Below are positions 1 through 64,000 of a DNA stretch of 64,000 bases, piece by piece. How positions within the stretch are numbered: the first letter of the stretch is position 1; every line of letters starts with the position of its first letter. The stretch is taken from the NCBI GenBank assembly GCA_001784175.1, contig MFPR01000033.1, forward strand, positions 1-64,000, in the 5' to 3' direction. The DNA comes from Candidatus Lindowbacteria bacterium RIFCSPLOWO2_12_FULL_62_27 (GTDB lineage Bacteria > Lindowbacteria > 2-12-FULL-62-27). A program made the position numbers and the translations under genes. The notes beneath the pieces were generated by a model. That model was not told where the DNA came from, ran no database searches, and was given only the letters and a program-made list of their open reading frames with translations.

Positions 1-103
1 CTGTAATGGGCGTAACGCTGTGGATGGCGTCCAGAGCGGCGAAGACGACGGCGCGGTAATGATCGCCCGTCAAACAACGTGAACCTGTAACGGCTAGTCT
101 CAT
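1..103 (-). CDS. YspA/SLOG-like (DUF2493-type) protein, 5' part only
   Basis: Not in the ORF track. Manual translation MRLAVTGSRCLTGDHYRAVVFAALDAIHSVTPIT fits the M(R/K)xxVxG(S/G)R...V(F)xxLD start of this family. RBS AAGGAGGG lies 7 nt upstream. Confidence 0.7.
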   Translation of the reverse strand, partial: MRLAVTGSRCLTGDHYRAVVFAALDAIHSVTPIT

Positions 104-138
104 GTCTGATCCCTCCTTTTCATTTTGCGACGACGAAA

Positions 139-189
139 ATTTTTTTCGTCCGCCTCATCAGTTCTTCAACTGAGGCGGACGAAAAAAAT
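139..189. repeat. Perfect 19-bp inverted repeat with 13-nt loop
   Basis: ATTTTTTTCGTCCGCCTCA (139-157) / TGAGGCGGACGAAAAAAAT (171-189). Confidence 0.95.
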
Positions 190-558
190 CAACACATGAT
201 GTAGACGGGTACGTGGACGTCTCCACACAACCGGGGACAGGGATGTCCCCGGAAGATTGCACGGATGCGGGGAGTCCGAGGGGAACACCTCGGATAAAAT
301 CCGCCAAATGGAGCACGCCGACCCGAGGATGCGTAAAATTGCGCCCCAGATAGTCAGCGCCACGCACCGCAGGGTCGGAGTCAAGGGGCACGGGATCGCC
401 ACAAAAATAAAAGCACCAATAGCGGGGTTGGAGACGGCCACAATTCCAAATCTCCAATGGCTGTGGCCGTCTCCTTTGAATACCTTTTATTTTTGCGGAC
501 GATGCCCCTTGCCGCCGCCGACCGAGCGAACGGACGTCGCCGTGCCGCTACTGCGGCA

Positions 559-572
559 NNNNNNNNNNNNNN
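559..572. other. Assembly gap (14 N)
   Basis: Run of N inside a predicted hairpin. Confidence 1.
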
Positions 573-1098
573 GCACGGACGACGCCGAGAGCGACGACGG
601 CGGGAATTCGGGCGGAATGCGGCGTACCGACAGCTGTTTATCTGCCGGCAAGCGGGCTCCTGGGATAGCCCCTCCGAAAGTTGTTTTGCGCTCGCCATAA
701 ACCTCCGCCTGCGTGGGCGAGCGCTTCAATGAGGACCCGTATTTCGTGCCCGGAATCGTGCTCGCTGGGCGGCCGATTTCGTCCTGCGGCGATTTTTGCC
801 GCAGGGCGACGGCCGCCGAAAAATCGCTGACGCTGCCTTCACGATTACGGGTTCGCCCATTGCCTCTGCCGCCGCGGTTGATCGGGAAGCACCAGCGTGG
901 GCGGGTTCGTCCCGCACCAACGGTGCGGGACGAGTGCCGCCGGCGATCACGGGTTGCGGAGGGAATGGTCACGGGGCAGCGGGATATGGATGCGGCACGG
1001 ATTATGCGCTCGTGCGGCACCACGTGTGTCTGCGGCGCGTAATCGTGAGGCGGGTGCGTCCGCACCCGCCCACTAAGCCTGCCGGCGTTTGAGGCGAA

Positions 1099-1419
1099 TT
1101 ACCTGTTCTGGCGGAGATAGCGGCCGATCATGAAGGCCACGCCATCTCTTTGCTCGTCAGTGAGATTAAGCCCTCGCAATATTTCCTCCGGCACTTCTTC
1201 TCGGACTGACACAGTACCCACTGTCGATTGAACCGCCTGCCTATTCCACAACAAACAAAAAAATCCACCTCCGTTCGCTCGGATCATCACGGCGAATTCG
1301 ATCGCTTCACAAAGGCAGAGCAGTTCATGGATTGTCGGCAGACGCTCTTCAGCGAAAAAACGGAATTGTGAGCGTACTGTCAGAGGGCAGACTTTCCCCA
1401 AGAAGTCGTAGAGCAACAT
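1099..1419 (-). CDS. Hypothetical protein (~106 aa)
   Basis: ORF 1099..1515 with a better start at ATG 1419 (MLLYDFLGK) after GGAGG. Lower GC than its flanks. Confidence 0.55.
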   Translation of the reverse strand: MLLYDFLGKVCPLTVRSQFRFFAEERLPTIHELLCLCEAIEFAVMIRANGGGFFCLLWNRQAVQSTVGTVSVREEVPEEILRGLNLTDEQRDGVAFMIGRYLRQNR

Positions 1420-1529
1420 ATGTCCCACCACCTCCGCCGCGAAGTCGCACGACCATGGGTCGTGGACCCCACCGCCCACTTGCCCAAGTGTGCGCCGGGT
1501 CGGAAGTCTATTCAACTACGACGGAAAAG

Positions 1530-1582
1530 TGGTCTCCATTTGGTCTCCAGTAGGATGCCAAAACACGACAAATTCCGACAAA
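1530..1582. repeat. Tandem direct-repeat doublets, possible integrase arm or accessory-factor sites
   Basis: TGGTCTCCA at 1530-1538 and 1541-1549; CGACAAA at 1566-1572 and 1576-1582; 110-160 bp from the tRNA junction. Confidence 0.5.
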
Positions 1583-1690
1583 CTGTGAGGGTTGACGCGA
1601 CGGCAGAGAATGCGGGTTAACTCTCTGATTTATCTGTAACTACGTGATAGCTGAACGACATTCGGAAGTGTTGCGATTTTCGCCATTAGA

Positions 1691-1732
1691 AGATTTACAG
1701 TCTGCTCTCGTTGTCCACTGGAGCACCTCCCC
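1691..1732 (-). tRNA. tRNA-Tyr(GTA), 5' half only (split gene / att site)
   Basis: Minus strand GGGGAGG-TG-CTC-CAGTGGACAAC-GAG-A-GCAGA-CTGTAAA-TCT gives acceptor 5' strand, D arm and anticodon arm. No CCTCCCC acceptor 3' strand or canonical T arm follows. Confidence 0.8.
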
Positions 1733-1746
1733 GGGAACAACGAATC

Positions 1747-1775
1747 CTTATACTCTAGCCCCTGATGGAGGTCAA
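1747..1775 (-). promoter_or_regulatory. sigma70-type promoter of the split tRNA-Tyr
   Basis: TTGACC-N17-TATAAG on the minus strand, ending 14 nt upstream of the tRNA 5' end. Confidence 0.7.
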
Positions 1776-1778
1776 CCA

Positions 1779-2148
1779 GTGGGCATACGATGTTCGGATT
1801 TATACCGGATCACGGCGACCATCCACCCGGAGAAAAGCCGCGCGATGATCGACGCCGCCGTCGCCCTCGGCGCGCCGCGCGTATTCATCGTCAAGGGCCG
1901 GGGCGTCATGCACGAAAAGAAAATCGGACCTCTGACTGTGCCGGGCCTCTCGCCCTCCTTTGATATCCTGAATTTGATCGTGCCCGAAGGAGCGCTGAAC
2001 CGACGAGCGGGAGATCACCTCGCGGACCATCGGCGAAAAACAGGTCAAACCGATGGTCGAAGCGATCACCGCGATGCCGGAGCTCGCCGGCACACCGGTC
2101 ATCCTCTTCGCCTGCCCCTCGCCGCAGGCGCTGACGTATATGAAATAG
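1779..2148 (+). pseudogene. PII-like (GlnB-fold) protein, frameshifted or internally deleted
   Basis: First frame YRITATIHPEKSRAMIDAAVALGAPRVFIVKGRG...FDILNLIV. After ~2000 a different frame reads EREITSRTIGEKQVKPMVEAI...ILFACPSPQALTYMK* (TAG 2146-2148). Total length 370 nt is not a multiple of 3. Confidence 0.55.
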
Positions 2149-2235
2149 CGCGCGGAACTTGCGCAAGAAAACGCTGTAAAAAATCCACCGGGTCAACCCT
2201 TCCCGGATTCCCCGTGGGTATGCTAAGAAAATAGC

Positions 2236-2619
2236 GTGATGCCCCGAAGATTCTTGGAAAGCCTTTTTGCCTTTTCGATTTTCATTTTCAGCCCCGTTGC
2301 GCTCTGCGTCGGGGTGCCCATTCAATCGTTTGCTCAGATCGAAACGGAAACGCCAGTCCCATCCGGCGAGTCACAGGGAGTTGCGGAATCTGAATGCCAC
2401 CTTTCCGGGTTAAAGACCCGCCGCCGGAGTATCGATTTTTCCACCGGTCGGGCGCCCGTATGGCGGTTGTCGATCCACCGGCCCATTTCCGCCGAACATC
2501 CGCCGGACGGCGTCCGCCGGACGGATTTCTCCCAAAGGAATCTTTATCAGCGTATCGAGGTTTACCGCATCCAGAAACGCCCGCCTGTTGTTTGTTCTGC
2601 CCGTTTCGGTAATCCATGA
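2236..2619 (+). CDS. Hypothetical protein with hydrophobic N-terminus
   Basis: 127-aa ORF filling an intergenic gap, signal-like N-terminus, no family motif. Confidence 0.35.
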   Translation: MMPRRFLESLFAFSIFIFSPVALCVGVPIQSFAQIETETPVPSGESQGVAESECHLSGLKTRRRSIDFSTGRAPVWRLSIHRPISAEHPPDGVRRTDFSQRNLYQRIEVYRIQKRPPVVCSARFGNP

Positions 2620-2715
2620 AGGGATTTCAATTTCAAAAGATGATTTGCCTTGCTCCGTGTGATGTGTGGTGCGCGGGGTGTCTGATGTGGGAAACAAGAT
2701 GACCGGAGGTTTGAA

Positions 2716-4446
2716 ATGAATCTGTCGAACTTCAATAAGGCGGCGTATCCGATCCAGGCCCTTTTCAAATATATCTACCGCTGGTTCTTCGCCTGCCCGG
2801 ACAAGCTTTCCCACTCGAAGATCTCGACCTTTCTCTCCTGTTCGCTCAAATACCATTTCCAGTACGGCAAGAAATGGCCGACCCGCCTGACGGGGGCGCT
2901 CACGTACGGATCCGTCATCCACAAAGTCCTCGAACTCTTTCACGCCCGTTACGACGTCCCGCTGGCCACAGAGGAGGATATCCTCGATCTTCTGGAGGAG
3001 CGCTGGTCGTCGGACGGGTTCAAGACAGCGGAGGAGGAACAGGAATACAAAGCGCGCGGCCGACGGCTTCTTTCCAAATATCTGGCCGAGGCGAAGGCCC
3101 ATCCGCCCAATGTTTGGCGGACGGAGCTGTTTGTCGAGGCGACGATCGGCGGTGTCTCGGTGGTCGGCCGGATGGACCGGGTGGACCGGGAAGCGGACGG
3201 GAGCCTGACGATCGTCGATTACAAAACGGGCGACAAAATGCTGGATCCCGAGTCTCTTCAATCGGACCTTCAGGCCAATCTGTATTATCTGCTCGGCGAG
3301 AAAACCATCGGGCGAAAATTCAAAAAGTTTTTTTACTGGTATCTGGAAAAAGACCGAAAAGTTCCCGTCACGATCACGGACGCGGCCCGCAAGGAGACGG
3401 AGCAGGTCGTCCGGACCACGGCACACCGGATGCAGTATGACGATCCGAAACCGAAAAAGGGCGTGTTGTGCAATTGGTGCGATTATTACGAACGGTGTCC
3501 GGCATGGAAGAGCCGCCCCGAACGGCTCTACAAGATCGTCCGCGAATCAGAGGACCGGCTGGGATTGTCCTATTCGAAAATCAGCCAATTCCTGAACTGT
3601 CCCATGGTCTACAAGAAGGTTTATCTCGACAAAATTTCTCCGAAGCCCAAGGGATTTTTCGCCATCGGCCACACGGTGCATCAGACGATGGAGGAGTTTT
3701 ACATGTATGACGGCCCGCTGTCCGAACCGCCTCTCGCATGGCTCCTCAAGCTCTATCACGAACACTGGATCGGGAGGGGCTACGAGTCCAAAGACGCCGA
3801 GGAGCAGGTGAGGCGGGAGGGCGAGCAGTGGATGCGGAACTACCACGCCAAATACGTGAAGGGCAAATTCCGCCGGGGAACTTACAAGGTCGAAGAATAC
3901 TTCGAATTGCCGCTCGGCCGGCACGCGATCATCGGATACATGGACCGCCTGGACAAAAATGACGACGGCACCTTCTCGCTCGTTGACTATAAAACCGATC
4001 CGGTCATGCGGACGCAGGAGGATGTGAACAAGGACAAGCAGTTGTTTCTCTACGCGTGGGCCTGCAAAAAGCTGGGCATTCCGCTGCGGGACCAGACATT
4101 GATTTTCGTCAAATTCAACGAACACCTCACGACGACGCACACGGAAAAAGACATCGCCGACTTTGAAGCTGAGATGCTGAAGGTCGCGGACGAGATGGTC
4201 GAATCCGAGCGAATCGCGCGTGAGGCGTCGCCCGCGGAAATCGAAAAGCGGTTTGCTCCCAGGATCAACAAATACTGCGGCGGCTGTGACTACTTGCCGG
4301 TCTGCCCCAAACGCGAGGAAATTCTGACCCAACACAAGGACGAGATCATGCACGCGATTGACGAGACCAAATTGAGGGACCGGATTCCCGAAGACGCCGC
4401 CGCCGACGTCGAATCGGAACAGCCGGAACCCTCGACCATGCCATGA
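2716..4446 (+). CDS. Protein with two tandem PD-(D/E)XK (RecB/AddB/Cas4-like) Fe-S nuclease domains
   Basis: Repeat 1: LSHSKISTFLSC..GSVIH..GRMDRVD..VDYKT..QANLY..CNWCDYYERCP. Repeat 2: LSYSKISQFLNC..GHTVH..GYMDRLD..VDYKT..QLFLY..CGGCDYLPVCP. RBS GGAGG. Confidence 0.92.
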   Translation: MNLSNFNKAAYPIQALFKYIYRWFFACPDKLSHSKISTFLSCSLKYHFQYGKKWPTRLTGALTYGSVIHKVLELFHARYDVPLATEEDILDLLEERWSSDGFKTAEEEQEYKARGRRLLSKYLAEAKAHPPNVWRTELFVEATIGGVSVVGRMDRVDREADGSLTIVDYKTGDKMLDPESLQSDLQANLYYLLGEKTIGRKFKKFFYWYLEKDRKVPVTITDAARKETEQVVRTTAHRMQYDDPKPKKGVLCNWCDYYERCPAWKSRPERLYKIVRESEDRLGLSYSKISQFLNCPMVYKKVYLDKISPKPKGFFAIGHTVHQTMEEFYMYDGPLSEPPLAWLLKLYHEHWIGRGYESKDAEEQVRREGEQWMRNYHAKYVKGKFRRGTYKVEEYFELPLGRHAIIGYMDRLDKNDDGTFSLVDYKTDPVMRTQEDVNKDKQLFLYAWACKKLGIPLRDQTLIFVKFNEHLTTTHTEKDIADFEAEMLKVADEMVESERIAREASPAEIEKRFAPRINKYCGGCDYLPVCPKREEILTQHKDEIMHAIDETKLRDRIPEDAAADVESEQPEPSTMP

Positions 4447-4464
4447 CGAAAGCGGCCGCCTGAC

Positions 4465-4683
4465 ATGCAGACCGCCGGTCGAATGGTTCTGTTCGGCATG
4501 ATCGTCGCCATGCTCCTTGGCGCCACGGTCCTCTTTTGGAGGAACGGCTTCACGGTTGAAGGCATGTTTGAGAATCACTGGCGCAAGACTCTTCAAAGCA
4601 ACGCCGAGTATTATCCCGCGGTCGGCAAGGGAACCCTTCCGGCCGCCGAAGTCGATCCGTCCTGGTCGACCGAAGGGTACTGA
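4465..4683 (+). CDS. Small single-pass membrane protein
   Basis: 72 aa, one N-terminal TM helix, packed 18 nt after the nuclease gene and 2 nt before comEC. Confidence 0.65.
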   Translation: MQTAGRMVLFGMIVAMLLGATVLFWRNGFTVEGMFENHWRKTLQSNAEYYPAVGKGTLPAAEVDPSWSTEGY

Positions 4684-4685
4684 CC

Positions 4686-7580
4686 ATGTCCTTAACTCCG
4701 GGCCGGATGTTCGATTGGTTCCGATCGAAATCGGGCGCGAAGTTGCCCGCGCGGCGGCCGGAGGTCCTGCGGCCCAGCCTGAAAAAATCGCCCATCTGGA
4801 TCCCGCGGCATCTGTTGATCCTGTTTTGTTACGCCTATATTATCGGCATCGTCGCCGGGATGTACGTCTACCGGATTCCCCCGTCGTTTCTGATGTATGG
4901 ATACGGCGCGCTCGTCATCAGCTTGCTGGCCGCGATGATGATTGGATTCCTCAAACGCCAGCATGCCTGGACCGCCGGCGCCATCGCCCTCGCCGCCACC
5001 GCCCTCGGTCTGGTCAACTACTCTCGCGCCCTCGACACATCGGACCCGAGGCATCTGGTTCATTTCGCCGGCGAGGGCTTTGACGAGCGAGTCACGCTGA
5101 CGGGTGTGGTGACGTCCGACCCGGACATCCGGGAACGGTACACCAATCTGGTGGTGGAGCCGGTCACGGTCGAAACCGAAGAGGGTGAGACCGTCCGGCC
5201 AAGCGGTGGCGGCGTCATGGTGCGGCTCTATCCGGACAGCCTCGATTCTTATGGGGACTATGCCTACGGCGACAGCATTCAGGTCCGGGCGCCGCTGGTC
5301 ATTCCGCGTCGAGGCGCGAATCCCGGCGCGTTTGACTACCGGCAGTGGCTGATCGAGCGGCAGGGCTGTTACGCGACGATGCAGGTGCGTCGAAATTCGG
5401 AAATCCAAAGACTGGGCCGGAACCGCACACATTTCCTTGTCGATTTCTCTCTGCGGATGAAGGAAAAAATTCTCGAGTCGATCCGCCTGACGATGCCCTA
5501 CCCTGAATCCTCCTTCCTGGGTGGCGTGACCCTCGGCCTGAAGGGCGGTGTGACGCAGAAGACCCGGTTCGAATTCCAATCGACCGGCATCGCGCACGTT
5601 CTGGCGGTGTCCGGTCTTCATGTGGGATTCGTCGCCGTCCTGCTGCTCATGCTGGCCCATTTGTTCAATCTGCCGGAGAAATTTCATCCGGTGTTTATCG
5701 TTCTGGGGTTGATCGTTTTCTCGATCATCACCGGCGCATCCCCCGCCACCGTCCGCGCGGCCATCATGTTCAGCATGTTCATCTGCATCCGGTATTACAT
5801 GACGGGACTGGGGCTCGCGGCGTCGACGCTCCTCACCATTCCCGTCGCGGCCCTCGCGATCCTTCTGTCCAATCCCCTGCTCGTGATGGACGCCAGTTTT
5901 CTCCTGTCCTTCGGCGCGGTCCTCTCGCTGGGGCTCTTGACATGGCCCCTTCAGATGGTTTTCAACCGCCTCTTCGTCGGGTTTCGACTGGTGGCGGCGG
6001 GACTCACGGTTGTGTTCCTGACATGGATGGCCCACGCGCACTGGGGCATGTTCTTTGATCGCTCGACCGCGCCGCTGATTTTCGGGAGTCTGGCGATTTT
6101 ATGGGCCGCGGCTTTTTTGCTCCAGAAAAAATTCCCGACCGCCGTTCCCTACGGATTTACGTCCATCCATCCGTGGATCGGTTCCTTCATCGCCGCGCAG
6201 GTCGCCATCAATCTGGGCAACAGCCCGCTTTTCGCTCTCTACTTTTACCGCCTGTCGATCTCCGGATGGTACGCCAATTTCATCGCCATTCCGCTCTGCG
6301 GCATCATCGTCCAGCTGGGAATTCTCGCCGGCTTGTTTTATATGATTCCGGTTGTCGGTCCCTATCTGGCCGCGATGATCAATGGCGGCAACTTCCTCTT
6401 TTGCGCGTTTTTCCTGGGCAGCGCGACCTTTTTCGCAAATCATTTTCCGTACCCCTACGTGGGAACGCCGTCGACGGAATTCGCGGTTGTCTACTACGCC
6501 GTCCTTGCGCTGTTTGTCTGGCATCGGCCCATCTGGCATCGAATCAAAACCGTTTACACGTGGTGGCTCTACCGGAAGCAGGTTCCGGAAGTCCGCGGCA
6601 AACTTTACGCGACGCTGGCCGTGTCGGTTCTTCTGGTCAGCCTCCCGGTGTTCTACGTGATGGGCAACGCCTCCGGGCCGCGGCTTCGGATCGCCATTCT
6701 CGACGTCGGCCAGGGAAGCGTCACGATCATTCGGACGCCGTCGGAAAAGGGCATTCTCGTTGACGGCGCGCCGTATGACGGCTACCGGGACTTCAACGCC
6801 GGCCAGAACATCGTCGCCCCCGCTCTGTCGGATTACGGCATCAACGTCCTGGACCATGTGGTCCTGACGTCGTTCAAACCCGAGCACATGGGCGGCCTGC
6901 CGTTTCTCCTCCGGCAATTTCACGTCAAGGAGTTTGTCGACTGCCTGCCGCCCGAACTGGCCGACGCGAAGACGACGTGGGACACGTTTGCCGCGCGACT
7001 CGCGAAATCCCCTTACGCGCCGCTTCTGGAAAGCAAATTCACCGACGAAATTTTTGAATCCTATCGAAAGGTTCTTGAGGCGGTCGAGGAGAAGCGGGCA
7101 CGCAGGACCCATCCATCGCAAGGGCGCGTGATTCACGAAGAACAGACGCCGTACGGCATCCTGCGCGTTTCAACCGTGGCACTGCCTGACACGGGGCTTT
7201 CCATCCCGATGCGGACCGCGCTGGTCAAAATTGAGTGGGGTCCGACCTGGTCGGTTCTTCTGACCGGGGATATGACGGAAACGGAGATGGCTCTGGCCGC
7301 GAAGACCGACTCCGCCGCGCTCGACGCCGCCGTTCTCTTGTTGCCCTCTCACGGACAGGTTTTCGAGAAGTCGTTCCTCTCGGCCGTATCGCCCCGATAC
7401 GCGGTGGCTCAATCCAGGTTGCCCTTCCGGCGGCGGGCCGCCAAGCCGCATGGGACGGAAGAGGAACTGGTAAACTATTTTCAAAAGGAAGGGGGCACCT
7501 ATTTTCAGACCAACAAAAACGGCGCGATCCTGATCGAAAGCGACGGAAAACGGTTTTCCGTCAGGCCATATACGCCCTAG
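4686..7580 (+). CDS. comEC: ComEC/Rec2 DNA uptake channel (OB/DUF4131 + Competence + degenerate metallo-beta-lactamase domain)
   Basis: NPGAFDY, TGIAHVLAVSGLHVG, PATVRAAIM, FLLSF, LDVGQG, LLTGD and C-terminal TNKNGAI motifs. Confidence 0.95.
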   Translation: MSLTPGRMFDWFRSKSGAKLPARRPEVLRPSLKKSPIWIPRHLLILFCYAYIIGIVAGMYVYRIPPSFLMYGYGALVISLLAAMMIGFLKRQHAWTAGAIALAATALGLVNYSRALDTSDPRHLVHFAGEGFDERVTLTGVVTSDPDIRERYTNLVVEPVTVETEEGETVRPSGGGVMVRLYPDSLDSYGDYAYGDSIQVRAPLVIPRRGANPGAFDYRQWLIERQGCYATMQVRRNSEIQRLGRNRTHFLVDFSLRMKEKILESIRLTMPYPESSFLGGVTLGLKGGVTQKTRFEFQSTGIAHVLAVSGLHVGFVAVLLLMLAHLFNLPEKFHPVFIVLGLIVFSIITGASPATVRAAIMFSMFICIRYYMTGLGLAASTLLTIPVAALAILLSNPLLVMDASFLLSFGAVLSLGLLTWPLQMVFNRLFVGFRLVAAGLTVVFLTWMAHAHWGMFFDRSTAPLIFGSLAILWAAAFLLQKKFPTAVPYGFTSIHPWIGSFIAAQVAINLGNSPLFALYFYRLSISGWYANFIAIPLCGIIVQLGILAGLFYMIPVVGPYLAAMINGGNFLFCAFFLGSATFFANHFPYPYVGTPSTEFAVVYYAVLALFVWHRPIWHRIKTVYTWWLYRKQVPEVRGKLYATLAVSVLLVSLPVFYVMGNASGPRLRIAILDVGQGSVTIIRTPSEKGILVDGAPYDGYRDFNAGQNIVAPALSDYGINVLDHVVLTSFKPEHMGGLPFLLRQFHVKEFVDCLPPELADAKTTWDTFAARLAKSPYAPLLESKFTDEIFESYRKVLEAVEEKRARRTHPSQGRVIHEEQTPYGILRVSTVALPDTGLSIPMRTALVKIEWGPTWSVLLTGDMTETEMALAAKTDSAALDAAVLLLPSHGQVFEKSFLSAVSPRYAVAQSRLPFRRRAAKPHGTEEELVNYFQKEGGTYFQTNKNGAILIESDGKRFSVRPYTP

Positions 7581-7625
7581 GCGATAATGATGAAAAAATC
7601 TCTTGGATAAACTACGATCCCGTCA

Positions 7626-8894
7626 ATGAGAATGACCCGGTGTCTGACCCTTTTGGCCGTTCTGTGTTTTCCGGCAGCGGCGGCCGCCGATGATTCCGGC
7701 GCGCGCGCACCCCTGCGCACGCTCAAAGAGGCCTACGTGAGCGCGCTTCAAAACAGCGAGCGAATCACGATCAGCGCGGAGGCCGTTCGAGAGGCCGAGG
7801 CCGTCTACCGGCAGACTCTGGGCGACGCGCTGCCTGAACTCACGTACCGTCGGACGGTGACGCGAAAGGACCGCACGGGATCGACGCCCGAACGGATGTT
7901 CCGTTTGAGCAAGACGGATTTGAGCGGCTACCGGGAGCTGGCGGAATTGCGCGCGGACACAGCCGAGGTCCGACGCCTCGTCCACGAACGACTCCGGGCC
8001 GAACAGCTCCTCCTCTTCGACGTCGCGGGCGCCTTCTACGGATACCTCCAATCCGCCGAAAACATCACCGCCACAAATCGACTCGTCGACCTGTCGCGTG
8101 AACGCCTCAGCGAGCTGCAAAAACGCGTGCGCGTCGGCCGGACACGCGAAGCCGATGCCGTCGGGCAGGAATATCAGATCGAATCTCTGCTGTCCCAGCT
8201 TGAGGAAAGCGAACGTCTCCTCGAGTCCCGCGGAAACCTCCTGTCCTTTCTCGCCGACGCGCCCGTTGCCCGGCCGGACGCAATCGACGCGGGAGTGTCG
8301 CGGGCCGGGCGGACACTGCCGCCGCTGGCGAGTTTCCTCGCGCGAATCGGCGCGCGGCCCGACGTCCGGGCCGCATCGGAAAACAGGGAGTCGGCCGGGG
8401 CCCTTCTGGACGCGGCACGCGCGGACCGCCTGCCCCAGCTCGACGCGACGGCGAACTACTACACCGACCGGCCCACATCGAACGCGGGTAATGATTGGGA
8501 CGTCGCACTGACCGTGGACGTTCCTGTGTTCGACTGGAAAAAACGACAGGGCGCCGTGGATGAGGCCGCCGCGGTTCTGAAACAGCGCGAACAGGAACTT
8601 CGCGCCGCGCGCCGTCTGGCGGAATTGGAAATTCGAAATGCCTGGCGCGACTATGTCTCGGCCCGAAAACAGCTGGATCTCAGGAAAAAATCGGTCGACC
8701 TCGCGCGGCGCGACTACGAACTGCAGGCCCGCGACGACCGGCAGGGACTGGTGACCAGCCTGGAAGTCATCGAATCGCTCAACCGCCTGAACGCCGCCGA
8801 GCTGGCGCAGAACAGCGCGCGCCTCCAGGAACGGCTCGCAGCGGTCAACCTGGAAGTCGCCGCCGGATCGCGCCCTGAGGACATTCTCAAATGA
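7626..8894 (+). CDS. TolC-family outer membrane efflux protein
   Basis: Signal peptide, two OEP-like repeats (RPDV..A, LPQL, VPVFDW), overlaps RND gene start. Confidence 0.9.
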   Translation: MRMTRCLTLLAVLCFPAAAAADDSGARAPLRTLKEAYVSALQNSERITISAEAVREAEAVYRQTLGDALPELTYRRTVTRKDRTGSTPERMFRLSKTDLSGYRELAELRADTAEVRRLVHERLRAEQLLLFDVAGAFYGYLQSAENITATNRLVDLSRERLSELQKRVRVGRTREADAVGQEYQIESLLSQLEESERLLESRGNLLSFLADAPVARPDAIDAGVSRAGRTLPPLASFLARIGARPDVRAASENRESAGALLDAARADRLPQLDATANYYTDRPTSNAGNDWDVALTVDVPVFDWKKRQGAVDEAAAVLKQREQELRAARRLAELEIRNAWRDYVSARKQLDLRKKSVDLARRDYELQARDDRQGLVTSLEVIESLNRLNAAELAQNSARLQERLAAVNLEVAAGSRPEDILK

Positions 8895-11800
8895 TTCTCT
8901 CGGACCTTTCGATCAAGAAACCCGTCTTCGCCTGGATGATCATGCTGTCCCTCCTCCTCTTCGGCGGCATCGCGTTTCACCGTCTCGGCGTTTCGCAGAA
9001 TCCCGACGTCGACTCGCCCGTCGTCAACGTCCGGCTGTCCTGGGAAGGCGCGGGCCCGGAGGTGATGGAGAGCGAAGTGGTCGATCCCGTCGAGGAGTCG
9101 ATGATGACGGTCGAGGGAATCAAGAAGGTCAGGTCGACCAGCCGGTTCGGTTCCGCCAACATCACGGCGGAATTCGAGTTGTCCAAAGACATCGACGTCG
9201 CGGTTCAAGAAGTTCAGACGAAACTCGCGCAGGCCCGGCGCAATCTCCCGGCCGAGATGGATCCGGCCGTCATCCAGAAGGTGAACCCCGAGGATGAGCC
9301 GATCATGTGGATCGGCGTCTCGGGAACGCGCCCGCAGAGGGAAATCGCCGCGTACGTGCGGGACCACATCATCGACCGGTTCCAGACGATTCCGGGCGCC
9401 GGGGAAGTCACGATGGGCGGCTACACGGATCCGAATCTTCGCGTCTGGCTCAATCTCGAAAAAATGAACGACCTCCAGATCACCGTGGATGACATCCTCT
9501 CGGCGATCCAGGCCCAGCACTCCGAGATGCCGGCCGGCGTGCTTCAGTCCGAGCGGGAGGAACAGAACGTCCGCGTGATGGGCGAGGCGGCGACGGCGGA
9601 GGAATTCCGGCGCATCACGATTCCGCAGAGAGTCGGGCAGGGAATCCTCTGGCGGACGATCCGGTTGGGCGACATCGCCGACATCGAGGAGGGCCTGGCC
9701 GATGTCCGGCGCATTTCGCGCGTCAACGGCGAACCGTCCATCGGGCTTGGCATCCGAAAACAGCGCGGGGCCAACGCGGTGGACGTTGCGCGCCGGGCCA
9801 AGGCCGAGATCGAGGAGATCCGCGCGGAACAACCGGAGGGAATCAAAATCGGCGTCAATTTCGACAGCACCCGTTTTATCGAGGACAACATCCGCGAACT
9901 GATGACCACCCTCATCATGGCCGTCCTCTTCACATCGGTCGTCTGCTGGCTGTTTCTCGGATCGTGGACGTCCACCTTGAACGTGATCCTCGCGATTCCG
10001 ACCGCGCTCGGCGGGACATTCATGGTCATCTACTTTCTGGGATTCACGCTCAACACCATCACCCTGATGGCGATTTCGCTGGTGGTCGGAATCGTGGTGG
10101 ACGACGCGATCGTCGTTCTGGAAAATATCGCGCGGCGGCGGGAGATGGGCGAATCCCGGATCCACGCGGCGGTCCACGGCGCGCGGGAAATCACCTTTTC
10201 GGTCATCGTCATCTCGAGCGCCGTCGCGGCGATTTTTCTGCCCGTGGCGTTCATGCGCGGTGTGGTCGGCAAGTTTTTCTACGAGTTCGGCGTCACCGTC
10301 ACCGTGGCCGTCGCGTTTTCGCTGCTCGAAGCCATCACCCTCGCGCCGATGCGGTGCAGCCAGTTTCTCCAAGTCGGCCATGCATCACGCGTCGGCAGGG
10401 TGACGGACCGGCTCATGCGGTCTCTCACGGGCGCCTATCGGACCGCGCTCGACGCGGCGCTCCGGCACCGCTGGAAGGTCCTCGCGGGCGCGACGGCCGT
10501 TTTCGCGCTCTCGCTCGGCATTGCCGGAAAACTCCGGCAGGAGATGCTTCCGCCGCAGGACACCGGAACGTTCATCGTCCGGTTTCAGACGCCGCCCGGC
10601 TCATCGCTCGCGTTCACCAATGAGGTTTTTCGAAAGATCGAGGATTTTTTCAGCCGGCGTCCGGAAGTGGTGAAATATTTCGGCAATGTCGGCGGATTTC
10701 AAGGCGGCGAGGTCAACAGCGGCAGGATTTTCGTCACGATGCAGCCGTTGAAGGAGCGGCCCCTCGCTCCCGGCAAGAACCGGCCGATCACCCAGCAGGA
10801 ATTTCAGACGATCGTCCGCAAGGGTCTCAAGGACATTCCGGGCCTTCACCGCGTGGCGCTTCAGGACCGCTCGCAGACCGTCGGCAATATCGGCGGCGGC
10901 CGGTCCTATCCCGTCGAAATCGCCGTGTACGGGCCCGACTGGGACAGCCTCGGCGCCTACTCGGAGCGGATTCGCGGCCGGCTCATGGAATCGGGCGCGG
11001 CGGTCGATGTCGACGTGAGCTACCAGGTCGGCGTGCCGGAAGTGAGGATCATTCCGGACCGGGAGGCGGCGGCGGCCCGGGGAGTGACGGTTGCGGCGAT
11101 CGCGCGAACGATCAACGCGACGGTGGGCGGGATCCGCGCCGGAAAATATACGAAAGGCGGCCGGAGATATGACATCCGCGTCAGCCTGACCGACGCGAAC
11201 CGGACCGGCGAAGCCGACATTTCGAAGCTCTGGGTGCGCAACGTCCGCGGCGAGATGGTCCGGCTGGCGGACGTCACCCGGATTCTGGCGAAGCCGACGC
11301 TTCTGTCGGTCCAGCGCGAGGACCGCGAGCGGTCGGTGACCGTTTTCGGCAACGTCACGCCGGGCAGATCCCAGTCCGAGGCGGTGTCGGCCGCCCTGCG
11401 GATCGCGAAGGAAATTCTGCCGGACGGTTATCACGCCACGCCCACCGGCAGCGCGGAGCAGATGCGCGAAACGTTTCTCGAACTCATCTTCGCCCTCGTC
11501 CTCGGCGTCGCCATCGCCTATATGATTCTCGGCGCGCAGTTCAACAGCTTCGTCCATCCCTTCACGATCCTGCTCGCACTGCCCTTCAGCCTCTCCGGCG
11601 CCCTGGCCGCGCTCTGGGCATGGGGACATTCCATCAACATGATGAGCATGATCGGAATTCTTCTTCTGATGGGCATCGTCAAGAAAAATGCGATCCTGCT
11701 GGTGGACTTCACAAACGCCCGGCGCGAGGCCGGCCTGCCCAAACGCGACGCGATTCTGGAGGCCTGCCCTCTGCGCCTTCGCCCGATCTTGATGACCTCC

Positions 11801-12037
11801 TTCGCGATCATCGCCGGCGCGCTTCCCAGCGCCATCGCGCTGGGCGCCGGAGCGGAACTTCGCGCCCCCATGGCCACCGTCGTCATCGGCGGCACACTCG
11901 TGTCGACCTTGATGACCCTCTTCGTCGTCCCCTGCGCCTACAGCCTCCTCGCGCGCCTCGAGTCCAGACGCAAGGACGCGCGTCTGGCCGAAGTCAACGA
12001 GGCTCTGGCCGCCCCGGACTCTCGTCAAGAATCATAA
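8891..12037 (+). CDS. RND efflux permease (AcrB/MdtBC family)
   Basis: 1048 aa; VGIVVDDAIVVLENI, GIVKKNAILLVDF, RLRPILMT. Confidence 0.97.
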   Translation: MILSDLSIKKPVFAWMIMLSLLLFGGIAFHRLGVSQNPDVDSPVVNVRLSWEGAGPEVMESEVVDPVEESMMTVEGIKKVRSTSRFGSANITAEFELSKDIDVAVQEVQTKLAQARRNLPAEMDPAVIQKVNPEDEPIMWIGVSGTRPQREIAAYVRDHIIDRFQTIPGAGEVTMGGYTDPNLRVWLNLEKMNDLQITVDDILSAIQAQHSEMPAGVLQSEREEQNVRVMGEAATAEEFRRITIPQRVGQGILWRTIRLGDIADIEEGLADVRRISRVNGEPSIGLGIRKQRGANAVDVARRAKAEIEEIRAEQPEGIKIGVNFDSTRFIEDNIRELMTTLIMAVLFTSVVCWLFLGSWTSTLNVILAIPTALGGTFMVIYFLGFTLNTITLMAISLVVGIVVDDAIVVLENIARRREMGESRIHAAVHGAREITFSVIVISSAVAAIFLPVAFMRGVVGKFFYEFGVTVTVAVAFSLLEAITLAPMRCSQFLQVGHASRVGRVTDRLMRSLTGAYRTALDAALRHRWKVLAGATAVFALSLGIAGKLRQEMLPPQDTGTFIVRFQTPPGSSLAFTNEVFRKIEDFFSRRPEVVKYFGNVGGFQGGEVNSGRIFVTMQPLKERPLAPGKNRPITQQEFQTIVRKGLKDIPGLHRVALQDRSQTVGNIGGGRSYPVEIAVYGPDWDSLGAYSERIRGRLMESGAAVDVDVSYQVGVPEVRIIPDREAAAARGVTVAAIARTINATVGGIRAGKYTKGGRRYDIRVSLTDANRTGEADISKLWVRNVRGEMVRLADVTRILAKPTLLSVQREDRERSVTVFGNVTPGRSQSEAVSAALRIAKEILPDGYHATPTGSAEQMRETFLELIFALVLGVAIAYMILGAQFNSFVHPFTILLALPFSLSGALAALWAWGHSINMMSMIGILLLMGIVKKNAILLVDFTNARREAGLPKRDAILEACPLRLRPILMTSFAIIAGALPSAIALGAGAELRAPMATVVIGGTLVSTLMTLFVVPCAYSLLARLESRRKDARLAEVNEALAAPDSRQES

Positions 12038-13722
12038 TGCACGGACTTCTGCAGGATCTTGGCATTACCATTATCATCGCCACCTTGGTCAATCTGTTAA
12101 CGCACCGGCTCAAACAGCCCAGCATTCTCGGATATTTGGCGGTCGGAATCATCATTGGGCCCAACATCGGACCCCAGTTGATTTCCGACGCGGCACACAT
12201 AGATATCATTTCTGAAATCGGATTGATCCTGCTGCTGTTCATCATCGGACTCGAAATGGATATCCCCAAACTGATGAAGAGCGGCAAGGAGCTGGTCGTT
12301 GCGGGAGTGGGTCAGTTTCTGCTCAGCGTGGTTTACGGCGTGGTCTTCTTCAGTCTCATGGGGTACGCGCTCCAAAGCAGAAAACTCGACGCGCTCTATC
12401 TCGCAATTTTTTGCGGACTGAGCAGCACGGCCATTGTGGTCAAACTTCTCTACGACAAATTCGAGCTGGACACGCTGTCGGGGCGGATCACTTTGGGCGT
12501 ACTTATTTTTCAGGATATTTGGGCCATCCTCATTATTTCGTTTCAACCACACTTTCATCACCCCCAAGCGTCTATTTTCGCCCTGACCATCCTGAAAACC
12601 GCCGCGCTTCTGGCAACGGGATTCTTCTTCGGTAAATACATCCTGTCCCGTCTGTACGCGGCGATCTGCAAGGAGCCGGAGCTGGTCGTGATCGTGTCGA
12701 TCGGCTGGTGCGCCTTGATGGCGGTTCTGGCGGGATTTCTGGGGCTTTCCAAGGAGATGGGCGCGCTGGTGGCCGGTCTTTCGGTCTCGACGTTTCCGTA
12801 CAGCATCCATGTCACTGCCAAAATCGGGCCGCTCAGGGACTTTTTCCTGACGCTGTTTTTTATTTCGCTGGGCATGAGCATTCCGATGCTCGAGGTCAGT
12901 ATGCTGAAAGCGGCGGGGGTGCTGGTCGTTTTTGTGTACCTTTCCCGGTTCCTGTCGGTCTATCCGCTTCTTGCGCTCTGCGGCTCCGGCCGCCGGACCG
13001 CTTTTTTATCGAGCTTGAATTTGAGCCAGATCAGCGAATTTTCTCTGGTGATCGCCACGCTGGCCATCAGCCACAAGCACATCGACCCGGAGACGATGTC
13101 GACCGTTCTCTACGCCATGGCCCTGACATCGATCCTCACGTCCTATCAGATCAAATACAGTCAGAATCTGTTCCTTCTGTTCGACCGGACGATGAATCGT
13201 CTCGGGGTTCGGGGCCGCGAGGCGAAACTCGAAGAGGAAGTGACGAAGGGCGAGGCGTATCCGATTGTGGTTCTGGGCTACCACCGGGGAGCGCGCGCGT
13301 TTACGGACGCGATCGCCCGGGAGCAGCCGGAACTTCTGAAAAAAATATTGGTGGTCGACTTTAATCTGGAAATCCTGAAGGAGCTTCAGGGACAGGGCAT
13401 TCACGGCATGTTCGGCGACGTCAGCAGCCTCGACACGCTCATGCACGCGCACATCGACAAGGCCGGGCTGATTCTATCGACCATCCCGGATCTTCTGCTG
13501 AAGGGAACCGATAACGTCAAGCTTGTCCGCATGTGCCGGAGAGTCGCGCCGGAGGCCGCCATCGTGGCGACGGCCGACTTCAAGGACCAGATTCCGGCGC
13601 TGAAAGAGGCGGGAGCGACGCAGGTCCTCCTGCCCTATTCACTGGCCGGCGAGCAACTGGCCGGCTTTGTCATGGATCGCCTGCCGGCCCTGGATATCGA
13701 ATCTACTCCCACACCGCCCTGA
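12037..13722 (+). CDS. Cation:proton antiporter (CPA2/Kef-type) with C-terminal KTN/RCK domain
   Basis: Start MHGLLQDLG overlaps RND stop (TAATG); [35 protein letters not shown]. Confidence 0.93.
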
Positions 13723-14758
13723 GACGCGCGTCGCGGCCGCAGCCGAAGCGGTAGTATTTGTATCGGAGCGGATTTTTCAGATAGTAGTCCTGGTGGTATT
13801 CCTCCGCCGGATAAAACGGGACGGCGGCGCGGATCGGCGTCACGATCCGGCCCTTCTCTTTGAGGCGCGACCTCACCGATTCCAGCGATTGCTCCGCCTG
13901 CTTCTTCTGTTCATCGTCCAGGTAATAAACGGCGCTCGTGTATTGATCGCCCTTGTCGCAGAACTGGCCGCGCTCGTCCAGAGGATCCACGTTGCGCCAG
14001 AAGACCGACAGGAGGTCCGCGTACTTGATCTTCGTCGGATCATACACGACTTCGATGGCCTCCACGTGGCCCGTGCCGCCCTCGCAGACATCCTCGTAGG
14101 TCGGGTTGGCCGCGCGGCCGCCCGTGTAGCCCACCTGGGTCAAGAGAACGCCCCGGTCCTTGAGCGCGTCGAACGGCGGCTGCATGCACCAGAAACATCC
14201 GCCGGCGAAAACCGCGCGCGCCGCCTTGCTTTTTTCGGGGGCGGCGCCAAACTGCCCTTCGTACTCCGCGTAGCCCTCCTTCGCCAGGTCCTCTCTTGGA
14301 ATGAACCGCAGCGCCGCCGAATTGATGCAATACCGCAGGCCGGTGGGCGCCGGGCCGTCGTCAAACACGTGGCCGAGATGACTGCTCGCGTGCCGGCTCC
14401 GGACTTCGGTCCGTACCATGAAGAACGCCCGGTCCGTTTTCTCCGCGATGTTGTCCTTGACCAGCGGCCGCGTGAAACTCGGCCAGCCGGTCTTCGAATC
14501 GAACTTGTCCACGGAACTGAACAGCGGCTCGCCCGACACGACGTCGACGTAGATGCCGGCGCGATGCTCGTTCCAGTATTCGTTCTGAAAGGGCCGCTCC
14601 GTCCCCTCCTCCTGCGTGACTTCGTACTGAAGTTTCGTGAGTTTCTTTTTCAATTCCTCCTGCGTCGGCTTCTTGAAATCCCTCATGTCCCGTCCCTCCA
14701 TTGGTGTCACGACGGCGAACCCAACCACCGCCGTCATCAGAATCACCGTGTATCTCAT
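13703..14758 (-). CDS. msrAB: Exported bifunctional methionine sulfoxide reductase (MsrB-MsrA fusion)
   Basis: GWPSF, HLGHVF, RYCINS (MsrB); [16 protein letters not shown] (MsrA); N-terminal hydrophobic segment; start codon uncertain. Confidence 0.95.
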
Positions 14759-14762
14759 CCCA

Positions 14763-16352
14763 TCACTCATCCCGCCTGCCTCCAAAGGTTATCAGGAATT
14801 CAGACCCGCCGCCCGATCGGGGCTGGACCCAGGCACGGCCGCCGTGCCGCTCCGCCGCCTGCCGGACAATCGCAAGCCCCGCGCCGGTGCCTTCGACGCT
14901 GCGGCCCACGCCGCGCTCGAACAACTGAAAAATCCGTTCGGATATTTCCGGCGCGACGCCGGGACCGCGATCCTGCACCGAAAAGCCCGCGCCCTCCGGA
15001 CCCCTGTAGCCGGCGATTTCGATCTCCGGCGACTGACCGTCGCGCACGAACTTGAGCGCGTTCGACAGCAGATTGTACACGGCCTCGACCGCCGTCGTCC
15101 GGTCCACCTCCAGAACGGGCAGAGACGCGTGAACGCGAATCCGCGCGCGACGTTCCCGGATCCGGCTCTCCAGCCGGTCCATGGCGTCCTGGACAATTTC
15201 ACGCCCCGGCACTTTCTCTTTTACCATCTCTTTCCGCTTCACGCGCGACAAAAGAAGGATGTCCTCCAGAAGCTGCCGCATCCGCCCGGAGGCCTTGACG
15301 ACGCGGCTGAGATAATCGCGGCCTTTTTCGCCTAGGTCCTTTTCGTACCGGTCCGTCAGCCTCATCGAAAAAGTGTCGATAGACCTGAGCGGCTCTCTCA
15401 AATCGTGGGCGATGACGTCCAGCATCATGCCGAGGTCGCGGTTGGCGAATTCGAGATCCTTGGCGTATTCGCGGCTCAGGCGCTCGGTCCGCACCCGTTC
15501 CGAAACGGCCGCCGCCAAAATCAGGGCCGTCACCGCCACGACCGCGACATATATTTGTAGAAGCGCGAGGCTCGCGGCGAGCGTATCGACGCGAAACGGG
15601 CCATGCCCGCCGGCGGTGCCCCAGATGGCGATACTCGCGGCGAGAAACGTCGACGCGGCGGACGCGGCGGGGCCCATGCGCAGGGCGATCCAGATGGAAA
15701 AGGGAAAGATCAAATAAGGCAACGCGTAATTTTTCGGGATGCGCGCGACCACGTCGCCAAAGAGCGCGAGGCTCACGATCGCCATCATCCCCATCGCGAC
15801 CGCCGCTTCCACGCACCGGCGCGGTTTGTACCGCAAGCCCCGCCAGCCGCTCAGCGTCAACAGGACCGGGGCCATGACGAGATTGCCGAGAATGTCGCCC
15901 AGCCACCACGCCTGCCATGTGGAACGGACCGCGGGTCCCGCGACAAGCCCGCCCAACCACAGGCTCCCCACGCCCAGCGTCGCGCTCACGAGCGTGCTGA
16001 TCAGGGCCGCCAGAACAATCAGGCCCAGCGCGTCCTTCACCCGGTCCAGGGCCGGCCTAAAATCGGCGAACCGCCGGAGCAGATAAACCCCGAGCACCGC
16101 TTCGAGCGTGTTCCCCGCGGCGATCCCGCAGGCGCTGAAGAAAGGAGCGCCGGTGTGGAAGTTGATCGAAAACGCGCCGATCGCGATCCCGGGCCACAGC
16201 CGGCCGCCGAACAGCATGAGCGCCGCAAGGGAGATGCCGGTGGGCGGCCACACCAGGGTGGCGAACCCGCTGACGGCGTCCATCCCCAGCCCGAACTTGG
16301 CCGTCACAAAATAAACGCCGGCCAGGACAACAACCTGCATGAGATGCTTCAT
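14763..16352 (-). CDS. MASE1-domain sensor histidine kinase
   Basis: LVWPPTG and WWLGD (MASE1); [28 protein letters not shown]. Confidence 0.93.
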
Positions 16353-16443
16353 GTGGTTATTTCATTTTCCGATCTTGCAAACCCCCTGTCAACCAGATTA
16401 TCTGACCCCCATGAGGGCAAGACGAACCCGCGGAGGTAAACGG

Positions 16444-17382
16444 ATGCGGCCCGTCATTCTCGTGACGGAGCCGGCCTATTTCAAAAGCGTGATGCGGCGG
16501 CTGTCCGCAATCGGCCGGGTCGTGCTCGGAAGCCCGGACCGCAGGGATCTCGAGCGCAGGATTCCCCGGTGCGATGTCGCGCTGATCCGCGTGGAAACGG
16601 CGCTGGACCGCGCGCTCATCGAACGGGCGCGGAGGCTCCGCCTGATCGCCAGCGCCACCACCGGGATCAATCACATAGATGCCGACGCCGCCCGGCAACG
16701 GGGCGTGCGCATCCTCCACCTCCACGGCGCGCACACCCGGCCCACCGCCGAACACGCCTTCGCGCTCCTGCTCGCGCTCGCGCGGCGCATCCCGGCCGCC
16801 CACGAGTCGATGAGGGCGGGCCGATGGGACCGCGCGCGATGGATCGGCCGGCAACTGGCCGGAAAAAATATCGGAGTGATCGGCGTCGGAAGGATCGGCC
16901 GGACCGTCGCCCGGATGGCGCACGCGTTTGGCATGAATGTGCTGGCGTATGATCCGTATGTCCCGCGAACCGCGGCCCCGTTCGCCCGCTGGCGCCGAAC
17001 GCTCGGCGATCTGCTCCGGCCGTCTCACGTGGTCACGCTGCACGCGGCGCTGACGGCGGAAACACGAGGAATGATCGGCCGGCGGCAGTTCGATCAGATG
17101 CGGCCGGGCAGCCTCCTCGTCAACACGGCCCGCGGCCGGATCGTGGACGAGGCCGCGCTTCTTGCGGCCCTTCGCTCGGGCCGGATCGCGGGCGCGGCGA
17201 TCGACGTGTTCTCAACCGAACCGCTGCCCCGATCGAGCCCCTTGAGGAGGTACGCGCGCCGGCGGGACAATCTGATCCTGACGCCGCACTTGGGCGCGTC
17301 GACCGCCGAAGCCGTTCAGGCGGCGGCGGTTGAAATGGCGGAGGGGATAGAGATGTTTCTGAAACGATCAGGTCTCGTCTGA
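16444..17382 (+). CDS. D-isomer-specific 2-hydroxyacid dehydrogenase (SerA-like catalytic domain)
   Basis: GVIGVGRIG, LVNTARG, DVFSTEP, LTPHLGAST; GGAGGT RBS before ATG 16444. Confidence 0.92.
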   Translation: MRPVILVTEPAYFKSVMRRLSAIGRVVLGSPDRRDLERRIPRCDVALIRVETALDRALIERARRLRLIASATTGINHIDADAARQRGVRILHLHGAHTRPTAEHAFALLLALARRIPAAHESMRAGRWDRARWIGRQLAGKNIGVIGVGRIGRTVARMAHAFGMNVLAYDPYVPRTAAPFARWRRTLGDLLRPSHVVTLHAALTAETRGMIGRRQFDQMRPGSLLVNTARGRIVDEAALLAALRSGRIAGAAIDVFSTEPLPRSSPLRRYARRRDNLILTPHLGASTAEAVQAAAVEMAEGIEMFLKRSGLV

Positions 17383-18636
17383 AGGAATTTCAAACGTTAC
17401 GCCCTCCAGGAGCTTCAGCCGCCGGGCGGTGTCAAAGATGGGCCGGATGGTGGTGAAAAAGTTTCCGTAGTCGCCGTCCCCTTTTCGGAGCCGGACTGGC
17501 GTCGTGACCGTGCCGTTTTCGGCGGCGCGCGCGGCGGTCTCGCCGATCTTCCGGCGAATCTCGGCCACATCGTCGGGATGGACCATCTCAAACCACGTGA
17601 ACTCCAGCGGCCCCTGCTCCGGGTATCCCAGTTCCGCGCGGCCCTTCCGGGAAATCATCTGGAACCGGCCGTCGGGGAAAATCCGCCAGAGGTTGACCGG
17701 CGCATACTGGACGGTGTCCCACATTTCCTTTTCTTTTTCCTGTATCCGGACGTCCGCTTCCAGCCGCTCGATCTCCATCGCCGCGCGCTTGGAAAACATC
17801 TGCAGCACACGGTAATCGTATTCCCCAAATCCGCCGCGGTTCGACCGAAGCACACAGATCACGCCCAGGACCTTTCCGGAAGAATGAATAATCGGGTAGC
17901 CCAGATAGCCGCGACATCCGTATTGCACCACGCACGGGTCCTGCCGCGTGCGCTCGTCGGCCGCCATGTCGGGAATCCCGAGGACGGCCCGGCTGTGAAT
18001 CGGAATTGCACAGATGGCCTCCTCAAGCGGCTCGCCGCCCTGCGCCATCAGTTCCGCCGGCACGTTCGCGGCGTACGCGAACCGCAGGTACTCACCCTCC
18101 ACCAGATTGATCATGACCCACGGCCGGCCCGGGAAATAGGTGGCGACGCGCGCGGGAAGCTGCCGGAGAATTTCCACCGGCGAGCCGCTCAGGCTCAGAA
18201 GTTCGATCGGTTCCGCCAGAATCCGCTCCATCCGGCTGACATCCCGGAACACCGCGAACCCGCCGATGATCTCATGCCGGTTGTTTTTCATGGCTGCGCA
18301 GTTCAGGCTCACCATCACCGGGTCTCCGCCTTTGCGCTTGATCCGCGCCTCCATGGTTCCCAACCACTGGCCGTTCTTGAGTACGGAATGGAGCGCGGCC
18401 TGGATGCGGGATCGATCATCCTCCGTAAACGTGTCCAGCACCGGCCGATGCAGAATCTCGGCGGACGAGTAACCCGTCAGGTGCAGAAACGCGCGGTTCA
18501 CATAGATCGCGCGCCCCTCCATATCCACCACGCGGATCGCGTCCGGCAGGATGTCGAAGGCTGGCCCGAGCTGGTCGAGCAGAAGCTTCAGTTCCTCGAG
18601 TTTGGTGGGCGCGGCTACTTCCACTTGATGGAACAT
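17368..18636 (-). CDS. PAS-GAF-PAS sensor protein with no output domain
   Basis: YVNRAF..TGYS..E (PAS), DMAADER..YLGYPI..G.VLGVICV (GAF), VHPDD (PAS), then stop. Confidence 0.85.
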   Translation of the reverse strand: MFHQVEVAAPTKLEELKLLLDQLGPAFDILPDAIRVVDMEGRAIYVNRAFLHLTGYSSAEILHRPVLDTFTEDDRSRIQAALHSVLKNGQWLGTMEARIKRKGGDPVMVSLNCAAMKNNRHEIIGGFAVFRDVSRMERILAEPIELLSLSGSPVEILRQLPARVATYFPGRPWVMINLVEGEYLRFAYAANVPAELMAQGGEPLEEAICAIPIHSRAVLGIPDMAADERTRQDPCVVQYGCRGYLGYPIIHSSGKVLGVICVLRSNRGGFGEYDYRVLQMFSKRAAMEIERLEADVRIQEKEKEMWDTVQYAPVNLWRIFPDGRFQMISRKGRAELGYPEQGPLEFTWFEMVHPDDVAEIRRKIGETAARAAENGTVTTPVRLRKGDGDYGNFFTTIRPIFDTARRLKLLEGVTFEIPSDET

Positions 18637-19211
18637 CCCATCGAAGGATTCTGGCGGTCGGCCGGCGACCGGCCGGCGAGGAGGGCTGCAACGGCCTCCT
18701 CGAGCTCCCGCCGCTGGACGGCGGCCGGGTCAGCGCCTCCGGCGCCCCAAGTGCCGGCGCCTCCGGCGCCGGCCGGGTCCTGCCAGTTGTCGTCCAGGCG
18801 GCCGTGGTAGCGGAGTTTCCGGGCGCGGTCGTAAACGTAGAGGTCGGGCGTGCACTGCGCGTCGTAGGCGCGGGCGGTTTCCTGGCTTTCGTCAAACAGG
18901 TAGGGAAAATTGATCCCCCACTCCTTCACTTTTTTCTTCATCTCCCGCGGGTGATCTTCCGGATAATTCGCGGCGTCGTTCGGATTGATCCCGACCAGTT
19001 GCACGCCGCGGTCCTTGAATCGAGCCTGAAAATCGATCAACCTCGGCCAGATGGCCTGCGCGTAGGGACAATGGTTGCAGGTGAACACGATCACGAGAAC
19101 TTCAGCGCTCTTGAAGCTGGATGGCGAATAATTCACCCCGTCGGTCCCGGGCAGCGAAAAATCAATCGTGCCGGATCCCAGTGGGACTTTCGTCGAATAG
19201 GTCAGAGCCAA
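18615..19211 (-). CDS. Thioredoxin-family (AhpC/TSA-like) protein with a 16-aa insertion
   Basis: FTCNHCPY, YDAQCTPD, YHGRLDD, SMGCSIKW. Confidence 0.92.
   Translation of the reverse strand: MALTYSTKVPLGSGTIDFSLPGTDGVNYSPSSFKSAEVLVIVFTCNHCPYAQAIWPRLIDFQARFKDRGVQLVGINPNDAANYPEDHPREMKKKVKEWGINFPYLFDESQETARAYDAQCTPDLYVYDRARKLRYHGRLDDNWQDPAGAGGAGTWGAGGADPAAVQRRELEEAVAALLAGRSPADRQNPSMGCSIKWK
18722..18779. repeat. 48-bp palindromic unit, copy 1, in frame in the thioredoxin gene
   Basis: CGGCCGGGTC repeated 48 nt apart around AGCGCCTCCGGCGCCCCAAGTGCCGGCGCCTCCGGCGC. Confidence 0.9.
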
Positions 19212-19293
19212 GGCCGTCCACCTCCGCCCCTTTTAACGCCTTGCGAACCTAAGTTATGCTTGTATACGCGCGCGCACACGGGGGGTATTTAAA

Positions 19294-20403
19294 ATGAAAT
19301 CAGTGTTTAAATCAAGTGCCCGGGTCGTGATTGTGGGCGGAGGATTCGCCGGCGCATCGACCGCGTGGTGGCTGAGAAAATTCGGAGAAACCGACTCGCT
19401 CATTCTCGAACGGGAGGTGGGGCCGGGGATGCAGGCCAGCGGGCAAAACGCGGCGATGGCCCGGCAGGCCACGCAGGACCTCTTCATCACGCGACTTCTC
19501 GCCGAGGGCGTCCGGTTCCTCGCAACGCCCCCGCCGGAATTCCGCGCGCCCCGGCCGGTCCTGCGGCGGTTGGGGTCGGCGCTGCTGGGGTCCGACGCCC
19601 AAGTCGGGAAACTGGCGGACGTCCTCCGCCGCGCGATTCCTTCGGACGAATTTGAAATCGGCCCGGCGGCAAACCTCGCAACGCATCCCTACCTGTCCGG
19701 CATCCCGGCGCCGATGGCGCTCTATACTCGAAGCGACGGCATGGTCGATCTCGACGCGCTCCTGTCCGGATTCCTCCGCAACACCGATGTGGCAACGTCG
19801 TGTGCGTTTCTATCCGCGGCCCGCGATCCGGACGGCTGGACGGTTCAAACCTCCCGGGGCGACATCCGGTGCTACACACTGGTGATCGCCGCCGGCGCGT
19901 GGGGGAATCTCTGCGGCTCGGGCGCCGGCGCCGGCCTTCGGCTCCTACGGCCGACCACCCGGCACCTGTTCCAGTCGGTCAGGGGAAAGGATTTTTGTCG
20001 TGACGCGCCTTTTGTGTGGGATACAGCCGCCGAAGTCTATGTCCGCCCGGATGGCGGCGGGTCGCTCTACATGTCGGCCTGCGACCAGGACGACTGCGAT
20101 CCGTCGGCGCCGATCCTGCCATCGAATCGCATCCAGGAAATTCTGCGCGGCAAACTCGCCCGCGCCTTCCCCGCGCTCGCCGCGATCCGATATCACCGCT
20201 ACTGGGTCGGCACGCGAACACTCTCGCCGGACAACCGGTTCGTCATCGGCCCGGACCCGCGCACCGCCGGCCTCTTCTGGGCCGCAGGACTCGGCGGTCA
20301 CGGCGTCACCGCCTCCCCGGCCATCGGCCGCATCGCCGCTCAATCCATCCTCGGCCTTCAAGACCCTCCGCCCGAACTCTCACCCGCGCGGTTCGAAAAA
20401 TAG
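19294..20403 (+). CDS. FAD-dependent oxidoreductase (DAO/D-amino acid dehydrogenase family)
   Basis: VVIVGGGFAG, ASGQNA, VIAAGAW, GLGGHG. Confidence 0.9.
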   Translation: MKSVFKSSARVVIVGGGFAGASTAWWLRKFGETDSLILEREVGPGMQASGQNAAMARQATQDLFITRLLAEGVRFLATPPPEFRAPRPVLRRLGSALLGSDAQVGKLADVLRRAIPSDEFEIGPAANLATHPYLSGIPAPMALYTRSDGMVDLDALLSGFLRNTDVATSCAFLSAARDPDGWTVQTSRGDIRCYTLVIAAGAWGNLCGSGAGAGLRLLRPTTRHLFQSVRGKDFCRDAPFVWDTAAEVYVRPDGGGSLYMSACDQDDCDPSAPILPSNRIQEILRGKLARAFPALAAIRYHRYWVGTRTLSPDNRFVIGPDPRTAGLFWAAGLGGHGVTASPAIGRIAAQSILGLQDPPPELSPARFEK

Positions 20404-20408
20404 GGATA

Positions 20409-20530
20409 AGGTGCCGGACATAGACTTATAGACTTATTGTTGGTCATTCCCTTTCGCTTTGGTGCCATCGCGCTATGAATAAGTCTATAAGTCTATGTCC
20501 GGCACCTATTCGTCCGGCACCTATTCGTCC
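20409..20530. repeat. Palindromic element with 30-bp perfect inverted arms, plus a 15-bp tandem duplication
   Basis: AGGTGCCGGACATAGACTTATAGACTTATT (20409-20438), 39-nt spacer, exact reverse complement (20478-20507); GTCCGGCACCTATTC twice in tandem. Confidence 0.95.
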
Positions 20531-20747
20531 GTCGCGTCTGCGCGACAGGCGTCGCGAATGCGCGACGGCGGGCGCCTGACCCCGTCGCCAAAATCTTCCC
20601 GGGTGTTTTTGCAATCGCTTGTAAATTGCACGGTTGTAAAACTTCGTATCCGCCGGCGGGGTGCGGTCTGGTCCTTGCTGCATCCATCCAAGCCGCCAGA
20701 TGAGGCGGGCAGGTTCACAAGAAAATGATCGCGGGAGGCGAACGGTC

Positions 20748-21515
20748 ATGAACGGATGGATGTACGGAATGTATGCAGGGACATTTATGGGCGGAGTATT
20801 GCTGGGGATGGCGGGACTGAGCGGATGTTCGGGGAAGGTTGAGACGAATCCGGCGGCGGTCGCGAGCGTCAAGCCGGCGATGGAGGCCAAGACCGACGCC
20901 AGGAAGTTCATCAGCACGGAGATGATGTACAACCATGCGCTGGGGCTGTTTGAGGAGGGATCCTACGACGAGGCGGAGAAGGAGTTCGAAGAGGTGTGCG
21001 AAAAGTGGCCCAAGTTTTCGAAGCCCTACAAGCATCTGGCGCGGACGCAGATCAAGCAGGGGAAGCTTGAAGAGGCGCTCGAGAACGCGCTGACCGCGTC
21101 GGAACTCAACCCGAAGGACGGCACAATCGACAACGTGATTGGCATGGCGCTGATGGAGCTGGACGACTTCGATTCGGCCGAGGCGTCGTTCCGGACGGCC
21201 ATCAGCAAGTCGCCGACCTTTTCGTGGGCTTACAATAACCTCGGATACCTGCTGATCCGGAAAGGGGACTTCGTATCGGCGAAGGACATTCTGCTCGAAG
21301 GGAGCAAGGTCGACAATGCACCGGCGGTCCTCTTCAACAATCTGGGAATCGTCCTGGAGAAAACCGGCGACACCGCCGGCGCCATGGAGGCTTACGCGAA
21401 AGCGGTCGAGAAGGACCCCGGCTCCATCAAAGCCACCGGCAATCTGTCGCGACTGGAGACGGACACGCCCGCGGGCAAGAACGGGGAGATCGCGCAAGTC
21501 ATGGAGAGCCGGTGA
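20748..21515 (+). CDS. TPR-repeat lipoprotein
   Basis: Lipobox LSGC, several TPRs (AYNNLG, FNNLG), GGAGG RBS. Confidence 0.88.
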   Translation: MNGWMYGMYAGTFMGGVLLGMAGLSGCSGKVETNPAAVASVKPAMEAKTDARKFISTEMMYNHALGLFEEGSYDEAEKEFEEVCEKWPKFSKPYKHLARTQIKQGKLEEALENALTASELNPKDGTIDNVIGMALMELDDFDSAEASFRTAISKSPTFSWAYNNLGYLLIRKGDFVSAKDILLEGSKVDNAPAVLFNNLGIVLEKTGDTAGAMEAYAKAVEKDPGSIKATGNLSRLETDTPAGKNGEIAQVMESR

Positions 21516-21546
21516 TGATCGCGGGACGCGGCGCTTCCTGCAGAAA

Positions 21547-21590
21547 CCCCCTCACCCCAACCCTCTCCCCCTTTTCAAGGGGGAGAGGGG
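21547..21590. repeat. REP-like hairpin, CCCTCTCCC family
   Basis: CCCCCTCACCCCAA leader then 13-bp stem CCCTCTCCCCCTT-ttc-AAGGGGGAGAGGG. Confidence 0.85.
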
Positions 21591-21615
21591 ATTTCTTTGA
21601 GGGCGGGGCTACGCC

Positions 21616-24600
21616 ATGAACCCCGGAAGAAAAATTTTGGCCATCTGGATCCTCCTCGCCGGATTCGCCATTGCGCTCGCCGGGTACGGCTTGTATAGGA
21701 TGATCGCCACCGGCCTGATCCCATCGCCGTTTCGACGCGCCGCGCCGGCGCGCCCGGCGATCGTCAGCGCTGTCGGCGAACCTGTTCTGCACGGCCCACC
21801 GACGCTGTCGAAGGTCGAACAGATCGATTACGTCAGCGGCGAGTACATTCTGTTTCGGGTCGCGTTCAGCGGCGGGATGGAGGAGGCGGATTTCGACTCC
21901 ATCCAGATTTTCGGCGGACGCGACGCGTCCGGCGCCGCGCTACGTTATTCCTTCGACGTGCGCCAGGAGCGCGAGGCGTGGCTGAGAATCCACGGCATCG
22001 ACACCGGTCTCGTGACGGTGCGGATTCCGGCCGGCGTGCGCGCGAAACACGGCTTGTGGAAGTGGGCCGCCGATTCGGTCGTGACCGTGCCGGTATCGTC
22101 CTACGCACACGTCACGGACATTCGAGCCGAACAGCGCGAAAAGGACATTCTGATCGCCGTTTCGTTTCCCGTGCGCGTCGAGTCTCTGCCAACAAATATC
22201 GATTCCCATATCACTGTGACGCCGGCGGTCAACTTCCGCGCGGAACCGTCCGAAAACCGGGTCCTGCTCATCGGGCCATTCGCGCCGGCCCGCACGTACT
22301 CCGTCCGCGTCCTCCAGGGGTTCGAGCCGCGGCCCGGCATGCGGATGCGCTCGGACCACGCCGGAACCGTGCGAACGCCGGCCGCTGAGCCGTTTCTGAA
22401 ATTCGCGTCGTACCGGACGTACCATTTCCGTGGCGGGCAAATGACGCTGCCGATCGAGCACGCCCACGTCCACACCCTCCGGCTGACCGCCTACCGGGTC
22501 TATCCGAACAACCTGATCGAATATCTCAACCGCCCCAACATGCAGGACCTCGGCGATCCGGTGCGGTCCGACACGGCGACCGTCGCTGAGCCGGAAAAAG
22601 CCGAAGGCCTCACGCGCATCCCACTGGACCGCTGGATCGGCCCATCGGCTCTGGGCGTCTATGAACTCGTGGCCTCCGCCGAGTCCCGGCGGGAGGACGA
22701 ATGGAACGAGGAAGGGTATCTCTCCGCCAGAAAACTCATCGTGGTGACGGACCTCGGCGTCATCGTCAAGTCCGGCGCGCCGGACGCGCCCACCGTAGTT
22801 CTCGTGCGGTCGCTGAAGACTACATTGCCGGTCACGGGCGCGAAGGTTACCGCCTATTCGAGAAAAAACCAGATCGTCGCGGCGGGTGTCACGGACAGGA
22901 TCGGCCGGGCCAGCTTGGAGGGAATCGAGGACAAGGCGAGGCTGATCATCGTGGAAACCGCCGCCGACTGGACCTTCATCCCGCTCGACGGCCCACCGCT
23001 GAACCGGACAGATTTCGACGTGGGCGGCCGGCCGTTTGTCCGGAACCGTTACGAGGCCTTCGTCTATTTCGACCGCGGCGCGTACCGCCCGGGGGATACG
23101 GTCCATTTGAACGCGATCATCCGCGACCCCGGCCGGACCGCGCCGCCGCCAATGCCGGTCGAGATCGCGGTTCTGCGCCCGGACCGGAAACTGTTCCGGA
23201 AATTTGTGTTGATGACGGACGAAAACGGATCTGCCGGTCTCGACCTCGAAATCCCGGCCTACGCGCGGCTCGGCGCCTACGCCGTGTCCGCCGGAATGCC
23301 GGGCGCACGCATGTCGTACGGCAGCGGCGCGTTTTCCGTGGAGGAATTCATGCCGGACCGGATGAAAGTCGATCTGCGGCTGAAATCTCCGAAGATCGAC
23401 GCCGGAAAACCGGCGATGTTTGCCGTGTCGGCCGAACACCTGTTCGGCGGCGCGGCAGCCGGCCGCGCCGTACAAGCGCGCGTTCATCTGAGGTGCACGC
23501 CATTTTCGCCGAAGGGCTTTGAAGATTTCCGGTTCGACCATCCGCTGAACGCGTTTGAACAGGAAGGCGTCTCGCTCAACGACCGGCGGTTGGACACGAA
23601 TGGCGTCGCGGAGTTCTCGTATGAGTTGCCTGCCCATATCAAGCCGTCGGGACGGGTGATGGTCCAAGTCTCCGCGTCTGTGCTCGAAGCGGGCGGACGC
23701 GCGGTGACTGCGACCCGGGAATGGCCGGCCGACGTCTATCCCTATTATATCGGCCTTCGGCTGAACCGCACGCCCGACGCCGGCCATCACTACGAGGTGG
23801 AGGCCGCAGCCGTCCTTCCGGACGGGACGCCCGCCATCCAGGCAGAAACGGCAACCGTGGTCGTGTCGCACCTCGTCTGGCGGTCGAGCCATATCCGCGA
23901 GCCCAACGGGCGGTACCGGTACCAGTCCGTCCGGATCCCGACGGAAATTCACAGGGAAACGCTGATGCTGAAAAACGGCCGGGGGGCGGCCCAGCTCGTT
24001 CTTCCGGAAGGCGGCTATTATTCGGTGGAACTCTTCGGCGTTGCATCCAACCGCGCCGGACTCACCGCCTCGGTGTATGACGACGGGATGGACCACGAGC
24101 CGGACAAAACTCAGCTTGAGAAGCTTGAACTGGACGCCGACCCGCCGGCGTCGGCGTACGTCGTCGGCGAGACCGCCGTGCTCACCGTCCGCGCGCCATT
24201 CCCCGGAAGACTGATCTACGCGCTGGAACAGGACCGGGTGCTCTCGATTCACGAACTGCCGATGCCGAAGACGATCGCACAAATTCCCATTCCCGTCCGG
24301 CCGGCGCATTTGCCGCAGGTATTCGTGTCGGCGCTTGTCGTGCGCGGCGCGTCCAAAAATCTGGACGGCGAAGTCATCCGGGCGATGGGCGTCGTCCGGC
24401 TGAGAATCCGGGAGCCGGACAAGGAGTTGTCCGTCCGGATCGAGGCGCCCGAAACCGTACGGCCCAACGAGCCGTTCACGGCGCTGGTGTTCGCGCGACC
24501 GGCAGCCACGGTGACGGTCGCGGCGGTCGATGAGGGCATCCTGTCGCTCACGGATTTCCAGTCGCCCGATCCGGCCCGCTTCTTCTTCTCCGACCGCCGC

Positions 24601-26718
24601 CACTCGGTGGAAACGTACGACCGGTACGACGATCTCTTTCCGGAATTCAACAGGATTCCCGCGGCAGGGGGTGACACGGCGCGGCGAAAACATCTTCCGC
24701 GGCCCACGGCGCGGCGGGTCGAATCGGCGGTGATCTGGGCGAAGTTCAAAGTGGACGGAACCGGCCGGAAGGAGTTGAAACTGAAAGCGCCGGATTTCAC
24801 GGGCCGACTGCGGTTCATGGTCGTCGCCGCAGGGCGGGCCGGCGTCGGTTCCAGGGAGGCGGTGATGACCGTCCGGGAGCCGCTGATGGTCGAACTGTCC
24901 GCGCCGCGGTTCGCCGCGCCGGGCGACCGGTTCGAGCTGCCGGTAACTGTTTTCAACAGGACTGGCCGGCCCGATACCGTCCAGATTGAGCTTGCCGTTG
25001 CCGACACGTGCACGGCCACGGTTGAGCCCCGCGCCTACAAGGCGATGCTCCTGAACGAATCCGAAACGACGTTCTGGTTTTCCGTCCGGGCGGGTGGCGC
25101 AACGGGTTCGATACAATTTTTGGCCGAGGCCCACGGGACGGCGCATCGGACCCGCCGGCGTGTGAGCGTTCCGTTGCGTCATGCGGCGCCGGCCGTCACG
25201 ACCGTCGAGTCTCTCATCATTCCTCCCGGAAAACGCGGGCAGTTCCGGCTGGCCGGAAAATTCGTCATGGGCGCCGGGGACGCAACGCTGATGGTCACGT
25301 CCAATCCGTTCGTCCGGCTCGCCGGCGCGCTCGACTACGTCGTCCGGTATCCGTACGGCTGCGTCGAGCAGACCACGTCGCAGACGTTTCCGATGCTGTA
25401 TCTCGCGGACCTCGCGGCCGCGGTTCATCCGGGAAAATTTTCGCCGGGGCAGATTCAGACGTACGTTCAGGCGGGAATTTTCCGGGTCCTCAGCATGCAG
25501 ACGGCCGACGGCGGGCTGGCATACTGGCCGGGCAACGCGGAAAGTTATCCGTGGGGAAGTTGTTACGGCGGGCACATGCTGGTGGAGGCGGCACAGGCCG
25601 GATACATGGTCTTTCCGGAATCGCTGGCGCATTTAAAGCAGTATTTGAAAACTCTTTTGGCCGGCAGCGAATCGCCGGACATCCGGGCCTACGCGGCCTA
25701 TGTGCTCGCACTGGCCGGCGAGCGGGTGATCCCCGATCTCGAAAGATTCTCGGCCGACCCGCGCCTGACCGACGCCGGCAGGTTCCATGCGGCGGCTGCG
25801 TACGCTGCGGCCGGGGACATTGCGATGGCCCGGGCGCTGTTTGACGCGGACGCGGTCCGGCAGGACCACCCGGCCGACCGCGAATTGGGCGGGACACTGA
25901 ATTCCGACATCCGGCAGGACGCCGTGATGCTGTCGGCTCTCTTGTCCGTCCATTCGGAGCATCCGCTCATCGCCAAAATCGCCGACCGGATGATTTCCCG
26001 GATGAACCGCGGCCGGTGGCCGAACACGCACGACAACGGATTCGCGCTGATCGCACTGGGCAAACTGGCCCGCGGAATGCGCGGCCGGCCCGCGCATCAT
26101 CCCGGCGAAGTTTTCGCGGATGGCGGAGTGGCGGGCCGGTTCGGGGGCGACACCGTCACACGGTTTCAATTCGACAGCGTCGACACGATCACCGTCGAAA
26201 GCCGCGGACAAGCCGGCATGATGCCGTTGCATGCCGTGCTGACAGCCTCCGGCATTCCCGCGACGCCGGACATGTCGGATCGCTCGGATGGAATGAAGAT
26301 CCGCCGGACATTCCTGACCCCGGGCGGGCGCCGCGCAGATCGTTTCGTGCAGGGAGAACTCTATGTCGCGGAACTGACGGTTCACGGCGACGCGTCGTTT
26401 GAGAATGTCGTCGTGCTGGATCTTCTGCCCGCCGGATTCGAAATCGAAAACCCGAGGCTGGCAACCGCCGCGAAACACGGGCTGGAGGGGTTGCCGGACA
26501 TCGACGATCCGTTTCGGGAGGATTATTTGGAAATGCGCGACGACCGGCTCGCGCTGTTCGGGACCGTTCACCGGCATGGCGGCGCGTTCCGGTATCTGGT
26601 GCGCGCCGTTACGCCCGGCGACTTTGTGCTCCCGCATATCCTTGCCGAATGCATGTACGATCCCTCCAGGTTCGCGCGATCGGGCGCCGGGCGGATCGCG
26701 GTCGACCGTGCGCCGTGA
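21616..26718 (+). CDS. Bacterial alpha-2-macroglobulin (YfhM-like)
   Basis: 1700 aa; DRGAYRPGD, AAVDEGIL, thioester motif YPYGCVEQ, DLLPAGFEIEN; followed by pbpC. Confidence 0.96.
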   Translation: MNPGRKILAIWILLAGFAIALAGYGLYRMIATGLIPSPFRRAAPARPAIVSAVGEPVLHGPPTLSKVEQIDYVSGEYILFRVAFSGGMEEADFDSIQIFGGRDASGAALRYSFDVRQEREAWLRIHGIDTGLVTVRIPAGVRAKHGLWKWAADSVVTVPVSSYAHVTDIRAEQREKDILIAVSFPVRVESLPTNIDSHITVTPAVNFRAEPSENRVLLIGPFAPARTYSVRVLQGFEPRPGMRMRSDHAGTVRTPAAEPFLKFASYRTYHFRGGQMTLPIEHAHVHTLRLTAYRVYPNNLIEYLNRPNMQDLGDPVRSDTATVAEPEKAEGLTRIPLDRWIGPSALGVYELVASAESRREDEWNEEGYLSARKLIVVTDLGVIVKSGAPDAPTVVLVRSLKTTLPVTGAKVTAYSRKNQIVAAGVTDRIGRASLEGIEDKARLIIVETAADWTFIPLDGPPLNRTDFDVGGRPFVRNRYEAFVYFDRGAYRPGDTVHLNAIIRDPGRTAPPPMPVEIAVLRPDRKLFRKFVLMTDENGSAGLDLEIPAYARLGAYAVSAGMPGARMSYGSGAFSVEEFMPDRMKVDLRLKSPKIDAGKPAMFAVSAEHLFGGAAAGRAVQARVHLRCTPFSPKGFEDFRFDHPLNAFEQEGVSLNDRRLDTNGVAEFSYELPAHIKPSGRVMVQVSASVLEAGGRAVTATREWPADVYPYYIGLRLNRTPDAGHHYEVEAAAVLPDGTPAIQAETATVVVSHLVWRSSHIREPNGRYRYQSVRIPTEIHRETLMLKNGRGAAQLVLPEGGYYSVELFGVASNRAGLTASVYDDGMDHEPDKTQLEKLELDADPPASAYVVGETAVLTVRAPFPGRLIYALEQDRVLSIHELPMPKTIAQIPIPVRPAHLPQVFVSALVVRGASKNLDGEVIRAMGVVRLRIREPDKELSVRIEAPETVRPNEPFTALVFARPAATVTVAAVDEGILSLTDFQSPDPARFFFSDRRHSVETYDRYDDLFPEFNRIPAAGGDTARRKHLPRPTARRVESAVIWAKFKVDGTGRKELKLKAPDFTGRLRFMVVAAGRAGVGSREAVMTVREPLMVELSAPRFAAPGDRFELPVTVFNRTGRPDTVQIELAVADTCTATVEPRAYKAMLLNESETTFWFSVRAGGATGSIQFLAEAHGTAHRTRRRVSVPLRHAAPAVTTVESLIIPPGKRGQFRLAGKFVMGAGDATLMVTSNPFVRLAGALDYVVRYPYGCVEQTTSQTFPMLYLADLAAAVHPGKFSPGQIQTYVQAGIFRVLSMQTADGGLAYWPGNAESYPWGSCYGGHMLVEAAQAGYMVFPESLAHLKQYLKTLLAGSESPDIRAYAAYVLALAGERVIPDLERFSADPRLTDAGRFHAAAAYAAAGDIAMARALFDADAVRQDHPADRELGGTLNSDIRQDAVMLSALLSVHSEHPLIAKIADRMISRMNRGRWPNTHDNGFALIALGKLARGMRGRPAHHPGEVFADGGVAGRFGGDTVTRFQFDSVDTITVESRGQAGMMPLHAVLTASGIPATPDMSDRSDGMKIRRTFLTPGGRRADRFVQGELYVAELTVHGDASFENVVVLDLLPAGFEIENPRLATAAKHGLEGLPDIDDPFREDYLEMRDDRLALFGTVHRHGGAFRYLVRAVTPGDFVLPHILAECMYDPSRFARSGAGRIAVDRAP

Positions 26719-28999
26719 AACGCGCCGGCGATGCGCGGCGTGCGCCGTCATTGTCGTGATGTCCGCCGTCGCGCTGATGTCGGCGAAGACGCGGCCGGTA
26801 TCGCATCCAAAGCCGGCGCCTTCGCCGGCCTTCTACGATTCGGCCGGCGTCCCCTTGCGCGTGGGGCTCAGCGACCGCGGCACGCTGAATCTCCCGCGTT
26901 CGACGTTTCCCAAACGGGTGTCGCAGGCAACGCTGGCAGCCGAGGACGCGCGGTTCTATTCGCATCACGGCGTGGACCCGCTCGCGCTGATTCGCGCGAC
27001 GTGGCAAAACCTGTCGGCCCGACGCGTGGTCTCGGGCGGGTCGACGCTGACGATGCAGTACGCGAAAATGCTCGATCCCGGCGGGCGCCGCGATCGAACG
27101 CTCCGCCGCAAGACCAGAGAAATCGCCCGCGCCGTCAGGCTGGAACGGACGCTCAGCAAGGATGAAATTCTGTCCGCCTATCTGAACCGCGCGCCGTATG
27201 GCGGAAACCTGGAGGGAATCGAAATCGCGTCCCGGATCTATTTCGGCCATCCCGCCGACGAGCTGAGCATCGCGCAGGCGGCGCTGCTCGCGGCGCTTCC
27301 CCGCGCGCCGGGACGGCTGGACCCGATCCGGTATCCGGACCGCGCGATTCGGCGGAGAAACCATGTGCTGGACCGGATGGCCGCCTGTGGGTTCATCTCC
27401 GCCGCCGAGGCCACGCGGCAGAAACAGATGCCGCTGGGCGCGCGGCGTCATCCGCTCCCGTTTCTCGCGCCGCATTTCTGCGACGCCGCGCAGGCCCTTG
27501 GCATGACCGACCGCCGGACCAGTCTTCGGATGGATGTCCAGTCAGCGGTCGAGCGGCGGCTGTCGCCGGCGATCGAACGGTACAGGACGCACGGGATTTC
27601 TCAGTCGGCCGCCGTGGTGCTGGACGTTCGGACGGGCGCGGTGGTTGCGATGGTCGGTTCCGCCGACTATCACGACGCCGGCCGGATCAGCGCCTCCGGC
27701 CAGGTCAACGGCGCCATGGCCCCGCGATCTCCGGGCTCGGCCCTGAAGCCGTTTCTGTACGCGCTCGCCTTTGACCGCGGACTCATTTCGCCCTCGACCT
27801 TCATCGCGGACGTCCCGTCGGATTATGCGGGAATCGAACCGCGCAATTACAACCGCAAATGCATGGGATTCGTCCGCGCGGACGTTGCTCTCTTGGATTC
27901 GTTGAACCTGCCGGCCGTGCGGCTGCTGGACGCCGCAGGCACGGGCGATTTTCTGCGGTTATTGAGAAACGCGGGCCTCACAACCTTGAACCGGAGTCCA
28001 GACCACTATGGACTCGGCATCGTCATCGGCGGCGGCGAGGTCACACTCCTGGATCTCACCAACGCTTGCGCCGCGTTGGCCCGGGGCGGTGTCTGGATGC
28101 CGTACACGTTGTCCGCGACGCCATCGTCGAGACGGCCGCGCCTGGAAATCTGTTCGGCCGAGGCCGCGTATCTGGTCAGACGCATCCTGGAAAACCCCGT
28201 GCGATTCGGCCGGGAATCTCCGTTTGAGTTCATCCAGGACGCGACGCCCACGTTCGCGTGGAAAACCGGCACGTCCAACGGCCACCGGGACGCGTGGACG
28301 GTCGGCTGGAATCCGGAATTCGCGGTGGGCGTATGGTTCGGTAATTTCGACAACCGGCCGTCCGAAAAACTCGTCGGCGCCGAGATCGCCGCGCCGGTGG
28401 TCGCACAGATTTTTGAAGACCTCTACCGATCGCGCCCGGCGCCGGACCCGGCGCCGGTTCCGGCCGGGCTTTCCACCCGGGCGGTCTGCGCGAGGTCGGG
28501 CTATCCACCGGGCCTGCACTGTCCGGCCACGCGCGCGGAACTTCAGATCGCGGGCGTCAGCCCGGCGGCGGTTTGTCCCGTGCACCGCGTTCGGCCGGGC
28601 GCCGCCCCGTCCGTATTCGAGCGGTGGCCGGCGGAAATCGACCAGTATTTGAGAACCCACGGTCTCGCCCAAAATTCCGGCGCCGATCCTTCAGGCCTTT
28701 CCGATGACTTGCGCATCCGCTCGCCGGTGGACGGACGGGTCTACGGAACGGGCGACATCGTTCTTCAAGCGGCAACGTCCTCGCCCGACGGCCGGCTGTT
28801 CTGGTTCGTCGACGGCATGCTCTTCACGGACGCCGCCGCCCATCAGCCGCTGGTCCTCCGGCCCGACCCGGGCCGCCACCGCGTGTCATGCCTGACGAGG
28901 GCGGGCGCGTCGGAGACGGTGCAGTTTGTGGTGGCGGACCCGGGATGTCACCCGCGCGGTTTGGTCACACGTTCGTACCCGGATAACTCTGTTTTCTGA
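26708..28999 (+). CDS. pbpC: Penicillin-binding protein 1C
   Basis: EDARF..HHGVD, SGGSTLTMQ, SALK (SxxK), SLN, KTGTS, C-terminal BiPBP-like domain; start approximate. Confidence 0.93.
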   Translation: MRRETRRRCAACAVIVVMSAVALMSAKTRPVSHPKPAPSPAFYDSAGVPLRVGLSDRGTLNLPRSTFPKRVSQATLAAEDARFYSHHGVDPLALIRATWQNLSARRVVSGGSTLTMQYAKMLDPGGRRDRTLRRKTREIARAVRLERTLSKDEILSAYLNRAPYGGNLEGIEIASRIYFGHPADELSIAQAALLAALPRAPGRLDPIRYPDRAIRRRNHVLDRMAACGFISAAEATRQKQMPLGARRHPLPFLAPHFCDAAQALGMTDRRTSLRMDVQSAVERRLSPAIERYRTHGISQSAAVVLDVRTGAVVAMVGSADYHDAGRISASGQVNGAMAPRSPGSALKPFLYALAFDRGLISPSTFIADVPSDYAGIEPRNYNRKCMGFVRADVALLDSLNLPAVRLLDAAGTGDFLRLLRNAGLTTLNRSPDHYGLGIVIGGGEVTLLDLTNACAALARGGVWMPYTLSATPSSRRPRLEICSAEAAYLVRRILENPVRFGRESPFEFIQDATPTFAWKTGTSNGHRDAWTVGWNPEFAVGVWFGNFDNRPSEKLVGAEIAAPVVAQIFEDLYRSRPAPDPAPVPAGLSTRAVCARSGYPPGLHCPATRAELQIAGVSPAAVCPVHRVRPGAAPSVFERWPAEIDQYLRTHGLAQNSGADPSGLSDDLRIRSPVDGRVYGTGDIVLQAATSSPDGRLFWFVDGMLFTDAAAHQPLVLRPDPGRHRVSCLTRAGASETVQFVVADPGCHPRGLVTRSYPDNSVF

Positions 29000-29399
29000 T
29001 TTCATGTAAATGAAATTTCAGATGCTTCATATACAATTTGAAATCTTTGTCTGTGCTGAAAACAGATAAATCATGTTTCATGGACACTGCAACAATCAAA
29101 AAATCCGCGTTGGAGCCTTGCAGCCCCTTCGATCTGAACATGTTGAACAATTCGGCCGCATACTCATAGTCCTCTGACGTAAGCGGAAAATCTTCGAATG
29201 GCTTCAGGTGCTCCTTCAATGCTTCAAATTGTTCCTGTTTGCGCACGCCGGACAAGACCTCTTGACGGATCGGGCCCAGGAGGACAACACGCCGTTCACC
29301 GATAAGCTCTTTCAGCTCGTTTACAACATCCTTAAGTTCGGGTTTGAGCACTGGTCTGAAAGCCGTTGACCAGACACAGGTATCAACGACGACGTTCAA
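28965..29399 (-). CDS. vapC: PIN-domain toxin, VapC family
   Basis: VVVDTCVW, QEVLSG, ADFLI, STDKDF acidic motifs. Confidence 0.92.
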   Translation of the reverse strand: MNVVVDTCVWSTAFRPVLKPELKDVVNELKELIGERRVVLLGPIRQEVLSGVRKQEQFEALKEHLKPFEDFPLTSEDYEYAAELFNMFRSKGLQGSNADFLIVAVSMKHDLSVFSTDKDFKLYMKHLKFHLHEIRKQSYPGTNV

Positions 29400-29596
29400 G
29401 CGCGTCTGCGCTGTTTCTTGTAATCGTAGGAAGGGTCATAGTCGATCTGTCCAAATAAGTTGAGGATTTTAATCTGCTTTTTATGTTGGATGTACTCTCT
29501 CAACGCCTCTGTAACCGCCGCCTTCTTTGTTCGATGGGCGCCCAACTTCCGAGCCATGACAATCAGTTTGTCATCAATCGCCAGATTCGTGGCCAT
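29396..29596 (-). CDS. vapB: VapB-family antitoxin
   Basis: MATNLAIDDKL...TKKAAVTEALREYI; overlaps vapC start; AGGAGGT RBS. Confidence 0.9.
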   Translation of the reverse strand: MATNLAIDDKLIVMARKLGAHRTKKAAVTEALREYIQHKKQIKILNLFGQIDYDPSYDYKKQRRRA

Positions 29597-29611
29597 GCTT
29601 GATCACCTCCT

Positions 29612-29651
29612 ATGTCACACAATTATTTACACAGAATTATACACATGTCAA
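29612..29651 (-). promoter_or_regulatory. vapBC promoter/operator
   Basis: TTGACA (29651-29646) followed by three TGTGT repeats across an AT-rich -10 region. Confidence 0.55.
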
Positions 29652-29660
29652 CTCGTGATT

Positions 29661-29721
29661 CCCTGCGGGTTTGCCGCAGGGGTTCCTTGTTGCCCCCTCT
29701 CCCCCTTCGGGGGAGAGGGGG
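29661..29721. repeat. Two hairpins, the second of the CCCTCTCCC family; may terminate the fad operon
   Basis: CCCTGCGG/CCGCAGGG (29661-29681) and CCCCCTCTCCCCC-ttc-GGGGGAGAGGGGG (29693-29721). Confidence 0.8.
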
Positions 29722-29762
29722 GCTGAATAGTTACGGCTTTCTTTATCTGCCCGCGGCCGATT

Positions 29763-31901
29763 TCAACGGACAGTTTCCTGATGAAACCGCCCGCCCGACT
29801 TCGCCAGCCGCACCAGATCGTCGCACGGCGCGAACCGCGCCCCGTGCCGTTCCGAGAACGCGTACAGCCGGTCGACGCACGACTGCAGGCCGCGGTCGTC
29901 CGCGTATTTCAGCAGGCCGCCCCGAAACGGCGGGAACCCCGTGCCCAAGAGCATCCCGACGTCCACCGTTTCGGCGTCGTCTACTACGCCCTCCGACAAA
30001 ACACGCGCGGCCTCGTTGACCATCGTGAGAATCAGCCGGTCCGTGATGTCTTCACCCGCGATCGCGGGCGCCGCCGGCAGGCCGTCATACAGCGCATGGT
30101 CCGGTTGCTTTTTCCCGCCTTTGTACAGATAAAACCCCCGCTCGTTTTTCTGGCCCAGCCGCCCCTCCCGGCGGAGCCGCTCAAAAAGCGGGCACGGCGC
30201 CATCCGGTCGCCGTACGCTTCGTGCAGAACATGCGAAACTTTCTCTCCCACATCGAGACCCACCACGTCCAGAAGATGCAAGGGACCCATCGGCATCCCG
30301 AACTTCAGCGCCAGCCGGTCGATGTGATCGATCCGCACGCCCTCGGACAATAGGTACGCCGATTCGTTCATGTATGGCATGAGGACGCGGTTGACCAGAA
30401 AGCCCGGCCGGTCCTTCACGACCACCGGCGTTTTCTTGATCGCCTTCACAAACTCCAGCGCCCGCGCCAGCGTCTCGTCCGACGTGCAGGGCGCGACGAC
30501 AATTTCGACCAACGGCATCTTGTCCACCGGATTGAAAAAGTGCAGGCCGATGTACCGGCCCTGCGATTCGGCCGGCCGGCCCTCGGCGATCTTTCCGATC
30601 GGCAGGCTCGACGTGTTGGTGGCCAGGACCACGCCACGCGCCGTCACGCGCTCCAGGTCGTCGAACACCTTTCGCTTGAGCGGCAGGTCCTCCAGCACCG
30701 CCTCGATCACCAGCTCGGCGCTGCGAAGCGGCCCGTAGTCGAGCGTGGGCAGAATGCGCGCCAGAATGTCGCGCGCCTCCTCCCTCCGGATCCGCTTCCG
30801 GGCCAGCGACCCGCGCACGATCTTCTCCGCCGCCCCGATGCCCCGCTGCAAAAATTTCACGTCGATGTCCTTCAGGCGCACCCCGAGGCCGCAGGCCGAC
30901 AGGTGCTGCGCGATGCCGGCGCCCATGGTGCCGGCGCCAATCACGGCGCAGGCGCGCGCCGGCGCCGGCTTCCCGCGGGCACGCGCCATCTCTTCGAGCC
31001 GCGGGATCGAATATTTTTTGAATTTCTCCATCTGAAAAAATGTCCGGATCAGGTTCTTGCACTCGCGTGTCTGCGGCAAGGCCGAAAAAATCTCGGTTTC
31101 GATCCGAAGCCCCTCCGACAGCTCCCGCCCGAGGCCCCGGCGGACGGCCGCGATCGCGGCCAGAGGCGCCGGATAGTTGCCCTGCGTCTTCTTGAGCACG
31201 GCGCTGCGCGCCATCGAACAGGTGAGTTCGCGGATCAGAAAAAACGGCGGCGACCGCCGCGGCCACGCAGCCTTCTTCGGATGCCGCATCACGAAAGCCT
31301 CGACCTCCTCCTGGAACGTGTCGTGCGGCACGCACCGGTCGGCCAGCCCCAGTTTCTCCGCGCGCCGGCCGTCGATCTGCCGGCCGGTCAGAATGAGATC
31401 GAGCGCGGGCTGAAGGCCGATGAGCCGCGGCAGCGTCTGCGTGCCGCCGAACCCCGGGATGATCCCCAGAGTCACTTCCGGCAGGCCCACCCGCGTTTTG
31501 GGACTGTCGCTCACGATCCGGTAATCGCAAAACAGCGCCGCCTCCAGGCCTCCGCCCAACGCCACGCCGTCGATCGCGGCATAGGTTGGACACCGGATCG
31601 TGTGCAGTTTCCACAATAGGTCGCGGCCCTCCCGCGCCACCGTGGCCGCCGCGTCGGCCGCGTCGATCTTCTCGATCTCGTGGATGTCGGCGCCGGCGAT
31701 GAACACGCCGGGCTTGGCGCTCTCCAAAACCAGACCCGAAGGCGGCTCTTGCTCGAGATTCCCGAGCACCTCCCCCAGCGCCCGCATGGTTTCTGTCGTC
31801 AGGACATTGACCGGTTTGTCGGGCAGATCAAAAATCACCCGGACAATCCGCCGGTGGTCCCACGTCTCCTCCCGGACTGTGATTGCGCCCGCGGCCGCCA
31901 T
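29763..31901 (-). CDS. Fatty acid oxidation complex alpha subunit (enoyl-CoA hydratase / 3-hydroxyacyl-CoA dehydrogenase), FadJ-like
   Basis: FIAGADI, GGGLE, GLPEV, GAGTMG, TNTSSL, HFFNPV; ATG overlaps thiolase stop. Confidence 0.95.
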   Translation of the reverse strand: MAAAGAITVREETWDHRRIVRVIFDLPDKPVNVLTTETMRALGEVLGNLEQEPPSGLVLESAKPGVFIAGADIHEIEKIDAADAAATVAREGRDLLWKLHTIRCPTYAAIDGVALGGGLEAALFCDYRIVSDSPKTRVGLPEVTLGIIPGFGGTQTLPRLIGLQPALDLILTGRQIDGRRAEKLGLADRCVPHDTFQEEVEAFVMRHPKKAAWPRRSPPFFLIRELTCSMARSAVLKKTQGNYPAPLAAIAAVRRGLGRELSEGLRIETEIFSALPQTRECKNLIRTFFQMEKFKKYSIPRLEEMARARGKPAPARACAVIGAGTMGAGIAQHLSACGLGVRLKDIDVKFLQRGIGAAEKIVRGSLARKRIRREEARDILARILPTLDYGPLRSAELVIEAVLEDLPLKRKVFDDLERVTARGVVLATNTSSLPIGKIAEGRPAESQGRYIGLHFFNPVDKMPLVEIVVAPCTSDETLARALEFVKAIKKTPVVVKDRPGFLVNRVLMPYMNESAYLLSEGVRIDHIDRLALKFGMPMGPLHLLDVVGLDVGEKVSHVLHEAYGDRMAPCPLFERLRREGRLGQKNERGFYLYKGGKKQPDHALYDGLPAAPAIAGEDITDRLILTMVNEAARVLSEGVVDDAETVDVGMLLGTGFPPFRGGLLKYADDRGLQSCVDRLYAFSERHGARFAPCDDLVRLAKSGGRFHQETVR

Positions 31902-33187
31902 CACTGCGCCTCCAGAAGCAACGCGGCGCCCTGGCCGCCGCCGACGCACAACGTCGCAAGGCCCCGCACCGCGCCGCGACGCTGCATTTCCTTGAGCAGC
32001 GTCAGAATCAGGCGCGCGCCCGACGTGCCGACCGGATGGCCCAGCGCGATGGCGCCGCCGTTCACGTTCAGCCGCGACGGGTCGATCTCGGACAGAAGAT
32101 CCTCGCCGTCCAGCCCGTATTCCTTCCGCAGGTTCGCCGAGCCAAAAAGTTTCAGGCACGACAGGACTTGGCACGCGAAGGCCTCGTTGATTTCGAAAAG
32201 GTCGATCTCTTTCATGGGAACGCTCGCTCGCCGGAGCATCTTTACCGTCGCGAACACCGGCCCGATCCCCATCTGCGCCGGCGGGCAGCCGGCATAGGCG
32301 TACGCGCGAAGGTAGCCCAGCGGCCTTTCCGGCAGATCAAAAGATTTCACGTCCTGCTCGAGGCACACAAGGAGCGCCGCAGCGCCGTCCGTCACCGGAC
32401 ACGTATTGCCGGGCGTGACGGTGCCGAATTTCCGGTCGAACACGGCCTTGAGTTTCTCCAGCGCCTCCAGCGACTGGTTCTCCCTCGGGCCGATGTCCTG
32501 CGTGACCGCCAGGCGCGGCGTGATCACCGGCATGATCTCCTCCGCAAGACGCGCCCGCGCCGCGACGGCCTTCTGGTGGCTCTTCAGCGCGAAGACGTCC
32601 TGCTCGTACCGGCTGATTTTGAATTTTTTCGCCAGCACCTCCGCCGTCTGGCCCATCCCGAGGCCGCAGATCGGGTCGGTCAGGCCGAGGATCAGGCCGA
32701 TCCTCGGGGAGAAATCCTTCGGCCGGAACGTCGCGAGCGCCGAGAGGCGCGCGCCCAGCTTCCTCGCCCGCTGCAGCGCCACCAGTTTCTCGGAAAAACT
32801 TTGGGGATAGAGCAGCGGAATCTGGCTCATGTTCTCCGTGCCGCCCGCCAGCATCAGTTTCCCGTGGCCGGCCAGCAGGCGGTCGTACGCGGTCGTCACC
32901 GATTCCATCCCGGACGCGCAGTTGCGATGGACCGTCACCGCCGGCGTGCGGATCGGCAGGCCGGCCAGGAGCGCCGACACGCGCGCCACGTTCGCCGCCT
33001 CGGCCGGCTGCGCGACGTTTCCGAAAATGACCTCGTCCACCTGCTCCGGCCGCACGCCGGTCCGGTCGAGCGCCTCGCGCATCGCCAGCCGCGCCAGATC
33101 ATACGCGGGCACGTCCTTGAACGCGTCCCCCGATTTCACAAACGGCGTCCGAATGCCGCCGAGAATCGCCAGCCGTGGTTGTGTCAT
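31901..33187 (-). CDS. Acetyl-CoA C-acyltransferase (thiolase), FadI-like
   Basis: RNCASG, NEAF, GHPVG, CVGGGQG. Confidence 0.96.
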   Translation of the reverse strand: MTQPRLAILGGIRTPFVKSGDAFKDVPAYDLARLAMREALDRTGVRPEQVDEVIFGNVAQPAEAANVARVSALLAGLPIRTPAVTVHRNCASGMESVTTAYDRLLAGHGKLMLAGGTENMSQIPLLYPQSFSEKLVALQRARKLGARLSALATFRPKDFSPRIGLILGLTDPICGLGMGQTAEVLAKKFKISRYEQDVFALKSHQKAVAARARLAEEIMPVITPRLAVTQDIGPRENQSLEALEKLKAVFDRKFGTVTPGNTCPVTDGAAALLVCLEQDVKSFDLPERPLGYLRAYAYAGCPPAQMGIGPVFATVKMLRRASVPMKEIDLFEINEAFACQVLSCLKLFGSANLRKEYGLDGEDLLSEIDPSRLNVNGGAIALGHPVGTSGARLILTLLKEMQRRGAVRGLATLCVGGGQGAALLLEAQ

Positions 33188-33242
33188 CGCGCGTTTTATA
33201 TCATACTCTCTTCGGAATGACACGAATTCGCTGCGCATCCAT

Positions 33243-33313
33243 GCGGCTGTCGTATAGTGGTAATACCCCAGCCTTCCAAGCTGGAGCCGCGGGTTCGATT
33301 CCCGCCAGCCGCT
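33243..33313 (+). tRNA. tRNA-Gly(TCC)
   Basis: GCGGCTG/CAGCCGC acceptor stem, CCAGC-CTTCCAA-GCTGG anticodon arm, GGTTCGATTCC T arm; CCA not encoded. Confidence 0.97.
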
Positions 33314-33329
33314 TTTTGGGTGAGCGACG

Positions 33330-33803
33330 ATGAATCAACTGACGTTTGTGCCCATGACCATGGAAGACTTGCCGGAGGTCCTGCGGATCGAACGGGAAAG
33401 TTTCCCGAACCCGTGGTCCCGGCCGATGTTCGAGCGGGACATCCTGCACAACAAGCTGGCCCGAATCGTCACGGTCCGCACGGGCGGGACCGTCGTCGGG
33501 TATTTCTCCCTCTGGAAAATCGTCGACGAAGGGCACCTCGTGACGCTCGCGGTCGATCCCGCGCGCCGCCGGCAGGGACTCGGCTCGACCATCCTCCGTG
33601 AGACCCTCCGGCTCGCCGAATCGATCGGCATCCGGAAACTCACGCTGGAGGTCCGCGAGACCAACCGCGACGCCCTCCGGATGTATGTGCGGTTCGGATT
33701 CGTCAAAACGGGGGTGCGGCTGAAATACTACGAGGACGGCGCCGACGCCTGGATCATGGACCTGGACCTCACCCCGCCGCACTCCCTTGGGGCGGTGTCT
33801 TGA
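33330..33803 (+). CDS. rimI: Ribosomal protein alanine N-acetyltransferase
   Basis: IERESFPNPW, LAVDP..RRQGLG, LEVRETN, KYY. Confidence 0.9.
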   Translation: MNQLTFVPMTMEDLPEVLRIERESFPNPWSRPMFERDILHNKLARIVTVRTGGTVVGYFSLWKIVDEGHLVTLAVDPARRRQGLGSTILRETLRLAESIGIRKLTLEVRETNRDALRMYVRFGFVKTGVRLKYYEDGADAWIMDLDLTPPHSLGAVS

Positions 33804-33905
33804 CCCGCCGCGTAACTTGAGTCACAATCCCCTGCTGCCGATAGGTATGAAAAGGATTGACGATGAAATTTCGATGTCGCACGAGAGTCGAAGGGAGGCT
33901 GCAAG

Positions 33906-34247
33906 TTGACGTTCATCTTACCCGCATTTGCCGAAGCGCCTGCTGCGCCCGGAGGCGCGGCGCCGTTGTTCCACACGTTTGTGATGATGTTCCTCATCAT
34001 CATCATTTTTTATTTTCTTCTCATTCGCCCGCAGAAGAAACGCCAGGAGGAGCATCACCGGATGATCGAGGCGCTCAAAAAGGGAGACGAGATCATCACA
34101 TCCGCCGGCATCCACGCGCAGATCGCGGACATCCGGGAAGACCACTTCGTCCTCAAAATCGCGGACAACGTCCGCATCAAGGCCACCAAGGCTTCCATTT
34201 CACAGAAAATCTCCGGCGAGGCCGGCGGGGAGGCGAAATCCAAATGA
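33906..34247 (+). CDS. yajC: Preprotein translocase subunit YajC
   Basis: FYFLLIRPQKKRQ, LKKGDEIIT..GI. Confidence 0.95.
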   Translation: MTFILPAFAEAPAAPGGAAPLFHTFVMMFLIIIIFYFLLIRPQKKRQEEHHRMIEALKKGDEIITSAGIHAQIADIREDHFVLKIADNVRIKATKASISQKISGEAGGEAKSK

Positions 34248-35374
34248 AGTTCTCTGCGCTCGTTCTGTCCCTCACGGTCCTGGCCGCAGGCGCGGCCTTC
34301 GCCGTCGACAATCCGGAGGACTATTACAAGGAGGGCCACCGGAAATTTTTCGAGTCCAATTTCCGCGCCGCCGCCGTCGAGTTCGCCAAGGCCATCGCCC
34401 TCAATCCCAACGTCCCCAAATATCACTTCTTCCTCGGCCGCACCTTCGAGCGGCTCCGCGCGGAGCCCAAGGCCATCGAGTCCTACCGGACCTGCATCAA
34501 GCTCGAGCCGAAACACATCCAGGCCATGAGCCGGCTCGGGAACATCTTCCTCGAGCAGGGCGCCTTCCGAAAGGCCATCCAGGAGTTCGAGCCGATCCTG
34601 AGGGTCCGCGACAGCGATTTCGAGGCCTACCACCGGATCGGCCAGTGCTACTTCAACCTCAGCGATTACCCCGCGGCCGTCCGGAACCTCCAGAAGGCCA
34701 TCGAAGTCGACCCGAAAAATCCGTATCCGATGTTTTTCCTCGGCCGCACCTACCTCGAGATGGGCGAGTGGGCCAAGGCGGTCGACATGCTGTCCAAGTC
34801 CGTGGAGCTCGACGCGTCCAACGCCGAGTTTTTCTTCTGGCTCGGCAGCGCCTATTACGCGACGGGGGATTTCCGGAACGACAAGGAGGAATTCTGGCAT
34901 TCGGGACAGAACTTCCGCCGCGCCATCGAAATGGGATACTCCAACCCCACCAGCCTCTTCATGCTCGGCAATTCCCTCCTCCACCGCGGCATCTTCCTCA
35001 TCACCAACAACCGCGAGCAGGAGGCGACGGAGCATCTCAAGGCGGCCGTTACGCAATATCAGCAGGTCATCAAGGCCCAGCCCGACGCGTCCAACGCATT
35101 TCTCAACCTCGGGCTCGGATACTACGCGCTGAAAAAATTCGACGACGCCCTCACCGCGATCCGCAAGGCCATCGAGCTGGAGCCGACCGTCGATTTCTTC
35201 CACGACTTTCTCGGAAACACGCTCTACGTCCTCGGTCGATTCGATGACGCCGTCGAGCAGTGGACACTCGTCAAGGAACTCAACGACAAATACGAACCCC
35301 AGACCTCGTCGATCTTCGGGATCGAGGGCAAACCCATCAAAGACAAAGTCCTCTCGGCGAGACGGAAACGATAA
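34244..35374 (+). CDS. Exported TPR-repeat protein
   Basis: Signal peptide ending AFA, multiple TPRs, ATGA coupling to yajC. Confidence 0.9.
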   Translation: MKFSALVLSLTVLAAGAAFAVDNPEDYYKEGHRKFFESNFRAAAVEFAKAIALNPNVPKYHFFLGRTFERLRAEPKAIESYRTCIKLEPKHIQAMSRLGNIFLEQGAFRKAIQEFEPILRVRDSDFEAYHRIGQCYFNLSDYPAAVRNLQKAIEVDPKNPYPMFFLGRTYLEMGEWAKAVDMLSKSVELDASNAEFFFWLGSAYYATGDFRNDKEEFWHSGQNFRRAIEMGYSNPTSLFMLGNSLLHRGIFLITNNREQEATEHLKAAVTQYQQVIKAQPDASNAFLNLGLGYYALKKFDDALTAIRKAIELEPTVDFFHDFLGNTLYVLGRFDDAVEQWTLVKELNDKYEPQTSSIFGIEGKPIKDKVLSARRKR

Positions 35375-35379
35375 GTCCG

Positions 35380-36546
35380 GTGCTTCGGGTTGGTCTTCTT
35401 TCCCTCGTCCTGATTCTTCCGTCCCCCGCCCACGCCGTCGAACGCGAAACAGATGGGGAGGCTGAGCCGAAGGCGCAGCAGGCGGCGCCCGCGGCCAAAG
35501 TTGGATACGAGGCGGAAAGCGATCTGAAACACGAGCCGGCCAGCAAATCGTATTTCTTCCTGACCAATGACATCCAGTGGCCGGAAAAAATGGAACTGGC
35601 GCCGCTGCCCAAACCAGCGCCGCCGACACCGCAAGCGGAACCCGCGCCGATCGAGCAGAAAAGGCCGAGACCGCGGCCGAAACCTGAACCCGAACTCGAA
35701 CCCGAACCGGCCGGGCCCGACACGGCCATGGCCGAAACGCCCGTCAGGACAACGGTCACGAAACTGCCGATCGCGCAGGCCGATCGCGACAAGCGCAAGA
35801 AACCACCGGTGACCAGAAAACCCGCCGTCGCCATGCCCGACATCGAAAAATTGCTCGCGGACGTCCGCCGGTCCGCTCAGCCGAAAATGCCGGCCGACGC
35901 CGGCGCTCCACCCTCGGGGTCCGCGCCCAAACCACCCGCGGACCTGACGCCCTATCGGTCGGAGGTCGAAGGCGTGGTCGACATCGATGCGCTGGCGAGA
36001 GATCTTGAAAAACTTCAGACCGAAGCCCCCGCCGCCGGCGCGGCTGCGGCAAAGATCTCACCGCCGAAACAGGCCGGCGAGAAACCGGCCGGGTCCGACG
36101 GGTGGACCATTTCCGCCGCAGTGACCGCCACCGCCGCCGCGCTCTATTACGCGATCTCCGTCGCCATCCGGCGCCGCCGCAAACACATCCGGCCTCAAAG
36201 CCATATCGACGCCGAAACCCGCGCGTTTTTCGACAAGCTCATCGCCGAACAGCGCCGACGCGCCGCCGCACGGGAATCGGCGAAACCTGCGCCGGCGCCG
36301 GCGCCCGCGCCCGCACCGCCCGGAGAAACAATCCCGGCGGAAGTTCAAGACGAGGAAACGCTCGTTCCCGAGGTTTTCCTCCTGCCTCCTGAACTCGCGG
36401 AGGGCGCCTACAAGGAAGCCGTGAAACTCGCCGCGATGGGCGAGACGCCGCACGACATCTCGGAAAAATTGAACCTCGGCGAAGGCGAAGTCCGGCTGGT
36501 GCTGGACATCGCCCGGTTGACCCACCAGCGCATGCAGGCCGCATAA
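35380..36546 (+). CDS. Hypothetical Pro/Ala-rich membrane protein with C-terminal HTH-like motif
   Basis: Signal-like start (approximate), one TM segment, C-terminal GETPHDISEKLNLGEGEVRLVL. Confidence 0.75.
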   Translation: MLRVGLLSLVLILPSPAHAVERETDGEAEPKAQQAAPAAKVGYEAESDLKHEPASKSYFFLTNDIQWPEKMELAPLPKPAPPTPQAEPAPIEQKRPRPRPKPEPELEPEPAGPDTAMAETPVRTTVTKLPIAQADRDKRKKPPVTRKPAVAMPDIEKLLADVRRSAQPKMPADAGAPPSGSAPKPPADLTPYRSEVEGVVDIDALARDLEKLQTEAPAAGAAAAKISPPKQAGEKPAGSDGWTISAAVTATAAALYYAISVAIRRRRKHIRPQSHIDAETRAFFDKLIAEQRRRAAARESAKPAPAPAPAPAPPGETIPAEVQDEETLVPEVFLLPPELAEGAYKEAVKLAAMGETPHDISEKLNLGEGEVRLVLDIARLTHQRMQAA

Positions 36547-36549
36547 GAC

Positions 36550-37869
36550 GTGAACAGAAAAATCCTGACGCGCGTCATCGTGAATGTCGCCGTCCTCGTC
36601 GCCGCCTACGCCGCCCTGTACCCGCTGTCCGAAACGATCAACCTCGGATTGGACCTCAAGGGCGGCGTGCTCCTGTCCATGGAAGTCGAAATCTCCGACA
36701 TCCCGGCCGACAAGGTCGAGGAGGAAGTCGACAAGGCGATGCAGATCATCCGCAACCGCGTCGACCAGTTCGGCGTCACCTCTCCGACCATCTCACGGCA
36801 GGGAAAAGACAAGATCGTGGTGGAACTGCCCGGCGAAAAAGACCCGGAACGCGCAAAGGCCGTGATCGGCAAGACGGCCCGGCTGGAGTTCCGGCTGGTC
36901 AACGACGACCTCCTCGCGGCGGCGACCGCCGGGAAAGTTCCGGACGGATACGAACTCCTCTACGAGCACATCCGCGATCCGATCACGCACCTGCGCGTCG
37001 ATACGCGGCCATGGCTGGTCGAGGCGCGGACTCTCATGACCGGCGAGAATCTCGAAAAAGCATTCATCCAGCCCGACCCGATGACCAACTCGCCCAACGT
37101 CGCATTCCAGTTCAATTCCATCGGCGCCCGGCAGTTCGGCGAGCTCACCTCGCGGAACGTCAACCGCAAGCTTGCCATCATCCTCGACGGCGTGGTTCAG
37201 TCCGCGCCCGTCATCCGCACGGCCATCACCGGCGGCAACGGCGTCATCGAGGGCCGGTTCACCTTTGACGACGCCAAGGAACTCTCGGTCGTCCTCAACG
37301 CGGGCGCGCTCCCGTCCGAGGTCCGCATCATCGAGGAACGCGCCATCGGGCCGTCCCTCGGGCTCGACTCCATCTTCAAGGGACTCCTCGCATCGGCCAT
37401 CGGATTTGCGCTCACCGTCGCGTTCGTCGTCGCATGGTACAGATTCTCCGGCCTCATCGCCACCGTCGCGCTCCTCGCCAACGTCATTCTCGTCCTCGGC
37501 GCCATGGCCCTCATGAAGGGAACCCTCACGCTGCCCGGCATCGCGGGCCTTTTGCTCACCGTCGCGATGGCCGTCGACGCCAATGTCCTCGTCTATGAGC
37601 GCATCAAAGAGGAGATGCGGGCCGGACGGACGGTCCGCACGGCCATCGACGCGGGGTTCGCGCGCGCCTTCTGGACCATCTTCGACTCCAACCTCACGAC
37701 GCTCATCACGGCCGTCGTCCTCTACAAATTCGGCGCCGGGCCCGTCCGCGGATTCGCCGTCACCCTCATCGTCGGCATCCTCGCCAGCATGTTCACGGCG
37801 CTGTACGGATGCAAAACGCTCTTCCTCATCATCACCCGCCGGCCGGACGTCGTCAAAATCTCGATATGA
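36550..37869 (+). CDS. secD: Protein translocase subunit SecD
   Basis: LGLDLKGG, RNRVDQFGV, GPSLG, AVDANVLVYERIKEE. Confidence 0.97.
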   Translation: MNRKILTRVIVNVAVLVAAYAALYPLSETINLGLDLKGGVLLSMEVEISDIPADKVEEEVDKAMQIIRNRVDQFGVTSPTISRQGKDKIVVELPGEKDPERAKAVIGKTARLEFRLVNDDLLAAATAGKVPDGYELLYEHIRDPITHLRVDTRPWLVEARTLMTGENLEKAFIQPDPMTNSPNVAFQFNSIGARQFGELTSRNVNRKLAIILDGVVQSAPVIRTAITGGNGVIEGRFTFDDAKELSVVLNAGALPSEVRIIEERAIGPSLGLDSIFKGLLASAIGFALTVAFVVAWYRFSGLIATVALLANVILVLGAMALMKGTLTLPGIAGLLLTVAMAVDANVLVYERIKEEMRAGRTVRTAIDAGFARAFWTIFDSNLTTLITAVVLYKFGAGPVRGFAVTLIVGILASMFTALYGCKTLFLIITRRPDVVKISI

Positions 37870-39425
37870 GTAAGCCCGGACAGAATCCTCAACCCAAACC
37901 GCCCGGCCCCGGCGCAGGCAGCGCGTTCACGTTTTATTTTGATTTCATCGCCAAACGAAATATCGCCTTCGCTGTCTCGGGTGGCATGGTGCTGCTTTTC
38001 TGGATCTGGGTCATCGCTTCCGGCGGACTGAAATATGGAATCGATTTCACGGGCGGCATCCGCCACGTTTTCAAATTCAACCGGCCCGCCACCGTCGAGC
38101 TTTTGTCCAAGGTTCGCGAAGCCTCCCTGATCGCCGATCCGGGCGCGCAGGTGCAGAACCTCGGCAAACCCGAGGAAGGCGAGGTCATGATCCAGGTCAA
38201 GGGGTTCGAGACCGTTGAGAAGGCCGCGCGCGCAGTCGAGCGGGCGCCGGTCATGGGCGTGGAGGATCTCAAGGCGCGCCTCGCCGACTTCGAGATGTTC
38301 GACGCCGGCTTTTACGAAAAATTCCGCGCCGATACCGGACTCCTCGATTCGGCCCGGCTCAAAAAAATAATCTCCGACTACGTCAATGAATCCACCGCCC
38401 GGCGGCTCCAAGTGGAACTCGGCCGCAAATTCGGCGGCGCAGAAGACCGGATCGATCTCAATGCGTTCCCGGTGGCCGACCGCCTCTTTCAGACCGTCCA
38501 GCGGCTCGCGGTCGGCCGGCTGGCGGCCTCGATCCTCGACCGCCTCCCGACGGCCCGCACGACGGAGGACCTCACGCCGCTCCTCAAAGACGCGGACCTC
38601 GATCCAAACCCGTTCGAAGAAAAATACATCCTTCGGGCCCCCACGCTGGAGGAAATAAAAACCGACCTCCACGATTTCGCCGGCAGGCCCGAACCGTTGT
38701 CCGAGGAACTTCTCAAAATGTACCCGGCCGCATACCGCGAGGCGTTCATGCCGTCCCTTGAGCGCATCGTTGCCGGGAAGGAGACGCGTGGCCTGTACGA
38801 TTCGGTCGACGCCGCCACCCGCCAGGTCGACGGCCCCCAGGCGGGACGCCTGCGGGTAATCCTCGCGGCCTCCTTCCATACCGGCCCCTTCGTTCTGATC
38901 AAGACCGACCAGGTCTCGTCCCGGATCGGCGCCGAGCTTCGACAGAAGGCTCTCGCCGTCATTTCGATCAGCCTCCTCGTCATGCTCCTCTACATCTGGT
39001 TCCGGTTCGAATTGCGGTTCGGCGTCGGCGCCATCGTCACGCTCCTCCACGACTCCCTCACCGTCATCCCCCTCATGTCGGCCCTCGGATACGAGTACGA
39101 CATCAACCTCATCGCCGCGATCCTCACGATCATCGGGTACTCCCTGAACGACACCATCGTCGTCTATGACCGCATCCGCGAGAACATGACGGCCATGCGA
39201 GGATCGCCGCTCGACGCCGTCATCAATACCAGCATCGTCCAGACGCTCTCCCGCACGCTCGTCACCGGCGTCACGTCCCTCCTTGCGATTCTCGCCCTCT
39301 TCTTCTTCGGCGGGCCCGTCCTCGAAGGCTTTTCGCTCGCGCTCTTCATCGGCATCCTCGTCGGCACCTACTCCTCCATCTTCGTCTCCGCGCCCGTCGT
39401 CTATCTTTGGCCGGTCAAAAAATAA
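37866..39425 (+). CDS. secF: Protein translocase subunit SecF with enlarged periplasmic domain
   Basis: GIDFTGG, GYSLNDTIVVYDRIREN, GTYSSIF; 519 aa. Confidence 0.95.
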   Translation: MSKPGQNPQPKPPGPGAGSAFTFYFDFIAKRNIAFAVSGGMVLLFWIWVIASGGLKYGIDFTGGIRHVFKFNRPATVELLSKVREASLIADPGAQVQNLGKPEEGEVMIQVKGFETVEKAARAVERAPVMGVEDLKARLADFEMFDAGFYEKFRADTGLLDSARLKKIISDYVNESTARRLQVELGRKFGGAEDRIDLNAFPVADRLFQTVQRLAVGRLAASILDRLPTARTTEDLTPLLKDADLDPNPFEEKYILRAPTLEEIKTDLHDFAGRPEPLSEELLKMYPAAYREAFMPSLERIVAGKETRGLYDSVDAATRQVDGPQAGRLRVILAASFHTGPFVLIKTDQVSSRIGAELRQKALAVISISLLVMLLYIWFRFELRFGVGAIVTLLHDSLTVIPLMSALGYEYDINLIAAILTIIGYSLNDTIVVYDRIRENMTAMRGSPLDAVINTSIVQTLSRTLVTGVTSLLAILALFFFGGPVLEGFSLALFIGILVGTYSSIFVSAPVVYLWPVKK

Positions 39426-40834
39426 GCCAGGACCGAAGGCTCGCGGCGTTCTTCAGGCTCTACCTCGTCCCGTTCCATCCGTACACGCGCGACCTCTTCC
39501 AGACCCTGCGCCTGTCGGCGTCCGACATCGGCGCCGTCGCCGACCTGTCCAAACTCCCGTACCTCTCCAAGAAGGACCTTCTGCCGGACCCGCGCGACCC
39601 CGACAAGGTCAAGCGGTTCATCCTCGCGCCCACGCCCGAGTCCCTGCGGCAAAGCTGGCCGATCTGGCGGCTCGCCGGCGCGGCGCTGAACCGCAAAAAA
39701 TTCAAAGAGAGTTTCTTTCCGGTCCTCCTGACCGCCACGACCGGCCGGTCGGCGGATCCGATCTCGTTTATCTACGCCCGGCGCGACCTCGACATTCTGA
39801 CGGAGGCCGGCCGGCGGCTCATCGAGGTGTTCGGCCTGGCCTACCCGGACCGCGCGCTGTCGGTGTTTCCCTACGCGCCGCACCTCGCCTTCTGGCAGTG
39901 CTGCCTGGCCGGATTCGGCGCGAATCTGTTCATGGTGCAGACCGGCGGCGGCAAAGTGATGGGCACGGAGGGAAATTTGAAAATGCTGGACAAACTGAAA
40001 CCGACGGCCATCGTCGGCGTGCCGAGCTACGCGTACCATCTCCTGCGCGAGGCGCTCGCGGCGAAGATCAGCACGGCGTCCGTGACCAAAGTCATTCTCG
40101 GCGCGGAAAAAGCGCCGCCGGGCATGAAACGAAAAATCATCGAACTCCTCGAAGCCGGCGGCGCCAAGCGGCCCGTCGTTTTTTCAACCTACGCGTTCAC
40201 CGAAGCCAAAAAAGCCTGGGGCGAATGCCCGACGGCCGACCCCGAAGTCTCCAGCGGCTACCATCTCACGCCGGACCTCGACCTCGTTCAGATCGCCGAC
40301 CCCGTCACCGGCAAAATCCTGCCGCCCGAAACCCCGGGCGAGATCGTTTACACGCCGCTCACCGGCGCCGGCACGCTCGTGTGGCGATACCGCACCGGCG
40401 ACATCGCGGAGGGAGGCATCACCCACCGCCCCTGCCCCCACTGCGGCCGGCTGACCCCGCGGCTCATCGGCCCCATCTCGCGTGTGTCCAACATCAAGGA
40501 CCTCCGGCTCACCAAAATCAAGGGCACGCTCGTCAACCTCAACAACATCGCCGGCGTCCTCGACGGATTCGCCCTGATCGAGGAATGGCAAATCGTTATC
40601 CGTAAAAAAGACAACGACCCCCACGAAGTCGACGAGATCGTCCTCTACGCCGCCGTCAAATCCGGCGCCCCGGAACAGGAAATCGCCGACCGCATCGGAA
40701 AAGAATTGCGCGCCGCTTGCGAAATCGCGCCCAACGAAATAAAAATCCTCCCGCTCCGCGAAATGCTCGACCGCATCAAAATGGAAACCGCCCTCAAGGA
40801 GGTCCGCATCCTCGACATCCGGCCCAAGACATAG
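39407..40834 (+). CDS. Phenylacetate-CoA ligase (PaaK)-family adenylate-forming enzyme
   Basis: TTGRS P-loop, YAFTE, RYRTGDI, KIKGTLV. Confidence 0.85.
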   Translation: MAGQKISQDRRLAAFFRLYLVPFHPYTRDLFQTLRLSASDIGAVADLSKLPYLSKKDLLPDPRDPDKVKRFILAPTPESLRQSWPIWRLAGAALNRKKFKESFFPVLLTATTGRSADPISFIYARRDLDILTEAGRRLIEVFGLAYPDRALSVFPYAPHLAFWQCCLAGFGANLFMVQTGGGKVMGTEGNLKMLDKLKPTAIVGVPSYAYHLLREALAAKISTASVTKVILGAEKAPPGMKRKIIELLEAGGAKRPVVFSTYAFTEAKKAWGECPTADPEVSSGYHLTPDLDLVQIADPVTGKILPPETPGEIVYTPLTGAGTLVWRYRTGDIAEGGITHRPCPHCGRLTPRLIGPISRVSNIKDLRLTKIKGTLVNLNNIAGVLDGFALIEEWQIVIRKKDNDPHEVDEIVLYAAVKSGAPEQEIADRIGKELRAACEIAPNEIKILPLREMLDRIKMETALKEVRILDIRPKT

Positions 40835-40908
40835 GCCGGCGGTTGTACCACCCCCAAGTCAACATTTTCATACTCCTGTATCCCTTCCTGTAACTATCAC
40901 AACCACAT

Positions 40909-40924
40909 TGTGATCCAGATCACA
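40909..40924. promoter_or_regulatory. CRP-family binding site
   Basis: TGTGA-TCCAGA-TCACA in the AT-rich region about 157 bp upstream of the protease-Kelch gene. Confidence 0.7.
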
Positions 40925-41080
40925 CACATTGTGTGAGACCGTAATCCCCTGAAATCACGAGGATTGTGTATTAATGTCCGCCCTTCCACTTTTCTGCACG
41001 CTTGTTGCAACCCTCCTATCAGTTCGCATGGCGAACGAATCTGGAACGTGAGATGGAAATTGCAAGGGGGTACAAGAATC

Positions 41081-44000
41081 ATGAAAAGGTCGAGCACCCT
41101 ATGGATCGTCGGTTTGATCGTAAGCATTTTGTTCGGTTGGGGCTGGACAGGTCTGGCGATTGCGGCCCACGACAAGGACGAATGTCCGCTTCCGAAGTCA
41201 TTCACCATAGACAAGAAATTCTATGAATGGCGCGAAAAGCGGGCGCCTCTCCATATTAAAAGGAAGCTCGATGAGCTTCGGCGCTGTAACAATCCCCGCG
41301 CCGCAAGTCACAAAGGACACGCGCACGCGTCCTATGAAGTCGCATACACGACGGCCTTGGACCGGCAGTTGCGGCATCTCGCAGGCACGCGCGTGCCGTC
41401 CAAGTTCAACTTCCAGGCGGCGCTCCGCAAGCAGAAATTGCGGCTGACTTCGACGGCCACCGGCGGCGACACCACGTCGGCCCCGACGTCCGGCACATCC
41501 GGCGCGCCTTCGGCGGACCTCGCGGTCTTCAGTTGGGTCGATCTCGGCAAGGTGACGCCGGTGAAGGACCAGGGGTATTGCGGCAGTTGCTGGGACTTCG
41601 GCGCGACGAGCGCGCTCGAAGGCAGCTACGCGATCATCAACAATCAACTGATCGACGCGTCCGAGCAGGACGAGCTGAACTACAGCCCGTGGAGCTGCGC
41701 GGGCGGCTGGCATGACGACGCGGCCCAGGACATGGTGAACGTCGGCATCACGACCGAACCGATCGAGCCTTACAAGGCGGTCGACATGACATGGAATCCG
41801 TCGCACCCGCGGCCCTACAAGGCCGAGTCGACGGGCTGGGTGCCGATCCCGTGGCAGTTTTCCGATTCGCAGACGAAGGTGTTGAAGCAGTACCTCACAT
41901 CCCATGGCCCGCTGGCGGTGGCGGTGAACGCGGACTACCCGTTCATGGCATACGCCTCAGGCGTGTTTGTCGGCACGTACAATACGACGTACATCAATCA
42001 CGTCGTGACGATCGTCGGATGGGACGACAGTAAGCAAGCGTGGCTGATCAAGAACTCGTGGGGCACCGGCTGGGGCATGGGCGGCTACATGTGGATCAAG
42101 TACGGCACGAACGCCATCGGCCTCTACCCGGTGTGGGTCAAGGCCAAGCCGGCGGTTCAACCCACCGTCGACATGCCGGTCATTCAGCCGGTCTCCGGGA
42201 CGTACACGACGACCCTGACAAACGTGACGATGACCTGCGCCACGAGCGGGGCGTCGATCCGTTACACGACCGACGGCGCCGCGCCGACGGAGTTTTCGAC
42301 GCTGTACACGGCGCCGCTCACGGTCATCAAGTCGACCACGATCCGGGCGCGGGCGTTCAAGTCTGACATGAACCCCAGCGCCGAGGCGATGGTGTTGTAC
42401 ACCATCAATCTGCCGACGGTCGCCACGCCGGAGATTTATCCGAAGTCGAAGACGTTCTCGACGTCCTTCGGCGCCAGCGTGTCCTGCAGCACCTGGACGG
42501 CGTCGATCCGCTACACGGTCGACGGCGCGCTTCCGACAGAAACCTCGACCCTCTATACGGGTCAGGTGACTGTCAGCAAATCGATGGTGTTCCGGGCGCG
42601 CGCGTTTCAGTGGAACATGTTGCCGAGCAAGGACGCGACGGAGACCTATACGCTCCAGGCGCCGGCCGGCGGCTGGACGGCGATGGCGCCCATGCCGACG
42701 GCGCGGGCCGAGCTGGCCGCGGCGGCGGCGGGCGATGTCGTGTATGCGGTGGGCGGATACAGTTGGTACAACTCCGCCGCCAACCGCACGGTCGAGGCGT
42801 ATAACATGCAGACCAATACGTGGACGATCAAGGCGCAGATGCCGACGGGACGCTGGATGCTGGCGGCCGCGACGGTATGGGGCCGCATCTACGCGGTGGG
42901 CGGCTGCCCGAGCGGATTCACGCCGACGAACAAGCTGGACGAATACGATCCGTGGACCAACACGTGGAAGGCGCTGGCGCCGATGCCGGTCGCGCGGTAC
43001 CGGATGGCGGCCGCGGGATTGGACGGAAAAGTCTACGTGGCGGGCGGGATCACTTCGTACGGTGTGACCGGGATGCTCCATGTTTACGATCTGAATCCGC
43101 AGGCCTGGTCCACCCTGCCGTCCATGCCGACGGCGCGGTTTGACGCGGGCGCGGCCATCGCCGACGGCAAGCTCTACGTGATCGGCGGCGCGGCCTACGG
43201 CGGCGTCAAGCTGAAAACGGTGGAGTGCTACGATCCGGTCGCGAAGACGTGGTCGACGAAAGCCGCGATGCCGACGGCGCGCGCGAGCCTCTCGGTGGTA
43301 CAGCACGCCGGCAAGCTCTACGCGATCGGCGGGCAGGACGCGAACGGCGCGAAGCTCACGACGGTAGAAGTCTACGATCCGAAGGCCAACACGTGGTCGA
43401 CCGGCGCGCCGATGCCGACGGCCCGGTACCTGCTGGCGGCCGCGGCGGTCGCCAACAAGGGCATCTCCGTCGTCGGCGGCTACGACGCCTCCGGCGTGAT
43501 GACGTCCAAAAACGAGGTCTTCACCGGCGGCGACAGCGGAACCCCGTCGCCAACGCCGACGCCCACGCCCGCGCCGGACTCTGGGATGACGTGGGTCTCC
43601 AAGAAGGCCATGGTCGTCGCGGCGGCGGAACTGGCCGCCTGCGTCGACAACGGGATCGTGTACCACATTAACGGCTATAACCCGTCCTTCGGCACGTTCA
43701 CGACCCTCAACTCCTACGACCCCACGACCAACGTCTGGACCATCCGCCCGAATCCGCCGACCTACAAGCGGATGCTGGCGGCGGCGGCCGTCAACGGCAT
43801 CGTCTACGCCGTCGGCGGCGCCACCCCGGGCGTCTACGCAACGGCCGACCTCATGGCCTTCAACCCAGCGACGAACTCGTGGTCCTACAAGGCGTCCATG
43901 CCGACGGCGCGCTACGCGCTGGCGGCGGCCGAACTCAACGGCAAACTCTACGCGGCCGGCGGCGCGGGGCCTTACATTACGAACACGGTGCAAGTGTACA

Positions 44001-44473
44001 CCCCGACGTACAACTCCTGGACCACGCTCCCGTCGATGCCGACGGCGCGGATGAACTGCGGCGCGGCCTCGGCCGACGGCAAACTCTACGTGATCGGCGG
44101 CTGGGCCAGCACTTTTGCGGTGAGCGGCGCGGTAGAGTGCTACGATCCGGTGACCAACACGTGGACGACCAAGGCGCCGATGCCGACGCCGCGCTCGGAC
44201 CTGGCAGTGACGGCCTACAACGGCAAGATCTACGCCTGCGGCGGCAACATCGCGGGCGGCGCGATCGTCTCGACGGTCGAGGTCTACGATCCGAAGACCA
44301 ACACGTGGACCAAGGAAACCCCGATGCCGGTCGTCAAACGCCAGTTCGCAGCGGTAGGCGTCGCGACCAAGGGCGTCTTCACCCTGGGCGGCTACGGCGA
44401 ATCCTACGCCACGCTCTCGCGCGTCGACGCGCTAGTCCCGGCCAACGCCACGTCCCTGGCGCTGGCCAAGTGA
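41081..44473 (+). CDS. Secreted papain-family (C1A) cysteine protease with two chitobiase/Fn3-associated domains and 12 Kelch repeats
   Basis: Signal peptide; QGYCGSCW, NHVVTIVGW, IKNSWG; ASIRYTxDGxxP twice; 6+6 Kelch repeats separated by a PT linker. Confidence 0.92.
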   Translation: MKRSSTLWIVGLIVSILFGWGWTGLAIAAHDKDECPLPKSFTIDKKFYEWREKRAPLHIKRKLDELRRCNNPRAASHKGHAHASYEVAYTTALDRQLRHLAGTRVPSKFNFQAALRKQKLRLTSTATGGDTTSAPTSGTSGAPSADLAVFSWVDLGKVTPVKDQGYCGSCWDFGATSALEGSYAIINNQLIDASEQDELNYSPWSCAGGWHDDAAQDMVNVGITTEPIEPYKAVDMTWNPSHPRPYKAESTGWVPIPWQFSDSQTKVLKQYLTSHGPLAVAVNADYPFMAYASGVFVGTYNTTYINHVVTIVGWDDSKQAWLIKNSWGTGWGMGGYMWIKYGTNAIGLYPVWVKAKPAVQPTVDMPVIQPVSGTYTTTLTNVTMTCATSGASIRYTTDGAAPTEFSTLYTAPLTVIKSTTIRARAFKSDMNPSAEAMVLYTINLPTVATPEIYPKSKTFSTSFGASVSCSTWTASIRYTVDGALPTETSTLYTGQVTVSKSMVFRARAFQWNMLPSKDATETYTLQAPAGGWTAMAPMPTARAELAAAAAGDVVYAVGGYSWYNSAANRTVEAYNMQTNTWTIKAQMPTGRWMLAAATVWGRIYAVGGCPSGFTPTNKLDEYDPWTNTWKALAPMPVARYRMAAAGLDGKVYVAGGITSYGVTGMLHVYDLNPQAWSTLPSMPTARFDAGAAIADGKLYVIGGAAYGGVKLKTVECYDPVAKTWSTKAAMPTARASLSVVQHAGKLYAIGGQDANGAKLTTVEVYDPKANTWSTGAPMPTARYLLAAAAVANKGISVVGGYDASGVMTSKNEVFTGGDSGTPSPTPTPTPAPDSGMTWVSKKAMVVAAAELAACVDNGIVYHINGYNPSFGTFTTLNSYDPTTNVWTIRPNPPTYKRMLAAAAVNGIVYAVGGATPGVYATADLMAFNPATNSWSYKASMPTARYALAAAELNGKLYAAGGAGPYITNTVQVYTPTYNSWTTLPSMPTARMNCGAASADGKLYVIGGWASTFAVSGAVECYDPVTNTWTTKAPMPTPRSDLAVTAYNGKIYACGGNIAGGAIVSTVEVYDPKTNTWTKETPMPVVKRQFAAVGVATKGVFTLGGYGESYATLSRVDALVPANATSLALAK

Positions 44474-44514
44474 GGTGATCGCGCCATCATCCAACGCCTC
44501 TCGAATTTCGCACC

Positions 44515-44541
44515 CCCTCTCCCGCCCTTGGCGGGAGAGGG
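44515..44541. repeat. REP-like hairpin, CCCTCTCCC family (possible terminator)
   Basis: CCCTCTCCCGCC-ctt-GGCGGGAGAGGG. Confidence 0.85.
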
Positions 44542-44557
44542 TTGTCATAGGTGCCTC

Positions 44558-44589
44558 ATAGGTGCCGGACATAGACTTATAGACTTATT
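44558..44589. repeat. Solo left arm of the TAGACTTA palindromic element
   Basis: ATAGGTGCCGGACATAGACTTATAGACTTATT, same core as at 20409 and 45375. Confidence 0.95.
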
Positions 44590-44600
44590 ACCCGGAGAGA

Positions 44601-44731
44601 AAAATATTGCGTGTGTGGCGTCATGCCCGCGTGGGCGGGCATCCAGTATCCTTCCGCAAAAATACTCTGGATTCCCGCTTTCGCGGGAATGACGAATGCC
44701 CCTCGACGCCTTGTATCCCACGCAATATTTT
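44601..44731. repeat. Inverted REP doublet (ATTCCC-N8-GGGAAT type) inside a 13-bp inverted repeat
   Basis: CGTCATGCCCGCGTGGGCGGGCATCCAG (44619-44646) and CTGGATTCCCGCTTTCGCGGGAATGACG (44667-44694); outer AAAATATTGCGTG/CACGCAATATTTT. Confidence 0.88.
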
Positions 44732-44793
44732 CTGCTCCCCCTAGTAGGGGAGGCCGGCCGCCGGCTACCGTGATAAGTAACCCGTAGCCGGGT

Positions 44794-45378
44794 ATGGACT
44801 TGTCAGGACCGTTTGGAGTTAAAGGATTGCAAGCGCCTCCGGATCGCCACCGCGTGAAGATCTGTTTTCCTTTCCAGCGCCATGGCGTGCCGTTTCATTT
44901 CCGACGAGCCGGCACCCCGGTGGAGGAACCGACAAAGATCAGCAAATTCTGGCAGGACTACTATGAACTGGCCAATGCCGTCGCGCCCGAGTTGAAAATG
45001 AAAATTCCAACGGACAATACCGGCACGACGATTTTTTTCAGGCCTGACGAGTTCCCCGTTTGGATGAAACTCATCCACAAGGCCCACCTGGGGGCGGTTG
45101 TCATCCAGATGAACGGGATGGGGCCATTCCTGTCCGAAGTCGGCGAGCGTCTGGGACCCCTCATTGAAGCAAACATGGTCATTGAACGAACCCACAAGTC
45201 GGCGGCCGTAAAGATGGAGGTGCCGGTCATTGACATGACCCGGCCATTGAGCGACCAGAAGGTTCCTGTTCTGAATGCGATTCACGTGGCGCAGGAATTG
45301 CATCGTTGGGGCGCAAAAAATCTTCATCACCTCGTGGAGCTGCACGACAAATACACGACCGAATGGAAAAAGCCATAG
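44794..45378 (+). CDS. Hypothetical protein, possibly the C-terminal part of a larger protein
   Basis: 194-aa ORF, protein-like from KFWQDYY onward; its stop codon lies in the repeat arm. Confidence 0.6.
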   Translation: MDLSGPFGVKGLQAPPDRHRVKICFPFQRHGVPFHFRRAGTPVEEPTKISKFWQDYYELANAVAPELKMKIPTDNTGTTIFFRPDEFPVWMKLIHKAHLGAVVIQMNGMGPFLSEVGERLGPLIEANMVIERTHKSAAVKMEVPVIDMTRPLSDQKVPVLNAIHVAQELHRWGAKNLHHLVELHDKYTTEWKKP

Positions 45379-45461
45379 GTGCCGGACATAGACTTATAGA
45401 CTTATGGGAGGTTGTCTGCCAGCTACCGCGATAAGTCTATAAGTCTATGTCCGGCACCTAT
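45375..45461. repeat. TAGACTTA palindromic element, 31-bp arms, 25-nt spacer
   Basis: 45375-45405 and 45431-45461 are exact reverse complements. Confidence 0.95.
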
Positions 45462-45738
45462 CACAGACAGAGGAAGAGTTACATGCATTGTTTACTTTCC
45501 CAACATATTGTGGATACTTCTTATCCTTTTGTGGTAATTCTTCTCAGAATACTATAACTTCCTGCCAATTTTGTGATTACCTAACTACTTAATATTATGA
45601 TAGTTAAATAAAATATCTGCAAGGCTATTTCATTTGCATGATAATTGCAGGATAATAGGCATGGAAGCTTACAAACTTAACAAAACAACCGAACGGGCCA
45701 GATTGCTGTTGCTCCTCGGGAGGAAGGAGGGGAGTTAC

Positions 45739-45951
45739 ATGTACTCGATGCGCGAACGCGAAACGTTCTACTTGGATGAGCTACGTGCAGGGATGGTGAC
45801 GGCGGAGCCCGTCTTGGACCGCGGCGGCAACCGGCTTCTGAACTCCGACATCACACTTGACGACAGCAAGATATCGAGGCTGAGGGCTCGAGGGGTAGCG
45901 ACTGTTCGGGTGAAGCGCGAAGAGGGAAACCTAAAACCGGAGGTACATTAG
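45739..45951 (+). CDS. Small protein resembling the N-terminal module of HD-GYP proteins
   Basis: DELRAGMVTAEPV...GNRLL....L....I..L...GV..V.V pattern; AAGGAGG RBS. Confidence 0.65.
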   Translation: MYSMRERETFYLDELRAGMVTAEPVLDRGGNRLLNSDITLDDSKISRLRARGVATVRVKREEGNLKPEVH

Positions 45952-46005
45952 GAGTTTGCAGATCGACACCAACGTCATACGCGATTATCCAAGCAAGGAT
46001 GGCAA

Positions 46006-46210
46006 GGCATGCCCGCGCTGTCGGCGGCCGATCGTGACGCGTTTCACCCCCCTTGGCGCGTCACCGGCTGCGGACGGCGCGCGGCAGGCCGAATGCCGCG
46101 GTTCATTCTGAGGATTGCCGCGCCTTTATCGGGCGTTTCATCCGGTCGCGAAGGACCGGAGAAACGCCGGACGGATCGGCGGGCGACCCGGAACGGACGC
46201 GGCATTTTTT
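46006..46210 (+). ncRNA. Candidate structured RNA or long 3' UTR ending in a U-tract
   Basis: Two long interrupted hairpins (46006-46090, 46092-46206) with plus-strand G-U pairs, ending in TTTTTT. Confidence 0.45.
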
Positions 46211-46225
46211 ATTGTGCTACGTTGA

Positions 46226-46672
46226 TCAGGCCGGGAGCAGACTCAACACAATCTCGTGGACGAGTTTTCCGTCGGCGCGGCCTTTCACCTTCGGCATGAG
46301 CGCGCCCATCACTTTGTGCATGTCCTTCTTGGACGCTGCGCCGGCCGTGGCGATGGCATCCTGCGCGAGGGCCCGTATCTCAGCCTCGCCCATCTGCGCC
46401 GGAAGAAACGCGCTGAGGATGTCGACCTCCCGCTGCTCCTTGTCGACCAGATCCTGTCGGCCGCCGGTTTTGAAGAGTTCGATGGCCTCCCGGCGCTTTT
46501 TGATGCCCTTCTGGACGATGGCCAGCATCTCGTCTTCGGCCAGAGGCGCTTTCTTATCGATCTCCGCGTTTTTGAAATCGGATTTCACCATCCGCAGCGC
46601 GTCCATCTTCAACTGGTTTCTTTCCTTCATCGCGCTCTTGAGCGCTTCCGTAATCTGCTCCGCCACCGCCAT
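46226..46672 (-). CDS. GatB/YqeY domain protein
   Basis: LKSAMK, KKRREAIELF..GGR.DL, FLPAQM, GRADG. Confidence 0.93.
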   Translation of the reverse strand: MAVAEQITEALKSAMKERNQLKMDALRMVKSDFKNAEIDKKAPLAEDEMLAIVQKGIKKRREAIELFKTGGRQDLVDKEQREVDILSAFLPAQMGEAEIRALAQDAIATAGAASKKDMHKVMGALMPKVKGRADGKLVHEIVLSLLPA

Positions 46673-46755
46673 TGCCGGTTCCTCCCCCGTCAGGTTGTCA
46701 CGCCAAGCGGCCTGTTGATACGCTGGGTTCACATCACAGTCAAGGGGGTGACGAC

Positions 46756-47160
46756 ATGTTTACCGTGACCAAAGAAATCCATTTCTGTTACGGGCACCGG
46801 CTCATGAACTATGACGGGCAGTGCAAGCACCCGCACGGGCACAACGGCCGGGCGGCGTTTGAGATGTCGGCGGACCGGCTGGACGCGCGCGGGATGGTGA
46901 CGGATTTTACGGACATCAAAAACTCCATGAAGGCGTGGATCGACCGGGAGATCGACCACAAGATGCTGCTGCGCAAGGACGATCCGGCGGTGGAAGTTCT
47001 CCGGAAGATGGGGGAGCCGGTGTTCGTCATGGACCAGAATCCCACCGCGGAATCGATCGCGAAACTTTTTTACGAAAAGGCCAAAGAGATGGGATTCCCG
47101 GTCGTGCGCGTGAGCGTCTGGGAGACGGACACCAGCGTCGCCAGCTACGCGGGCCGGTAA
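46756..47160 (+). CDS. queD: 6-carboxytetrahydropterin synthase
   Basis: GHRL..YDGQC..PHGHN, DF..IK, NPTAE, VWET. Confidence 0.92.
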   Translation: MFTVTKEIHFCYGHRLMNYDGQCKHPHGHNGRAAFEMSADRLDARGMVTDFTDIKNSMKAWIDREIDHKMLLRKDDPAVEVLRKMGEPVFVMDQNPTAESIAKLFYEKAKEMGFPVVRVSVWETDTSVASYAGR

Positions 47161-48191
47161 AATCCCCGGCGGAGCCGTTCGGCAGTGAAGAGATACTGCT
47201 GGGCGTATCCGGCGAAGCGGCCGAACCGGGCGCGGTAGAAATCGCCGATCCGCCGGTATTCCCGCGCCGTCAGATGATCGGCGTCTGTGGCGCGCAGGCC
47301 GCGCAAATGCGCGCGATAAAGGCGGAGCGTCGAATTGAAGACATGGACGTCGACCGGCACGGCTTCGAGATGGCCGAGGGCGAACAGGCACACGCAGTCG
47401 GAAACTTTGGGCCCCGCGCCCATGCAGGCGGACTGCACGGCGGTCCAGGCTGTTTCGTAAGGGCAGGCAGCCGCGTGATGGGTCTTGAAAAAATCGTAGT
47501 CGGCCACCCTCACCCCGACCCTCTCCCGCCTGAGGCGGGAGAGGGGGGATCCATATCCGCTGATACGCCGGAATGTCCGTATCATGTTTCGCGCCTGTGG
47601 AAGGCCGTAGCGCAGGCCGCAGGCGGCGAGTCGGGACGCGCGGGCGGCCGCGAGGCGCGGAGGCGCAGGCGGCAGAGAGAAACGCCCCCACGGAGTCTCG
47701 ACCGGCTCGCCGTAGTGACGCGACACGGCGTTGAGGATGAGCGCGATTTTCGCGATCCGATTTTGCGGCGACGCCAAAAAAGTCAACAGGCACTCCACCG
47801 GCTCGACACGGATCAGCCTCAGGCCCGGCAGCCGCCGCACGGCCTCAGCCACATGCGGGTCGACACAGATGCGTTTCTCCACTTCCGCCAGCGGTTCCTC
47901 CATTCGGAAATACCAGCGAACGAATTCGTCCGGGGCCATCGGCTGCGGCAGGGCCGGGTGGTCCACTTTGGAGACTGAACATTCGATATCAACACGGTCC
48001 GCCGACGGCTGCCTCAGTCTCAGCACACAGCCGTAGGTCGGCGCCGTCCGCCACGCGTCCGCATCGGGATCGCCATAAGCCAGGAGCCGCCCGCGGCGGT
48101 ACCGGCCCCATCCGAACGCCGCGCCGCTCGCGAGCGTGGCCCTGAGGTCAAACGGTTCCGCGAGCGACAGCGTGGCGCGGGTGGGTGTCAC
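47145..48191 (-). CDS. 8-oxoguanine DNA glycosylase (Ogg, HhH-GPD family) with an in-frame REP insertion
   Basis: FDLRATL.SG.AF.W, GLRL, GAGPKVSDCVCLF..PVDVH, AGYAQQYLF. Confidence 0.88.
   Translation of the reverse strand: MTPTRATLSLAEPFDLRATLASGAAFGWGRYRRGRLLAYGDPDADAWRTAPTYGCVLRLRQPSADRVDIECSVSKVDHPALPQPMAPDEFVRWYFRMEEPLAEVEKRICVDPHVAEAVRRLPGLRLIRVEPVECLLTFLASPQNRIAKIALILNAVSRHYGEPVETPWGRFSLPPAPPRLAAARASRLAACGLRYGLPQARNMIRTFRRISGYGSPLSRLRRERVGVRVADYDFFKTHHAAACPYETAWTAVQSACMGAGPKVSDCVCLFALGHLEAVPVDVHVFNSTLRLYRAHLRGLRATDADHLTAREYRRIGDFYRARFGRFAGYAQQYLFTAERLRRGFYRPA
47507..47548. repeat. CCCTCTCCC-family REP inside the glycosylase coding sequence
   Basis: CCCTCACCCCGA leader plus CCCTCTCCCGCC-tga-GGCGGGAGAGGG; read as SPLSRLRRERVGVRV. 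Confidence 0.9.
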
Positions 48192-48900
48192 CGGTATGCC
48201 AGAGGAGGTAACGGTCGATCAGTTGGCGCAAAGTCCGCTCGTGCGCCGGGTCGACGGCGATGCCGGCCTTGAGGCGCGGCGGCAGGACCAGCGCGGCCAG
48301 CGCGCGGGCTTGCAGAGAGGTCAGAACCACCGCCGCCTGAGACGGGGCCGGGCGGCACGTGGGGCAAAACAGGCGGCCTTCGGAAAAGTCAAGCACATAG
48401 TCTCCCTCGGCCTCCGGAATTTTCCGGCAGGTCGCGCAGGCGCCGACGTCCATCCGCCATCCGAGCGCGCCGAAGGCCCTGAGAAAAAAAGAGAGCACGA
48501 GACTTTCGGCCCGGCCGCCGGCCGACACGGCCGACAGGAGCGCTTCGAACAAATCGCAAATTTCATATTCCGGGACGCCTGGCGGCAGACTCTTCGCGAG
48601 AAAAGACGAAACCTCTGTGAGGCGCGTGAACACTTCGAAATCGCGATAGAGCTCGAACCTCGAAACCAGAACCTTCAGATCCTGGACGATCGGCAGTTTC
48701 CCGGGCCGGCTCTGGTAGACCGTGAATTCCGAGCGCGTGAACGGTTCGAGCCCGCCGACGAGCCTGCGGCGGCTGCGCATGGCGCCCTTGGCGACAAACG
48801 TCTCGAATCCGCGGCTGACGGTGAGGACGTCGATCATCGCGTCGCTCTCGCCGAAAGGCCGCTTGGTGAGGATCGTCCCGAGAATTTTGTAGGAGGGCAT
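48148..48900 (-). CDS. recO: DNA repair protein RecO
   Basis: FGESD, VAKGA..S, LEPF, CATC..CPTC zinc motif; position after ybeY/corC. Confidence 0.9.
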   Translation of the reverse strand: MPSYKILGTILTKRPFGESDAMIDVLTVSRGFETFVAKGAMRSRRRLVGGLEPFTRSEFTVYQSRPGKLPIVQDLKVLVSRFELYRDFEVFTRLTEVSSFLAKSLPPGVPEYEICDLFEALLSAVSAGGRAESLVLSFFLRAFGALGWRMDVGACATCRKIPEAEGDYVLDFSEGRLFCPTCRPAPSQAAVVLTSLQARALAALVLPPRLKAGIAVDPAHERTLRQLIDRYLLWHTGDTHPRHAVARGTV

Positions 48901-48912
48901 GGGCGCCGGAAA

Positions 48913-50196
48913 TCAGAGGGGAAGTTTCGGCAGTTCGACTTTGATTTTCGAGATGTGCTTGTCGTCGGAGGCGACGATGGTGAATTTCAACTGGCTCAGG
49001 GTAATCACGCTGCCCTTGGGGGGAATGGACCCCGCCTGTTCGATGAGAAGCCCGCCGAGGCTGTCGGCTTGGCGGCTTTTGAGGGTCATCGAAAACTTCT
49101 GGTTGAACTCCGAAATCGGCAGCGCGGCGTCGATCAGGTAGGATCCGTCGGACAGGTGTGCGACCTTGTCGAGTTCGCCCTCGTCGTATTCGTCGCGGAT
49201 CTCGCCGACGATCTCCTCGACGATGTCCTCGATCGTGATGCATCCGGCCACGCCGCCGTATTCGTCGACCGCGATCGCCATGTGGCTCCGCTGGCGCTTG
49301 AAGTCCTGGAGGAGCCGGTTGACCTTCTTGGCCTCGGGGACGAAGAGGGGTTTGCGAAGGTGCTTGCGGAGGTCAATGTCCTTCGCGTCCGACTTCCAGA
49401 GCGACAGGAGGTCCTTGACGTAGAGCACACCAAGAATGTTGTCGAGCCGGTCCTCGTAGATGGGGAGCCGGGAATAGCCGGAATCGATGGCGATCTGGAG
49501 CATTTCCTGCAGCGTGCTGTTGACTTCCACCGCGACCATGTCGACCCGGGGGATCATGATTTCGCGGACGACGGTGTCGTCGAACTCGAAAATACTGTGC
49601 AGCATCTCGAGTTCGTGCTTGTCGATCAGCCCCTCTTGCGAGGAGACGCGCATGAGGCTCTTCAGCTCCAACTCGGTGATCGCCTGCGAATCGCCGGCCT
49701 TGCGTCCGCCAACCAGCCGGAGCAGGGGATTGGTGATGCCGGTGAAGAAATGGTGGAAGATCCGGAGCGCGACGGACAGGCGGTAAATAGGACCGATCAC
49801 GAGGCTCGAGATCGCCTCGGAATGGTGCTTGGCGAATGTCTTGGGCGTGATTTCGCCGAAGAGGAGCAGGATGAAGGTCATGACGCCGGTGGAAATGCCG
49901 ACCACCACGCTCGCGGATTGCGGCATGTCAAGATTGTCGAGAATGCCGTAGGTGGTGACCGTGGCGACGGAGGACGCCAGAATGTTGACGACGGTGTTTC
50001 CGATCAGGATCGTGATCAGGTATCGTTCGGGATGTTCCAGCCACTCCTGGTAGAACTTCTTCCGCTCCGATTTTTCCCGGTCGATGATTTCCTTGAGTTT
50101 GAGTTTGCTGAGCGACGTGATGGCGGTTTCGCTGCCGGAGAAAAACGCGCTCAGCACGACGAGGACGCCAAGGAAAAGAATCTGCAGAAGTATCAT
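48913..50196 (-). CDS. Hemolysin/CNNM (CorC/TlyC) family protein: DUF21 + CBS pair + CorC domain
   Basis: SAFFSGSETA, FGEITPK, IMIPR, VDEYGG, EDIVEEIVGEI.DE. Confidence 0.95.
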   Translation of the reverse strand: MILLQILFLGVLVVLSAFFSGSETAITSLSKLKLKEIIDREKSERKKFYQEWLEHPERYLITILIGNTVVNILASSVATVTTYGILDNLDMPQSASVVVGISTGVMTFILLLFGEITPKTFAKHHSEAISSLVIGPIYRLSVALRIFHHFFTGITNPLLRLVGGRKAGDSQAITELELKSLMRVSSQEGLIDKHELEMLHSIFEFDDTVVREIMIPRVDMVAVEVNSTLQEMLQIAIDSGYSRLPIYEDRLDNILGVLYVKDLLSLWKSDAKDIDLRKHLRKPLFVPEAKKVNRLLQDFKRQRSHMAIAVDEYGGVAGCITIEDIVEEIVGEIRDEYDEGELDKVAHLSDGSYLIDAALPISEFNQKFSMTLKSRQADSLGGLLIEQAGSIPPKGSVITLSQLKFTIVASDDKHISKIKVELPKLPL

Positions 50197-50615
50197 TTCT
50201 TGCGGATCAGGCGCCGGGCCTGCCGGGACATCGCCCGCCGGCCCTTCGCGGTGCGGTCCTCCATGCCGAGCGTGTGGAGGAGTCCGTGGACGGCGAGCAG
50301 GCCAAGCTCGTCGGCGGCGCTGTGCCGGTATCGCGCGGCCTGTCGGCGGGCCGCATCCCAGGAAACGATGACATCCCCGAGGAGCCACTCCCCGCCCGGC
50401 ATCTCATCGCCTTCCATCTGCGAGACGGCGATCACGTCCGTCGGGCCGGCCTTTCCGAAAAACCGCCGGTTCGCGGCGATCATGTCCGCGTCGCCCACCA
50501 CCGTGAGGGACAGCTCGGCCCTCGCCAGGCCCAGGCGCCGCATCGCCTCCTCCACGGTCCGCCGGAGGCGCCGCCGGGGAAACCCGCCGACCGACGCGCG
50601 CATAAGAACGGGCAT
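50193..50615 (-). CDS. ybeY: rRNA maturation RNase YbeY
   Basis: PTDVI, LGDVIVS, VHGLLHTLG. Confidence 0.9.
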   Translation of the reverse strand: MPVLMRASVGGFPRRRLRRTVEEAMRRLGLARAELSLTVVGDADMIAANRRFFGKAGPTDVIAVSQMEGDEMPGGEWLLGDVIVSWDAARRQAARYRHSAADELGLLAVHGLLHTLGMEDRTAKGRRAMSRQARRLIRKK

Positions 50616-50616
50616 G

Positions 50617-52860
50617 TCAGGTTTCACCCCTGTGCTTCTCCTTGTCTTTTCGTTTCAGCTCGTCATCCGTCGGGTACGCGATGCGCGTGTGGTACATGCT
50701 GGAGAGCACGCGCGTAAACGCCTCTTCTATTTTTTTCAGGTCTTTCAGCGTCAGCGTGCAGTCGTCCAACTGTCCGTCCGACACCTTCGATTGTATCAAC
50801 CGGTGGACCTCCTCCTCAATGCGGTGCGGCGTCGGGCTTTCGAGCGACCGGACGGCGGCCTCAACGGTGTCGGCCAGCATGACGACGGCCGTTTCCCTGT
50901 ATTTGGGTTTGGGGCCCGGATAGATGAAACTCTCGCGTTCGGCGATGTCTTCCTCGGTCGACTGGTTGAGCGCGGCGTCATAGAGAGACTTCATGAGGGA
51001 TGTGCCGTGGTGCTGCTCGATGAAATCGATGATGATCCTGGGCAGCCGGTGCTCCCGGGCCAGGTCCACACCCATCTTCACGTGCGTTTTCAGGACCGAC
51101 GCGTAGAGGCTGGGCTTGATGTCCTTGGTCTCCTTGCCGATGACATCCCCTTTTTCGTCAATGATGAGTTTCTGGTTTTCAGTGAAATACTCCGGCTTCT
51201 TCGTCTTGCCGACATCATGATAATAGCTGCCGACGCGCGCGAGGAGGGAATTGGCGCCGATCGACTCGCAGGCGGCCTCCGACAAAATCGAGACCGTCTG
51301 GCTGTGCTGGTAGCTGCCGGGCGCCGAGAGGAGCATCTGGCGGAGGAGGGGATGGTTGAGGTCGGACAGTTCCAGGATTTTGAAATCGGAAGGAAGACTG
51401 AAGAGGATCGGGATGAAATGGATGAGCCCGAAGGTCAGAAACGGGACGAGGAGCAGGCCCGACCCGAACGCGACGGCGGTCGCGATGAGCAGTTCCCGAG
51501 TCTGCGTGATGTGGGCGAAGTCGATGAGGACGAAGTGCGAGGCCAGGACCGTGACGGGAGAGACAAATGCAAGGAAGATTCCGGCCTTCACGATGTCCCC
51601 CATCGTCCGGGTCTGGCGCACGGCGAAGACCGACACGATCGACGTGACCGTGTGGACGAGCATGAGCTGATAATTGCAGCCGTAGAGGAGCGCGATGGAG
51701 ACGCCGAGAAACGGCGAGGAGAGCATCGCGACGCGCGGGCGGTAAAAGATCGTGAGGAGCATCGCGTAGGCGGGGACGGGCAGGGCGAAGGCGACGGCCA
51801 GGCGGCTGTCGGTGAGCGTCCAGATCAGGCGCGCAAGGCCCAGCATGAACAGAAACATCAGGGCGATGAACCACATCCAGTTCGTGTCGACCAGGCGTTC
51901 CGGCTGGTAGACCCGGAGATACTGGAGCATGATGAGGGTGAAAAGGCTGAGGAGCGCGAAGGCGGCGACGCCGGTGACGATGAGGCGCGTCCGGTCGGCC
52001 TTCTGCATTTCTCGGATCGCCGCGAGGTGCGATTCGGTGACGATCTGGTTCTCCCGCACGATGACGTTGCCCGGCGCATACATCTGGAAGACCGGCTTGA
52101 TTTTCACCTGCACACGCTCGACCTCATGGCGGAAGTGGTCGCGATCAAACACCTGGTTCGCCTTGATCGCCTGCTTGAGGACGGCCGAGAGCAGACGGGC
52201 CGCGGGAAGGTTCGGATAGATGACGCTCACGGAGCTTTCGAGGTACCCGGCCATGCCCTTCATGTCGATGAGGTCGGGCGGGCGGCGGATGAGGAGGGGC
52301 GGGCGGGTATCGCCGTCGGAGTCGAACTGGATTTCATGCATGCGGTGGCGGTGGAGGTCAAACTCGGCGGCGGCGGCGGAGGCGTCGTGCAGGATGCCCT
52401 TTTCGGCCATGAACTCGTGGATGAGCGATCTCGCCGCGCGCTCGATGTCGGCCCAGTCCCGGTCGGTCAGCTTCAGCGCTTCCTGCGCGACCGTCTCATC
52501 GAGCCAGGACGGAAATTCCGCCGGCCGGCCCGAAGGGTGCGCGGCTCTCTTCAGAGACTCGAAACTCTCCCGGACTTCCGCCATGACCTGATTCTCGACG
52601 CCGGGATCGCGAAGGAACCTTGGCGTGATCGAAAGGATCTGCGCGATACGGAGCGCCTCGGCGCTCTCGCGGTCTTCGACCTGAAACTTGAGCCGCGCCA
52701 CGACTTTCCGCGGCGCGGGCTGGCCCACCGAGAGCTGATATCGCGTCAGATCAAAGAGCGGGGTGACCAGAAGGGTCGAGAGAAAGACAAAGGAGAGGCC
52801 CGCGAGACCAAAGAGGATCTGCTTCCGGATCGTCACCCGCCGGCCGGGAAGATCAACCAC
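50617..52860 (-). CDS. 7TM-HD phosphohydrolase (PgpH-like)
   Basis: Extracellular domain, multiple TM helices, APGSYQHS, YYHDVGK, QHHGT, YPGPKP, MLAD. Confidence 0.93.
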   Translation of the reverse strand: MVDLPGRRVTIRKQILFGLAGLSFVFLSTLLVTPLFDLTRYQLSVGQPAPRKVVARLKFQVEDRESAEALRIAQILSITPRFLRDPGVENQVMAEVRESFESLKRAAHPSGRPAEFPSWLDETVAQEALKLTDRDWADIERAARSLIHEFMAEKGILHDASAAAAEFDLHRHRMHEIQFDSDGDTRPPLLIRRPPDLIDMKGMAGYLESSVSVIYPNLPAARLLSAVLKQAIKANQVFDRDHFRHEVERVQVKIKPVFQMYAPGNVIVRENQIVTESHLAAIREMQKADRTRLIVTGVAAFALLSLFTLIMLQYLRVYQPERLVDTNWMWFIALMFLFMLGLARLIWTLTDSRLAVAFALPVPAYAMLLTIFYRPRVAMLSSPFLGVSIALLYGCNYQLMLVHTVTSIVSVFAVRQTRTMGDIVKAGIFLAFVSPVTVLASHFVLIDFAHITQTRELLIATAVAFGSGLLLVPFLTFGLIHFIPILFSLPSDFKILELSDLNHPLLRQMLLSAPGSYQHSQTVSILSEAACESIGANSLLARVGSYYHDVGKTKKPEYFTENQKLIIDEKGDVIGKETKDIKPSLYASVLKTHVKMGVDLAREHRLPRIIIDFIEQHHGTSLMKSLYDAALNQSTEEDIAERESFIYPGPKPKYRETAVVMLADTVEAAVRSLESPTPHRIEEEVHRLIQSKVSDGQLDDCTLTLKDLKKIEEAFTRVLSSMYHTRIAYPTDDELKRKDKEKHRGET

Positions 52861-53818
52861 GGCGCCGCGCCTGCCTTCGGCCGCCGGCCTGGTAGGCGGC
52901 GAGAACCCGGGTCACGAGCCGGTGCCGGACAACATCCGAGGGATCGAAATGGACGACCGCGATGCCCGGGACGCTCCGCAACCGCTGCTCGGCATCCACG
53001 AGACCCGAGAGGGCGCCGGGCGGCAGATCGACCTGGGTGACGTCGCCGGTGATGACCATGCGGGCGTCGGCGCCCATGCGGGTGAGGAACATGAGCATCT
53101 GGGGCGGCGTGGTGTTCTGCGCTTCGTCGAGGATCACAAAGGCGTCGTTGAAGGTTCGGCCGCGCATATAGGCGAGCGGGGCCAGCTCGATGATCTGTTT
53201 GTCCATCAGCCCCATGAATTTTTCCGGCGTGAGCTGGTCGAACATCGCGTCGAAGAGCGGGCGAAGATACGGATTGATCTTTTCCTGGTAGCCGCCGGGC
53301 AGGTATCCGAGGCGCTCGCCGGCTTCGACGACGGGGCGCGTCAGAATCACGCGCTTGACGCGGCCGTCCCGCAGAAATTCCAGAGCGGTCGCGACCGCCA
53401 GATACGTTTTGCCGGTTCCCGCAGGCCCGATGGCGAGCGTGAGATCATTTTTTCGGATGGAATCGACGTAGAATTTCTGGTTTCGCGTTTTCGGCTGGAT
53501 GAGTTTGCCGGTCACGGTGGTTCCGATCCGGTCCTCGGGCCCGACGCCGCCGACGAGCGCGCGCACCTCCTCGGCCGAGTACGCGCGGCCGCGCTCGGCC
53601 TCGCGCATGAGCCGGTCGAGGACGTCACGCGCGCGGGAGGCCTGATCGGGCCGGCCCGAGTGGATCTCAATCCCGTTCTGGACCATCCGGAGCCGCACGC
53701 CGAACAGGTCCTCGATCACGGTGAGGTTGCGGCCGAGCGTGCCGCTGACACGCTGGAGGATGGCCGACGAATCGCCGGAGGATGATTCCGGGAGGGTGAC
53801 CTCGAGGGTCGATCTCAA
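52853..53818 (-). CDS. phoH: PhoH-family ATPase
   Basis: GPAGTGKT, RPVVEAGE, YMRGRT, LDEAQN. Confidence 0.96.
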   Translation of the reverse strand: MRSTLEVTLPESSSGDSSAILQRVSGTLGRNLTVIEDLFGVRLRMVQNGIEIHSGRPDQASRARDVLDRLMREAERGRAYSAEEVRALVGGVGPEDRIGTTVTGKLIQPKTRNQKFYVDSIRKNDLTLAIGPAGTGKTYLAVATALEFLRDGRVKRVILTRPVVEAGERLGYLPGGYQEKINPYLRPLFDAMFDQLTPEKFMGLMDKQIIELAPLAYMRGRTFNDAFVILDEAQNTTPPQMLMFLTRMGADARMVITGDVTQVDLPPGALSGLVDAEQRLRSVPGIAVVHFDPSDVVRHRLVTRVLAAYQAGGRRQARRRG

Positions 53819-55581
53819 GTTTTTGGTTTGGCTCTCAGTTGGATCCCGAGGTCGCGCAACTGCCGGTCGTCGACGCCGGACGGCGCGTCGAAACAGAGGT
53901 CGACGCCGCGCTGGTTCTTCGGAAACGCGATCGCCTCGCGGATCGAGTCGGCGCCCAGCATCAGCATCAGGATCCGGTCCTGGCCCAGCGCAATTCCGCC
54001 GTGCGGCGGCGCGCCGAGGGCGAGCGCTTGAAGCAGGAATCCAAACTTTTGGTCCACTTCCTCTTTTTCGAGTCCCAGCGTCCGGAACAGGTCCTCCTGC
54101 CAGTCGACCCGGTGGTTCCGGATGCTTCCGCCGCCGATTTCGCTCCCATTCAACACGATGTCATAGGCCTGGGCCTTGACCTTGAGCGGATCGCTCGCGA
54201 GGAGCGCGCGGGTCTCGGCCGTGGCGGCGGTGAAGGGATGGTGGACGGCGACGTGGCGTTTTTCCCCGGCATCGTATTCGAGCAGGGGAAAATCGAGGAC
54301 CCACACGAACGCGTTTTTCCCGGGCACAATCAGGTTGAGCCGCCGGGCGAGGGAGGCGCGAAGCTGCGAGAGTACGGTGTTGGCGGCGGCGGGCGGTTCG
54401 GCGACGAATCCGACGACGTCGCCCTCTTCGGCGCCCATCCGCTCGCGGATTTTGGCGAGAATGCCTTCGGGAAAATATTTGGCGATGTTTGACGCGAGCG
54501 CGCCGCCCGTCACTTTGAAATACGCGAACCCGCCGGCGCCGTACCGCTGCGTCTCCGCCACGAGGTCGTCGAGGTCCTTGCGGCTGAACGTTGCTCCCTT
54601 CGGGATGCGGATGCCCTTCACGATCCCGCCCGACTCGATCGCGCGGAGGAAAACGCCGAACTTGCTTTCGCGCGCGAGGTCCGTGATCTCGGTCAGCGGG
54701 AGGTCATATCGAAGGTCCGGCTTGTCGGACCCGTAGCGCGCCATCGCATCGTCGTAGGAAAGCGTCGGGATCGGAAGCGCGACCTCCACGTCGAGGGCTT
54801 TGCGGAACATGTCCCGCAGGAGGCGGCCGGTCAGGTCGATGACATCTCCGCGATCCACGAACGACATTTCGATGTCGATCTGCGTGAACTCGGGCTGCCG
54901 GTCGGCCCGCAGGTCCTCGTCGCGGAAACAGCGGGCGACTTGAAAGTAGCGGTCGAAGCCCGCGACCATCAGGATCTGTTTGTAAAGCTGGGGTGACTGG
55001 GGCAGCGCGTAAAACTGGCCGGGCATGAGACGCGAGGGCACGAGAAAATCGCGCGCGCCTTCGGGCGTGCTCTTGGTCAGAAAGGGCGTTTCGATTTCAT
55101 AGAAGTCATTTTCGAGCAGAAAATTCCTGACGATGGCGTTCAAGCGGGACCGAAAAGCCAGGTTGCGCTGCATGGCGGGACGGCGCAGGTCGAGAAAGCG
55201 ATGTTTGAGCCGGACCTCCTCGTTGAGTTCCCCGTGCGATATCTGAAACGGCAATGGCAGGGATTTGTTCAGGATTTCGAGCGTCCGGACGGCGACTTCG
55301 ATTTCGCCGGTCGGGAGATTCGGGTTGACCGTTTCCGGCGAGCGCGCCACGATCTCTCCCTCGGCGGCGACGACCCACTCGTCGCGGACCTGGGACGCGA
55401 GTGCGTGGACCTCCGGCTGTTTCGAGGGGTCGCACACGAGCTGCAGGATACCGCTGCGGTCACGGAGGTCGATGAAAATCAGCCCGCCGTGGTCGCGGAC
55501 GCTCTCGACCCAGCCACAGGCGCAGATGCTCCGGCCGAGATCGGAGCGTCGGAAAGTCGCGGCGTACGCGGTGCGGCGCAT
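53815..55581 (-). CDS. aspS: Aspartate--tRNA ligase, possibly non-discriminating
   Basis: RDHGGLIFIDLRD, STPEGARD, CFRDED.RADRQPEFTQ, PPHGG. Confidence 0.98.
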   Translation of the reverse strand: MRRTAYAATFRRSDLGRSICACGWVESVRDHGGLIFIDLRDRSGILQLVCDPSKQPEVHALASQVRDEWVVAAEGEIVARSPETVNPNLPTGEIEVAVRTLEILNKSLPLPFQISHGELNEEVRLKHRFLDLRRPAMQRNLAFRSRLNAIVRNFLLENDFYEIETPFLTKSTPEGARDFLVPSRLMPGQFYALPQSPQLYKQILMVAGFDRYFQVARCFRDEDLRADRQPEFTQIDIEMSFVDRGDVIDLTGRLLRDMFRKALDVEVALPIPTLSYDDAMARYGSDKPDLRYDLPLTEITDLARESKFGVFLRAIESGGIVKGIRIPKGATFSRKDLDDLVAETQRYGAGGFAYFKVTGGALASNIAKYFPEGILAKIRERMGAEEGDVVGFVAEPPAAANTVLSQLRASLARRLNLIVPGKNAFVWVLDFPLLEYDAGEKRHVAVHHPFTAATAETRALLASDPLKVKAQAYDIVLNGSEIGGGSIRNHRVDWQEDLFRTLGLEKEEVDQKFGFLLQALALGAPPHGGIALGQDRILMLMLGADSIREAIAFPKNQRGVDLCFDAPSGVDDRQLRDLGIQLRAKPKT

Positions 55582-56870
55582 CAGGCGTCCCTCGGGATGC
55601 CCATCCGGTCGAGCGTCGGGATCAGATCGGACTCGGGGACCGTCTGCTGTTCGCCGCGGGAAAGGTCCTTGATGGAAACCGAGTTCGTCTTCGCCTCTTC
55701 TTCTCCGAGGATCACGACCACGCGGGCGCCCGATTTGTCCGCGGCCCGGAACTGGCTCTTGAAGCTCTTGCCGTCCGACAACGGGAGCAGGGTGGAAATT
55801 TGCGAGGCGCGGAGACGCTCAGCCAGATTGAACGCGCGCCTGCGGGCGGCCCTGTCTTCGGCGCAGACAAAAAACACCGATGCGGAACAGGCGCCGGCCG
55901 CGCCCGGCGTGCTGGAGGCCGGCAGTTTCGACATGAGCTCGATCAACCGCTCGATCCCGCCGGCGAAGCCGACCGCCGGGAGGTCCGGGCCGCCGAGCGC
56001 CGCGACGAGGCCGTCGTAGCGGCCGCCGGCGATGACGGCGTCCTGCGCGCCGAGGGCGGCCGTGACGAATTCGAAGACTGTGCGCACATAGTAATCGAGT
56101 CCGCGGACGAGCCGGTCGCGCGCGGTGAAGGCAAGACCGGCGTCGGCCAGCAGTTCCTTCACCTCTGCGTCATGCCGCCGGCACAACTCGCAGAGACTTT
56201 CGGAAATCTTCGGCGACGATTCGTAGGCGTGGACGCAGCCGTCTCGCTTGCAGTCCAGGCACCGGAGCGGATTTCGGTCGATCCGGTCCCGGCATTCCTC
56301 GCAGAGATCGGCGGCGCGGTCTTTGAGAAAAACGCCGAGGTGGTCGAGAAAAACCGGCCGGCAGGCCGCGCAGCCGAGGCTGTTGATCAGGAGCGTCGCG
56401 TGCCCCGAAAGGCCGAGTTCCTGGAGGAGCGCGTGGCCGACCGAGATCACCTCGGCGTCGGCCGCGGCGGTCGGCGTGCCGAAATACTCGATCCCGAACT
56501 GATGAAATTGCCGGTACCGGCCGGCCTGCGGGCGCTCGTAACGGAACATGGGCCCGAGATAAAAAAGTTTGAGCGTGTCGGTCACCTGGATTTTTTCCTC
56601 GACCAAAAACCGGACCACCGACGCTGTTCCCTCCGGGCGCAGGCTGAGAAGCCGGCCCTTGCGGTCCGCAAATGTGTACATTTCCTTCGAGACGATGTCG
56701 GTGGCTTCGCCGATGGACCGGCTGAACAGCGCCGCCTCCTCAAAGATCGGCGTGCGGACCTGCTGGATGCCGTACCGGCGGAAGACGCGGCCGGTGGCGG
56801 ATTCGATGCGGCAAAAGAGGCGTTCTTCAGGCCCGAAAAAATCCCGGGTCCCGCGGACTTTTTGTATCAA
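55581..56870 (-). CDS. hisS: Histidine--tRNA ligase
   Basis: RGTRD, LRPEGTA, FRYERPQAGR, RGLDYY, GGRYD. Confidence 0.98.
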   Translation of the reverse strand: MIQKVRGTRDFFGPEERLFCRIESATGRVFRRYGIQQVRTPIFEEAALFSRSIGEATDIVSKEMYTFADRKGRLLSLRPEGTASVVRFLVEEKIQVTDTLKLFYLGPMFRYERPQAGRYRQFHQFGIEYFGTPTAAADAEVISVGHALLQELGLSGHATLLINSLGCAACRPVFLDHLGVFLKDRAADLCEECRDRIDRNPLRCLDCKRDGCVHAYESSPKISESLCELCRRHDAEVKELLADAGLAFTARDRLVRGLDYYVRTVFEFVTAALGAQDAVIAGGRYDGLVAALGGPDLPAVGFAGGIERLIELMSKLPASSTPGAAGACSASVFFVCAEDRAARRRAFNLAERLRASQISTLLPLSDGKSFKSQFRAADKSGARVVVILGEEEAKTNSVSIKDLSRGEQQTVPESDLIPTLDRMGIPRDA

Positions 56871-56879
56871 CCTGAAGTC

Positions 56880-58031
56880 TTATCGACAGAGTCGGGCAAG
56901 TGCGGCGGCCTTGTCAGTGCGCTCCCAGGTGAATTCGGGGTTCGTCCGGCCGAAGTGGCCGTAGGCCGCGGTCTTCTTGTAAATCGGCCGGCGCAGGTTC
57001 AGCATTTCCATGATGCCGCGCGGCGTCAGGTCGAAGACTTTGCGGATCGCCCGCGAGATCTTGTCGTCCGAGACGGCGCCGGTGCCGAAGGTCTGGACCA
57101 TGACGCTCACCGGTTCGGCCACGCCGATCGCGTAGGCCACCTGGACCTCGCATTCCTCCGCAAGCTTCGACGCCACCACGTTCTTGGCGATGTACCGCGC
57201 TGCGTAACAGGCTGACCGGTCGACCTTGCTGGGATCCTTGCCGGAGAACGCGCCGCCGCCGTGCCGGCCGAGGCCGCCATACGTGTCGACGATGATTTTC
57301 CGCCCGGTCACGCCCGCGTCGCCCATGGGGCCGCCGACGACAAACCGGCCGGTGGGGTTGACATAGACTTTGGTGCGGCCGTTCATCAGGCGGGCCGGGA
57401 TCACTTTTTTGATGACCTTGTTGATGATGTGCGGCCGGATCTGCTGGACGGTCGAATCGGCGCTGTGCTGGGTCGAGATGACCACCGCGCTGACTCGGAC
57501 AGGGCGGCCGCGGATGTACTCGACCGTTACCTGGGACTTGCCGTCCGGCCGGAGGAAATCGACCTCGCCGCGCTTGCGGACGGCGGCCAGCTTCTCGCAG
57601 AGCCGGTGCGCCAACATGATGGGCAGGGGCATGAGGCTCGGCGTTTCGTTGACCGCGTAGCCGAACATCAGGCCCTGGTCGCCGGCGCCGCCGGTGTCGA
57701 CGCCCATGGCGATGTCGGGCGATTGCTGCTGCATCGCGACGAGGACGGCGCAGGTGTTGCCGTCGAAGCCGTAGTTGGCGTCGTTGTAGCCGATCCCGTT
57801 GACGGTCTGGCGGACGAGTTTCTGATAGTCCAGCCGGGCCTTGGTGGTGATCTCCCCGGCCACCACCACCATGCCGGTCTTGAGCAGGGCCTCGCACGCC
57901 ACGCGCGAATACTTGTCCTGGCGGATGCACTCGTCGAGGACCGAGTCGGCGATCTGGTCGGCCATCTTGTCCGGATGACCCTCGGTCACCGATTCCGAGG
58001 TGAACACAAAACTCCGATTAAAATGCGGCAT
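56880..58031 (-). CDS. metK: S-adenosylmethionine synthetase
   Basis: [28 protein letters not shown]. Confidence 0.99.
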
Positions 58032-58100
58032 TCCCTTTCTCCTCCTTCAACAGTGAGATGTATCTGAATAGGGAACTTCTATCACAGGGCCCCGGCCAAG

Positions 58101-59846
58101 TCAAAGCGGGGGCGCGGCCGGCGGCCGCCGGTTGGCCAGATGCCACCGCGCTCGCTCGAGGTTGTTGCGGGCGTCGGCGAAGTCGGGGTTCAGGCGCAGG
58201 GCTTCGGTCAGGTAGCGGATGGACTCCTCGAATCGCCCCTGCTGGAGGAGGGCGGCGCCCATGTTGTTGAGGGCGTTCAGGTGGGTGGGCGCGATCTGGA
58301 GGGTGCGCGCGAAGTGACGGACCGCGTCGTCGAGTTTGCCCTGCCGGGCGAGCGCGCTGCCGAGGTTGCTGTGGGCGTCGGCATAATTCGGCTCGATCAG
58401 GAGGGCCGCCTGATACTGGGCGATCGCCTCGTCGATCCTGCCCTTCTGCACGAGGGCCTTGCCCAGGCCGAGGCGGCCCTTGGTGTGGTTGGGTACGCAT
58501 CGCACGGTTTCGGAATAATGCCGGATGGCGAGGTCGAGGTTTCCCTCGGTGAGGGACTGATTGCCCAGATTGTAGTGGGCCAGATAATTGTCCGGCTCGA
58601 CCCGGACGGAATACTCGTACAGCGTGCGGGTGTCCTTCCACTGCGCCACATACTTTTGCGTACCGAAGAGGAGCGCGATCAGGATGGCCGCGGCCGCGGC
58701 CGACAGAATCGTCCCGCGGCGCGCCCACGCCCGCGTCGCATCGGACACGCCCCACGCGATCGCCATGTACACGCCGATGAGCGGGACGTACGTGTAGCGG
58801 TCCGCCATGGCCTGCCGGCCGACCTGCACGATTCCGATGACCGGGATCAGCGTCACGACATACCAGAGCCAGCCCACCGTCAAGTACGGCCACCGGCGCG
58901 CCTCCGTGACCGCCAGCCCCGTGACCAGCGCGAGAACGAGGACCGAGCCGATCACCTGCCAGACCGGCAATGCGTTACCCGGATGAGGGTAGAAAAACGT
59001 CAGGCCCTTCGGCCAGAACATGAGGACGATGTATTTGACATAGGACACGAATGCGTTTGCGAGCCGCAAGGACAGCGGGACATGGTCGATGGCGGCGGCC
59101 GCGTAGCTTTTCTGAACCATGAGCGTCACTACGCAGGATCCCGCCGCGATCAGCATCAGGGGGATTTTTTCCCTGACGAGCGCTGCGACCGTCGCCGATT
59201 CAAACCGCTTGAGCGGCCAATAGTCCAGCATGAGCAGCACGAGAGGAACGCTGACGAGCATCGGTTTGGCCATGAGGCCGAGCGCGAGGGACGCGGCGAC
59301 GGCCGCGTAGCGGACCGCGCCCGGGCGGTGTGCGTAGGACGCGTAGGCCCCCACCGCGAGAAACCAGAAGAATGTGCTGAGGACGTTTTTGCGCTCGGCC
59401 ACCCACGCCACCGATTCGACGGTGAGCGGATGCACGGCGAAGAGCGCCGCCACAAAGGCGGCCTGCCAGACCGCGGCGGTCATCCGGTGGAGAACCATGA
59501 AGAGCAAAATCGCGTTCGCGATGTGGATCGCCAGGCTCACGAGATGGTGCCCGCCGGCGGCCGCATCGAACATCTGGCAGTCCAACATATGGGACAGCCA
59601 GGTGAGCGGATGCCAGTTGCTGGCGTGGCCGGTGGTGAACGCCCATGCGATGCCGGGGGCGGTCAGGCCCGCGCGGACCTGCGGATTGTTCGTGACGTAC
59701 TGGTTGTCGTCGTAGTCAAAAAAATCGTGATGCCGGATGGGCCAGTAGGCGGCCAGCGTCAGGATGGCCAGACCGACGGCGATGCCGGACAAAAGCCATC
59801 GGTTCATCACGGGGGGTGGAAATCGGGCCAGCCTATTTTTTTTCAT
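58101..59846 (-). CDS. Membrane protein with C-terminal TPRs (TMTC/GT-C glycosyltransferase-like)
   Basis: DYDD luminal motif, WHPL, HPLTVESVAW..ERK, ADRYTY, TPR tail; start uncertain. Confidence 0.88.
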   Translation of the reverse strand: MKKNRLARFPPPVMNRWLLSGIAVGLAILTLAAYWPIRHHDFFDYDDNQYVTNNPQVRAGLTAPGIAWAFTTGHASNWHPLTWLSHMLDCQMFDAAAGGHHLVSLAIHIANAILLFMVLHRMTAAVWQAAFVAALFAVHPLTVESVAWVAERKNVLSTFFWFLAVGAYASYAHRPGAVRYAAVAASLALGLMAKPMLVSVPLVLLMLDYWPLKRFESATVAALVREKIPLMLIAAGSCVVTLMVQKSYAAAAIDHVPLSLRLANAFVSYVKYIVLMFWPKGLTFFYPHPGNALPVWQVIGSVLVLALVTGLAVTEARRWPYLTVGWLWYVVTLIPVIGIVQVGRQAMADRYTYVPLIGVYMAIAWGVSDATRAWARRGTILSAAAAAILIALLFGTQKYVAQWKDTRTLYEYSVRVEPDNYLAHYNLGNQSLTEGNLDLAIRHYSETVRCVPNHTKGRLGLGKALVQKGRIDEAIAQYQAALLIEPNYADAHSNLGSALARQGKLDDAVRHFARTLQIAPTHLNALNNMGAALLQQGRFEESIRYLTEALRLNPDFADARNNLERARWHLANRRPPAAPPL

Positions 59847-61416
59847 ATTTTTGAATCTGCCCTCGAAATCCACCCATGTCTACGTCCTGATGGAAGTTTA
59901 ATTCCAGTCCCGCAGTGCGGGCCTCTTTGGCGTTCTGTTCCGGCAGCGGCGAAATCCAGACAAAGCGTCCGCCCGGCGCCAGCGTTTCGGCGGCGTGCTC
60001 GATGAACCGTTTCAAGAGAGGCCCAACGCCTCCGGGCCGGGAACGCCGGCCCATCGGCGGATCCGTGAGGATGAGCGTGACACCCGGCACATGCTCCGTC
60101 AGCGCATCGCCGACGCGGAGTCGGGCGCCGTGAATGCCGGCGGCCTTCAGGTTCCGTTCCGCCACTTCGATGGCGCGCGGATCGATATCGGTCCCGTGAA
60201 GTTCCCGGCAGGATCCGGCGAGCGCGCGTTCGACGAGCTCGGTGCCGGCGCCGGCGAAGGGGTCCCAGACCACATCGTCCGGCCGCGGGCCCGCGACGCG
60301 CGCGAGCGCGGCGGCCAGGGTCGGATGCGACGAGGCGTAAACGGAATTCAGCCGGTAGGCAAAGCGAGGATCGGGGAGTTTTTTAGGATGAAGGTCGACC
60401 CGGGTCTCATTTTTCGATTGATGGACGACCGCCTCCCACGTGCTGTCCGCAGGATCGTTGATCAGTTCGGGCCGGCGGGCGGCAATCTCTTTCACGCAAT
60501 TCCAAACCGCCGCGCGCCGGGGACCCGCGCCGGCCCACTCGATGCGGTATCGAATGAGCCCGCACGTCCAGGTTTTGAAAATCTTCATGGCCGCTTCCTG
60601 TGTCAGCGCCGCCACCACAGCCCCGGCCCCCGTGCCCTGGACGGGCGGGAGGGCCATTCCGAAATTCAAAAACGTCCGCGCGGAAAAAATACTTTCCAGC
60701 GGCCCGCGCAACGTGACGCCGACCGCGCCGCATCCCAGCACCTGCGGCTGCCAGGAAGCGCCGAATTCGGCCGTCAGGATTTTTTCCAATCCGGCGCGGC
60801 AATGGGCGACGAGCCGGGTGCTCGAAGAAGGCGCGACGCCGCCGTCGACGGTGGACTCCGTGTTCCGGACCAGATTGCGGGAAATGATGAGCGCCGCCTG
60901 GCCGATGATCCTTTTTAATTCGGCGTCTTTTGTCTCGAACGCGCGGAGCGCATCGAGAGATTTTTCCCCACCAATTTTGCCGAGGGACGCCGCGATCGAA
61001 CGGCGGTGATCGATGCGGTCTTCGCGCGCCCATTTTTGCAGAAGCGCATCTTCCACGCCCGGCAGAGGCATTCGTCCCAGTGCGAGGACGGCATTGCGGC
61101 GTGTTTTGAGATCTTCGTCGTAGAGGAGGGCCAGGAGCGCATCGCGGATGTCAGGGGCTGGCGCGACCTGCCCGATTCGGCCGAGAATTTTCACGAGATG
61201 CCCGCGCACGGGCCGTGTCGACCCGGGCAGGCGGGCGAGAAGGCAAGCTGCGGCAGGACGGCCGACCCGCAGGATCGCATTTTGAACGGCCTGGACCCGC
61301 TCATCGTTCGCTGTTTTCAAAAGTTCGATCAGCGCGTCGACGTCCCGGACAGAGGGCGTGAACGATTTTTCGCGCACGGCGTCAAGGAGCGCGGCGGCAT
61401 CCCGGCGGTTTTTCAT
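59833..61416 (-). CDS. HEAT-repeat plus SAM-dependent RNA methyltransferase (RlmL/UPF0020-like) fusion
   Basis: RRNAVLALG and RRSIAASLG HEAT repeats; PTLAAAL, WDPFAGAGT, TDPPMG. Confidence 0.8.
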   Translation of the reverse strand: MKNRRDAAALLDAVREKSFTPSVRDVDALIELLKTANDERVQAVQNAILRVGRPAAACLLARLPGSTRPVRGHLVKILGRIGQVAPAPDIRDALLALLYDEDLKTRRNAVLALGRMPLPGVEDALLQKWAREDRIDHRRSIAASLGKIGGEKSLDALRAFETKDAELKRIIGQAALIISRNLVRNTESTVDGGVAPSSSTRLVAHCRAGLEKILTAEFGASWQPQVLGCGAVGVTLRGPLESIFSARTFLNFGMALPPVQGTGAGAVVAALTQEAAMKIFKTWTCGLIRYRIEWAGAGPRRAAVWNCVKEIAARRPELINDPADSTWEAVVHQSKNETRVDLHPKKLPDPRFAYRLNSVYASSHPTLAAALARVAGPRPDDVVWDPFAGAGTELVERALAGSCRELHGTDIDPRAIEVAERNLKAAGIHGARLRVGDALTEHVPGVTLILTDPPMGRRSRPGGVGPLLKRFIEHAAETLAPGGRFVWISPLPEQNAKEARTAGLELNFHQDVDMGGFRGQIQKYEKK

Positions 61417-61480
61417 ATCAGTTATATGAATTATGGGAATTGCAGAGTCAACCGATGATCTGGTAGGATTATCCAATCGC

Positions 61481-63139
61481 ATGAGCGCGAAGCTGGTAGT
61501 GCTGGAGGGTCCGCTGAAAGGGAAAACCATTCCCGTCTACAAATCCCCGATGTCCATCGGCCGGGCCGTCGACGCCGATATTGTCCTCACCGATCTTGGG
61601 GTTTCACGAAAGCATGCGCAGATCGTTCAAGACCAGGCGGGCTACAAACTCATCGACACCCAGAGCCGGTGCGGCACCATCCTCAACCAGCGCCCAATCC
61701 GGGAATCGCCGTTGAATGACGGGGACGAGATGGTGATCGGCAAGTTCCGGATCCGGTTTTCGGTCGAGGCCGCGGCGTCGGCCGACGAGATGGCCGACGA
61801 CGAGACCGACAGCGGGCTGGTTTCCGCCATCAAGGTGGAGAACGTCTTGCTCGGCGCTCCGCATCCGGAAACGGAATCGGCCGAACACACCCACAAGACC
61901 AATCTGCGGCTGAAGGCCCTCCTCGAGATGGCCACGGCGCTTCAGGACGCCCATGACCTCGACAAGGTGCTGGCCCAGATTTTGGACAGAATGTTCGTCA
62001 TCCTCAAACCGGACCGGGCCTACATTCTGCTCGTGGATCCGAAATCGGGAGACATCCGGCCGGCGGGCGTCAAGACCAAAGACGGCGCGGCGCCGGCGCT
62101 GGACCAGATTCCCATCAGCCACACGATCTGCAAGCGCGTGATCCGTAGCCACGAGGCGCTCATCACGATGGACGCCGCAACCGATCAGCGGCTCAAGGCC
62201 GGCGTGAGCATCCACGATTTCTCCATCCGGTCCGCCATGTGCGCGCCGATGATCCACAATGAAAAGGTGGTCGGGCTCATCCATGTGGACACCAAGGGGC
62301 TGGTGAAAAGCTTCACGAACGACGACCTGGAGCTTCTCGTGGCCGCCGCGTCCACGGCCGCGACCGCGGTCGCCAACACGATGCTCAGCGTGGAGATTCA
62401 GAGGCATGAGGAGGTTCGCCACAACATGTCCCGGTTCTTCTCCCCGGCGATCGTCGAGCAGGTGACGAAGGCGGAGGGAAAAATGAAGCTGGACGGGGAG
62501 CGGATCCGGGTCTCGATCCTGTTCACCGATCTACGGGGCTTCACGGCCCTGTCGCAGGATTTGCAGGTCGAGGACGTGGTGTCGCTCCTGAACCGCCATT
62601 TTTCGATGGCGGTCACGAACCTCTTCAAGGAGGGCGGGACGCTGGACAAATTTCTGGGGGACGGCCTCATGGCGATTTTCGGCGCGCCGGTCCCTCTCAA
62701 AAATCCGGCGGAGGGCGCGGTCAAGGCGGCGACGAACATCATCACGGCGACGGAGATTCTGAACGGCCTGATCGCGGCGGACGGGTTGCCGCCGCTCAAA
62801 GTGGGAATCGGGATCGCCACGGGATTCGCCATCGTCGGCACCATCGGATCGCCCGAGCGGCTCGAATACACGGCCATCGGCTCGCCCGTCAATCTCGCGG
62901 CACGCCTCACGGCGGTCGCCGAGGCCGGACAGATCCTCATCGACGAGGCTACGGCCGAGGCGCTGTCGCGCAAGGCCCCGCTCAAGGATCTGGGACAAAT
63001 CGCCGTCAAGGGCTTCAGCGGCCCCATCCGGCATTATCAGGTCACGGTGACGCCGGCCGGGTCAGCCGCTCCGCGGCCCCAAGTGCCGGCGTCTCCGACG
63101 CCGGCCGGGTCAGCGCCTCCGGCGCCGGCCGGTCAATAA
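61481..63139 (+). CDS. FHA-GAF class III adenylate cyclase
   Basis: IGR..VSRKHA (FHA), SAMCAP (GAF), FTDLRGFT, DKFLGDG, YTAIG..VNLAARL. Confidence 0.94.
   Translation: MSAKLVVLEGPLKGKTIPVYKSPMSIGRAVDADIVLTDLGVSRKHAQIVQDQAGYKLIDTQSRCGTILNQRPIRESPLNDGDEMVIGKFRIRFSVEAAASADEMADDETDSGLVSAIKVENVLLGAPHPETESAEHTHKTNLRLKALLEMATALQDAHDLDKVLAQILDRMFVILKPDRAYILLVDPKSGDIRPAGVKTKDGAAPALDQIPISHTICKRVIRSHEALITMDAATDQRLKAGVSIHDFSIRSAMCAPMIHNEKVVGLIHVDTKGLVKSFTNDDLELLVAAASTAATAVANTMLSVEIQRHEEVRHNMSRFFSPAIVEQVTKAEGKMKLDGERIRVSILFTDLRGFTALSQDLQVEDVVSLLNRHFSMAVTNLFKEGGTLDKFLGDGLMAIFGAPVPLKNPAEGAVKAATNIITATEILNGLIAADGLPPLKVGIGIATGFAIVGTIGSPERLEYTAIGSPVNLAARLTAVAEAGQILIDEATAEALSRKAPLKDLGQIAVKGFSGPIRHYQVTVTPAGSAAPRPQVPASPTPAGSAPPAPAGQ
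63054..63135. repeat. 48-bp palindromic unit, copy 2 (about 1.5 units), forming the cyclase C-terminal tail
   Basis: CGGCCGGGTC at 63054 and 63102, same CCCAAGTGCC core, TCC-loop hairpins. Confidence 0.9.
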
Positions 63140-63528
63140 AGAGGGGAGTGGACGTCCGTTTTCAGCACGTAGGTAGGCTGGCCGCCCACCGTGTCAGTTT
63201 GCTGGATGACGTAAAGCTGCTTGTTGTGGCAGACGAGGTCGAATTGGGCGAAGCCGAGATTCTTGTACGCATGGATCCGGAATTCGTTGTCTTTGGCTTT
63301 CAAAATATCCTTGACCTCGTCGGGCGGGAAATCTTCATTCAGTTCCTCGCCTTTCATGAGACGCATGATTTTGAGAACATTGTTCGGTGACAGTCCCTCC
63401 TGCTGAAGCTCCTTTCGAATCGCATCCGGCGGCGCGCCCCCCGCGAGCTTCTGCTTCATTCGGTCGACGGTCTTCAAGAGGTGCTTTTTCATCATGACGA
63501 AGATGGTCGTGCGGTCGCCCGGGCTCAA
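63133..63528 (-). CDS. Hypothetical protein
   Basis: 131-aa ORF starting 4 nt after comEA, protein-like composition; start may be ATG 63495. Confidence 0.75.
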   Translation of the reverse strand: MSPGDRTTIFVMMKKHLLKTVDRMKQKLAGGAPPDAIRKELQQEGLSPNNVLKIMRLMKGEELNEDFPPDEVKDILKAKDNEFRIHAYKNLGFAQFDLVCHNKQLYVIQQTDTVGGQPTYVLKTDVHSPLY

Positions 63529-63532
63529 GGCG

Positions 63533-63979
63533 CTATTTCACCGTGATGTGGGGTTTGAGTTTTTCGAATTTCTTTTCTCCGATGCCCGGGATGGTCCTCA
63601 GATCCTCGACGCTCGCGAATTTCCCGCCGCGCGCCTCCCGCGCCTTCAGAATTTTCTCGGCCATGGACGCGCCCACACCCGGCAGGCGGTCCAAGTCGGC
63701 GGCGGTCGCCGTGTTAAGGTTGATCAGCTCGCCCTCGGCCATGGGTGGCGTGGGCGAGGTCGAGTGGCTGCTCGATTTCGGGCGGGGAGCCGAAGCCCTC
63801 GAAGCGCCGGCGGGCGCGTCATCCGCAGTGCGTGACCCGCCCGGTCTCAGGACCAGAACAAGCCCCACCGTCAGGACCAGCGCCGCGGCCGCGCCACCCC
63901 ATATGATCGAGGGTTTGTGGTACCACGGCCGAAGTTCCAGATTCGCGCGGCTGTAAACGCCGGACATCGTGCCTTCCAT
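63533..63979 (-). CDS. comEA: ComEA-family helix-hairpin-helix DNA-binding protein; frame stays open to the window edge
   Basis: TM anchor; INLNTA...LPGVG..A..I..R...F.SVEDL..IPGIG. Confidence 0.9.
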   Translation of the reverse strand: MEGTMSGVYSRANLELRPWYHKPSIIWGGAAAALVLTVGLVLVLRPGGSRTADDAPAGASRASAPRPKSSSHSTSPTPPMAEGELINLNTATAADLDRLPGVGASMAEKILKAREARGGKFASVEDLRTIPGIGEKKFEKLKPHITVK

Positions 63980-64000
63980 CAGCTTCAGCGCGTTTTCCAG

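Follow-up and report, generated by a model that had tools for sequence, protein, structure and literature searches.

What is a kilobase of hairpin-dense, apparently non-coding DNA doing in front of a gene of a mobile element? The window, which is the whole stretch of 64,000 nucleotides that was analyzed, forms the start of contig C33 of genome G000, and G001, G002 and G003 are the other genomes of its family. A sequence-only reading had placed at 130..1075 a large structured RNA or cis-element of no family known to it, or else an origin of replication or transfer. It had also proposed that shuffled controls, homologs and closure of a run of Ns be used as checks. From the results below, the stretch is a real, selected and undescribed structured element. 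Its role can be worded only tentatively. We read it as a transcribed, folded control region of establishment genes that would act as RNA, comparable to EGeRS1 or phage leaders, with a probability of roughly 40%.

The pairing itself is accurate. Eleven stems named in the sequence-only reading, together with 770-790/798-818, were checked letter by letter; ten are perfect, one has 14 of 15 pairs and one has 16 of 21. The Watson-Crick pairs of the eleven are, in order, 19/19, 9/9, 7/7, 7/7, 9/9, 14/15, 13/13, 9/9, 11/11, 12/12 and 10/10, and the 16/21 belong to 770-790/798-818. Comparison of copies widens the conserved unit to 104 to ~1101, and the DNA past this right end is unlike in every copy. 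The run of Ns hides no sequence, and three letters are simply written twice. Because G003 and two metagenome contigs (L031 and L032) read straight through with nothing missing, the gap is an artefact of assembly. On contig C27 of G000, the second copy breaks at the same place, and no joint was found there in contigs from four DNA sequencing runs. The stem predicted around the Ns (531-587) has a pairing probability of 1.0 in gap-free copies. The features are collected in Table 1.

Table 1. Features of the stretch and of the adjoining end of its carrier (positions in the window; strand given where assigned)
Position	Strand	Feature	Evidence
1..103	-	Start of 373-aa gene	Fusion of a SLOG (YAcAr, PF10686) domain with an orphan C-terminal domain
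111..120	-	Ribosome-binding site of the SLOG gene	Sequence; gene-proximal part kept in all 6 copies covering the site
139..189		19-bp hairpin, 20 bases from the ribosome-binding site	73/76 cells unchanged, 3 G.T on plus
231..252	+	9-bp hairpin with GGGA loop	Single G-C to C-G swap in G001
275..378		Hairpin 275-294; stem 318-378, nested	U-A in G001 at the inner C-G pair
382..511		Three-stem rod	Right arm invariant in 7/7 copies over ~55 bases; left arm and apex vary
476..503	+	Weak sigma-70-like box pair on the right arm of the rod	4/6 and 3/6 with 16-base spacer; 5/5 copies scanned
513..603		Nested hairpin with 19-nt motif (526-544) common to the sister region	N gap 559-572 at apex
688..933	+	Hairpins 688-724, 770-818 and 907-933	Compensatory changes at 692 and 910
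1049..1101		Terminal hairpin 1049-1070; the conserved unit ends here on the right	Compensatory changes at 1051 and 1052
1530..1560		Probable integrase arm-type repeat	94% like C17:64298-64328
1691..1733	-	Attachment core, right end of the element	43 bases, identical to the tRNA-Tyr(GTA) 5' half, C17:64403-64445

Folding is far from what composition predicts. Both flanks of the gap fold better than all of their dinucleotide shuffles on both strands. The z-scores are -8.85 (plus) and -9.91 (minus) for 130-558, and -4.56 and -4.41 for 573-1075, with 0/100 shuffles as good in each flank. The gap-free G003 copy reaches -10.1/-14.7 as RNA and -10.05/-13.15 as DNA (20 shuffles), and the choice of RNA or DNA folding parameters does not discriminate. 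Local inverted repeats of at least 8 bp number 12 in the stretch versus 3.2 +- 2.3 per 946-nt genome tile; 66 of 4620 tiles hold at least ten. The signal is patchy. Five of 14 N-free windows of 120 nt lie below z -3 on either strand and three on the plus strand (background for this cutoff, 13/300 single-strand draws), and at the same scale 601-780 is near zero. At this resolution, the signal stems from particular hairpins.

The local hairpins are found again in all copies and on both strands, and the long-range helices differ among the gap-free copies of G001, G003 and L032. An array of local hairpins is thus the better description than one ornate fold, and the single large structured RNA suggested at first does not survive the comparison. 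Its 11-bp helix 839-849/1038-1048 does pair 11/11 in the window; it is perfect in that copy only, and in the alignment of copies 14 of 51 non-gap cells are unlike it. A conserved long-range, multi-domain fold with covariation was not found, at the low power given by five to seven close copies.

The copies on which these comparisons rest are those of G000 on C33 (in the window) and C27, those of G003 and G001, and those of three metagenome contigs, L031, L032 and L033. The six others are 76-94% alike to the window copy and have kept its non-coding character. G000 carries the SLOG gene with its non-coding kilobase twice, 91% alike and diverging from 1046. The G003 copy is 91% alike up to 1101, and the G001 copy 86% and 76%. 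L031 resembles the C27 copy, L032 and L033 have their left halves in common, and several of the seven close copies are not independent. G002 gave no match to the stretch; its contig stops ~400 bases into the SLOG gene. The reading frame is not kept and open frames vary among copies, in agreement with the earlier remark that the overlapping frames show no protein-like features. Relative to the window, indels of 1 or 2 bases occur in all of the remaining rows of alignments A3 and A4, except G003 in A3. Since they break the frame, a conserved protein is excluded.

What is kept instead is pairing. Between G003 and G001, the left half differs at 53/450 positions (11.8%) and the right half at 102/439 (23.2%), versus 64/178 (36%) at four-fold sites of the adjacent SLOG gene. 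Between G003 and G000, the halves differ by 5.8% and 8.0%, versus 23% (41/178) at four-fold sites, a figure that uses the gene copy on C30, possibly of the other element. The stretch is therefore 2- to 4-fold better conserved than these sites. Variation avoids the local stems, with 10/156 columns variable inside versus 44/240 elsewhere (p 5e-4) and, in a second set, 12/74 versus 138/455 (p 0.012). Five Watson-Crick swaps fall in local stems (235, 692, 910, 1051 and 1052); all five come from one genome, G001, and a pair is broken by five other variants. Of 500 shuffles, 19 attain the left-half covariation score, and related sequences can give such a score without structure. In whole predicted folds carried from G003 to G001 on the plus strand, one-sided changes keep 6 pairs and break 21, and double changes keep 7 and break 5. 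G001 lacks ~75 bases including 770-818. The selection on structure that the sequence-only reading had supposed is borne out by this conservation, and on the same comparisons it acts on the local hairpins.

Searches outside the family found nothing to which the stretch could be joined. All covariance models of Rfam 15, including GOLLD, ROOL, OLE, c4 and CsrB, score far below their gathering thresholds on the window and on the gap-free G003 copy with its sister region, and none passes the E-value threshold, so that the earlier impression of no known family still stands. A DNA search of 50,697 phage and 72,556 plasmid records returned only chance matches of 24-63 bases. Viral contigs held no relatives of the queries used (one DNA pattern, the SLOG C-terminal part, P0004, P0005, RepA_C and alignment A2). 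Among 57 genomes outside the family, none matched the left half, and three gave right-half matches of 29-37 bases that we judge to be chance. A sequence-only model found no third paralog of the left half in 15 loci. In the accessible parts of the literature on the host group, the carrier kinds and the candidate related systems, no earlier description of the structured stretch was found. Two further ideas were dropped: the pairing of 522-537 with 1267-1282 puts one partner in a flank missing from other copies, and a K-turn at the 526-544 motif did not fit by eye.

Where does this unit sit? Its left end abuts the ribosome-binding site of the minus-strand SLOG gene, which runs on into contig C30 via a 76-base overlap. 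The relatives found for the SLOG-fusion protein are the close copies of the family and one 44% relative (P0004), with no deeper family, and its fold model is unusable (pLDDT 32). A group II intron, a retron and a transposon made of an ORF and its RNA were rejected because no such domain occurs in the gene and the unit keeps its place next to the sister region described below.

The carrier is an integrated, head-encoding phage-like element of Ca. Lindowbacteria, in groundwater bacteria. The earlier placement of non-coding DNA inside a mobile element is supported. Portal, capsid and terminase genes and ArdC were found, and tail or conjugation genes were not. In G003 the head genes run portal, protease, head decoration, capsid and terminase; then follow ArdC, a PD-(D/E)XK nuclease, a 308-aa acidic-tail protein, the sister region, the SLOG gene and the stretch, and after it HTH_17, RepA_C, HTH, integrase and tRNA-Thr. 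In G000, contig C17 (reversed) probably joins C33 to give an element of ~66 kb, with the integrase at C17:63186-64358 beside the tRNA-Tyr attachment site and with amidase and holin identified in the matching C17 block. Capsid proteins of 4/4 family genomes, from four genera, are 94-98% identical, and in host-like DNA the match between G003 and G000 is about 67-79%, so the element either moves between genera or is unusually constrained. The tail families PF10145 and PF04865 were found in none of the four genomes (81-94% complete). No relaxase was recognised among the 55 ORFs of the C17 part, and G000 (94% complete) yielded no MOBP relaxase, coupling protein or VirB4; these results speak against the transfer origin considered in the sequence-only reading. 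The one TrwC relaxase domain of G000 (C1:147846-148679) has host genes around it and is unlinked to the element. An oriT served by this TrwC was rejected, as only chance matches of 12-29 bases lie near trwC.

Several other observations concern the carrier. Its extent (G000 C17:1-64445 plus window 1-1733; G003 C146, which is L030 and L027) covers portal, protease, capsid, terminase, amidase, a GTA-type holin and a head-connector-like domain. Large unrelated cargo blocks lie among the conserved genes, namely type I restriction-modification, T2SS/pilus genes, an ABC-3C system and transporters. An exact 17-base near-palindrome occurs twice, at L027:16127 in the HTH_17 gene promoters and at L027:18174 between RepA_C and the HTH gene, and these are likely operators of a repressor of the element. 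At L010:1563-5297 (G000 C27), 28 tRNA genes with their own promoter boxes stand directly after the second copy of the unit, followed by SPFH and HNH genes. The array directly follows only the C27 copy and that of L031, which has the same arrangement; its upstream sequence also occurs after L033. Beyond the attachment site, the window holds comEC (PF03772) at 4686-7580, 3 kb from that site, and at 2716-4446 a 576-aa protein with two tandem PD-(D/E)XK nuclease domains, outside the element.

The element contains a second structured kilobase. This sister region (L027:12960-13950 in G003; z -7.7/-8.8) is present in 4/4 family genomes, with further copies at C17:868-1491 and C30:157158-157939. It abuts the ribosome-binding site of an operon that encodes the acidic-tailed protein and the PD-(D/E)XK nuclease and ends in ardC. 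A structured region of 1 kb thus lies against the ribosome-binding site of both (2/2) minus-strand early transcription units. The sister region has 14 compensatory pairs among 98 and leans to the minus strand, which is the strand of its genes (G.T variants 5 vs 8; 12 vs 27 in a wider set), and single copies of it have structured insertions of 56 and 74 bases. The two regions are not copies of one another, with only 19 nt in common. This motif, 526-544 in the window, recurs exactly in the sister region of G001, G002 and G003, not in the C17 or C30 copies, and is followed by a variable hairpin and then by a second near-palindromic repeat. The first gene of the nuclease-ArdC operon (L027:12029-12955, P0005) encodes a 308-aa orphan protein with an acidic DDNVPF tail and no family match. 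We take this tail to be SSB-like, and the protein may possibly be a single-strand annealing or binding protein. A hairpin before ardC (L027:10967-10991) has the same 8-base arms as the rod apex stem (430-474) in reverse order, which may be chance.

Which strand would be read is not settled by wobble pairs, as the sequence-only reading had stated, and the halves differ in their lean. Wobbles in local stems number five on the plus and two on the minus strand. The right half favours plus, with a consensus energy of -185 versus -154 and G.T variants of 7 versus 1. The left half is undecided (-167.5 plus versus -174.7 minus; G.T variants 3 versus 2), and its unpaired bases are 40% A on plus. Energies are lower on the plus strand in 3/3 gap-free copies, and the whole G003 copy has its stronger z on minus. 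No clear promoter was seen on either strand (promoter scan, 0 at 9 of 12). The boxes at 476-503 match 7/12 letters, as occurs by chance 2.4 times per kb; they are a candidate promoter for a plus-strand RNA or a candidate Frpo-like ssDNA promoter for the SLOG gene. The terminator scan found none at the right end of the unit and made no call at 139-189. The 19-bp hairpin was rejected as an intrinsic terminator because its runs are the wrong way round on both strands, with the U-run 5' and the A-run 3'.

Other signals concern the ribosome-binding site and CsrA. On the minus strand, rod arm 399-413 has a possible alternative partner in the bases next to the ribosome-binding site, with -16.6 to -19.9 kcal/mol in 4/5 copies; G003 has lost this pairing (-7.4), and 28 of 6000 random 24-mers pair equally well. 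In its minus-strand sequence, the 231-252 loop complements the ribosome-binding site of the SLOG gene. Positions 235-246 match 11/12 letters of the CsrA SELEX consensus, as given in the part of PMC7652899 consulted, with a second GGA site 22 bases on. The 10-letter core of this loop occurs 34 times in the genome, and csrA is present in 2/4 family genomes, that of the host at C20:113210-113368. The stretch has 29 GGA versus 20.7 expected in 946 nt, a count attained by 10% of genome tiles, and 8 ANGGA, attained by 6%.

The position against a ribosome-binding site, repeated by the sister region, points to a cis-acting control region. It is read as acting through RNA because two early units behind promoter-poor, selected hairpin kilobases resemble EGeRS1, and it counts in the same direction that no conjugation machinery, which would supply ssDNA, was found. 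EGeRS1 regions of pLS20 are 400-600 bp long, rich in inverted repeats and located upstream of ardC operons; as far as PMC8708921 describes them, they have no constitutive promoter and block read-through into ardC by a mechanism that is stated to be unknown. The likeness lies in inverted-repeat DNA without a clear promoter directly before the ribosome-binding sites of establishment operons, including ardC, and in both cases the action may be through ssDNA or RNA. Here, ardC belongs to the sister operon and the SLOG gene is presumed to serve establishment; the available text of PMC5512222 mentions neither SLOG nor YspA. There are differences as well. The region is ~1 kb long, the element's two regions are not mutual copies, and the 72,556 plasmids give no sequence match; multiple highly similar, EGeRS1-related copies on a conjugative plasmid were not found. 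The carrier here is a head-encoding integrative element of a candidate phylum, and that of EGeRS1 a conjugative Bacillus plasmid. By their defining features the stretch falls outside EGeRS1, Frpo and CsrB, as it does outside any Rfam family, and it would work most like EGeRS1.

In the RNA reading, about a dozen local stem-loops, kept by selection, would control the early (establishment) module. The left part (~130-510) would be the zone of leader and promoter and would hold the SLOG gene silent while the element is resident, either by blocked read-through or by a hidden ribosome-binding site, and the gene would be on briefly after entry or induction. The right part (~510-1100), which folds better on plus, may be a separate RNA of ~580 nt that is started at the 476-503 boxes and tunes the switch. 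Such an RNA would have the 513 hairpin at its start. The host may also have an input, via CsrA at the 231-252 loop. The possible working parts, all picked post hoc, would be the 19-bp hairpin, the alternative pairing of 399-413, the boxes and the CsrA-like loop. Against a leader stands the wobble lean to plus, which is not the strand of a leader.

The same hairpins could instead form in single-stranded DNA. The rod at 382-511 may be an Frpo-like promoter, with the plus strand as template, that drives the SLOG gene and primes the second strand after entry; we consider this unlikely. The geometry fits, as the SLOG gene uses the plus strand as template and the long rod bears the boxes on its 3' arm, which is invariant where the other varies. 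The wobbles lean to plus and the DNA folding z is -10. The cargo, ArdC and the acidic-tailed protein, is of the kind behind Frpo promoters in the parts of PMC11541004 that describe them, and ArdC-N is reported to bind ssDNA (PMC5512222, in part). In Frpo/ssi of F and ColIb-P9, compared here by description, anti-restriction-type genes likewise have a long rod on their template strand, and its 3' arm bears promoter-like boxes (PMC9849209, PMC11541004, available text). However, Frpo boxes are described there as canonical (PMC9849209), and those of the stretch are far from consensus, matching at chance frequency. The region is also much longer, and the similar boxes of the sister region lie outside any hairpin arm. 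The element has a dsDNA-type head and neither a relaxase (the only TrwC match is unlinked, on C1) nor a linked oriT or T4SS, and no leading region behind the oriT of a conjugative or mobilisable element was found. A further reading supplies the single strand by another route: a tail-less, capsid-packaged element may send ssDNA through the host competence channel, and the hairpin arrays would be switches that sense single strands and fire ArdC, the SSB-like protein, the nuclease and the SLOG protein ahead of second-strand synthesis. This agrees with the host comEC, the GTA-type holin, a cargo that handles ssDNA, the lean to the plus strand and the lack of recognised tail genes, and DNA of RcGTA needs ComEC (PMC12378983, in the part available). 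We rate it as improbable. If true, it would place ssDNA promoters in a virion-borne, not a conjugative, element.

The remaining alternatives keep RNA or dispense with transcription altogether. One stand-alone non-coding RNA of ~950 nt on plus, in the manner of GOLLD and ROOL or as a CsrA decoy, is quite unlikely, a little more so than the Frpo-like rod. The stretch resembles GOLLD and ROOL in size, in its prophage setting and in having no known function, and the 28 tRNA genes after the second G000 copy recall their frequent neighbors (PMC12286853, as far as available). The lower plus-strand energies, the A-rich unpaired bases of the left half and the SELEX-grade CsrA loop also agree with it. 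However, there are no reproducible long-range helices or pseudoknots, no right-end terminator and no Rfam score, and the tRNA array has strong promoter boxes of its own past the end of the unit and adjoins two copies only. CsrB/RsmZ decoys share the hairpin loop with 11/12 consensus letters and the second GGA (PMC7652899, text available), but the GGA sites here form no dense repeated array and many GGA loops were not found; the GGA total is one that a tenth of genome tiles reach. An origin of replication is more doubtful still. ColE1 replicates from a folded primer RNA, and the stretch may be such a primer or hold iterons for RepA_C. The 526-544 motif recurs as near-palindromic repeats, two in the stretch and three in the G003 sister region. 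G003 has RepA_C at a distance of 1.3 kb and C27 also carries it, and no other replication gene was recognised among the 55 ORFs of the C17 part. Yet the window's element and the G001 contig keep the region without RepA_C, iteron arrays need no compensated stems, and the repeats are few. The least probable reading, a neutral pile-up of small palindromic mobile repeats, can point to the other hairpin-rich tiles of the genome and to the structured insertions in the sister region. It is largely refuted, as the stems lack dispersed genome copies, conservation exceeds that of four-fold sites and variation avoids the stems.

To return to the carrier, the closest kind is that of the cf-PICI satellites, which have an integrase, their own head and packaging genes, no tail genes found and near-identical copies across genera, as described in the accessible part of 10.1101/2025.02.11.637232. 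The element here is far larger, ~66 kb, and carries lysis genes, ArdC and big blocks of cargo, with a plasmid-type RepA_C in some of its copies. The carrier may also be a short-tailed phage whose tail genes escaped recognition. Few systems are known in which the anti-defence genes of a mobile element are switched on briefly after entry (Frpo and Reg576). The stretch would add a case unrelated in sequence, from an uncultured phylum, where one early module of a phage-like element has two different structured kilobases and natural variation shows which stems are important. If the right half is a discrete RNA, it would be a new class of large phage RNA, and if the rod is an ssDNA promoter, that mechanism would extend beyond conjugation. 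As for the history of the unit, its terminal hairpin (1050-1093) recurs at L011:769-812 (G000 C17), on the other side of the SLOG gene, hinting that the unit was duplicated long ago.

Follow-up and report, generated by a model that had tools for sequence, protein, structure and literature searches.

The window analysed here is a 64,000-nt stretch of DNA from Candidatus Lindowbacteria bacterium RIFCSPLOWO2_12_FULL_62_27 (contig MFPR01000033.1, positions 1 to 64,000 of the forward strand). The locus under study consists of three genes only, encoding a tandem nuclease, a 72-aa membrane protein and a long ComEC; the last two are designated here as the small protein and ComEC-L, names coined in this analysis. 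The following features were identified:

2716..4446, + strand: tandem PD-(D/E)XK Fe-S-type nuclease, 576 aa, with an ACE1/AdnA-like fold and no helicase
2725..2790, + strand: N-terminal amphipathic helix of the nuclease (aa 4-25), a helix in the AlphaFold2 model
2800..3510, + strand: first nuclease domain (aa 29-265), intact in the window protein; its counterparts in homologues are frequently degenerate and keep the four cysteines
3559..4317, + strand: second nuclease domain (aa 282-534), catalytic and invariant, by which the family is defined
4465..4683, + strand: 72-aa single-pass membrane protein (by hydropathy) with a conserved N..SN..YY-type motif after its helix, a constant companion of ComEC-L
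4686..7580, + strand: ComEC-L, 964 aa, with an OB fold (DUF4131), a Competence channel with an insertion of ~60 aa and a degenerate beta-lactamase-like domain
6870..6887, + strand: degenerate metal-binding motif of ComEC-L (aa 729-734), which lines up with HxDxDH in ComEC domains of solved structure

The nuclease ATG is closely preceded by a GGAGG motif, and the gaps between the genes, 18 nt from the nuclease to the small protein and 2 nt from there to comEC-L, are as originally predicted. Genes for a metallo-beta-lactamase (MBL) and for ComEA are located at other loci of the genome. A promoter and terminator scan returned signal at chance level, and among sequencing runs no RNA holder was listed. 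Starting 45 nt after comEC-L, a TolC-type outer membrane protein and an AcrB-family transporter are encoded at window positions 7626-12037 (+); efflux-type genes similar to this pair sit upstream in loci L032 and L058. A relation of these genes to the module is improbable. On the other side, positions 1782-2145 (+) carry a reading frame, presumably P-II-like, that appears split over two frames near 2020-2090, which suggests a frameshifted gene or an assembly error; a Pfam search of this frame gave a weak Smr match only. A short run of N, representing a scaffold gap or masked bases, is present at 559-572, upstream of the locus.

The nuclease was shown to comprise two PDDEXK_1 stretches (E 5.9e-67) and no other domain. 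Domain 1 carries E137, D154, D168-Y-K170, Q186xxxY190 and C42 together with C252/C255/C261, and domain 2 carries E393, D410, D424-Y-K426, Q442xxxY446 and C295 together with C521/C524/C530. Both domains, which are 26% identical to each other, thus possess the E...D...D/E-x-K core, QxxxY motif and 1+3 cysteines of the RecB/AddB/Cas4-like Fe-S group. These positions bear out the original prediction of one polypeptide with two complete PD-(D/E)XK domains, each with D..DYK, QxxxY and a 1+3 Cys set, and family profile searches of the protein likewise agreed with it in detecting no helicase. The AlphaFold2 model (mean pLDDT 86) placed ACE1 as the best structural match of each domain, followed by the nuclease domains of AdnA and AddB; by analogy with the ACE1 and AdnA folds, the protein would be expected to bind an Fe-S cluster and to have nuclease activity. 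Hydropathy revealed no transmembrane segment in the nuclease (maximum 19-residue hydropathy 0.95). Its N-terminal helix has a hydrophobic moment of 1.95, is present in most channel-adjacent homologues and may possibly serve as a membrane anchor.

Comparison with known nucleases pointed to relatedness at the level of the domain and to differences at the level of the system. ACE1, an Argonaute-associated Cas4-family nuclease (PDB 9iab and 9iac; PMC12094033), matches each domain with a TM score of 0.70 by target and resembles the window protein in its D-DxK core, four-Cys set and freedom from a helicase. However, ACE1 is a single domain accompanied by a pAgo, whereas the window family has two to five tandem domains, 14-18% identity to ACE1 and ComEC-L as a partner; no Argonaute gene, the mark of APACE1 systems, adjoins the nuclease gene, whose neighbours are the small protein, ComEC-L and the efflux operon. 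AdnAB and AddAB (PDB 6ppr and 4ceh) share the Fe-S-type nuclease module and the use of two nuclease domains per machine; in contrast, the window nuclease has no helicase or motor domain, carries both nucleases on one chain and scores far below AddB cut-offs. Nor is a superfamily 1 helicase of the AddAB, AdnAB or RecBCD kind fused or adjacent to it: no ATPase-competent UvrD/AddA partner was found beside the nuclease, and the UvrD-like neighbours found in nuclease loci are devoid of Walker motifs. CRISPR Cas4 and solo-Cas4 (PMC5704561) have the same motif set and gave weak model matches, the score against the Cas4 equivalog TIGR00372 (58.5 bits, two domains summed) lying below the cut-off of 65 bits. 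As predicted, cas genes are absent from the vicinity, with no cas1 on the contig and the cas1 matches of the genome confined to contigs C6 and C4. PADLOC 2.0 reported partial Cas4/DruK/Aga domain matches and no full-length system match in a fitting gene set.

A GTDB scan yielded 51 nuclease loci, of which the two weak ones (L105 and L106) were set aside. The family is small: about 35 multi-domain representatives top the 50%-cluster search, after which scores fall to single-domain proteins. Among the record titles are Elusimicrobiota, Riflebacteria, Auribacterota genera, CSSED10-310 and Sumerlaeota. When cultured carriers were sought, every named match proved to be a MAG-type or unclassified record. 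Architectures with two, three or five domains, or with two domains and a long insert in the first, were observed. Of 96 last domains, 75 remained after dereplication at 90%, 73 of them with a complete start; the last domain, which groups as one clade, was intact in all 73 of these homologues. Upstream domains retained an intact catalytic core in 28 of 84 cases and the four cysteines in 84 of 84. The conserved unit is therefore one cutter behind variable Fe-S-type repeats. Accordingly, the proposed 'two-headed' nuclease describes the window protein, in which both domains look intact, but not its homologues, which have two to five domains with only the last always intact.

Several variants were encountered alongside. 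Riflebacteria-type proteins of ~1300 aa consist of five tandem PD-(D/E)XK Fe-S-type domains (L078:8306-12250 and L087:7580-11560). A subtype with a ~470-aa insert in the first domain, without a Pfam match, is encoded at L042:8053-11472 (G000:C28), L036, L037 and L149, and is always paired with a ComEC-L subtype of altered channel motif (H304 to W, S309 to A). In one close relative, a 980-aa protein without a Pfam match is encoded directly upstream of the nuclease (L058:6944-9886). An unusual nuclease-signalling fusion, in which a PD-(D/E)XK domain is joined to GGDEF, was found at L038:6444-8195 (also with GAF) and L158:7937-9730.

The 964-aa ComEC matched DUF4131, Competence and, weakly, Lactamase_B. 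ComEC was reported as one copy per proteome in all but one strain (PMC6299819), and a single match was obtained in most genomes of a 41-genome sample, with several in the window genome and in four other nuclease carriers. The window genome encodes four Competence-domain proteins: three are long, and the fourth, of ~700 aa, is encoded next to comEA. In trees of 111 sequences (53 long and 58 ordinary; root not inferred, many ordinary ones long-branched), all 53 long ComECs were placed on one branch separate from the 58 ordinary ones (FastTree support 1.0, SH-aLRT 100). With four copies in the genome and a position in a separate clade, the window ComEC departs from the single-copy, orthologous pattern of the competence ComEC. 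The predicted operon with comEC thus stands as regards the linkage, but the partner is, on sequence grounds, a separate, long paralogue of ComEC whose nuclease domain is degenerate, and not the normal competence ComEC.

ComEC-L retains the architecture of ComEC/Rec2 from Neomoorella/Moorella (PDB 30bt, 9ic4, 9iew and 9vc6; PMC13539106 and PMC12455585), the order of OB fold, Competence channel and beta-lactamase-like fold being unchanged. The channel residues are conserved, G310, H312, R357, S408, N531 and P536 being invariant in 53 of 53 ComEC-L sequences, consistent with the predicted import of ssDNA. Compared with ComEC/Rec2, ComEC-L forms a separate long clade present as an extra copy, carries ~60 additional residues in its membrane domain, and is accompanied by the small membrane protein, a stand-alone MBL and the multi-domain nuclease. 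The beta-lactamase-like domain's HxH/DxDH motif, described as catalytic (PMC12455585), has been lost in all 53 ComEC-L sequences, that of the window included, although the modelled C-terminal domain retains the ComEC beta-lactamase-like fold. An active domain is typical of ComEC/Rec2 and not universal: the motif was found in only 14 of the 58 ordinary ComECs, some rows being truncated, so its loss is not unique to ComEC-L. A staphylococcal-nuclease (SNase) domain was seen inserted in the OB-fold region of some ComEC-L proteins (L141:8596-11865; P0212-P0221).

The small protein produced no match at cut-off in family profile searches and no family in the ESM Atlas (best feature score 0.88), and flanking charge assigned it no clear orientation (28 of 46 cases). 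It was detected at 45 of the 53 ComEC-L loci and at two more by a separate look, while four of the remaining six loci start at a contig edge. It had been proposed as a tether for the nuclease; since it accompanies ComEC-L also in cases where the nuclease is encoded at another site or missing, it is more likely an accessory of the channel.

The association between nuclease and ComEC-L was evaluated in several ways. Among the 49 GTDB nuclease loci, 16 have an adjoining ComEC-L and six more have other genes of the cluster, the rest being unlinked or too short; the two genes adjoin each other in different lineages and in several arrangements. Of 50 nuclease-bearing genomes, 44 contain a long or split-pattern ComEC at some position. 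Twenty such regions were added, of which 19 were unlinked to the nuclease or extra paralogues in these genomes (one duplicate was dropped from the tree), and they fell within the ComEC-L clade. In a 401-genome sample chosen by neither gene (nuclease threshold 260 bits or more), the nuclease was present in 16 genomes, ComEC-L in 24 and both in 15; as kin are non-independent, the Fisher p of 3e-20 overstates this co-occurrence, and several of these genomes fed the profiles, with two ComEC-L candidates scored per genome. Within one phylum of 20 genomes, the nuclease was detected in 17 and ComEC-L in 15, all 15 within the 17.

Furthermore, tree distances of 39 nuclease/ComEC-L pairs were correlated (r = 0.71, reached by 0 of 2000 permutations), the ComEC-L tree reproduces 16 of the 22 strong splits of the nuclease tree, and two paralogous nuclease/ComEC-L pairs of the window genome fall in matching separate clades. 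Shared descent alone would account for part of this mirroring. Exceptions occur on both sides: 9 of the 24 ComEC-L genomes lack a full-scoring nuclease (one with a truncated candidate), the nuclease occurs without a detectable ComEC-L in G441 (97% complete), G054 and G075, as well as in G074, G079, G081 and G082, and it is unlinked to ComEC-L in Riflebacteria and Auribacterota records. The predicted comEC linkage therefore withstood examination by lineages and gene orders, co-occurrence and mirrored trees. As judged from sequence, the nuclease is a conserved genetic partner of ComEC-L and belongs to a conserved gene set around a second version of ComEC in many uncultured bacterial lineages.

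The wider neighbourhood was surveyed across the 53 ComEC-L loci, some of which had been chosen by way of the nuclease. A stand-alone membrane-anchored MBL was encoded at 36 of these loci and the nuclease at 21; of the 42 MBL rows listed, 32 show a motif of the HxH/DxDH type. ComEA-like HhH genes, DHH/RecJ-like genes, a secretin with an HhH tail and the SNase insert in ComEC-L are also recurrent. Same-strand pdp/deoB/pnp/deoC/cdd or ndk genes lie within 7 kb of 20 of 53 ComEC-L loci, compared with 0 of 22 ordinary comEC loci; the 20, of which 11 are deo-type and 9 ndk, belong to a small number of related groups and are thus not independent, and ndk is a salvage rather than a catabolism gene. 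The enzymes concerned are nucleoside phosphorylases, phosphopentomutase, deoxyribose-phosphate aldolase, cytidine deaminase and ndk. A run of deoC-pdp-ComEC-L-comEA-(MBL)-nuclease-DHH-(cdd) is found in L095, L103 and L156, each minus one or two labels. No nucleoside-catabolism gene was found next to the window locus or those of its closest relatives, the deo genes of the window genome being on contig C43.

A third ComEC-L of the window genome (L048, G000:C26) is encoded in the order ndk, small protein, ComEC-L, comEA, MBL, comEA, without a nuclease and with a secretin-like gene ~21 kb away. UvrD-like proteins without Walker A/B motifs are encoded in ComEC-L or ComEA/MBL clusters (L075:7204-8928, L090:1499-3463 and L153:285-2255) and are possibly ATPase-dead DNA-binding partners. 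Two sets of helicase-partner candidates were discarded: the 781-aa ORF of L159 and matching ones in L153 and L090 are PheT, not UvrD, and the intact UvrDs of L140 and L147 are both in genomes without the nuclease. A paralogous module (L033:336-4320 and 11376-13312) is bordered by an RT-Cas1 fusion and a CRISPR-like repeat stretch on one side and by adenylate cyclase and Csm6-like genes on the other.

The reading preferred here, to which we assign a probability of roughly one half, is that ComEC-L provides a second route of DNA uptake, in which the putative cytoplasmic nuclease degrades imported ssDNA for nutrients and not for recombination. ComEA-like HhH proteins would bind DNA outside the inner membrane, and the membrane-anchored MBL nuclease, encoded elsewhere in the window genome, would take over the removal of one strand from the degenerate ComEC domain. 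The remaining strand would cross ComEC-L, with the small protein as accessory subunit, in keeping with the reported delivery of one strand to the cytoplasm by ComEC (PMC13539106). The nuclease would then thread this strand, holding it with the upstream Fe-S domains and cutting it with the last one, as in ACE1, an end-requiring ssDNA endonuclease whose domain type is described as threading and cutting free-ended ssDNA (PMC12094033). DHH/RecJ-type enzymes and deo genes would complete the breakdown, and transformation would be handled separately by ordinary ComEC, DprA and YraN. Nutrient degradation is favoured because a helicase-free chain of domains with an amphipathic helix suits a substrate that arrives end-first and already single-stranded. 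Counting against this reading are the lack of nucleoside-catabolism genes at the window locus, the kinship of the 20 loci that have nucleoside or ndk genes, the exceptions to co-occurrence, and the ordinary comEA-comEC pairs described below. Nucleotide auxotrophy is not supported as a general rule behind such uptake, as purM is present in 15 of 24 ComEC-L carriers and pyrB is over cut-off in 15 of 24, both counted among carriers alone; the window genome has both genes.

The main rival holds that ComEC-L is a specialised transformation channel, with the nuclease trimming incoming ssDNA, cutting it to size or resolving intermediates of recombination. YraN and CoiA, which also act on DNA after uptake, are PD-(D/E)XK nucleases required for transformation (PMC13663708), an ordinary comEA-comEC pair occurs within the same cluster at six loci, as would suit a general competence island, and UvrD-like genes are found in some clusters; moreover, in pneumococcus EndA likely stands in for an inactive domain of ComEC, and transformation still takes place (PMC12455585). 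YraN and CoiA belong to families (PF02021 and PF06054) different from that of the window nuclease and are paired with ComM or RadA. However, YraN (encoded separately) and DprA are already present in five of five genomes tested, and the UvrD-like neighbours lack Walker motifs. In addition, 38 recurring neighbour proteins were scanned without a match to a DprA or RecA model, whereas several of them are deo enzymes. On balance, a transformation role is considered rather unlikely.

Membrane-bound surveillance or defence, in which foreign ssDNA of conjugative or phage origin is destroyed at its port of entry, is improbable: ACE1, the nearest structural relative, belongs to an Argonaute immune system (PMC12094033) and the homologous locus L033 abuts a CRISPR-like repeat stretch with RT-Cas1 and Csm6-like genes, but the recurring neighbours are mostly housekeeping and nucleotide genes, the PADLOC matches are weak and at domain level, viral contigs gave one partial match, and the last domain averages 44% identity across lineages with largely congruent trees. 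There is equally little to commend a lineage-specific repair or housekeeping ssDNA nuclease that travels with ComEC-L through shared lineages, which would accommodate the many genomes where the two are unlinked, the at least six that keep the nuclease without a detected ComEC-L and the kinship that inflates the Fisher test, but not their adjacency in different gene orders in different lineages or their joint duplication in two genomes; other long PDDEXK-tailed proteins of the window genome, one fused to UvrD, fit repair roles.

All parts of the module are known folds. What is offered here is a new candidate for an accessory protein of ComEC, a nuclease built from one to four variable Fe-S-type repeats followed by one intact domain, and a genome that breaks the reported single-copy rule for ComEC (PMC6299819). 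No description of the ComEC-L clade, its small partner or the repeat nuclease was found in the literature listings searched; the main text of PMC5704561 mentions no ComEC, competence or tandem forms, and its supplements could list such loci.

Within the nutrient reading, a bolder and more tentative proposal, put at clearly below even odds, is that many deep-branching uncultured bacteria possess a second, ancient ComEC machine for eating DNA, in which the cytoplasmic Fe-S chain acts as an ATP-free ratchet drawing DNA inward. Strand removal would have been given to a separate membrane nuclease, and two to five iron-sulfur rings would grip and destroy the incoming strand, preventing recombination. 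If so, DNA for food and DNA for genes would follow physically separate pathways in one cell. It has long been debated whether bacteria import DNA as food or as a source of genes, and tests are difficult since a single ComEC serves both purposes. Where one genome has two ComEC clades, of which one is linked to a dedicated ssDNA nuclease and, in certain lineages, to the catabolism of deoxynucleosides, these purposes would become separable.
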